From Iphione sp. A-MEVVRFRX5 (Eukaryota): DNA of 64,000 bases. The stretch is from contig OZ320313.1 in assembly GCA_976226885.1 (NCBI GenBank), positions 121,396,001 to 121,460,000 of the forward strand. The letters are read 5' to 3'. The notes beneath the pieces are model-generated. The model had not been told where the DNA came from, did not search any database, and was given only the letters and a program-made list of their open reading frames with translations. The position numbers and the translations under genes are program-made. This document shows positions 1-64,000 of the stretch, piece by piece; within the stretch, counting starts at the first letter, position 1, and every line of letters starts with the position of its first letter.

Positions 1-12121: not shown

Positions 12122-15100
12122 GAAAGAAAGGGGGGTGGGGGGTCTTGCCTATTAACAAATTTATGAAAGTAAATTTAATTGAAAAATGAAACACCTAACT
12201 ATATTTCGTCTTTAAACCTGGAATGAACGAAAGAAGCAGTGCCAGCTTTTTCGTAGGCTATGTATGGATAAAGCTGTCTGGCTGCAAAGCCTGGTTCGAT
12301 TCCCCACCAAAATCTGACAAACTTTGTCAGCGAACTTGAACAATACAGCCCTTTCTATAACAAAAACTCAACAGGACAAAAACTGAGTATAATGGACATG
12401 TGGGGAAGATAATAACATAGAGAAAAACGAGTTGTAGGGTGGTTTAATACTTAATAGATTGTATAACGCCAACTGATATTGGGAGCTGTGTCTCAAGAAT
12501 CACTTGTTCAGCCCGAGAGTGGCTCACAGCCTAGCTCAAACAGCAGGTTAAGTACAGGATCTGATGTCTGCAATCACGAACATCTTGTTGGTTTTGTTAA
12601 CTTAGATTTTTCATTATCTTTGTGTTCTAAGTCATTAGATTTTGACTTGCCTTAATGGGAAATAAATAGAATACCAACGTTTCCATATTTAAGCATAATG
12701 TCGCACCATGAATTTGAAAACTTAAAATCTGGATGTTAATACTTAATGTGCATCAATTATAGTGGAAATAGAGTTGTTAAAAATATCGCTCAAATTAGAA
12801 TCTGCTATGCTATGTTGATCAATGTGCGCCAGTGACCTATTTTCTGCTGTCAGAGCATGCAGATCTAGAAATAGTCTTCTGAAAATAGCTACGTACAGTA
12901 CACCGCTCTGCATCACATTGTAGAATTATTGATATATGATGACCCCTATAGGTACTTTGGCACACAATCATCCAAGACGTATTTCTTTATCTCATTTCTC
13001 GATGTTAGTATGACCGTCGTAATGAAATTAATAACAATGAAACGTTGCTTCATTGGCAATCAGCCTCCAGAAATAGTAGGTACAGTGACATATACAGGGC
13101 ACTGTGACTAACGTATGCCAAAATATGGTTACTGTCTACTTTAAGATCATGCTGTATTGGAAAGCTGCTTTAAAATCATTGAACGAGTCCGCAGCTAGTT
13201 CTATCAAAAAAGAACGAGATCATTTGTGGAGGTAATCCAGCTTGCAAACACGCATAGTTCGGAATTGAAAAAAGACTGAAATACATTATCATTTAGATAT
13301 AATGCATTATTTATGGTTCTGGGTTGTACTACAAAATACATGTACAATCTACGGACCTGTGACTTGTCTATTATTGCAACGTAAACAGAATCTTCTCAGT
13401 AAATACGTCCATTTACTATGCAGGGGCCAAACAATGTGCACAATGATATATTGATGCGTCTCCTTTCCAATATCGATAACTGCGGAGATACCCTATATAT
13501 TTGTTTTTGTTCTGTAGGAAGCAGGTCACACAATTCCTTTTTTCCGTTCTATGCACGTCAATACAGCTCGGGCCTATTTTAAAGTCGGCATCATTTAACA
13601 AGACACCTTGATATTTCCACATACTGTACTTGATGGCTCGGTGTGATTTATATATTCCAGTCTATTTTGGACTCGACCGTACAATTATTTCCAATACTGT
13701 TCGTAGTGTTTTCCTCTTTGCTGTGAATGTGTCTAAGGACAATGTTTTTGACGAGTCCTAGGGAATAGATATTTCCACTGCAAAAAAATGGCGGTAACAT
13801 TAACACGTTAACAATTCTATAAATATATCTATGCAAACCTTCTTATTGGACAGAGATATTTATCTTGACTTAACTTTATTACTGTTGATTGAACCACACA
13901 TAGCTGTAGTGTTGCTGTAGGGGAAAAACCATCACATGTGAAGTGATTTAAGGAGTTTATCCATAAAAGGGAATCCCATCTTGTTCAGTGACGTCAGTAG
14001 GGCTGCTGGCATTCTCGGATTTTTCGCCCTCTGTTCTGCAGATAGGTGTGCTATGTGCTGTTTAGTTCATAATGGAGACGTTATTGGCATGCAGCTCTAA
14101 TTCATCCGCGTAGCATTTTGGGATGAAGCTGCGGTGTGCAGCAAAATGCTCACCCTCTCCGCTGAAACCTCTGCAAAGTGTCATTTCTGTAATGAATGCA
14201 ATAGTCCATGTGCAGCCATAATTACCACTATAGTGATGGTGGACAAACGTTTGGACTGGACAATGTGACAGCTCCCTTTTCAAAGATAAGAGGTAGGAGT
14301 CGACCTGACTGACAGCAAGATTTATACCCACTGTCATCCTTTTCTACCATAGTTTCGGCAATTGGTCTATAGGCAATGATCGGAGATTACTAACGCTCTC
14401 TTCTACAGATACGTACAAACGTGTGCAGCAGAACCTCACAGCTGTGGATATCCTTGGTTCATGATAACAATGGCTTCAGTTAGAGTGTATCCCGAGTGTT
14501 GGATGTAATATGCTGATAATTTGTACAAAACATATGATGCTGTTGTGGACAAAGTGGCCCCAGTGTAAGGTGTCCCCAGTCATCAGGTTCTTCTGTATAT
14601 GGCTTATACAGTAGCAACAAAAGAATTGAGGTCATCAGGGAACCGAATGATTTACCCTTGACTACGGTTTCTCCTCTCTGCGTTCCAGCAAGGTGGCTTG
14701 CTACTGTCTCTGTACATGTATGTTTATTGTGTTAATATGTAATTGATCTATAGAAGGACTAACATCTGATGGCAAGTCAGTATGTATGTATGTATATTTA
14801 TATCGATTTTCGTCTTAAACTAGTACAATTCTGTAACTCACTATATGATCATGTATGAAGGCTTTGAATTGAATTTAATTTAATTTACTGGGATTTTATT
14901 GACATCTCGATATAACAGGATACAAAGAGTTCTGTCGTGAATACAAAAGACATATAAAGAAGGAGTAGAATAGAGAATGTTTAAGTTTATTCAAGCAAGA
15001 TAATAGTATGTAAGAATGGACTAATTTGAACGATACCAGGACAGATTGCAATACTCTTTGCATTACCAGTACCACAGCCGTCTTATCATTAAAATCAACT

Positions 15101-16269
15101 GTGTAGGAATACAAGACACAAGACTCTATCAAAGGGTGTGAAAACAAGGTATTGTACTGGTTTGATATATTCAGCCTCTCTGCTTTTTAAAACTACTGAC
15201 ATATAGGTCCATCTTTGGAAAAAGCAGATCCACCTGTCCCAGAGGAGGGAGATGTAGAAGTCTCTTGAAGACCACATTTTAAAGAAATGCTTTTTGGTTT
15301 GTTGAGTATTTCTGTGTAGCTAAAGGTAGAATCCTTTCGCCGCTCCCTAAGTGAGGAAACAGGATCATTTCACCATCTTGGCTCCTTGGCTCCCCCTCCC
15401 CCACTATCTTTGTTCTCACCCACATCAATGGCAGTCGCCAGACAAAGATTGGGATGTATGCCGTCTCGGCGTCTCCATATCAAACGACCTTAAAGTCCTT
15501 TCTTTCCGGTCTTGTACGAACTTTTTTTCACACTCGACAATAGACTGACTATTCTTGCAAAGCCCTCAATAGGAAAAATGAATGATTGATACAACGTAAC
15601 ATAGTTCTGTCATTTCCCACTAATTTCCGAGTCAACTAAACATCAGTATGAAATTTCATAACCATCATCATCATTGATATACGTGTTTTATAGTGCCCTA
15701 AATAGTAGCAAAAAACTCTGTGATTCTTGATATTTCTGGCTCTTCTCCTTAACGTTTCTCCTAAGAGTCAGCACAATCGAAGATAGTTATCCATTCAAGT
15801 TAGTCTCTATTGTATTGGGTCAGCCGTCTGGTGTTCTCTGTGATGAAGGTGGTATTGCACTTCTAGAATCTGGCCATTTTACCCAATAAGGGGACACGTT
15901 TCACTATACATCTTGCAATATGATTCCTGATTGGCTACCTGTGATTCACAGCAGGACCATTCATACCAAAGTTGAGTCTGAAAGTGAGTTCAAGAAAGCA
16001 TATTACAATAGAAACATGCTGTAAAATATATAGCAGAAAGTTTTACAACATCAAAGTAACTATTTCCTACATGCACTTCATGGATATGTGTCAATAGTAG
16101 GGTTTTACTATATTTATGGGCAGGGGTAAATGCTTGAGAAAATTTGGTATGATTTTGCTGAAAATGCTTCAGTGGATATGATTGCAGCAGGATATTTAAT
16201 ACCCGCGTTACAGCGGTTCAAATCATTTTGCCGCTGCCTCCTGTTGTGCAAACAAGTCCATTGGATGCA

Positions 16270-19200
16270 ATAAAAGCAAATCACAGATCACACTAGGCTC
16301 CTAGAAGACATAGTCAAACGCCTCCAAATATTAGACCAGGGGATAAACACCAAGAGCAACCCAAGAAGCAAAAGGAGAGAAAATCCATGATTGTTATCAG
16401 ATGGAAGGCTAACCGAGAAGCAGGACGATGCGAACCAGGAGAACGATGAGGACGAACCGACCGAAGCAGACGAGCCAACCGTTCTACCCCTTGACCAGCT
16501 GAAAGGGGTGGCGAGCGGCCATGTACACCAGCTGCAGTCCGTCATGTATCCAGAAATAATGCCCACTACAGGTGAGAAAACCACAAATTCTAGCCCAGCC
16601 ACCTATGTGCACTTACCTAATGGGGGAGAAGGCTGATCTGGGCAATCTTACCTTCCACCAATATATAGCCGGCACATTGTATGGATAAGGCCACTTCAAA
16701 GCATCTACAGCAGTCACTCTTAGCACACCTCAAGGAAGCCGTTGACGAAATGGAAGTTCTCAACTGGCCACCGATCTCCCAATGGGGAACTGAGGTGTGG
16801 GAGACAATCAACATTGGACAGGTCGAGTGGAAAGACAATATCAAAATCGATCCACGTAAGAGTGAGACTATAAACACATATATTTCTGAAGCAAAAGCTA
16901 ATTCTGACAATTTTCTTTAAAGTATATTCGCATGGTTTGCACAAAATGACAAACGGGTAGGTGTGACCAAAAAAATCAGAACATGTCAAGGACTTCATCA
17001 GTTGAGCAATGCATGAAAACATGAGTGAAAATACTACTTGCAGGACAGCTGGCGACACCAGAGCGACAAGTAACGGACCCCCTCCCCATACAACAAGCCA
17101 TCGCAGCCGTTAATCGAAAGGCTTTAGCTGTAGCCGCCTCACCCGTTAATCATATACACGAACTTGAACGGCTTGATTGTCACAAGGACTTTTCGCTGCC
17201 CCAGGGAAATGATATTTACAAACCTGTTTCAATTCCAGTCCTGATTCTTTCGTATGTCTACAATTGGCCTGCTTTGGTGAATAAAGATCGCCCAGACTTG
17301 TTATATATTTGTAACTCTGTGGTCAAGACATCCTTGAGTGTGTGTAAAATTCCATTAATATCCATTGCTGGCCACGTCTTAGCATGAACTTAGCCAATGA
17401 ATAGAAATTACAAGCTAATGAACAGAAATTACAAGCTGTAGGGTACATTGCTGAGCTTGGCCACTTCAATGATTCTACGTACATAGCATCCGTAGACATT
17501 AGCACTGCTATAGGAATTAAAAATTCGACCTCCCTGCTAGGCCGCTGTTAGTATTTATGGTGGATCTGATGTACTATTTTGATCTTTCTTTGCTATTTGG
17601 CACAAGGATGTTCTTCTACCTACAAATGTCCGGAAAAAATTACTAAAAAGGCAGCGGCAGCCTTCTCAGGTATAACAGTGAAAGACCACTTAGACGATTA
17701 TGTCATTGTGGGTATAGCTACCTAGCAACGGTTGAAGCCTATGACTACACTAAGTCCTCTCTGTACGTCCTCTCTGTACAGTTCTCCCCCCTAAGCAGCG
17801 GCAATATGGTTAGGGGTTGTCATTGATGTTCAAAAAAAGCTCATATACAATGCAAACTCTGTTTAAGACCACTCCAATTTGCAACCAAATTCAATATTAG
17901 ACCATTTTTACTGGGAACAGAACTATTGATTTCTATGATTAACATTTATCAATTTCAGACCAAACTCACTAATCAGACCACTTTTGATGGGACCCAAGGG
18001 GTGTTTTTAAATAGGGTTTTGACCGTACATCTCAAAAGAGAAAGTGAATAGAGCTCAGCAAGCTGCTCCCGTGTTGTATGGTTCTGATCAGGTTCCAACC
18101 AAGATAGGCCCAAGGTTTGTAGGCCTTGTTATTTTGTCACAAAATGCTGTCTAGATGCCAGGTTATTCACCTGCGAGATCCTACATGAGTACAGAAAGAT
18201 AATAAGGGAAGATGTGGCAACAGTCATTATGACACAAAAGGTCAACGAAGACACTTTGCGGTTTGAGAAATCCTTTCGTAGTCAAATGGTGTTCAAACCT
18301 TCACAACTAATGCTGCAGATGAGACAATATACGTTGATGTCTGCCTAAAAGGTTTTGGGGCTTACTCCAGCTCATAATCCAGCCCAAAACCACTTTCCCA
18401 AACATCTTAACATCTGCAAGCTAGAAGCTATAAATCTAGCCATGGCGGTTGCCGTTATGTGTGATGGGATGAAAGGAAAGCCGGTGGAGGTTTGTTCGGG
18501 CAACACGGCTACTGTCTGTGCCATATCTTCCTTCAGGCCCACAGACCCAGAACTAGCATCAGATGTTTGTTATGTTTGGGTAAAGGCTATGCAGTACCAA
18601 TTAACCTGAAATTTACTGACATCCCTGGTAGGAACTTGGTAATAGCAGATGCTCTGTCAAGAATTTGCACATCCCGCAAACATCATGCAATTGTGAACAA
18701 ATTCAGCATCCCTAGACCGGGTAAACATGTATACCCAACAAAGGATTTGATAACGGACATTAGTAACAGATAGCAGACTGAGACATCTAGCAGAACGTGC
18801 AGGAAGATGATAGAAGGAGGACCCCACCGAAGGAATCCACAACAGACGAGTCTCACACATATCCACATTCACTGCCTTCTGCCATCACTACCACATAGCT
18901 ATATACAACTTCAAGTATCCAGAGGTTTTAGTATTCTTGGAATAGCAGGCCTTACAGAACCTTTCTAACAATGTCATCTCGCAGTACCTTTCTAAAGTAA
19001 GGACAACCTTACAGAGGCTAGGCGCGAGTATCTTGTACAGTGTTTCCTCGAGGGCATACACAAGACATCAACGCATCTAATATCAAATAGAGTGCCAGTC
19101 TCTCTTACCTAGCAAAACTGGTGTCCTACCCTAGTCAAGGAGGCCTGATAAAATATACATTAAACTCTGTATGTATGTTTCTCTTTTATTCATTACTCCG

Positions 19201-19640
19201 AACGTTAAATCGGGCTCCTCAACTGATCCAAAATTTCGACCCATAGAAGTAGCTTATATCTAAAGATATAGAGATTCTAGAATCCTCACTCAGGATCTCC
19301 ATAAAATGGTCAGAGACAATAGAGAGCAACACTAAATGAGTGATGTTTCTTCCAAAATCAGGCACACAGACCTGCCTCCATAAGGTTATGATAGAGATTT
19401 TAATGTTTTTTTGGGCTCTCACCCCACAAGCCATTATTTATTGATCCAATAACTGTTACTCCTACGACGAAACAGCTGGCATACACTTTTCTACAATTAA
19501 CAAGGAGTTTTAGAAGACGAAGTGCCGTGGCCCTGCAGAAGGCAGGGGCTACCTTGTAGCAGATAATGGCTCGGGGCACGTGGGTCTCCACTCCCTCAGT
19601 TTTGGTATATACAAAGCGAGAGGAAGACTCAAAGAAAGCA
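16270..19640 (+). mobile_element. Decayed DIRS-order (Ngaro-like) tyrosine-recombinase retrotransposon
   Basis: Remnants in the expected order: gag-like coiled/acidic ORFs (16391-16920); RT FDLSLLFGTR and HLDDYVIVG (LDD at 17690-17698); IWLGVVID; RNase H LEAINLAMAV..GKPVEV..GNTATV and DIPGRNLVIADALSR (18355-18670); recombinase FDP..LISKDIEI..LRISIKWSETI (~19230-19320) and RSFRRRSA..AG..QIMARGTWVS...Y (~19500-19610). Termini not located. Confidence 0.85.
17846..18027. mobile_element. TA-flanked Tc1/mariner-like MITE inserted in the DIRS RT
   Basis: TA at 17846-47 and 18026-27, with 25-bp imperfect inverted ends (17/25 match). Removing the insert and one TA restores the frame IWLGVVIDVQKKLIYISKEKVNRA. 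Confidence 0.8.
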
Positions 19641-21802
19641 ACTCTAATCCTAAAACAAGCTGCTCAGTCATAGACTGCTTAAAGGTTGGGGCTCGGCTTA
19701 TGTAAAACCTCTCATCAGGTATATGTTTCAACGTATGTATATATGTAAGGTCTAGAAATATTCAAGGACAGTGAACGAATCAACTGTTGTTATAGCCACA
19801 AATTGACACATTTCTTTCACCAGTGTATTACAGAATACTTTATAGCAGTAACTATCAGTACACTCGAAATTTAATTCTTACAATAGATTATTGGTTGAAT
19901 GCGTAATTACTATTTCAAGAATTCAGTAATCATCAAAGAAAGATAAGTATGTCATTATTCCCGGTGCATAGTTAAATGTTTGAAAACTTCTTGCAGCACC
20001 AGGTAGACAGACACAAGCAACCATACTGAATCAGCAATAGAGATTGACAGGTGTATTGTTTGATCGGTATCAAATGCTTAAAAAAACGTACCTTCTCAAT
20101 CATTTGCCGACATTATTATGTTATAAATGTGTAAATGATATAAATGATGAACTCGGTTAATTGTTGATAGGTACAGCCCGCTAGTTGCTAGGTGCTAGTG
20201 GTATACTCACAGACTGATTAGCATGGTCTTTCTAAAACAGAGAACTATGATTGCTTACTATAATAATATGATTTGCTTAAAATTCATTTGCTAAATCTCT
20301 CTGAGGACACGTGAATTATGAAAACAATAGATTCGAGGAGAATTGTATAAGAAACGTCATTGATGTAGTGACAGCACAAACGAAAAAAAAGCGAGCATCT
20401 GATTTTAATTACCTACTAACACCAAATACTTCATGTTTGAATAAACAAATGATTGTCAGATCCTCGTGAACCCATCTACTATATTCTTCTATTCACGTCA
20501 TTATAAAAGTCAGGGAAGTGATCTTATTTCTCACACCGTTCCAGGTCTCTTTTCGTACCGTATCATATGAGGATTTCTCAACAATCGACAGTGTTTGTGC
20601 TATTCCGCATATGCATTGAGAGATCAATCCATTGCTCGTTGCCCACGTATCATGTTGATCAGTGGAAACTCCAGGCTTGATAATAGATCTAATGTTCGTT
20701 GACTGTAACTGTCTAAGATCAAACCGGGACCAGCTGTTCTCGAGGCTCTCTGTCTCTTCCGTCCTGTTTTGTCACAAATTGATGAATCGAGTTGACACTT
20801 TGGAGACTTTTAATTTAAACAAAAAGCTACCCGACAAGGAGAGGTAAGATGTCAACAGTCCAATACAACGGTACTAGCAGTGCCAAAGTAGACGTAAATA
20901 ACTGCGAACGTATTTATTCAACTATTTATTGTATGTATATGCTATACATAAGCTTATTTAATGTTACCAACTGTTCAAGTAACGATTTCATCAAACGATA
21001 GGAATGATCTATGCCTTTAAAAGATTTTGATACGTGCTAATACTTTCAGTATGCTTAATACCGGCGGCAATGAACTATGAAAAAGACATCCTGGCTTGGA
21101 AGCATTCAGCCATACGTGAGTTTTCATCACAGGTTATGCTGTATCTCCACTTAATTCCTCCTTTCTTATCAAGCGAACAAATCCTGTCCGACATTTGGTC
21201 TTTTTTATGAATGTAAAAGGCAGTCTGTATGTAACCTAACTTTCTTGTTAAACAAAGTAAATTATGTGAAACGAAATGTGCCGAGTTATTGTGGGTTTGC
21301 TTTATGCATATATATTTATATGTATATATAATGTGTACATCATTTCTCTCTACTAAACAAACAGAATATGCCCCTATTATGTGTATATGTAATGTTTCAT
21401 GTGATATAATAAGCACACGTAGCATATCACTCAGAAATGTTGGGAAGAAATATGTTTAAAATGTAGATTTTACCCAGCGCAGTAAACTTTCCTGTTAAAA
21501 AACCGACATTCTTCATGGTCATCTCAATTTTCTCTTAGAACTCAGCAGTTTTATGCTGCTGTTCATTTATTAATGTGTTGTAATACAAATTTATCTATAT
21601 ATAGAAGTTGAAAATCCTCAACCGATATTTCACAAATGATAATGGGATATTAATTACCCATATCAAAAACAAGAATGACCCTAGGAGCAAGCAACTGCGC
21701 ACGTGATAACTGAAGCTGCAGCTGAGAAGTTAATTTTACTCCAAAACGTATTACTTGTATAAAGTGATGCTACACATAATGACCTCAACAAAATAGAGAA
21801 GC

Positions 21803-21827
21803 ATATATATATATATATATATATATA
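21803..21827. repeat. (AT)n microsatellite
   Basis: About 12 AT units. Confidence 0.9.
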
Positions 21828-24800
21828 CCTTAAACTGGACCTGTCAGTGATAGTAAATGGTGACTTCAGGTAAAAACATAAAAAAAGATTACCTCGACGA
21901 CGATAACTATCCGGAGTGCATCAATGGTAGTACCATGATAAGTATAGGCCGGATTCAATTGGCTTCTGTAGGAAGAAGGGGAGTCAAAAATCCGATGGAA
22001 GCCAGTGATACATGCCGGGCGTAACGGAACGTAAGGAGCAGAGTAGAGAGTGAAGGTATCTTAGTGTCGTCTATAATTGGGAAAGCGTATAATTAGAGTA
22101 CCATAGCAGAAGACTCGCCCGAGGTGACTCGCCGTGGCATAAGACAGGATGCATTATAAATAATTGCAGGAGGCACAGGTTCCCCTTTCTAATGAGTGGT
22201 CTATAATTACGGAGCCGTCATAAGGTTAGTAATTAACCGCAGGTATTGAGCTCGCCACGCTGAAACTGCATTAGAAGTCGGCAGAAAAAAACATGGTTCT
22301 ATTTCTTCTTTGCCGAGATTTAGAACTGAAAGGTCACGTGATGCTAATTACTCCTGACTCATCATGGATGACCAGCGAAGGAGCTGAGGCTTTTTCCGTT
22401 TCTTTTAAATTGACTGCCCTGGAGAATAAGTGTTAGCTTTTTAACCTTAAGCGATCCGTCTCCAATGATGCTCGAGGTAAAGGTCTTTTGCCTGCTGTAG
22501 ATCCTACTTTGACTCATTGTATTTTATCTGAGAAATTGTAGAAAGAACAACATTAAATGGCGATTACTCCTCGAGATATTTGAGTGACACTTCTTTCAGA
22601 ACATCGGAGGCATTGAAGATCCTCCACCATTACTGTGGAGTTTACTCGTCACGAAATCTAGAATGGTCTCTTAAAGAGGCATGCTACTGTAAATAACATA
22701 TAAATATGGTAATTATCACATTTTAGGATTTACCTTTGAAATGTTGATTAAAGATCTTTACATATTATTAAGATGATCTTTATTTCAATTCAAATCATAG
22801 TTAGCGAAGAGCTACCTCCAAATTTATGGAGTTTTTCCAAACCAAAAGCTACAACGATAAGAGTAAAAAGCACAACCTACTAAAATATCCTGAATTTCCC
22901 TTAATATCTTAGCGTGTTTTCGTAATGTGTTTTAAGGACTGTCTCTCTTTACTGCAGTGTTACAGCTTCTCCTCCATTGTCGGAAAGACTTCACACCATT
23001 ACTTAAATTTCTCAATATTTACAATGGATGGGAATCGAAGAAAAATCACGGCAGTTAGGGTTTATCGTGGATCTAGAATTTTCCTCTGTCCGCTTCGAAC
23101 GTTCTTGGAAACCGTTTCAGAGGTGGCGTTAACAATTGGATACTGATAATACTGGATTTGGTCGCCGAGAGTGGCTGGATATGAAGAGGATTTCCTACCA
23201 TGAATATTTATTGTGAATGACATGACTAATCCCACTGGGAAATAAAAGTGTTTTAATGGAAGTACGGTCGCCAAATCCCAGGTCAAGATACAAAACATGA
23301 AACGAATCGTTCCAGCAACTGCAGATTTGCGAAGACTAAATTTCAATAAAGTATCTCTCCATGGCTATATTCTTGTAATATAATTTGGATATTAAATTTT
23401 ATTACGTTTGTGCTTAAAAGGCTGTGACTAATCCGGCCCAGGGACATCTCACCATATGGATGGAACTAATATACGATTGCTATCATACTATTTCCTGATG
23501 AAAAAACAGTCCTATTGTCAAACGCCATCACGTTCGGACTTGCTAGGCTAGATTGCCTTGGCAATGAGCATCGGACACACCCAGCAGGAATTAGATTGAG
23601 AGTGGCGGCGGAAAAAGCACTGTTAACACAGTTCCTGCTGCCTAGTTCCTTCGAGCCTAGCCGGTTTCTTTCAATAGATGCATGATCACGTGTACTAGGA
23701 CTGCAAAATTCCTGCGTGGATTTCTCAAAATCGATATGTTTACAGATGTGGGCACAGAAAAGCCACTATATATGCATCTCGACTTGCACAAACAAAATCC
23801 GCCATAATGTATATAGGCGGTAAAATATCGCCATGTCGGATAACGCCGAGCGATGTATGCAGGGAAAGAGCTAGAGTAGGGGAGACCTGCAAATCCAACC
23901 TTGCACTCATGAATGCATATCGAAATGCAACAGATTGCTTCGAGAGTAGTTATGGTCCCGCGATTTGCGCTCCCTTGGCTACCTCGATTTTTCACCGTTC
24001 CTCACGCTTGCGTTCCCACATTGGGAATCGCTCATTGTCAGAACAGCTCGCGCTTGTGTCTCCAAGGTAACGGAAGTCCTCGTTATGCGTCCTATGTGAG
24101 AGAGATGGGCGTCGCAAGCAGACAGAAAAGAACTAACCCTTGACGCACCAGGACTGCCATGCTGCAACTCCCCACCCCTTCCCATTACATACGCACCGGA
24201 ATAGGAAGCGTCCTCCTGCTCGGAGAGGAATGTTTACGTGGCAAAGCGAGCTCACATGTTGTCATAGACGCACCGTGCCGCATGTGTGTTTTCTTTCACT
24301 AAGAGCCTCTAAAGTACCGGTTGACGGGAGACTAAATTTATTACATCCTTTCCGTATTCGTTCCGAATGACGTATAACCATCGTGAAAAGTTCACACGAC
24401 GCTCCGACCCTGTCACTTTTAGTTAGATATCGATCAGGGGAGGCAGACCACCGTAAAAAACACACGCATTTTCATTCAAAGTGACTTCTTTCCCATACGT
24501 ATACAGGAACCTTAACAATGCACACAAATATATATGTATCAAGTTTCGTTTATCAAGTTTTCTGTCTTAGGAAACCTTTTATGGGGGCTAGAAATGGGTC
24601 TGTGTACATCTGAAGATGAAAGACAGCTGGAATGTCTTCGGGCCCGCGGCAGCGCCTACAAGATTACGTCCACCGCGTGCGGTAGTTGAGGCTGTTAGAG
24701 CTCTCCCCAGGACGAATCTTTTATATACCGATCCCTCTCAGACGCTGCTTGATGGCGTTACAGATGCTCGGGGCCATCTTGAATCTACGGGCGGTTGGCC

Positions 24801-27098
24801 CGTTATGTTCGCCCACCCAGACACACATCACCCTCCGATGGCTCCTTTTAACGCGAGTCAATACGGTGATACACAGAAGGTGATTTGCTGTTCGACAGAT
24901 CTCGTGACGATGTGCTGGGGTGCCTGGGCCACTGGGGCGGGCGCTGGCGCCCTATTTGTTCGCAACAATTAAAGTAAGGAATCGGAGTACTCCATGGCTG
25001 CACAAATTTGAATTGCATTGTGTTTCGATTTAAACATCCATGCCTCTGTGTTGTGGGATGTTCCCTTTCGCCGTATACATTTCCTTGGATTAGATGTATA
25101 AGAATCAAGCTTTTTTCTCATGTTATCTCCAACACTTGTTTAGACGACTTACCAGACAAGCATCGATACTTAAACGTTAATCCAGAGTGGCACTAATGGA
25201 CACTTACAAGACTACCCTACCCCAGGGTCAGTGTTCGACATCTGGATTTAGGGCTTAAACCTAGGTTTCGAAACAATCATGAGGTGTAATTACATCGAAT
25301 ATCCGTCTTAATTTACGCTGTAAACAAGAGATTAAACGAAGATAAGTCTTGTAAATGAAATGTTTATTTTTTATTATGCCTAGCCCCGCAGCATTTCGCA
25401 AGTTTACACCGGATTACCAACTAAGTGGTCAAATAATTGCAAGGGAAAAATGGCATGGCATGGGCAAAACACTTTGTGTTTCATGTAGATGTAGAAAGCA
25501 ATGTATTCCCGATACATTTTTCTCATTAACAATGATTTCATTTATCTTCCACATGTGTAAATCTGATAATCAAATAAGCGGAGTGTCTGGCAGACGTCCG
25601 CACTCAGTACATTTTCAAAATCCTCGATGAAAAGGGTACAATATCATGCAACCGAGTAGTAAGGTAAATTCATTGCTGTGTAGGCAGGAAGCTCATGTGA
25701 AAGTCTCTACAGTAATTCCTTCAGTGGAGATCCATATTTCCTATTTTTGCTTCGTTATTTCCTTTAAGGTCAAGAGAAGTAATTGCCCTTTCCTTTGTGA
25801 GCAGCTCCAAAAAACATCAAGTAGCCCCCACAAAAATCAATCCTGACACTCCCCTCTGACACTTATGCCAGCCATATCAGCCTCCCAAGCGCAGGCCTAT
25901 TACTCATGTCCCTCCAAATCTCAGGTTTTAGACCTTACTTTTTCGGTCCTGGTCGAAGTTCTGGTGGGTGAGGGTGATCGGTGGAGGGGAGGGACTGGGA
26001 TGAAGGAGCAGCGTTGCCAGTTGCCGTTTCGACCTGTCAGTCGACGTTCATTTGGTCTCGCTCTTCATTACCTGTCACAGCTGCCTCCTGACGGCTGTGC
26101 CTTCCATTTTCGCTCGGATTCTTCATTTCACGGGGGCGAGATTTCCTTCATTATCTGCTCGCTGGCCTTGTTTGCATGGGAGCACGGGCGTGTACTCTAC
26201 TGGGTCACCACCGTGGTGGTGATGGTGGTCGTGGTGATGCATGGTGGTTGCGAGGAGGAGGAGAGGGTGGGGCTTAATTATATAGGGAAGGCGGTAGAGA
26301 CATTGGTGGGCATTATCTGCATCTAGGGTCTATGAGAGAAGTGTGCCAGTTAGTAAATAGATAGTCATGCGACGTGGGGTCCATCGGATGGTGAGTTGCA
26401 TATTGATGGCGCGAGCGCTTGGGCGTAAAAAAAGGACGTGGTATCAGTGACGCTATCATTTGATGACCAAAGTAGGTGCCGGTAGTAGCCTAGGGGGTGT
26501 TGTTCGTGATAAAAGTTGCAATCGTGGCGGAAGACTGTCGCAGTTGAAAAACAGGGAGACGAGGAGGGGGGGGGGTGCGTTGTAGTACACATAGGAGCAA
26601 TGGGCACCATACAAAGCAGCACGTCGCCAAGTAAAGGCAGCGGGTGTCCTTTATGGGAGCAGTGGTGATAGTGGTTGCGGACATGGTGGGGTAGTGATGG
26701 AAGAGGTGATGCATTCTGAAAGAGGTCAGGGTGGTTGCGAGCATTCACCACTACCATAGCCATGGCTGGTATGCGAAGGGTTAGTCGTTCACGGGAGGTC
26801 GCCCTCGGCCTTTCCAGTCAATAGGCGGCCACAATAGTTGGCTTGGCTCGAATCGGCAAACCAGAGCCCCGTCATCATCCCAGCTTTGTGGGGGCGCTCG
26901 GCACTCGCGGTATATCGACTGAGGGGCCACAATGCACAATGTGAAGGGTGGTGTGTGCCGCGCGGTGGCATGGCGCGCCGACGTCGAAACTTCCGGTGGG
27001 GTGGATTGTGGGACGGCCGTTCGAGTAGCTAAATGAGCTCCGCCATTTAGTTGGGTCGTCTCCCTGAATGACATGGACTCCTCCAGTGGTAAAAGAGG

Positions 27099-27128
27099 GA
27101 AGAAGAAGAAGAAGAAGAAGAAGAAGAA
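27099..27128. repeat. (GAA)10 microsatellite
   Basis: Ten perfect GAA units. Confidence 0.9.
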
Positions 27129-30100
27129 GGAGATTACCGAGAGATTTACCTGTGGTTGTGATGGAGGACATTATGGCACCCGGATCGTTCAAATCTAATC
27201 GATGCACCTGTTCGGTTACTGCTACATAGAAAGCAGCGCAGCAACCAAAGTGGACGTACATGTATATTGACATATACAATATACCTACGTTTATATGTAG
27301 GCCTAACAAGTAATCGAAGTCAATGGTTATTCCCAGACCGCATGTTACATATCACTACTAAAAGCTACCTATACCATACTCTCCAACTTTACCTATTATG
27401 TTTGTATACTGTCGCTTCTGACTGCTATCCGTGCATATCACGAATCTGAACCATTTCAGTGAGTAAACCCCATGGTCAGCGCAATGTTCGGCCAGGAGAG
27501 GCTGTTGCGTGACTTGAAGCTTCACTTATACGTGTGGAAGGGACATCCACATTTACTCTTACTTAAAACGTATGTTATAGAGACAATTTAATGCACCCTA
27601 TTATCAACGGCGGGCACGTGCAGCGTCCGTACAGCACTTTGTTCCTCATTGGACGGATTTAATTGTATAAATTGATAAATCTCGTGACATATAGTTCATC
27701 CTAACATCCAAGGTTTGCGATGTAGAGTTCAATACATTCCAATACTAACTGGTAATGATTTTTTTATCAGATGATAGAAAAGGAAACACTCATCTGTACT
27801 CTTTGAATGTGAATCGATCGGAATTTATTGCTATGGTTATCGCAGCGAATATATGCCGAGCTGCACTGCACTCATGCGAACTGTCAATTCAGACTTTCAG
27901 CAGTAAAAAGGACATGAACCACGATCGATTGTTACATCTGTGGCAGCGAAAGAAAACTAACGCGTCTTGCAACGATTGCAACAACAGCTAATCAGTAGCA
28001 GATTGGCATGGTCCATCTTGCAAGGCATATTGCTTTGCGAGATCTCTATCGCTGAAACACAAACTACGTTTACGAAGTTGCGAGAGCCTACAAGTTACTC
28101 CACAAGCAAGCCTATGCTGGCCGGCACTTTTAACGTGTTGATTTATATAGACCTTGTTTAAAAGGTAGGAGAACTATTCCAAGTACTTGCAATTCGTATT
28201 GTGCGGTTCGTCGCCATATAACTACGGTGGATCCTCTAAATTGGCTATTGTCGCTAAGATCTCTATTTTAGTTTTATACTGCCGTTAAATAATGCATGAA
28301 ATGTCCCATCTCAGAGTAAACAGCAGTGCACGTATACATCTAAGACTGTACAACCAAGTGGGAACCTAACAACCAGGAATATTTACTTGTGTTATCAGAT
28401 GTACCACTAGACTGCAGCTAGCGTTGAGTACGACGCTGAATGTTTGAGTGGAGAAAGCTTTCAGTGAACAATAAGAAGTATTAACAATTCAACCATGCTA
28501 CCCCACCACGGCATACAATTGTAATAGCTGTGCTGAAAGGTCTATATTGTATATGCATATCTGAAGGGAAATGGTGCCATGTTCTGAATAAATGACATCG
28601 CACGTATTTGAAATCCAATTGCCCAGGCCTCAGTCTCCCAGGGTGAATAGCCCATCTCAATCACTGTCAAGTTAGAACGATTTAATCAATTGTCAATAAA
28701 CAATTAAACATAAACCAGTTTAGCAATGGCTCTTCGTTATGAGATTAGGTGTGTGAGATGCAGAGGGGTCTGAAGCCAAGTGCCGTAAAAGTGAAGCCAC
28801 TTGGATATCTCGTAATCAATTTACCATACTGAGGACTCACTATATACAGTGATGTTAGAAACCTAGAAGTGAAAGGTTCTATTTACAACAGGTTATATGT
28901 GAAGGACAGTGGGATAATAAAGAATACAAATTAAAAAATTGCACTTATTTGCAGTAATTGTCTATATCTCCAAACTAGGATTAATCGCTGAACTTTGAAG
29001 TAACAGGTACCACGGACGTCACTTTTACTAGTTATGTAGTCATAATTAGAATCGACAAATCAAATCGCTTAACATTGTGACGATGTCACAATTTGGTGAC
29101 AATTTTGTTATTCAACCATTGGCGTCACCATGTGCCATGTCATCAAGATGATGCACAGTCACGATACCTGTCAATCAATATGTTCTTTGACCAGTGATGC
29201 AATATGGTCAATGTAATGTATCACAAATGGTCAGTCCACACAAACAACATTCTAGTCACAATGTTGCTCACATATGATCACATTAGAACTATGATTGTTA
29301 TATGTCATTACATGGTTATGTAAATGTATGGACATGGCTTCCTGATAGTACCGCGATGTGTTGACTGACTAGCCCAAAGTACAGAATTACTTGGGAAGGT
29401 GTAGAACAGCCTACTTTGGTTATGGATGCGAAATAGTCCTGTTTTCAGTGATGAAGGGAAATGGCGGCCGCCTGTGGTGTCTCTTTCGCCTCCTAACAAG
29501 TGAGTCACGTTCCGCACGACAGAAAAGTTGCAAGGAAAAACAATGACTGCTGCCAATTCTTGTTGCGGTTGTAATCACGGCGTTCATGTTATAAAGCTGA
29601 GATCTTGGGAATCAATGTCTCACAGGTCTTCTTGATGAGCGAAGCTAAAAACGCTCCTTGTGCGAGCTTGTCTTTTCGCAATCGTACACTTGGAATTGGA
29701 CACTCGACCAGAGGGCTTGCTATCTTGATGAGCAGAAATTGTTCCTAGCCGAGCAAGCCTTCGATATAAAAAATGGCAAAAAATGCATTAACAATTTTTG
29801 TTCCGAATATGAATGATAAATAGCATACGAGATACTGAGCAGCTTCTATGTTCCATTGTCACATGCTTGATTTTGCTGTCTTTCACCTACAGACAAAGGA
29901 CGGCTTTTTCTTCTTTCCTCCTTCCAACTTCTTCCTTAGTGCAAAAGCATCACTGCAGTTCCCGCGAGGATCCTTCAGGAACGAAAACCTGATATTCACT
30001 GATATGAAATCTGCTGCTATTTGTTACACGCCGAGAAATGTTTGATGATTCAAGGAAGAACCTCCCCCTATGACAACTAATCAAGTTCTGTTTATTATCC

Positions 30101-33100
30101 CTCTCAAGTTGTCGGAGAATCAGAGGCAGCTAGCTGTTTTGTGTGTAGAGAAGACCTGACCCCAGCTACCCCGCTAACCCGTGTTAGATGTATCCCTATG
30201 TCACATAATGTCAGGCATTTTGATGAATGAGATGGTAGGCTTGTCAGCCCACTGGCACTGCAGAGGACGCCAGTGGCGCCGTCAGCGGCGGCCCTGGGTA
30301 ATGAATGGGTGATTGCACTGGTGATTGACCTGGCCAAACTCTAGCCTACAAAGATGGAAAGGCCTTTGTCTTCTTTCCAATCTGCTAACAGCAAGACAGT
30401 GCGAATCATCAGAGAAGGCCCATTCAAATTTCAATATTGATGAATTTGATACATTATGGCCTGTTGAAAAATATTGCGATGACCTATAAGGCCATAGGTA
30501 ACACTTCCGTAAAGTAAAATCTAACAAATTTGGTAATATCATAATTATAGTGACCATATCCTGTTCGTGGCTGAACTGCATAAGACGTCACAGTATTCTC
30601 CGTGTGAGCTTTGTCAATAAAATATTTTTAAAAAAGATAATTTCCTCACTATAGAATCTACGCCTACCAACCGGCGGACCCCTTCTGCAAAGTTCGATAT
30701 CGGAGCTACGCGGAGTTGATGGATGACATCCTAGCCGAGCTTTGAGTTGGGTTGGAATGTGCCTGGGGAAAGCAGATATCATTACCCCTGCCTTGAGACA
30801 ATGTTTTCAGGTGCCGCTGCTGAATGGGGATCATTAGGACCGGCAAGCTGCATGGAATGCACGAAACGAGCACATTTGTATCAGTTATTACAAGGACTCT
30901 GCAGAGTTGGGTCTAGGGTGACTTGGAAGCAGATATTGGCTGGGGGGCGTGGAAGGGGGTGAGGAATTGGAGACCATGGGCGTCCAGTGTCGACCTCGCC
31001 TCCTGTCGATATTCATGTAAGGCTGGAAGGATTGCTGGCTGCAGAAACCACCGAACGGGTAGCAGTGATGAACAGATGGTGCGTGGTCAGTTGGAGAACA
31101 AGATTAAACGGGCCAAGGGAACGTTTTCGTGTTGCCACTCTCGGCTGCGTGACTGGGAGAGGAGGTGACGAGGGATAGTGGTTGTTGCACGCTCCTGGTT
31201 CTCGCGGCAAGGTTACCTGTGTACTATGCACATTTCCTTCTGACGCTAAGTCCGTCGTGTGTGATGCGTCTAGCCCCAAAAATAAAGTCAAACGCGATGC
31301 CTAATCCATGTTAAATAAAGAGGAACGCGCCTACGAATATTCAAATGAAGTATTATGGGGGGCTTTTGTGATGTATTGCTGGCATCAAAAAAGGCAATTA
31401 CAATATACATGCTGTCAAATGAGGAGATATATCTTGTGCAGTTGAATTGCTGATAATGGGGAGACCACAGCATTCTTAGAGGATAGAAAATACATTTGAA
31501 GCATGTGAAGCGAAATACTAATTAGCCTATAAACAAGGGCTAGGTGGCAGCACAATTATCTCATTAATCAATACCGCACAAAAGGCGTTCGACGGTTACA
31601 ATGTTGATTGGATCTGTAAAATCTAGTGGTGGGACTTGGTGCCCTCAAGCTTCAATAAAGGGACCATCTCGAGCACCCTCACTAATATAACGCAACATAA
31701 CCATAAGGAACAGGGAAGTATGAGTGTCATTCTCCATGAGAGAGATGCAGGGCCAATCCGTCCTATTTATTAATTTTTTTGTCCACTTTCTTCCTCTGGT
31801 TTTCAATAATGATAAAGATGATGTGAAGAATTTTGACCAATTTGATGAGTTTTACAGTTCTTTGCTGAATTTCCATGGAGTTTCTTGTTTTTCTACTAAA
31901 TTTATCAAAAACATGTACTACGAAAACACAAATTTAAGGAAATTCAACCTTGGAAACTCTTTTTAGGTAGGGTGAGGTTTTACTAGGCAGGGGTGGGTTA
32001 CCAGAAACACACCTATTTTGGGGGGGGGGCCTTAGAAGCCAATAGAAGATTCACTTTTGCAAATAGGCCTATCCATGCAATAGAATAAGACCTGCATTGT
32101 GGTGAATTTACAAATAAATAAATTTTCATTCTTCTTCAACACACAATCATACAGCCATGAATCACTGTACAATCATATCACAACAGCCAAGTATTGAACC
32201 AACAAAAGCGGATTCTGGGGGGAGAGGCGGCGGAAATACTTTTCCATCAGTCTAGCTAATATAAGAAAGCGATTACTTTCGAGGTGATGGAACAGAGTCT
32301 GGCTTAGCATTATTGATGGAGCAAAGGCTTTAGGAACCTCTAATAGGCACACTGTTGGTTATTTTTCAAACGGACCTTGGTGGAGCCATGTTTCTAGTGC
32401 TGGCTTAGTGTAAATATATAGAAATCTATTCCACCCTTTGCCTACCTGCCTCTATGTTGGGCAAGTTTTAATTGGAGACATCTTGACCAAGGCATGTTTT
32501 CATTTTAAGTGTTAAGTTTGGGTTACTTTGGTGTTAAGAATTTTAAAATGGCATGTCTACACTGCCTCACAAACAGAGATGCAATTAAATTATATTGTAT
32601 TGTCCTTAGCATTGTATCCAGTTATTTGCATCATGAGACACACCATAAAAGCACTTATACCTGGAAGGCAGGCAGTTAGCATGGTTACCTCCGAACCCTT
32701 AATTTTAATGTGACGTGGAAGGTTAAAGGTTGCATTTGTGAGTGGGTAATGAGGAGGAATAGCCACTTCAAGCCAGACACAGTTTGATGTTTTTTTTCTT
32801 TTGCCTTCATGACGACATGATCAACTTTCTTGCAAAGTAGGCGAGCACAACGTTTCGACATCCTTTGAGACTCGCGGCCGTTATTCGTGTCACCCGCCGT
32901 GTGTTAGAGTGCGGTCGCTTATGTGGTGCACTGTTATTTCACAGGATTAGAATAACGTTAAAGCAGGTGTTTCGCACATTCCTTTGCTCTTCAGCTCACA
33001 TATCCTCGCTTGTTAGCTTTAGAGAAAGCGACCTTATCTCTAGCCTTGTAGAGGAATATCATTAAGGTAGCTAGCCATGTTTGATGATGCAGGAATTATG

Positions 33101-33324
33101 GAACACAATGAATGGACCTGACGTGCGGAAATCGTGTTAATGGACTTGTGTTTGGAGAAGACTTTCGTCTGTTTGTTACCAGTGGGCCAAATTAAATAGA
33201 GTGCCATATTTTATGCTTAGAAATGCATTAATACTAAAGAGAGCCTTTAGAGAACCCATGACTAACAAAACTGTGAGCCCAATCTGACTAACCTTGAAAA
33301 GTTCGCTTTAATGGGCTTCACTCA

Positions 33325-33558
33325 GCAATAGAACTCAATAATTCTTCTAAGTTACTCAAAAACGACAGGAAAAAGAGTGGATCCTACGATTCATATTTTT
33401 AGAAATGATAACCCACATGTACGGGTGATATTTACATCCGCGCAATAGAACTCAATAATTCTTCTAAGTTACTCAAAAACGACAGGAAAAAGAGTGGATC
33501 CTACGAATCATATTTTTAGAAATGATAACCCACATGTACGGGTGATATTTACATCCAC
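33325..33558. repeat. 117-bp tandem duplication (2 copies)
   Basis: GCAATAGAACTCAATAATTC... starts at 33325 and again at 33442. I see two substitutions between the copies (gattcat/gaatcat, ccgc/ccac). Confidence 0.95.
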
Positions 33559-35391
33559 GCACCCCTTCATTATCGCATTTTTGAGATGATAGACTTGACC
33601 CTTAGACTATCAACAATATGATAATTGTAGTTTAAAATCTGAGAATATGTAATTGCTTCATTTGCTGTGAATATTGTGTTGTTTTGTCTTCTGACTTATT
33701 TTCCTATTTACAACGGATTGTACAACACCATAAAGTATGTTGTGAAACAATTCTTTGTCCTCTCAGAATCTAATTGGTTGATGTTATTATGTCCCTTAGG
33801 GTAAATTGTTTAAATAGCATTCGGCACCCTGAGTAATATAAATTGGTTTTATAAGAATATAATTTCCATGAGCTGTAACTTTATTCCAGGTACCATCTGC
33901 CATGGTATATCGACAATATGCAACATGATTTGTATGCATTAGTTAAAGTATGAGTACCATACACCATACACAATATAATGTATAAGTTTATGAATACAGT
34001 ATAGAGTGTGAGCTGATACAAGAACTTAAACTAATTTAAACAAAACACCCTGTAATTGTACAATTTGTTGACTACCCCTAGAAGCATGGGTCCATGCCTA
34101 TTTAACTGTTGTTAGAGGATTAAGTCAAGATTCTTATACCGAGTCGATAGATGAGGTATTTTTTAATCCCCCCCCGAACAAGAAGGTTTGGGATGGGATG
34201 CATTTTGGGAATCCCCCCCCCTAATTTCTTCAATAAATCATATATATTATGTTTTGTAACCCACAATATCATAAATAAACTAAAAATTATAGAAACAAAA
34301 CCCAAAAGTCTAATGAATAAACTAGATGGTCATGCCACAAACAAATTGGCTCGGGATGCAGCGTGCTAGGTAATTGAACTGATACAAAGGGGATCTGGCC
34401 GACTTTTCCGTGGATTAATCCCTGAATGAAAGAAAATCCCTCAAAACTACTTTCTGGCATTCGAAGAGTCCTGTAAAGTTTGTGCGGACATTATAAAAGC
34501 AGTGTTCTATGTACAGTGCAATTCTTGTGTCAGGACTGAAAATGGCAGATGAAGCGGCAGACCTTTCTCTGGATGAAATCACATTATCTCAGTTGGAAAT
34601 TCCTTTGGAAATAATGGACAATCCAGGAACTCCACCTAGAACATCTAATCCTTATGAGGAAAAGGAAAAATCACATGATTATGTGAAATGTCACTGAAGA
34701 ACAATCTAAAGAGAATACTACTTCAAAGAGATGTAAAACCATTCCAGTGGCAGCAGGTAAGGAAATATTATTATTTTGAGCTATTAATTTCATTTCATTT
34801 ATGTATACCCTTCTAATTGTTGTCATCAGATATGTGTGGTACTTATCAAATTACAACAGGGCCATGGAAAATATATTACTCTTACAGAAAAAAACAGCTG
34901 CACTCCATTGAGTAGCCACACCCGCCATGCAGTGTAGTCAAGCCCCCTATATCTCAGCGTATAGCAGCAGGCACTCAACCAGGTACAGATCTATGTAACA
35001 CAATTCAGTATAGTATAGGTTTGTGTATGTTTATAGCATTTCTGATTTCTGATGTTTCAATTTCTAATTACACTGTAATAATGATATACATGTTTGGATT
35101 GCAAGAATTTTATAATGAATGTTTCAGAAGTACCATCTCAGCCTTGTAACTCTGAACAATTCAAAGTCGTTCAGACTAGTCAGCAACTACAGGATCGTAT
35201 CAAAAAGAAGATCCCTAAATCAACTTGGTCTGCATCATTGTGGGCTGTCACCATTTTTCATGAATGGAGATTTTGGTGAAATTGGCAAGAAGGCCGTTTA
35301 GACGATCCAAACTGGCCTAGTCCTTCATTGCATTTCAAGGATACCTCTCCACTGGATTATTGGTTATCTCAATTTATTATGGAGGTGACCT

Positions 35392-36185
35392 CCCAGCTAA
35401 CACACAACATAACTACAATGTTTTAGTTTGGTTAGGTTAGGAAAAAAACCTTGACAAAACATTGTATAAATGTTAGATCATGACCTTCAGGTAACATTAG
35501 AATATAACGTGTCTACAACATTGTAGTTTGGTTAGGTCAGAAAAAGACCTTCACACAACATTGCATAAATGTTAAATCACAACCTTCAGATAACATTACA
35601 TAATAATACATGTGTCTATAACATTGAAGTTTGGTTAGGTAAAAAAAGGTTTTTATAAAACATATAAATGTTAATGGGCTTAAGTCATATCAATTAAAGT
35701 GTCAGGCCTAGAATATTGAAATAAATCACAACCTCCAGTTAACATCACATAATAACATGTCTTCAACATTGTAGTTTGCTTAAGTTAGAAAAAAAATAAA
35801 ACATATAACTGTTAATTGTCCTAAATCATAAGTAATATCAGGATGAAACAGGCCTAGAATATTATAGTTTGGCTCATTATGTCTCTAGAGTGTAGTTTGG
35901 ATATATTGGACAATGAACATAAGGAGTTCTTAAAAACATTTTATAAGAAGTCAAAATAGCTAAGTGGGTTAGGAGGTGGACTTAGAATTTGAGAAAGTGG
36001 GTTCAAATCCCCCAGTGCCAGGTGACATTTTTTAATTTTGTCAAGGTGTCAGGAAAGTTTTTTGTTCTGACTTTGTAGACACATTTTTAAAAAACTTCAC
36101 CTTTTTATGTTGCTACAATGTTATACAATAACGTTACCACAACCAAAATGCAATGTTGCCACAATGTATCCCAGACAACTCTGGG
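35392..36185. mobile_element. CCCAG...CTGGG-terminated non-autonomous insertion with internal ~100-bp repeats
   Basis: Begins CCCAGCTAACACACAAC (35392) and ends CTGGG (36185). GTTTGGTTAGG recurs at 35426, 35526 and 35629. It splits the Crypton coding sequence. No TSD seen; superfamily unassigned (CMC/EnSpm-like ends are possible). Confidence 0.6.
35956..36021 (+). other. tRNA-like (SINE head) sequence inside the insertion
   Basis: A-box-like TAGCTAAGTGG (35957) and B-box-like GGTTCAAATCC (~35999-36010) with tRNA-like spacing. No convincing cloverleaf. Confidence 0.45.
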
Positions 36186-39100
36186 ATAGTAGGATCATCA
36201 ATACCATTATTGCCGAAGGACTCTGATATGGAGTCTACTTCTATAATTGCATGGTTTTGGGTTTAGGGCCCGTGATGAGCATTCAAATCTTGATGTCACG
36301 CAGTTTTCCTTGAATTATGAAAATGAGAGCTACAAAGAGTATTTGGTGTGCCATGGATGTCTGTCCAAGCAGGTAACTGGAGCTAGTGACTGTACATCTC
36401 TGCCTAATATGGTCAGGCACTTGTCCACACCCAACAACCCATGCATGTTGTATTGTCAATCTAGTCAAAAAGTTCCTTGAGGAGGTGTCAAGAGAAGGAA
36501 GGTTCTATCGAAGACCCCTACTCAATTTAGAGGCTAAAATCTCCTTTTCCATGCAATGCATAAGAATTCATACTCTGGAGAAGTATTTGGCTAGAATCTG
36601 TAAAGAGACAGGAATCAATTTTGATTGTCGACACATTACAAGTCATTCAGGCAAGGCAACTTGGTGTACTCGATTGTTTGAACAGGGTATCGATGAGCAA
36701 GCAATAGCTACTAAATCAGGGCATAAATCTCTAGCAATAAGAAATTATAAAAGAGAATCATCTGCCTTGCAACAGCGAGTTGCAGTGATATGTTACAGCC
36801 ACCCCCGCCCAGCAAATCAAGTGGGCCAGAGCAGAGAGATGAATTGAATGCTTGATTCAATTTAGGTTTGGATCTTTGGGACAATGAAGATCCTCAACCT
36901 GTGGCACCTCCCCCAATCCAGCAACCATTCAGAAATGTCCTCAGGTGCCACATGAATCTGACAAAGGAACACTTACTGTTGTAATTCCAAAAGAAATTAC
37001 TATGTAGTTAAATGAGGAGACAATATCAATTTGATTGAATAGACTATCAAAAATGTCTTAACCCAAACAACACATATGACTATGGTAACAGCATTTGTCA
37101 AGCAATAAATTATTGGAAGTTCACCATATTAGCCTTTTTGTTCAATAAATATATGGCCTTTTTACACCAAATTGAAATTTTCAATATGTCTCTTTGCAAA
37201 GATATTATGTCAAATACAATGATTATGTTCTCCAAAATACAGAAAATCAAATACTTAATACCATTGAGAATACTTATGTAAGTTACGCAACCATATCTCT
37301 ATAGTCCTATGGAGACGAAACTCAGTAGCTGAATGGATATGACCACCGATTGACAACACCCGCTGTAGGAGTTCACATCCCCAGTGGTGCTACACACGCG
37401 GAAAAAGTTCTCGACCCCGTAGTGAAGACAATAAGAACAGAAACGTAGCCAGAAAAATAGCAACCTTACAACAGCGGAAAACTACAGTACAGATATGGAT
37501 ATAATGGATTCGGGGGATAATAGGAACATAGAGAGAAAAGGTCGGCAAGGGTGGTCTAATACTAGGTTAATGTTTATTTTCATTGTTTCATGAATTGCAC
37601 AACTGCGATATCATCACCTGTTTTTATGTGAATGCTCAGACGAAAAACATGAATGACAGACTACTGAACACATGTAATTCTTTCTGAAAAAGAACCCATC
37701 TGATATATTTGATAAATGTACCACGCCGCTGTATGGTCTCTAAAATAAGGCTGTGACAAATTACAAGGGTTTTTTGTGCTCCACCTCTTTGCTTTCAAGA
37801 CTTATCCTTGAATGGTTTAATGCAAATGTATACACAACGGGGCCTTGTCGACACCCCCCCCCCCCTCCATGCCAAACATGGTATCCCCAGGTTTTCAATG
37901 AGGTGACCCGATATCCCATGGTCGTATCGTTCCCTACGTTCTTGTACAAAATGTCTACTGGCTTGATGTGAACATCAAAGGGAATTGCTGTTGAAATAGC
38001 ACAATACCTTTGCATTTGTCACACTTTTATTGTTGTTTGGGGTCCACCGTAGGTCCCTTCCTACCTCATAGTCCTCCGTTTTGCCAAAGGGAACCAGCTG
38101 ATGGAGGGTAGCAAAACCCTAAGAGTCATAGCGCGGATGCCACGATTTCTTTCCGATTCGATACATTTCGTCATGGATAGAATCGATGTTTTAACCCCTT
38201 AACCCCTCTCCACAAACAAGTTGTATTTCTTTACTTTATTTAATCAACTTGCAGTATTTTATCGAAATGGCTGTGTCACCGAAATTTATCTCATCATCAC
38301 GGTGAATATAGTAGCTCGTATCTCGGTACTCCTATTACCAAAGGCGGCCTGTTTACGGCAGCGTTCTGTGGACGTTGTTGGTATGAAGTTAACTGAACAC
38401 CTACTAATGTAAATTCTTCACACCAGCCATGCATTTTACAGAAGTCCATTTAAAACCCAGTAATGGCTCCGTGCTTAAGTCGGAGTAAATCGAATTGTCC
38501 TTTTTATCCTATACCTGCCCTGGATCCATGTTGTTTATTACCTCACAACGGATGTGGGTTAAATTGTTTTACTCCTACTTTTTCGCACGGATTCAATTAA
38601 TTTGCCCTTTTTCCATTTCACTCCATCTTTATTTGATCTAAGTGTTCAACTGGTCTTTGCCTGATCTGTGTGGTAAAACATTTCATCTTTCCTCTGCTCA
38701 ATGGGAAAAAGCGGACAACATCACCGAAAGCTAATTTCATCCGAATGAGCTGTTCATACTTTTTAATACCTGTAAGACATTCAGCAATTTTTTTTGCTTA
38801 ATTTATAAAAAAAATAAATATTAGATAGATTGTATGAGCTGGCGCATTGCATGTTTGTCCAGTGTGTCAAAGACATTGTGGTCTTTTTGCCATGGACTTG
38901 TCACGTACACAGCAAAGACATCGTCTTCTCATTTAAAGCTTCGTCGCTATTACCCTGATGGTTGCAGGATGTTGTGTTCCTCCTTAGGGGGGTAAAACTA
39001 CTAAACATAGAAATTACTTTGTAATTTCGGATACAATACCAGGTAGTTCTGTGTACATTCTTGGAAATAACCGACACTGAAAGCGGGATGATTTACCAGA

Positions 39101-42100
39101 TGCTGTTTCAGTTGATTATTCTGATTCAATTTTCCTTACTGTAATGGATGATTGTTCGTATTGACAAAAACACATAATAGCTATGTATTTTTTTGATAAA
39201 TTGACTAATACCAAACTTTGGAACATCCGCTGCAAAATTTGCTTGAAGCTGCTGAGCAACAGCGATTTAATTCCAGCTCTATCAGCTTCAGTGTGAGGCT
39301 CATTTACTTCTCATTATCGGCGTCCTCAAGCCTGACAGGGCCGTGGGAGAGGTGAAAAGGGAGTTCATTTTATGTAGGTGTTGACACGCACTCTTTGATA
39401 TACATGCACACGAGCTACCATCAAGTTCAAACGCCAAGTTCATTAATCGATATGTAAAATATCTCGCTATCATGAGCAGGTGTTTGTGTCAGGAGAAGCT
39501 GAATGTCAGAGTTCCGGTTCAGCTCCCGAGTAAATATCCAAAAACTAATACTTCTCTCATTGCTACAGGTGTTTCTGCATCTGTATTCAAGTATGTATCT
39601 AGCCACTGTTCAATCGTTTAGAGGACAATGAGTAAAAGAATCTTATCGGAACAGAAACAGAAAATTAGAAACATCTGTTGCCGTCATGCCAAAAGTAATG
39701 CGCTCCTTGTATTTAATTATTCACAGTCGACTTTAGACTCCGGAATTCTACCGCTTGCTTACCTGAAATTCCGTGAAAACACTTTCCTCTGAAGAATGCT
39801 AAGCAGGGGATATAATGTAGGAATGAGACATTTTTATTTCCAGCTTTCATTTTTAGCTTCAGGCTAGGCCCTCAAGCGTGTGCCATCGACGTGGCACTAT
39901 CTATAGACCACCGTTTCAGGCAGAGATAAGAAACCCTCGACATGGTCTTTTTATTAAAGCAAGATAGTTGTAATGATGTACTGAGCTACATATCCAAACC
40001 AGCAAGATCATAAAAGATCCTACGACGTCCTCTAAAGCTCTTATCATAATCACCGTCTTATAATGACTTGTGTAGAAGGCACTTCAAATGTCTTAGAGGA
40101 CCATCGAGCATCCAGCACAGAAAGGCCGAGCTGAACGGAAGTTCTCATTCAAGTGGTATGTTTTACTTATGCATTTGGTTTGGCCCATTTGCAACTGCTT
40201 GATACTCACGGTACCAGTAACAACTTCGAAGGGAATGAATGAAGGGGGACGAGGAGGAGCCAGTTCGTTAAAAGGTAGCGTACAATGTCAGAATTTCTCC
40301 CTTATTTACATCGCAAAAAGTAGTCAGAACTGAAGTTTCACAATAATGTTTCTAAGTATTGAAGGTAGCTTAATCGCATTGTATGGCGACGGTCGGAAGC
40401 TTTCCTACAACACGGGTCTAGTGGTTGTCGGAGACAGTGCATTGTTGGATCTGACAGCCGTTCTTGAAGCCAGCTTGCTGTAGTAAGTGTTTGTATTGGA
40501 AGAGGTGAGGGGTTTTGACCCAAACCGACGCGCCTCATTGTCAACTGCATGGGATCTATGTAGGCGTATGACGCACGGAAGCGGGCCAGACGGTGTAACC
40601 ATGGCAACTGTCTTTTTCCTCCTCCAGCATCCATCGTCGACGGCGGAAGACGGGACCCAGCGCCAGGCCAACTGGTGCACACGCTCATTTATTAGCGACA
40701 AACCCACACTGAAGAGGCGCGATCGAGCCGTCGAGGCCACATCCAGCCAGGGAGCCGGCCAGCACGCGCCACCGCGGCGCTGTCTTTGATGGATGCGAAT
40801 ATATGTTAAACAGGGGGGGTCGGGTTGTCAGAAAGTGCAGACCTGGTGGACAATTGTTTACAGTCGCTAGCCGCATGCGATCCATCGCTAGACCGATGAC
40901 AGAAGGCACGCGAAGGACCAGTTTCTTCATGCCTCGCAAAAGTATGAGAGGTCTACAAGGGGAAATGTGTGTCTGGGAGTAGGGGTGGGAAGGGGAGGAA
41001 CACAGAATATTGGTCATTTGCTAAAGGTATGTATGACCATCGATGAGTAACAAGACAGAAAGGAGGTTAGCATGTTCACCTGACATATAGAACTAGTGTT
41101 GTTGGGTAGCTCATCTCATTTCCATACCGCAAGTGGAGGCAAGGGACCAGGTGCCTGGTACTGCCCCTGTGTAAGAAGTCAGCCCTGGGAACCTGACGCC
41201 ATACGCAATGTAATAATCCTTTGTATTAAAGTTGAAAAGTTTGACAACTAGGTCGGTTCTCTATGCTGTGTACTGTCAGATAAAGACATCGAGATGCAAG
41301 TAAGATTATGAAACGACGTTTGGGGATAGCTAGCTAGCTAGATATTGGATAGATACAAAGCGACATGTATAAATAATAAACTCCACATTTATTGACTTTG
41401 ACATTAAAACTTGCCTAAGGTGGGTTTTAAATGCACACATTGTCTTTCAACAGCAAACGTTACCTTTGGAGAATTCTGCCCGGCAAATGAATCCCAGATT
41501 TGTAGGCTGGGGGTGTACTATGAAAATGTACAGGTTACGCATCCGTTTGCATTACGATCAGTCCAGGATGGGTCGGTGAAATGTCGACGCGCCTGTGCGT
41601 GTTGTGACTGGATGTATGTGAAGGGGACAGTTAAATTCTATGTCCACCCACAAACGCACTAACGCCAATGAGTGCAGGATGTATACATGTTAAATCCCCT
41701 GATCAGATAACGGGTCTCTGTTCGTAATAGGTGTATAACTGATCTATATGAAACGAAATTATTTTTTTTGTGCAAAGAAAGATATGAAAATGATTTCTAA
41801 AGATAATACAGTGACCACTCGCGTCAAAACTTCCCCCCGCATTTCCCTACAAATTAAATTCTTGACTATTGTAGAGTTCCGAAGATTAAAATCATGACAT
41901 GTTGAACGAGTTGTACCAACCCTCTCACGATCGTAATTTCACGACATGGAGAGTGAAAAACTTGAAGTGCTCTGTTTACGTCCGATTTGGTTGCCGCTAC
42001 TGGCTGGGGAGATAATGACGGTCTAGGCAGAGCATGCGTCACTCTGTTAGAACAACCTACGCGGTACGAATTCCGACGATTTCAGCAGCTCGGTAGCAAC

Positions 42101-45100
42101 GCTGACGGGGAATCAGAAAGAAGAAGAGGTCCTTCTCTGTGTAAGTTACGTGAATACTCGTCTTTGGGCTGTTAAGGCTGCCGTGCCCTCTCAGAAGCGA
42201 GATAGCCGAAGGTGATGGGTTACGGGCGGTATGTTTGGGCAGCAGATGGGGTCACGAGTCGATCGGAGCTGCTCGGGCCTCTTCGTCAAGGGCTATGTAA
42301 TGAGGTGAGGATCATGGGCCTTCACATTAACTCGTAGCTGTAGACCTGACCCTATCAACTGAAAAGGATCCGTTACTTGCCTGATCGTTCCTGTCTTTCC
42401 GTTTGTTCTTCTCCCCTGGTAAAAGGTGGCCGCCCTTCAAGCGAACCTTAATAAAGCCGAGAGGAACACACTGACATGTTCCCTTATCGAAACTCCATGA
42501 GGCCGTGACCTCAATAGCATTCTATACTACGTTCCCATAACCTCCGTTGGTGTCTCCATAATTTTACCAAGGTCGCTGCGCCAGCATTGATTGGTTAAGG
42601 ATCAATGGTAGGCTCAATAGCTAGCTTTCAACGTGATTGTACTGAGCTGTCAGTGTCACGTTATCTGTATCTTATTTTTAAAAAAAGGCAACTCATTCGA
42701 AGATGGAGTCATGAAAACTTTATGCTGCTTTTTTTTCTTTGTTGGACAGGTATCGGCCTATTTGATGAAAGCTCGGATCGACCATCGCACCCTTGGGTTA
42801 GGAGGGGACACATTTTGTTGTTAGGAGTACCTGGAGCTATCGCGTCAGTCTGCCAAAGACGATGACGACTCCCCACTGGCCCGCTTAACGGTGGATTCTG
42901 GATGAATTGTGCACGCAAGTATGGTTAGTCCGAAGCTTTTTGCGTGACAAAGGATGGGCGATGCTTTATATATGGCTGTCATGTCCTCTGATGTCCTCCA
43001 GGGATGCAGGTTAAGGGTGTGGCCTACTGTCGTCCCCCGTCGCCCATTCACACGGTCTTTTTCATGCTCTCATGGACTCTTTAACGCACGCATGCATATG
43101 TACACGCACACCTGCCACCGACTATAATAGACAGAATATTGCTTAATAGCACCAATCATGTTAATGCTTGCACATACCCATATCGGTCTACACATAACAG
43201 GGTTTTCACTAGCCGATTATTTTCAGCATTTCTTACACACACCCATACACACAAACACCATTTGCCTTTACCAATCGTGTAATCAAGAAGTGTCTCTATA
43301 CATGTCTTGTCCCCGAGTGCCTTTACTCATCATGTATGCAGGAGGTGTTCTGCAACCTCTGACCCCTCCCCATACACTTCCTTTGCTCATCCTGGACAGA
43401 ATAAACGGTTTGACAACCTGCTCCCCCCCCTGCGTACACACTACCTTTACCCATTCTATATGCAGGAAATGATATTGTAACCCGGCGCTCCTACACATAC
43501 ACACACAAACATACTGCCTTTACTCATCCTAGTCCAAGGGGCACTTCTGTTACTTGCTCTCCCGACTATCTTTATACACCCCGTACCCAACGAGCAGTTT
43601 TATAGCTCCCCCTCTTCCGATGCTTTTACCTATCCTGTGCCAAGCGAGCACTAAAACCTGCTCTGTCCGCCCCTCCCTTACACACAAAGATACAAACCGC
43701 CTTTGCCCATCCAGGCAGCATTTCTGTAACCTTCTACATCGGTCTATCATCTGGCCGCGTTTCCAGCCTTCTTAGATCATCTACGCAGAGGCTCTCGTCA
43801 CTGGAACGAGTTGATGCTGGAGACTCAAACCTTTCACTGAGTCCTCCGGGCCTTTGCGTGCTGGGCCAGGTAGTTGCTTCGGCTTGACATACAGTGGCAG
43901 TGAGCTGATTGAAAAGGATATAACTTAGGTGATATATCTATACTAAACCACTGTAGGATAGACCACCGAAAATGAAAACCTGAAGCTGTTTGTGAACCTC
44001 ATCTTATGCACATATCATGGTATTTATTTTACTTTAGGTCTGTTGAGTACATTTGGTAATAGAAAGTCATCACGCCCTGATATTTTTGAAATTTTGATTA
44101 ATTTTGCCTTCGTATTTGTCATGATAAGGGCAATGACTCCGATATGCCCCCGTCACAAGCTTTAAAAAGAAGAAAAGTAATCACTGCATGTAGTTCTCGG
44201 GTCGGTTGTAACGACTCAAAACAAAGTCCAAATATTTTTCCATGCACGGTGTGCTTCATTTACTCCAACTTTATTTTCTTCGTCTTCGTGTTTCCCGTCT
44301 GGCCAATTTATGTTTTTGATCTGATCAGAATAATGTCATTGTACCCCCATGAAAAGGCCATTTTATGATGTGTGTTTTTTTTCTTTCTTCCTTTCCCGTC
44401 ACATTTTCCCTTTTCCCTGTATTTCTTTTGCCCTTCGCCGGTTTTGATAGCGTCCGTTTGTTGTCTGCTGCCAGCACGTGAGGATCAAAATGAGCGTGAG
44501 GAGAGCACATAAGCAGCCAGAAGAATGAGACCGCCGAAGGAAAAACCCTCAGACTTTTGTGAGGGCATGGTTTGGTTGTGACCAATGAGGCAGTAATTGG
44601 GGTTAAGAGACCTTACCCTTAATGACAGCCGTCATCATGCTCGCCGCCATATTGAAATGGGTCTTACTTGGGCCAAAAACTATCGATAGCTGTCATCTCC
44701 CTTTCCCCTCCCGCCCCCTGGACAATGTTATTGTTCAGTCGAGTGCCTATGGTAGATTGACAAAAACCATCTCATTTATCAAGTTTATAATAGACGTGTA
44801 AATAGAAGCTCCCCTCTTCACCCCCCCCCCCCAAGAAAAAATAAAGAATCCTTTAATCTGCTGTCATATATGAGAATTAACAGACGCCTTCGCCCTAAGC
44901 AAAATAATCTCCAATCTGCTCATATGACGAACATAATCTCAATCTGGCATTATGAAACACTCGAGTGTCTAGCGCTGGGCATTTGCTTGAAAAGGACCCA
45001 AAAGAACCAAGCGGAGGGACATCATCAATTTGCTGCTGCTGATGGATCACAGGATGCAACAGGCGACGCCGGCATCCGTTATCAATCCAAATAAACAATC

Positions 45101-46539
45101 GCTAATGCGGTTTGGAAGTGCCCAAAACATACCGGGCGTTGAAGGAAGATAACCGCCATAGATTAAGACGACCGATCATCCCATTAGAGAGGACAATGGC
45201 CGCTCGTATAACCGTTTGCCACTCACGCTTGGATCCACAGGTTTTGACTCACATCATCCACCATTAGCTATTCTCACTTCGGGAGCGTCCCATTCTCTCC
45301 GCTGAAAGCATTTGTCTGTTTGCCTATGATAATAACTTTTTTATTCTCGATGGAGTCCAACTGATTTGTATATGCCTAGTCAGTCGAATGCAAGACAGAC
45401 CCTATTCTACACACAGAAATGACCACTAGCAGGTTACAAGCGTGACAAATGGATTATCCGCATAAGATTCTAACTTACCAGCCATGTTCTACCCATAAGA
45501 AATGAGTTTCTGTGACCTTTGTATTCGGGAGAATATATATTGACGTTTCACTGGGCTGGCTCCCTCGGAAACGTTAACATATACATGTGTACATTTCTAC
45601 GGGTCAATATTTAGACACATTCCACACACATGTACATATCGCATAGATATGTGTATTCGTATGATATGTAATGCACGTGGAGTAAACATTTTTTAAAATC
45701 TGCCATCTAATGACAAATAGCTAAACCATGTATCCAATCAAGTTACATAATGTCATAACGTACCAAAGTGGCTTTGCCTTAAATTCTTCCAATAATGAGT
45801 ATGTCTGTCATGCAATGAGCAGTGTGTGCTAGCATTATTATGTAATGAACCAAGACTAGCCTTCAGCATTATATCAATAACCTGAGTAATGAATTAATTA
45901 AAAAGCGGAAACTGTAATGTTTAGTGGTATTCCTTGGGGGGTCTACATATTACATCTGTATTTATCAATTAAGAGGGGGTCGCGGCTACATCTATACATT
46001 TTTAATGTTTTATGTGGTGAGGCTGAACAGAAACTGTCATTGGAAAGTTGTACGCCTCTCTCCATAATAATGAGGTGTATTTGCATTGGTTATGAACCAA
46101 GTGGGAAATATAAATCTGCAGGAAGGTCTTTGCACACAACGTTTGTGCCACAAAGTGTCATTAGCTCGGTATCCATTTAAAGAAAAGTATAATATTTAGA
46201 AAACGGTTTCGGAACAAGTTCCTATAGTTATCATCTGCTCTAGATATAAATGTTCTCACATTTCCTCTTTAATACTGAATGGCAACTGAAATTCTATGTA
46301 ACTGTAACGATAGAAAATATTATCATGCTCTCCTAAATATATCACTAACTCGAGTCCATTTATCAAGTGTGAGCACTCAGTAACCACTCTACGCACATGT
46401 ATCTGTGTATTTGAGCCATTGCTCTTGTTTATGATAACGATAAACACAGAGGGAGGTGAACGCTTGCGAGGAGAGAAAGGGAGGGAGAACGAAGAACAGA
46501 CAGACAGACAGACAGAGACAGATGGGTAGACCACGGTGG

Positions 46540-48450
46540 TACTTACACGAGGAGATGGTAGGAGATGGCCCGCCAGTCCTTGGGCCTTTCCAGGAAGTTA
46601 TACACCCGCGCTTGGAGACGACGGTATCGCGCGTCTCGCTTATGCGCGCGGTAGTTGAGCGGTTTGCCGAGCAGCGACATTCGGGGGCGGCGGTAGCGCG
46701 TACTCCCGGTGTTCTTGCCGCTCATCCGTCGCAGGTCGGCGTCCACATCTTTCTTCTGGCTCTCTAAGTCCTCCATGCCTACAAATTCCACCCGAGCGCG
46801 CTTCTCGCGTCGCGCGGGCTGCTGCTGCTGCCTGTGGTTGACGGTGCCGGTCAAAATACTGGGGTCAACGGACGCCCGGCTTCCGGTCCGGACGGTCACA
46901 GGGACCAACGGCTTGGCGGCGGCAGCGGCAGCGTCCGTCTTTAGGCCGCCCAGCGGAGCGCCTGCCGATGATGAGCCTGCCTCCGAAGCCGCTCCCTCTC
47001 GACTGGCCCCCACCGATACCGCCGACGCCGCGCGAGCCGACGTCGGCACGCGCACACGAAAGTCGTCGCTAACTGGATCTCCACGTCCGCCGCCGGGTCT
47101 CGTCTGCTGCATCGCGAGGGACGAGCGGCCGGCGTGGGTCATGTCGTCTCGGCGGGGCGGAGCGTGGTGCTCCCGTAGGCGGAGCCACGGGCATCGGTGT
47201 CTACATAATCTCAGCTGCCACCGTCGGCGGGTGCTGCTGCCCGCTTATTACAGACCAGGTGTGAACAAGTCGTGTCTAAGATCAGGAGACATCCAGAGAC
47301 GAGCCGCGCACATGTGTTCCCGCTCTTACAATGCCCCCTTACTATGAACTGCTCTCTCTCTCTCTTTCTTTATATTTCTCTATCCGCGAGCAACTCACCC
47401 TCACTCAGCGCTGCTATCGACCAGGGACACTCAGGAGGGGCCTAATGGCCCGCGGCCTTAAATCTGCGTTTATCATTTGAAGGAGATATGTGCCTCGAGG
47501 CGGCTGTTGATGCGTTCGACGCTGTGCTGCCTGCCCCCTCCGGCTTACTGCCGGCATACACTTGCCGGCCGAGCTGGGCTAAGTTCACGAGCGCCCTGGG
47601 TTGCCGGCCGCCAGCCGCAGGGATCAGAGCTTAGCCTGACCTGAAAGCCATGTGCTGGACGCGAGGTGCTCGGCATCATAGCAGCCAGATAGGCGAGAGC
47701 AGCTTGGCATCAACCGCCTCGCCTCCTCGGCGCCGTACCCTCCACGGTGTGTGGTGCAGGTAGGGGAGACGCCTGCTCGACGGCAACAGGTTGTTGTAGC
47801 TGCTGCCGCTGCTGCTACTACTACTGCTACGACTGCTACTGCTGCTGCTGTTGCGTCTGCCCCTGCTTCTGCTTCTCATGGAGTCTTGCAGGCTATAACT
47901 GCATCGGCAGTGTGTAGTGAACGCAGACGATGACTGCGGTGTATAGGCCTCCGCTGCGCCGCCTCGCAGTCGAGTGCTTACGAGGTGCATAGACAGGCAA
48001 GGCGCGAAGCCGGCTCTGTGGCGTTACTGCTACCAGTGCTGACCCCCACGGCGTCCCCCTCAAACTCCTCCTGCGTTGGCAGCTGCGCTTTTAGGACAGT
48101 TACAGCCCTACTGCATCTGGTCCAGCGATTGACGGCAGCTGGCCTGACGTTGGATCTCTTCTTGCTGCTGCTGATGATCCGGTAACAGCTGTCTCAAGGG
48201 TGGTTGTGTTGGTGGTGTTGGTGGTGGTGGTGATGGTGGTGGTGATGGTGGCGCACATCTGTGAGTCGACCACCGCCTCCTCACCCCAAACTCAGTCAGC
48301 CCGACTCACCTTGGCAACGGCGTCGTGGCCTCCTGCGCCTGATGCACGGCCCTCTGTCACACCCCTCCGGGGCTAATTCAACAGTCCTGCGCCATGCTTA
48401 AGCCCGAACTACCCCAGGCCCCAGCGCAGTAGGTCTGTAATTGATTAACA
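46540..48450. promoter_or_regulatory. GC/CpG-rich island covering KCNQ exon 1 and its presumed 5' UTR/promoter
   Basis: Sharp rise in GC and CG dinucleotides relative to the AT-rich flanks. Includes GCT/ACT-type repeats (~47795-47875) and GGT repeats (~48205-48250). Confidence 0.7.
46547..47142 (-). CDS. KCNQ: First coding exon of a KCNQ (Kv7/KQT) voltage-gated potassium channel
   Basis: Ends RMSLLGKPLNYRAHKRDARYRRLQARVYNFLERPKDWRAISYHLLV, the conserved pre-S1 KCNQ signature (YNFLERP..YH). A phase-2 donor GT|GTAAGT follows (acttac at 46541-46546). The ATG at 47142 is plausible, not proven. Confidence 0.95.
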
Positions 48451-49808
48451 GTGCACGGCCTAATAACAGCGAGAATAACGCTCCCGGGATAATAACCATG
48501 TCCAGACCCCCGTGTGGAGGCCACCGATGAAGTGTGTGCACTAATAATGCTTGATAAGGAGATTAGCACGACCAGGACACTTGATTGCCTGCCCGCTCGC
48601 TATGGGCGCCTGTCTTGGCCAGCCAAATGATGCCAGCGCCAGAGGGACTTTTTTCTACTACTCACAGACGACACGTTCGCACAGTAAGGTTACAGCTTAC
48701 TACCACTCAGTGGCTTCAGGATTGTGATGTCAGGGCGAGTTGCACTGCCCAAACGCCCAACCCTTGTCCTGGCACTCCTCCTTCTCCCTTCTGCACTACC
48801 TTGTTTTAGAGCACTAATAGACACCTCTCTAGACCAGCTGAGCGCGACATTAGAGACCCGTACCAAGCTGCGGCTATTGCTACTGTGCGTACATGATGCT
48901 GGAGGGCATTGTCACCGTCACCACCTCAGCTTCGGCCACCACCGCCGCAGCCACGACCACCACCTCCACCACCACTACTGCTGTCATGGTAACAAACCTC
49001 TTTCTAACAAGTCTCGGCAGGGATGTGCCACTTCAGCCTGATTTTCCCCATAGAAAGGCAGAATGTAGACGCCAGTGACAATTTGCAACGTCTACATTTG
49101 CCTGATCATATCGACCCTCACCTGTGACCGGGTTGACAAGGACGGCAGGATGACATTCCCCCAGTGTAAAATGGAGCCAACAGCAAAAACGACCGAGTCT
49201 CCTCATATGTTTGATGTGTTGAATATGGGTAAAAACACACCTGCGAACATTTTACATGTAATTTGCCGATAAAATTGAACAGTGAACATATATCTTCCCC
49301 CCAAATCTGCCTTCTTGGCCCATTTTCTCATTGGTTGCCTTTTCAAGTTCGGGAGACAGTTCTAATATGACTTTATGTGTACATGAATCCTAGGGAACAA
49401 CTCTTTGGAGTAGACTATTTTAAGGGTTGTTAATAGCTTGGTGAAGGCACATCTCCCCTAGGCAGTCGATTAAAAGAGTAGCTTTCTGTGTTCATGTCAT
49501 CTCCTTCTATAAATAAAATCAACTTGGTGGCTGACCCATGACCTATACACGCCTGAGTCCAAAACAATCAAACCCCGTCCTTTTTCAACGCCAACGACCT
49601 AAAAGAACCTACAGCATCCACACATCTGTCCCAAAGGTGGTCACGATATTTTGAGTGATGGTTATATTACTCTGTGGCGTACTGATTACTTTGGGTAAAA
49701 CCTATAATTCCTGCCATTCACTGATAAATCCCCGGCAACGTGTTGCTCTACACTACCTTATGAAGGTACCCTAGCTAGAATATGATTAAGGTTTGAGGCA
49801 TGCATTAA

Positions 49809-50136
49809 CCCGTTGAGGGCGGAGAATGCCATATGGCATTTCCAGGCTAGGGCAAGGAATGCCATATGGCATTATCTAAAATAAGTCCTTTTCTGTGATT
49901 CACACGAGAAAGGTTCACAATATCTAACAAAAACAATCTGCCAATATTTATTGTCTCTAAATATCTGTTTCACTCATATTTCAAACTAATGTATCCTGAA
50001 ATAAAAAATATGCTCCTCATTTCTGATCAATATGTAATCTAATCATATAATACCTCACCTCCTAGGGCATTCTTAATTATGTCCAAATCCCTGTTCTAAA
50101 CAGGGATCATCTATGACAATTGCATCCCTTCAAGGG
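49809..50136. mobile_element. piggyBac-type MITE, 328 bp
   Basis: TTAA at 49805-08 and 50137-40. Ends are CCCGTTGAGGG and, reverse-complemented, CCCTTGAAGGG. Two copies of the perfect palindrome AATGCCATATGGCATT (49825-49840, 49858-49873). Confidence 0.75.
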
Positions 50137-50789
50137 TTAAAAGATAACCTGATTAAAGATAATCTATTAACTGTTAGAGACAAGTGTATAGCTAGATAGG
50201 TAATCTGAGCGCGTGTTAGTCTACTCTAAGCATTTGAGTTTTTTTTTACTTCAGATTACAGTTGATACTATTTCCTAATGCATTGACGAGAGAAGAAATT
50301 TAGGCACGTTTAATCATTTTCTGCAGTTGCCCTTAAAGTTCAGATGATGCCGGAATCTGTAGTATTATTTGACAGAATGGTCCCTTTTCTGATTCCTGAA
50401 TTCCATCATGGTCTTCTAGGTCTTGTTATTATTATTATCAATTTCTCCAAGCATCCCTCAATATATTTATATGCTAGCTAAAATGCATTTGTCAAGCACA
50501 CCAGCTACATCTAAGATTGGATTCTTACAGACGATTTAAATTAATTGTTGTGTACGAGGCAAATCCAGTGGGATACCTTGGTGCAACCATACAAACCCAT
50601 ATATGGTGTATTTCTGCCATCCAAAACATACTATAGACTGAATTTAAAGGTCTAAAATGTTATAAATGGAGTACATCAGTGGTTCTATGAAGTTTTTGTT
50701 CTCTTGGGGAAACGTCTATAGGCCTCAATAGCCATTCCTGCCTGTGAGCCCCTCCACGTTCTTTCATTGATGGTGTCCTGGTCCCTTTT

Positions 50790-50840
50790 CTCACTCTCTC
50801 ACACTCTCTCTCTCTCTCATTCTCTCTCTCTCTGTCTCTC
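50790..50840. repeat. (CT)n-rich simple repeat
   Basis: Interrupted CT/TC run. Confidence 0.85.
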
Positions 50841-52945
50841 CCTGTGAACCAGTCAGTCCCTAAAGTCTCCATACTGTTGGTTTAGAGTGGTGTCTATACA
50901 CCGTCGCATGTTTCTTAGAGGCCAGGGACTCTGGTGCCTGTCGAAGGAAACTAACCTGCCGTGGAGGTTAATCCTATTGGACCAGCCTCGTCCCAGAGCA
51001 GACAAGTCGCTTCATATTAGTTAAGACCCTTGCTATCTCATTGGAATCTCCCGCCAAGCGCAATGTACAGGTTACATAAACCGCTCTCACAACGTGCCTG
51101 ACCTTTAGGATGTGCTAAGTTGGTTTCCACCGCCAGTGAAATTTACCAGTATTCCTCAATCCTCTCTGATGAAATACTGTCTTGGTCAAGGTGTTGGAGT
51201 GAGGGTGTAACACCGCCAAGTTGATTGATATATATATGTATATAGATTGATTGACTATTACACACAATAACTTGGGACACGAGGGTCGACGTTTGTGGAT
51301 GTCATTCATTAGCAGGAGGTTTTTCAAAGTTAGCTTTACTCGTATATAAACCTGTTGGGAAGGACTCAATGGTAAAGTCCCGTCTGATGGATATCCTTTA
51401 CTTTTTGATTTTACAATTTCAAATTTCTATTTAACCCATCGCTGAACATTGAAAAATCATCGTTGTTAGTACATATTATTCAAATTGGTTTATATGGTTT
51501 AGATTCCTATGGTATCATCTCGATGATTATAAACAATAAATAAAAAACTCTTTGTACTGGTTCAAATTAAAATTGAGGGATTTTAGTGCTGTCAGGGATC
51601 AAAGACAACTCCTGTCAAGCCTCCCCGTGATGGGTCAATTCAGTTTTGCAAATAAATCTGTTATCAAGTGACAGATTATACCAATTCTATCCAAGCTATT
51701 GTGCTCCTCTACATATGAGTTTTTTGTCATGAAACGAAACCTCATTAGACACGAACCTCAGATAAACTGGACCCTGGCCCTTTGAAACCTCTAATGTTAG
51801 ACAATACAAAGACCGTGGTTATTTTACCAGGCTTTCGGTATACGGCCTGCAAGGAAACGGACTCCGTACGTTAAAGATGTCATCCTCCTGAACCACCTAA
51901 ACCTTGTATCGCGCAGACCTTGTCGATATACACTACTCTGTGCGAGGGGCTTACCTTATTAGACGTGATCAGCCAGGCATCTGCTGACAGATGAAGCCAG
52001 ACTTACTCTTTGCAACGAAACGGGTATGCAATAAACCCTTCTTCTGTTCATTTATAACTTATCAGTATCACGTTCTCAGAAAGAGTGAGCCCTTGTTGCT
52101 TGCTGACTATCTTCTTTGATGTCAACTTAGTGAATTGAGAGCTTAAGCTTTTGGGGTATGGTAAACACCAAAGTAAGAAGTGAAGAGAGCAACGTCTACG
52201 TTTCCGCCACCTTCCAAATCCATGTCCAGACTTTCGTTTATTGTTAACAGGATACGCAAATGGGGAGGAAAACGCACGGAGGACCTGTTGTCGTATAAAA
52301 GCTTGTTATAGAAGAAGTGTTTGTACAACGCGATTCATGAAACTAAAAAAAATATACGGAAAGAGCTGAATCGCCGATTTATTAACACCTGGAGATGTTA
52401 CTCCCAAGAAGTCAGATAATACAAAGTAATGATGTCAGCTCTGGGCTAAATCGTCCTTGTTGAAAAGTTACCTGAATTTAAAGATGATTCATTGTACGAC
52501 GTCTAAAGGATCTTTACGTGTACATATACATGTACATATTCATGTTCAGCCTAGGTGCAGGCTGGTTTGTCCGGCGAACAGCCTGTCTGCATTTCTTTTT
52601 TTTTTTTTTAGAACTTTATTTACACTGGAATGTTACAGATATTATCCATGTAGTCCAGTTTGCTTCGTGATACTCCATAGGCATGATGGTATATACAGAC
52701 GATATGAGATGATTACTATTTTTATGGTAATGTGAATGATGAGATGGGTATAATACTAAAGACAATTGTCTTCTCAGCTATCGATTTCTCTCCTGTGATG
52801 GCTCGTGAACGTATGTATGTCTCTTATGCAGCGGCAGTGTATTTTTAAATTTTGTTGTGGATGTTCAGCTAGATCAGGTGTAGAGTGTGACTTTACTTGG
52901 CAGTTTTTATCTCTTTAGAGAGGAAATCTTCCTTCAGATGTTCGT

Positions 52946-53077
52946 GCTAGGGTATCACCCTGCCATGGGTGTTTAGTAGTTATTCCTATCTCTATTTATT
53001 ACTGATTTGCTGGGGTATCACCCCGCATTTCTGTTATACTCAAATTATTGGATCGAGTTGCTAGGGTATCACCCTGC
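52946..53077 (-). repeat. Three 18-bp hairpin-forming repeats in the LINE 3' UTR
   Basis: gctagggtatcaccctgc (52946-52963, 53060-53077) and gctggggtatcaccccgc (53009-53026), on + strand coordinates. Confidence 0.9.
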
Positions 53078-53081
53078 GTGT

Positions 53082-55889
53082 CTATGGTATACGTTGATTT
53101 GCTTTGTAGATACACTGCCGCCGCTTTGACTTCAACAGTTTTCTAAACTCTTTAGTGGGAAGGTTTGTTTGATCAGATGTGATAATATCGTACCATAATC
53201 GGTTGAATCTGTATAATATTGATCTTCTAAAGCCTTCTTTCCTGGGCATTGGGTCTGCAACTGTTTGTCTCTTTAGTGTTTGCCTTGTCATGGCTCGTCT
53301 GCCTTCATCATTGTTCTCTGGTTCAGCAACTTTTTTCAACAATGTAGCATGTCCCAGTCTTAATAGTGGTATTTCAATCATTGCTTTTATCTCTCCCATT
53401 ATATCCTGGCGATTTATGTCCCTTAGCCAGACTGTTTCATAGATACGTTTTCTAAGTGTTACATATTTCTTGAAGTCTTTTGTGGGGCTTGTGTTCACTA
53501 GTACAAGGCCATACTCAATAACGGGGAGCAACATGCTACGTACAATTGTTAATGCCAGGTCTGCTTTAATGTACTTTCTGATTTTCTTCAGGTGTCTTAG
53601 TTTTAGGTAGCCCCTGGTGGTCAGGCTCCTCAGATGCGCATCCATCTTTAGTTTGTCATCAAGAATAACTCCAAGGTAGTTGAATTGGCGTACATGCATT
53701 AGGTCCTGGCCATTATAATTGAGTTTCACTTTTTGTGACACCTGTCCATAGCTGAAGTTCATGACCTTCGTTTTCTTGATGTTTACTTTGATCTTGTTAT
53801 TACATGCCCATTTGTAGAGCTCATCCAACCCTTGTTGTGCAGCCACCGCACAGGATGCCGCGTTCCTACCACTACTAATTAAGACCAGGTCGTCTGCATA
53901 CATTACACACTGGCAAGATGTTATATGCGTTGGGAGGTCATTGACATACAGAGTGAAGAGCAGGGGGCCAAGAATAGACCCTTGTGGCACTCCACAACGC
54001 ACTGACTTCGTAACAGACTCTATGTCGTTTACAGCAGTTACCTGTGTCCTATCACTTAGGTAGTCAGTTAGCCAGGAATGAAACCTGCCAACGTTGTAGT
54101 CATACAGTTTTTTCAGAAGGATATCATGGCTGACACTGTCGAAAGCTTTCTCAAAGTCTATAAACGTGCAGGTCACCTTTAATCCTTGATTTAAGTCACA
54201 GTGTATCAGGTCAGTGAGTTTACCAATGGCCATGTCAGTCCCCTTGCCTGTGCGGAAACCAAATTGCGCTTCAGTGATCATTCCAGCTGTCTCCAAGTGG
54301 TGATATAACCTAGTGTGTACTAGCCTTTCAAGTACTTTGTTTGGATAGTTGAGTATGCTTATTGGACGATAGTTTCCGGGCTCATTTCTGTCACCTTTCT
54401 TGTGAATTGGTGTGACTCTGGATCTCTTGAAACTCAATGGAACTTTTGCTTGCGAGACTGATTTGTTGAAAAGGTTCCTGAAGAAATCAATCTTTTCAAT
54501 CATCAGGTTTCTGATATATGTCCCTTTTAGGATACTGATTCCACTAGTTTTAGAGCTATTGATGCTATTGATTGCGTCACGTAACTCTCGTACCGTAAAG
54601 TCTGCGTCGTTAATTTCTTGTTGGTGATTTTTTCTGACATGTACATATTGTTTGGTCATAGTCTCCAGGATTCGATCACCGACTGTCGTATAAAAATCGT
54701 TCAACTTGTCTGCAACTACAACGTCAGACAGTACCTTTCCCTGATCATCTGTCATAGTTATCTTGTCTCTAGTCGACGTTAGCCCAAGGTTTGTTTTAAT
54801 ACTGGACCAGTATTTTAATGGGTTGTCTTTTGCTTTCTGTATTTGCATGTGTATGTAGTTGGCTTTAGCAGTGACAAGTGATTTGCGCACATTCCTCATT
54901 GCGAGTCTATACATCAGCTTAGTTTCAGGATTGGGGTTATTTTCAGCTGCCCGTCTCTTACAGTTCCGGTCCCTGATTTTCTTTAGATGATCATCATCAA
55001 TCCATGTATTATTTATTGTCTTGCACTTACTGCTCTTCAGAGGACAGCGGATGTTCACCAACTCTTTGATGCTAGCTTCTATGATATACCAGACTTCATC
55101 CAGGTCGTAAGTGACCCCCAGTTTAGTCCAGTCAAGTTTATTCATTTGCACTAGGAAATCTTCCTGGCTCAGTGATTTTAGCGTTCTATACCAAGTCTGC
55201 CTGGCCCTATTCGTCTGTTGTGATGTCTTTAGGATAGTCCTTGTCATTTTATGGTCACTATAATGTATGTCTACAACATCCACTTCTGTTTCAGTCACCT
55301 TACTATTCGTCAATACTAGGTCGATTAGGGTTGCACTAGAGTGTGTGACTCTCGTGTGTCCTTTTACCAGCTGTGATAACGAGTTTTTGATGCAAAACTC
55401 TGTTAGTGATGCAGTGTACGTATTTTCCTGCTTTGCCCAATCGATATTAAAGTCACCGCATATCACAACACACCTCTGTTTGTATCTGGATATAACATCC
55501 AGGTCACTCTGTAGTACGTCTAGAAAACATTCAACACTTCCTCGAGGTGGACGGTATAGTGTACATATGTGCTTGACGCTGTTACCCAGTGTGATTTTAA
55601 GCCATGTGCGTTCTAGATCATCCGTTATCTTGCTCAGATTCTCCAGTACCTCAGTGGTATCTCCTATCTTACTTGATATGTATATCATTAACCCTCCACC
55701 CCGCTTGCTTGTACGGTCTAGTCGTATTAGTCTGTAGCCTGGTATTTCAAATAGGGCCGAATTAATTCCTTCTTGTAACCACGTTTCTGTAACTAAATAT
55801 ATATCCCCTAAGTCTCTTTTTACTGTTATCAAGAATTCTTCCCAGTTTTTACTTAGGCTGCGTATATTGAGACAGAAAATACTAGTCAT
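53082..55889 (-). CDS. LINE ORF2: apurinic-like endonuclease plus reverse transcriptase, 935 aa, uninterrupted
   Basis: APE motifs LNIRSL, ETWL, GDFNID, IDLVLTN, SDH. RT motifs NYRPISIL, QFGFR, DFEKAFDSV, GVPQGSILGPLLFTLYVNDL, YADD, YLGVILD. C-terminal SILYRFNRLW resembles L2/Crack ends. Confidence 0.97.
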   Translation of the reverse strand: MTSIFCLNIRSLSKNWEEFLITVKRDLGDIYLVTETWLQEGINSALFEIPGYRLIRLDRTSKRGGGLMIYISSKIGDTTEVLENLSKITDDLERTWLKITLGNSVKHICTLYRPPRGSVECFLDVLQSDLDVISRYKQRCVVICGDFNIDWAKQENTYTASLTEFCIKNSLSQLVKGHTRVTHSSATLIDLVLTNSKVTETEVDVVDIHYSDHKMTRTILKTSQQTNRARQTWYRTLKSLSQEDFLVQMNKLDWTKLGVTYDLDEVWYIIEASIKELVNIRCPLKSSKCKTINNTWIDDDHLKKIRDRNCKRRAAENNPNPETKLMYRLAMRNVRKSLVTAKANYIHMQIQKAKDNPLKYWSSIKTNLGLTSTRDKITMTDDQGKVLSDVVVADKLNDFYTTVGDRILETMTKQYVHVRKNHQQEINDADFTVRELRDAINSINSSKTSGISILKGTYIRNLMIEKIDFFRNLFNKSVSQAKVPLSFKRSRVTPIHKKGDRNEPGNYRPISILNYPNKVLERLVHTRLYHHLETAGMITEAQFGFRTGKGTDMAIGKLTDLIHCDLNQGLKVTCTFIDFEKAFDSVSHDILLKKLYDYNVGRFHSWLTDYLSDRTQVTAVNDIESVTKSVRCGVPQGSILGPLLFTLYVNDLPTHITSCQCVMYADDLVLISSGRNAASCAVAAQQGLDELYKWACNNKIKVNIKKTKVMNFSYGQVSQKVKLNYNGQDLMHVRQFNYLGVILDDKLKMDAHLRSLTTRGYLKLRHLKKIRKYIKADLALTIVRSMLLPVIEYGLVLVNTSPTKDFKKYVTLRKRIYETVWLRDINRQDIMGEIKAMIEIPLLRLGHATLLKKVAEPENNDEGRRAMTRQTLKRQTVADPMPRKEGFRRSILYRFNRLWYDIITSDQTNLPTKEFRKLLKSKRRQCIYKANQRIP

Positions 55890-56268
55890 TTGGTATTCGC
55901 ATCACTGTCCACATTTTCAGGAGTAGTTTCATAGTATTATGTAGGTATACATGGATGAGCATGAGGTCACATGAACTGTACAAAATGAAAAAGACTGATT
56001 GTGTTGATAATAATGGAGTTGATGATATTTTAAGTAAGGATGGCATACGTGTTTTTTTTGTTTCCCCAAACAGGCATGAGGTACATACAAGTTTATTCTA
56101 GTCATATCTCTTCACACGACACATTTCTGGTTGCTAGTAGTGATTTTGCTAGGTCACCGACCTGCACACCGAGAGGCTATAGAGGGTAAGTGCATGCAAA
56201 ATAATAACAGACAGGGTCAATTCAATTCATGTAGGGTATTCAGATTATTACTTATCTGCGTCAGACGG

Positions 56269-56973
56269 CTACATCCAGTACAAGTCCTGTTCTGATTCCA
56301 AGAGTCGGATCAGCGCTCCCTCAAGTTGTCGTACCGCTACCGGCAGCCATTGTGATCGCAGGTGGCACCCATCTCGTAGCCTGACATATCTGTGCCGCCA
56401 ACGGTTGTGATTCCTACTGTGGATCACCGACATCGTCCATGGTACTGGGAATCCATTGACTATGTTGTATTCCACAATGAAACGGTTGATCCGGACCACC
56501 ACCTCGTTCAGCCTTGATTGTATGGCGATCGCACGGCCCCCTCTGTTAAGGTATCCATTGAGGCGGTGATTTGAGGTAGCATAATCCGAGCCAAAAATCG
56601 TCGACAGCATTATATAACTTCCTGGGAATCTGTCCCGTAGCATAGTGGTGGCATCTCGATAGTCGCTCCTCATTGCATCTAATGTCTCATTGACATCATG
56701 ATATCTCAGGGTGACGTAGCGAGCACCTTCTTCAGCTGTACCTGGGCGATGCATTTCTGTAATGTCATTGCCGCCACACCATAGTACCACAGCTCACGGC
56801 CATTCCCCACGATAGTCGCGGCATGCTCGGCGGGTTATGTTCATGATACGACCCCCAGGGTAGAAAAGCACTGTAACTGCAAATCTCCGATCAGTAAATA
56901 AATGCCTGGTGTTTCTACCATGACTGCTGCACAATACTAGCACACGTCGTCTGTATCCCACAGGTTGATTCAT
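56269..56973 (-). CDS. SGNH/GDSL-family esterase ORF of the LINE (234 aa, one in-frame TGA at 56794-56796)
   Basis: Manual translation from the ATG at 56973: MNQPVGYRRRVLVLCSSHGRN (block I Ser), FYPGGRI (block II), WP*AVVLWCGGND (block III), DGCH (block V). The ORF track shows only the part after the stop. Confidence 0.85.
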
Positions 56974-57017
56974 TTTGGCCGGTTCAGAATAGTGAACGTT
57001 CTGTGCACTTTTGGTTT

Positions 57018-58424
57018 TCAGGAAGATTCGGTCATTACTATGTCACATGACTGTTTCTGGTTCTGGTCATGTGACTCTTCACTTGACTGGGCCGTTTGTT
57101 GCGTCAGTGCTCGCAGGTCACGCCTGATTTCTTCCAATACCCGGCCCATTGTGTTCTTCCCTTTATAGGTACCCTCTGTTATTTCCTTAGCATGTAGGTC
57201 GACACCAGCTCCCCAGTACGCGTCTTTTGTGGCCTGTACTATTATTTTAGTGCCGCTGGCCTCAAGTTGATCTCTGAGCGACTGATTCTGTGTAAATTTG
57301 TGATACAATATGTCTTTCATTACTGCCCTTCGGTCTTCTTCCCATGTTTTTGCCGGAGTCATCTTTTTTCTTATCCTGACCAGTTCATGGGTGTCATCCG
57401 TCTTTTCAATTATTGATGCTAATAGGTCGTCACCCTTTTTTGCTGCTTTCGCCCAGCACAGTGCCTGCTCACCAGAGGTAAACGCGGTCTCACACCATGT
57501 GAATCCGGATTTCGTCATGTTCGAGAAGGGTGCCCCTTCTCCACTGAATACTATCCTCTGTTCATCATCAATCTGTCTGGCCGAAGCTAGACTGTACTCA
57601 CACGGTACTTTATGTAGCTCATTTTGATTATACCAGACATTGTCTATCTCTATTTTGGTTTCTCTCAGTTTTACTGTCTTTGTCGGGGCCTTTTGCTTTA
57701 CTTGTCGCGCAACTGTTTGGAGGTTTACTCATGTTCTCTTTTCTTCTTGTGATTCGTCACAATTTATCCAAATTTTCTTTCCCTTGAGACCCTTTTTAGC
57801 AGCAATTACCTTCTCCTTAGCCGCCAATCGGGAGAATCTGACAAATAGGCCCCTTACTCCATCATTATTCTTACGCGCCGTGCGGTATGCAATATCAATA
57901 TCACTTTCAGCAATGGAGACACCTATCGTTGCAAACAATCCCAGCGCCATGCCTACAGCTGTCTCCCCTTCTATTTCTGCTAGACCATCAATGAATATAT
58001 TGTACTTGCGATGGTTCTTGTCAAGTATCCGATTCTCCTTTTTTAGCCTATCAATATCGGGATGAGTGACGGACATTGTTGCTTTCGCTATCACCTCAGC
58101 CTTCAACTTTTTGTTCTGTTCCTTAAGGTTATCAACCTCGTCCTCAAGCTTCTTAATTTTGACTGTATGTTCGCTTACTAGCTGTACGGTAGTTTTCAGT
58201 AGTGTGCTCATACCTTTGATTTCATCTTTGATGGACATTGACAACTCCCGTTGTTCCTCTGTGTTTTTTCGTAATTCGGTCAGCACGGTGTTTATTGTCG
58301 GCTCCTGGTCTTCACCTTCTGTACTTCCACCTCGTAGGCGTTTCCTGGAGCTGGACCTTTTTCGTTCATGATCACCAGGTGTGCATAAATCACGATTATT
58401 CCTGACCTTTTCACTGGCAGACAT
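57018..58424 (-). CDS. LINE ORF1: L1-type coiled-coil/RRM/CTD fused to a C-terminal NADAR (YbiA-like) domain (468 aa, one in-frame TGA at 57729-57731)
   Basis: Track ORFs 57729-58424 and 57018-57518 share a frame, and the 70 codons between them are open (VNLQTVARQVK...RIVFSGEGAPFSN). ORF1 motifs: heptad coiled coil, RKYNIFIDGLAE, IDIAYR, FVRF, IWINCD. NADAR motifs: FSGEGAPFSN, FTSGEQALCWAK, W..DR..VM..IL..KFTQN..L, QATKDAYWGAG, GKNTMGRVLEEIR. Confidence 0.88.
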
Positions 58425-61400
58425 GTTTGGAACAGGCCAAAATAGCGTTCATAGACGGCCAGTGTTGTCGGTGTGCGTTTAAGCTTGAACGCGGTGTAGT
58501 TATGTAATCACCGTAACCGTCACCGCCAGTCTGTAGGTGGTGGTTGTGTCCGTTGTGACTGTTCTCAGATCGTTTCCCGTTTATTCCCTGCCGGAGTTTC
58601 TTTCCTAGTATACTCCATATATTCCCTGTGGTTAGTTGCTATTATTCTTCCATGTTCGTGTTATTAATTCCAGGTTGTGCTCATGATTGTTCGGGAAAAG
58701 TGGAGAGCGCTTCACCACACGTCCGCGCCCCACGCCGCCATTCTGTCTCTTCCTTTCTTGTCATTATGGAGGGATGCGACAGTTCATGATTGATATTAGA
58801 ATTCTTGGCTGCTCCACCATAGTTGGATCTGTGCACTTTGTTTGGTACACAGAGTTTATCACATTATCATTCCCATTGTACAGTGTTTGATGAACATCGG
58901 TGTAATTGACATTCCAACCATTACTAGAGCCAAGAGAGAGCTTAGTGAGCAAAAGTAGGAGCTGGTAGTAAATCAACCATGAACCAATTCAGTGAGGCCA
59001 ATATCCAGGATCATTCTGCAAATCGGATTATAATTGATACAGGAGAATGCAATCTGGTGGGCTAGCATCATTTCTGCGCAGCCACACCAGTCATCTCAAA
59101 TATGTATTTGCAAAGCGTGCACAGGGTGTACAGGTAGAAAAGGGACCCCCGTGATGCAAGATCAATGGATGCAGCGATTAAACCGAAGGGGGCGCTACTG
59201 GGTCGGTGTTGGCCTTGAAGCAATGGCGGGGCGCCCCCTAGCCGCCCATTGTGTGGAATATGTCAGCTATTGTGGCCAGTCTCTCATTGCCAGAGGCTCC
59301 CTGTCGTGTCACCCTTCCTCGCCATATTGGTATCTGGCCGATCCGTACGCGGTAAACATGATTTAGGGGCCAAATTGCGAAATGGTTTGTCACTCAATAA
59401 AGGTTAAGAATCAGTACAGGGAGACTAGAGTTTGTCATGGTGTATTCCAGTAGTTCGACTCTATATATAATTTGCGTAACGTTCCATTATATGATTATCT
59501 TGTTTGGCGGCACATGTTTCTACCGCGAGGAATGAAGTCACTTTTGACCAGCCCAGAATTTTTCGCCGAAGAATGAGGGTGGTAGGGGGAGTTGAGGAAG
59601 GTATAGGAGAAAATTCATAGAGCATTTTAAGTGCCAAGTCCGTTTATCAGAATAAACGAAACGGTGATAATTAATAAAGCACCCTTTTAAAACAGTATAT
59701 CCGACTCCCTTGTGATCCATGTGAATATTACCGTCTTGCTCTCCATCCCCCTCATGACTTTCACAGATGCATTATCTATGTAATGTTCGCTGTGATCCAA
59801 CCATGCCTGAAGGGGACGGTTGGCGAGACAGAGAAGATACTGTTACCTGTTTGGTATTACGGCCACAATGATCCAAATATGAAGCGGTTTCATTGCATCT
59901 AAACTCCACCTCGTGTCAAGTGGATTCTCATCGTATAATCTTTTGTACCTAGCTTTTACTGTCATTTCAAAATCACCATGGTTTCTGCTTTTTGTAGTGT
60001 GTGTGCTATTTGTCCGGCTGTATTTGCCGGGTCGAATGCTTCCCTCTAACAATAAGCCTGGCACTGTGGAAAACCGCCCGTTAAAAATTAACGAGAATGT
60101 CCTGAAGATTGGTGACCGCGCGGTAGACCAGCTTGGCTACTTCGACGAACTCGCTGCCACCGTCTGCCTTACATGGAACCCACCAAAGGAAAAGAACAGA
60201 AAGAAACAGCTATGTGCAGAAACTGCTGTCTGTTTACACAGGACCAGCTGGTCTGGCCTGTGGCAACCACAAATAGAAAATGAAGCTCCTCTTCATGTGA
60301 TAGCAGACTTATGTAAATAAGCACATTCATGTCATCCCAGGTCTGTATTGTGTACTCGATTAGTACCCTAGTTCCCATACATCCCCCTCCTCCCGCCTTC
60401 GATTCTCCATGGGGCTAGGACAGGGCTATTTTTATGCTGGTGGGTGCATCCATCAAAGAGCGCCCAACCGATCATGTTACTATCTACATAGGCTGAGACC
60501 GGTGCGCTTTACCAATTCGGTTGGAAATCCGGAGATTAACTACCTCGTGTCGAGCACCCGGCTGCCTTGTTCCCGTCATGATCGACATGGTCGAGACCCT
60601 GTAATACACGGTAGCCACCTGGGTTAATGACGCAGTATTCAGTATCAAGTTCCATCGACACGCAATCTATGGTGGAGCGCGGGATCTCCACAGTCCGAGT
60701 TTAGCCAAAGCGCCAGCCACTTAACCGACAACTCTAATACACACCCCCCTAACCCAGCGCAGCAGCTCCAGATGAGCTATGCTTGTGATTATCCTGGCGA
60801 GATATTAAACACTCATTATTGACCCAAGGACTATCATATTATGGCTAAACGTTAATCTTGGCTCAAAAAGAAACTCGTCAATTGGGATTTAGGTGATCCC
60901 CGGTGTAACTTTATTCCCAGTAACAAGTGCGTTCATGCTACAGTAACAGTATGCCGCCTCAGATTAATCGATTCGTTTCTTGAGAATATCGACAGATTGA
61001 TAAGTTAGAGGAGAGGGGATGTCAAAGAAGGTGACCGTGTCCACCAACTAGGAATAGACAATGGTCTCACCACGTTTGCTTTCGGATCATTGCCGCACGT
61101 CTCAGATCAGCTGCAGACACCCAAAACGCTTTGCTGAGTTGGGATTGGCAGGCTACGGTGTTTTGCTTATCATGGTAAATGAACGAACGGTCCAGGAATA
61201 AATAGTTTAGTTATACTAATCAACCGCAGTCCTTAAGGCTATCCACTTCCTTCCCAACTTATACTGAGCCGACTGCCCCAGTACTTCCCCTGGGCACAAC
61301 GCAAAATCTGTACTCCACAACACAAAATCTGTAATCCAATGTTAATCCATCTTAACACGGATAAGTCACGAACCATTAAAATAGCTATTTGGGATTTATT

Positions 61401-63584
61401 CAAATAGAAGTGGCAAGGGGGGAGGGGCTGTACACGATACATCATACGCCCCAGTTATAACTCCAAATGAGATCTCGGCATTCAATAAAATATCAACATG
61501 TAATATAGATGTCCGGCTATTTCACCAGCTCATTAAGCCCGTTACATGAGATGTCATACAGACGTTCTTCTTGTCATCTGACCTTGACTGCTTACTTACA
61601 TTATCAGTCAGCCGAGTGTTAACAATACCTCCATTTACGTGAGTCTTTACAATAATAAATATCCATCAGCCTCAGGTAACGTACACATTATTATGAAACT
61701 CCAGCTCTTTAGTGGTGTAACTTACCGGGCAATTTCGGGACTTGGGCACATTGTATTTACACTCCCTTCATTGCTTCCATATATGGACTACATGTTAAGA
61801 GTACCAGAAATTCCTACCTGATTGGACAGTAGGGATATCCCATTTAGGTATACCAGCCGGCGCAGAACGAATAATTGGAGTCAGCATTCGGCCTCTGGGA
61901 AATTATTGGCCTTCGGGTTTCGTATTGCACGGACCGTCTGGGCTACGTAATAGAGCGTGTGAATGAACATGGATTTTCATTTGAATCCAGATTTGAACCG
62001 TCCATTTTACCTGTACAACCACAGAATCACGGCACGAGCTATTTACAGGTGTTCTGGCATGTACAGGAGCTAGTTACTGCCAGTGCTCTATCATTTTCAA
62101 GGCTCAAGAGTCATAAAGTGTTTTCAACGATTTCCAAACAAATGTGACCGAGTTCTTCCAGATCAGTGAGCTGACCAAGAAGCTCACGGTGCGTTTGGTC
62201 TTCTGTGACAAAGGCCACCCTATAGGGGAAATTTTAACAAGAAAGCAGGCTGCAACAAAGGCTTAAAACCGAAGTAATCATCGATTATGCTCCTTGTCTA
62301 ATGGCTCTGTAGCTTGCAAATCCATACCATATCTTGCATCACAGAACCCCTTTGTTGTACGTGTGTGGTGCCTCTGTTAGCATGATTACGCAACCGATAT
62401 GGCAGGGAACTATTGGCCACTTTACCTTGCTAACATTTCTCTGGAAGTCAAAAAGGTGCTCATTACCTCTGTTGAGAATTTATAATCAGAGGCTGATGGG
62501 GAGATATGGGGTTGCAATGATGCATCCTATCAGACATGCATTAGTTGGGCGGGCTTTGTTATAAGACAATAGATGGCTCCTGTTACAGCCAATGCAGGTA
62601 AACTAACTGAATGGTGTCCATTTGGATCAAATGTAGCAAAGTATGTAAGGCAGCTGAGCTTTTGATATGATGTAATATTCATTCACGGACTGCATGCAGC
62701 CCCCATGTTACTCAATTGTAACTATAAGTTATAGCTACTGAACATACTCCAGACCTCCTATAATTCTCAGAGCTTGAATCTATGGGTATGTGTTGAATCT
62801 GGGCAGGAGGCTTAGGGCTGCACATAACCCTCACTTAATGGTCTAATGCTCAGATTTTGTCATACAAGGCCTATCAAACAGTACAACAGTTTGATTGTTA
62901 TTTGTTTTGTACAATGTATAGGTCCTGTCAGCTCAGCCTATCTAAACAATATCCATGTTGTCTATGTAATGACATGCTCTTATCATTAGGAAGATTTTTG
63001 TGTTCATCTGAATGATTTTAATGTCCCCGCATTCTTGAAAAGATAGGGTGTTGTCAAGAAACGTACTTAAACATAGAACTGGGTTACTTTTCCAGTTACA
63101 TGGGCACTTTTAGCATGAGGAATAGCTAAAAGATTCACGCCTTTCACATGGCCACATAGTCAAGTAAATATCCCGTTACACCGGATCATGATGTTGTTCA
63201 ATTTATGTTGAAGTTTTAGCGAGAGGGATAAATCTTTCCTGACCTCGAAATATACAGTGATGTTGTTTATCTTGATGCAAAATAGCGACGGCCCAAGGAG
63301 AGAATGCTGCCGTGAAGTTCAGACAGACTGCTATTACATATAACTGCTTGGCGCCTATCACTGAGGTTATAATTAGTCGCCAATCTCAATATCAGTTTGC
63401 GTGAGACTTAGTTAAAGCCATTTGGAAAGGCAATAAAACAGCGTGCCATCCATTATGATATAAGGTCCGCATATGTCTATCGCAGTATAATGCAACTATA
63501 GCAGCTGTTGTGCTATGTCCAGGGCAGAAACCCAACTATAGTTTTAATCAAGAATACGTTGTTAGTTAGGTACTCTCTCAATTT

Positions 63585-64000
63585 GAATAGAATAGAATAG
63601 AAATCTGTTTATTGTCTTGTCCATCTTATTACATGAGGTCTCAAGGGCATGACATAACAAAGTAAAAAAAGGAATACAGATTTACGATTATACAAAGCTT
63701 GAGGTTGGCTACATTAATCAACGCGTACATTTGTGCATGTGCAATCAATTCTTAGAAACCAATTCTTATCGGCAAGTTTTTACACTTGTTTTGAAAGACC
63801 TCAGAGTTGGATATAGACGACAATGTACAGGCAGTTCATTCCATTTATTTACTGCCCCAAATAGAAACGATTTCCTCACAATACTTTTCTTTGTTTGAGT
63901 TACCTGTAACCGTATGTGCCTCCCACATCTCGTTTTAGTGGATTTTCCTTTCAACAACATCTTCAGGATGAACATATTGTGTATCAGGTTTACAGAAGCA
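63585..64000 (-). mobile_element. 3' end of a second CR1/L2/Crack-group LINE, continuing beyond the window
   Basis: ORF 63766-63975 ends RKSFLFGAVNKWNELP..LRSFKTSVK, a typical ORF2 C-terminus. AATAAA (tttatt 63608-63613) and an (ATTCT)n-type tail (gaata x3, 63585-63599) follow. Confidence 0.85.

Follow-up and report, generated by a model that had tools for sequence, protein, structure and literature searches.

The window, that is, the whole stretch of 64,000 nucleotides analysed here, carries on its minus strand a dead copy of a LINE whose ORF1, similar in predicted structure to the L1-type ORF1 protein (ORF1p), is fused in frame to a NADAR domain. The best overall explanation of this arrangement, which we favour tentatively and with somewhat less than even confidence, is that the NADAR of the element would be borne on the RNP and would erase base-linked ADP-ribose. 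The fusion itself, as comparison with other copies and other assemblies shows, is old, widespread and kept by selection. To our knowledge, accessory enzyme domains of LINE ORF1 are rare and none of them has a clear role.

The translation of the minus strand from 58424 to 57018 gives 231 codons, one TGA, 236 further codons and a stop. The features of the element are the following:

52596..58741, minus strand: whole LINE copy, comprising 5' UTR, ORF1-NADAR, esterase-like ORF, APE-RT ORF2, 3' UTR, AATAAA and poly(A), as delimited by alignment to a sister copy
58425..58741, minus strand: 5' UTR, between the start of similarity to the sister copy and the ATG of ORF1
57732..58424, minus strand: the 231 codons of ORF1 that precede the premature stop, with basic N-terminus, coiled coil, RRM and start of the CTD
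about 58295..58008, minus strand: coiled coil, placed from the model of the sister copy
about 58004..57759, minus strand: RRM, placed from the model of the sister copy and Foldseek
57579..57758, minus strand: CTD of L1-type ORF1p, codons 223-282, interrupted by the TGA and recognised by a conserved block and by Foldseek (2ldy)
57729..57731, minus strand: in-frame TGA, codon 232, inside the CTD and private to the window copy
57105..57578, minus strand: NADAR domain, codons 283-440 (Pfam match 57533..57111)
57468..57470, minus strand: Glu equivalent to E43 of the P. nicotianae NADAR, Glu in 46 of 49 family members
57447..57449, minus strand: Lys equivalent to K50, Lys or Arg in 49 of 49
57234..57236, minus strand: Gln (CAG) at the hallmark Glu of the YbiA family, equivalent to E125, by alignment to 8bau
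57018..57020, minus strand: stop codon of ORF1-NADAR, from the translation
56269..56973, minus strand: esterase-like (SGNH-type) middle ORF, with a weak Pfam Lipase_GDSL_2 match and the blocks CSSHG, GGNDI and DGCH in its translation
56796-56794, minus strand: in-frame TGA of the esterase ORF
53082..55889, minus strand: ORF2, apurinic-type endonuclease and reverse transcriptase by Pfam, 935 aa, open in the window copy
52596..52620, minus strand: AATAAA signal (52620..52615) and A14 tail (52609..52596)

The downstream part of the fused frame matches the Pfam NADAR profile (PF08719) with E=1.5e-24 and 87.5 bits (cut-off 35.1) over profile positions 11-163 of 163, and the match is therefore not a chance one. 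Moreover, phmmer searches with this region found YbiA (2b3w) and a NADAR of solved structure (8bau), and the motifs E-x6-K (GEQALCWAK), KFTQN, D-x-x-WGAG and GKNTMG are all present. For the fold, an AF2 model (pLDDT 79) was made from the intact sister copy, which is 94% identical. The top Foldseek matches of this model were 8bau (E 4e-8, TM 0.72) and 2b3w (TM 0.74), both with the YbiA-like alpha+beta fold, followed by the human L1 ORF1p trimer (2yko/2ykp/2ykq, E 2e-6). The sequence-only reading had described, without naming the strand, an L1-type ORF1 that runs in one frame, past a single TGA, into a NADAR domain with the motifs E-x6-K, KFxQN, D-x-x-WGxG and GxNxxG; the translation, the profile and the sister model agree with it, and the profile search and structure prediction which it had proposed as checks both came out in its favour.

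The architecture of the upstream part is best seen in the same model, where long helices (residues 44-116 and 122-139) are followed by the strands and helices of an RRM (142-222), and where the RRM 2w7a, the RRM-CTD 2ldy and 2yko were all matched with probability 1.00. A coiled coil N-terminal to the RRM is supported by the model helices, by weak coiled-coil Pfam matches and by the trimer chains of 2yko, and the CTD contains the conserved block IWxNxDES..ER..R..L..VA..VK...P.K.V+LR..KIEID..WY. Residues 44-282 of the model share the three-domain order and the fold of human LINE-1 ORF1p (PDB 2yko). The Pfam search of ORF1 gave no match for the RRM and CTD, and none to Transposase_22 (PF02994) at E<0.1; the likeness to Type II ORF1p is, as far as the model indicates, structural only. 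Type II proteins (coiled coil, RRM, CTD) are also found in the CR1, L2 and R1 clades (PMC4120745), from which the present ORF1 differs in the appended enzyme domain of 160 residues and in having no Transposase_22 match.

The TGA that interrupts the CTD is a recent break in the window copy. At its position 26 of 26 aligned copies encode a basic residue, which is invariant, and the sister frame is open. Programmed readthrough or recoding was considered and rejected, since all the other copies have a sense codon and the window copy is broken a second time, by a stop in its esterase ORF. With premature stops in both ORF1 and the esterase ORF, the window copy is a dead element.

The whole element carries three ORFs, namely ORF1-NADAR, the esterase-like ORF and APE-RT. 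From window position 58741 onward it can be aligned collinearly, at 90% identity, to the sister copy, which lies on the same chromosome, and both copies end at the same point, with AATAAAGTT followed by poly(A) and divergence beyond; for a target-site duplication there is only a weak, degenerate candidate. As in APE-type LINEs, there is a downstream ORF with APE endonuclease and reverse transcriptase, a defined tailed 3' end, and a dispersal of copies over many chromosomes. ORF2 matches RVT_1 (1.5e-42), Exo_endo_phos_2 (2e-12) and Exo_endo_phos (7e-7) in Pfam; among solved structures it matched R2 at 1e-12, and human L1 ORF2p was not matched. In relatives of the element, as in CR1/L2 elements, a PHD finger is found at the N-terminus. 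These indirect hints (solved-structure matches and PHD fingers) may point away from a Tx1 or L1 affiliation. The middle ORF recurs outside this genome: an unrelated public contig has a homologue of it (33% identity, E 1e-24) downstream of ORF1-NADAR.

The sequence-only reading knew of no description of NADAR in LINE ORF1, and the novelty thereby suggested was overstated: a single paragraph of a 2025 paper (PMC12477816, Genome Biol) notes NADAR in ORF1 proteins of LINEs of the Pacific oyster classified as Tx1 in Repbase. These LINEs share with the present element a YbiA-family NADAR inside the ORF1 of a lophotrochozoan-type invertebrate; the element described here would be set apart, to judge from the published description, by its ORF2 of 935 aa, its PHD-bearing relatives and its separate esterase-like ORF. 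The oyster account contains none of the analyses of selection, structure, residues and copy number that are given here. An earlier catalogue of ORF1 domains (CC, RRM, CTD, CCHC, PHD, esterase, zinc finger/leucine zipper) is without NADAR (PMC4120745). The esterase-type (Type IV) ORF1 of CR1/L2 likewise has a hydrolase fold as a LINE accessory module (PMC3905857, PMC4120745), but that esterase sits in ORF1, whereas the SGNH-like esterase of the present element is a separate middle ORF, and NADAR is unrelated to it in fold and chemistry. Furthermore, a Gypsy lineage of Ectocarpus has independently captured a YbiA-type NADAR (PMC12477816), although the carrier there is an LTR element whose NADAR forms the N-terminal part of Pol and does not sit in an RNA-coating protein, and the closest relatives of that NADAR are bacterial.

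At least 150 loci with ORF1-NADAR are present in the genome (150/150 of those scored, at E<=1e-29, from 4444 first-look candidates), and their number probably runs into the thousands. A tandem array of copies was observed on one chromosome (C22). In all of the 49 other copies examined (L002-L030 and L044-L063) the NADAR domain ends a long open frame, the CC-RRM-CTD of two copies missed by BLAST having been recognised by eye; ORF1 and NADAR have therefore not been separated in any of them, in agreement with the earlier claim. In intact relatives ORF1 is a single protein of about 450-470 aa. The identities of the ORF1 part and of the NADAR part to the window copy are correlated (Spearman 0.83), and these comparisons indicate that the two halves co-diverge and that the fusion is ancestral. 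The dN/dS of the NADAR region, also proposed earlier as a check, lies well below 1: it is 0.10 between the window and sister copies (20.5 synonymous against 8.5 non-synonymous changes; Fisher p=8e-9), 0.05 for the pair L017-L023 and 0.02 for L013-L017, values which show the domain to be under purifying selection.

The fusion is also found outside this genome. An exhaustive profile search of public assemblies gave 612 representative proteins at E<=1e-30, and most of the best 150 span the whole profile; two fusions in public contigs have a LINE context, with an adjoining esterase homologue or APE-RT ORF2. The nearest ESM Atlas clusters are NADAR proteins of 415-489 aa from annelid records. A word-index protein search returned only two distant matches for the whole fusion and no matches for the NADAR region alone.

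As regards the active site, the residues that contact ADP-ribose in the P. nicotianae NADAR (8bau) and E. coli YbiA (2b3w), that is, Glu-x6-Lys, Trp, Arg, Asp and Trp, align with the present domain, although the identity is about 23% and both the fusion to an RNA-binding protein and the hallmark Gln are features of the element described here. E43 of the P. nicotianae enzyme contacts the distal ribose, and K50 contacts the phosphate and is essential in E. coli C7 NADAR (PMC11543638). The equivalents of W89 and W133 are Trp in 49 of 49 relatives, and the position of D130 is occupied by His or Asn in many of them. The ADP-ribose-contacting residues are kept in most lineages. The Gln at the Glu of the EAS motif was correctly seen in the sequence-only reading, but it is a trait of a subfamily of two copies, the window copy and its sister, and 40 of 49 relatives have Glu there; the YbiA hallmark is absent from the window copy and present at the family level. 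Since replacement of the equivalent residue (Asp) by Ala or Asn abolishes activity in a bacterial NADAR (PMC11543638), the domain of the window copy may lack hydrolase activity.

The favoured explanation may be set out as follows. ORF1p would coat the element RNA, probably as a coiled-coil multimer, and would place NADAR domains on the RNP, where ADP-ribose would be released from a nucleobase (guanine N2 or cytidine) by hydrolysis of the N-glycosidic bond. [quoted passage not shown] Such removal of ADP-ribose from nucleic acids would be consistent with published YbiA-type activity: a eukaryotic YbiA-type NADAR strips ADP-ribose from guanine in DNA (PMC11543638), and cytidine-linked ADP-ribose is removed by NADARs that include a sponge enzyme and YbiA-type proteins, ScARP being able to modify both DNA and RNA (PMC12945103). 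Annelid and bivalve picornavirus polyproteins contain NADAR, for which de-ADP-ribosylation of macromolecules has been proposed (PMC9503650). In these positive-strand RNA viruses, as here, an ADP-ribose-processing domain is part of a replication/packaging protein of an RNA-based parasite; the viruses have RdRP, whereas the present carrier is a nuclear retrotransposon, and its cDNA and target DNA are further candidate substrates. On the side of the host, Pfam Enterotoxin_a and DarT transferases had no match in the genome, a result without bearing on their absence, as control genomes were equally silent.

The residues would fit a soluble substrate just as well, because E. coli YbiA acts on small molecules of the riboflavin pathway. 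NADAR might then destroy immune signals derived from NAD or ADP-ribose, or clear reactive N-glycosides, and protect the element indirectly. Membership of the YbiA family, as given by profile and fold, agrees with this, riboflavin intermediates being the characterised substrates of YbiA (PMC11543638), and the favoured substrates of phage NADARs are soluble ADP-ribose derivatives (PMC9503650). We nevertheless regard it as unlikely: an enzyme tethered to an RNA-coating protein fits better with a substrate borne on the RNP, the NADARs of animal RNA-virus polyproteins have been argued to target macromolecular adducts (PMC9503650), and the tested eukaryotic YbiA-type enzyme cleaves base-linked ADP-ribose.

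The Gln lineage raises a different alternative, to which we give about the same low probability, namely that the domain is mainly non-catalytic, either an ADP-ribose reader steering the RNP to PARP-marked breaks or nicks or a structural or solubility part of ORF1p, with catalysis dispensable and repeatedly lost. The NADAR of this lineage remained under selection (dN/dS 0.10) after the change from Glu to Gln, so the domain may bind ADP-ribose without cleaving it, or its catalytic arrangement may have shifted. The E125-equivalent Glu is absent from 9 of the 49 relatives and the E43-equivalent Glu from 3, the framework of Trp, Lys and Gly being invariant; given these losses, the Gln found here and the inactive bacterial mutants, catalysis may not be the selected property. 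Against this, the hallmark Glu persists in 40 of 49 very divergent copies (down to 33% identity) and the other Glu in 46, which argues for catalysis as the ancestral, selected state, and some of the exceptions without Glu are single decayed copies.

It seems less probable still that NADAR processes the RNA ends of the element. It would then take off a cap derived from NAD, or an ADP-ribose-phosphate left over from RNA repair or ligation, and so make the transcript fit for translation or for use as template. Gene context first tied NADAR to RNA-repair and KptA/2'-phosphotransferase pathways (PMC9503650), and processing of RNA intermediates has been suggested for the NADARs of Ectocarpus Gypsy and oyster LINEs (PMC12477816); however, such activity has been demonstrated for no NADAR in the literature examined, and no sequence feature points specifically to it. 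Finally, an accidental juxtaposition, in which a host NADAR exon or unrelated fragment lies beside a LINE ORF1 in a coincidental frame, is hardly credible and was rejected, for nothing except the interrupting TGA speaks for it, whereas the other copies (49/49) have the same domain order in one open frame, hundreds of full-length fusions occur in other assemblies and the halves diverge together.

Taken alone, the window locus has modest value, as a single dead copy of a fusion already noted in print in 2025. More broadly, it is conceivable, though we think it rather doubtful, that invertebrate LINEs of a large and ancient group carry, on the protein that coats their RNA, an active nucleobase-ADP-ribose eraser, that base ADP-ribosylation by the host is a defence against retroelements, and that some lineages, the present one among them, have turned the domain into a non-cleaving binder. 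If this were true, hosts would ADP-ribosylate RNA or DNA bases against retroelements, for instance by pierisin/CARP-1-like or PARP-type transferases. The biochemical means are at hand, in the form of NADAR assays and of oligonucleotides modified by ScARP or DarT1, and the natural Glu and Gln variants offer ready comparisons. That hundreds of lineages have kept NADAR, under selection, on the protein which forms the RNP suggests that nucleic-acid ADP-ribose chemistry matters in the life cycle of invertebrate retrotransposons, and ORF1-NADAR opens the concrete question of whether retroelement RNA or DNA is tagged with ADP-ribose in animals.

The ORF1-NADAR fusion at this locus is real and well preserved. 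It belongs to a dead LINE copy with three ORFs (the window copy), whose reading frames are the following.

Reading frames of the window copy
58424..57018, minus strand: ORF1-NADAR, translated as 231 codons up to a single TGA (57731-57729), then 236 codons to the final stop
56269..56973, minus strand: esterase-like ORF, with a weak GDSL match and the SGNH-type blocks CSSHG, GGNDI and DGCH
56796-56794, minus strand: in-frame TGA of the esterase-like ORF in the window copy; in the sister copy this point is open and the break lies elsewhere
53082..55889, minus strand: ORF2, 935 aa, APE endonuclease and reverse transcriptase (RVT_1 1.5e-42)

The part of the first frame that follows the TGA matches the Pfam NADAR family (PF08719) at E=1.5e-24 and 87.5 bits, the curated cut-off being 35.1 bits, over nearly the whole profile, and a sequence-only search of solved structures with it returned E. 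coli YbiA (2b3w, 1e-5) and the P. nicotianae NADAR (8bau). The ORF1 part before the TGA matched no Pfam family, giving weak coiled-coil matches only. The fold was predicted for the intact protein (466 aa) of the sister copy, the nearest relative of the window copy, the input alignment consisting of 25 genomic copies. The model has a mean pLDDT of 79, with predicted disorder (pLDDT <50) at residues 1-41 and 462-466, a lower-confidence linker at 111-120 (block mean 58) and values above 70 in the remainder. In a Foldseek search of the PDB, 8bau, which contains ADP-ribose, ranked first (E 4e-8, TM 0.72 on the target), followed by YbiA 2b3w (TM 0.74), nine chains of human LINE-1 ORF1p trimers (2yko, 2ykp, 2ykq; E 2e-6 to 4e-5) and, in the last ranks, the RRM-CTD construct 2ldy and the RRM 2w7a. 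The order of coiled coil, RRM, CTD and NADAR proposed in the sequence-only reading is correct.

The esterase-like ORF, which lies between ORF1-NADAR and ORF2 and is separate from both, and the APE-RT ORF2, downstream on the same strand, establish the LINE context. Similarity between the window and sister copies begins at 58741 and continues across all three ORFs; both terminate at the same point, with AATAAAGTT and poly(A) (A14 in the window copy, 52609-52596), beyond which the sequences diverge. The only candidate target-site duplication of the window copy is weak and degenerate. Decay is complementary: the window copy has stops in ORF1 and the esterase-like ORF and an open ORF2, while the sister keeps ORF1-NADAR open but has a broken esterase ORF and an ORF2 divided between two frames (L042:6756-9561, the sister locus). 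Both copies are dead. As regards the clade, ORF2 matched R2 proteins at 1e-12 among solved structures, human L1 ORF2p not being among the matches, and among its relatives in the databases, at about 25-31% identity, are proteins whose N-terminus has a PHD finger, a feature of CR1/L2 elements, in which L1-type ORF1 has also been recorded (PMC4120745). On these grounds, assignment of the element to the Tx1 type is doubtful.

When the NADAR part was compared with the 1.18-Gb genome in all six frames, 4444 first-look candidates emerged, and the 150 of them that were scored all matched at E<=1.3e-29, the majority in open frames of 430-700 aa. Of the 29 other loci that scored best, 28 have matches to both parts of the fusion in one stop-free frame, as do 18 of 20 more distant ones (33-48% identity; BLAST). 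One of the two loci missed by BLAST was read by eye and has the coiled coil, RRM motif, CTD block and NADAR; the other is a near-duplicate frame. In an alignment of 27 sequences, the TGA of ORF1 falls at a position where the residue is invariantly basic, and all other copies have a sense codon there, among them the sister, whose frame is open and which shares 92% nucleotide and 94% protein identity with the window copy at a distance of 61.7 Mb on the same chromosome. These two form a subfamily of their own, the next relative being 74% identical. The TGA is private to the window copy. Some copies depart from the common layout: in a sub-lineage with frames of ~700 aa (L052:717-2825 and L054:740-2869), a low-complexity N-terminal extension of ~300 residues precedes the four domains. 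Furthermore, outside the window, five NADAR-bearing open frames of 415 aa lie on one chromosome at a spacing of about 2.06 kb, with two adjacent pairs at about 4.1 kb (G000:C22:817849-830862); this series looks more like a tandem array than dispersed LINE copies, and may represent either a cluster of host genes or a piece of an element amplified in tandem.

The NADAR codons of the window and sister copies differ by 20.5 synonymous and 8.5 non-synonymous changes (dN 0.024, dS 0.234, dN/dS 0.10; Fisher p=8e-9), which answers the question of selection in favour of purifying constraint; for the coiled coil and RRM part the ratio is 0.06. Synonymous sites are saturated in most pairs, so that the measure is limited to close ones: two further pairs gave 0.05 (L017-L023) and 0.02 (L013-L017), and one very close pair, with nine changes, a non-significant 0.36. 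Moreover, the identities of the NADAR and ORF1 halves to the window copy are correlated among 46 copies (Spearman 0.83), as expected under long joint inheritance. The fusion is of ancient origin, occurs in abundance and is kept under selection.

When a profile of the 25 copies was compared with 1.84 billion representative proteins, 612 matched at E<=1e-30. Of the best 150, the majority have lengths of 400-700 aa and align to the profile as a single block between positions ~40 and 445, thus over the full fusion. The nearest ESM Atlas clusters are NADAR proteins of 415-489 aa, and the few taxon records are annelid. In an unrelated public Logan contig (L064), the ORF after the ORF1-NADAR match is homologous to the esterase-like one (33% identity, E 1e-24), and in a 338-kb ENA contig (ERZ26222911, L065) another such match is directly followed by a homologous APE-RT ORF2 (E 2e-85; 1042 aa, L065:6001-10815). 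Since no esterase ORF was called between them there, it is no constant companion of the fusion. Among the public proteins, P0123 (4240 aa), P0126 (1580 aa), P0127 (1075 aa) and P0217 (2914 aa) each have 3-7 separate NADAR-matching stretches, and thus tandem NADAR repeats, and in P0001 (657 aa) CTD and NADAR are followed by a Gln/Ser/Pro-rich tail of ~450 residues, so that this module is elaborated in another way at its C-terminus.

NADAR has been described in Pol of an Ectocarpus Gypsy lineage and, in the Pacific oyster, a YbiA-family NADAR in the Repbase ORF1 of several Tx1 LINE families, with a possible role in processing RNA intermediates (PMC12477816, Genome Biology 2025). A literature search for NADAR or DUF1768 tied to LINE ORF1 found nothing besides this paper, and a survey of ORF1 domains does not give NADAR among them (PMC4120745). 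The fusion is of a barely described kind, with one printed mention and otherwise unstudied.

In the P. nicotianae enzyme, ADP-ribose is contacted by E43, K50, R79, W89, R93, E125, D130 and W133; a bacterial NADAR needs the equivalents of E43, K50 and E125, the last of these being the YbiA subfamily's hallmark (PMC11543638). Equivalent positions were taken from a HMMER alignment to 8bau and a family alignment of 50 sequences.

Residues equivalent to ADP-ribose contacts in 49 relatives of the window copy
E43: Glu in 46 of 49
K50: Lys or Arg in 49 of 49
W89: Trp in 49 of 49
R93: Arg or Lys in 44 of 49
E125: Glu in 40 of 49
D130: Asp in 19, His in 21, Asn in 7
W133: Trp in 49 of 49

The Gln that had been noticed in place of the usual Glu is real (CAG, 57236-57234, minus strand) but lineage-specific, being confined at the E125 position to the window copy and its sister. 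The change is older than their split, with the NADAR remaining under purifying selection afterwards, and in this lineage the domain may be either a non-cleaving binder or an enzyme of altered mechanism.

As to the mode of action, which we infer, a eukaryotic YbiA-type NADAR is known to act on DNA that DarT1 or ScARP, an enzyme of the pierisin family, has modified, stripping the ADP-ribose from guanine N2 (PMC11543638). Cytidine is freed of ADP-ribose by NADARs among which are YbiA-type proteins and an enzyme from a sponge, and ScARP has both DNA and RNA as substrates (PMC12945103). The clam CARP-1, as cited in PMC11543638, makes the same guanine adduct. Furthermore, picornavirus polyproteins of annelids and bivalves contain NADAR, for which removal of host ADP-ribose marks has been proposed (PMC9503650). 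Rival readings are that the LINE-borne domain acts on a soluble substrate, that it is a non-catalytic reader or has a structural role, or that it processes RNA ends. The most economical reading is that the domain serves the LINE as an eraser of base ADP-ribosylation: ORF1p would bind element RNA through the RRM and CTD and multimerise through the coiled coil, like L1 ORF1p, so that each RNP would then bear many NADAR domains, which may erase the modification on element RNA, cDNA or the target site.
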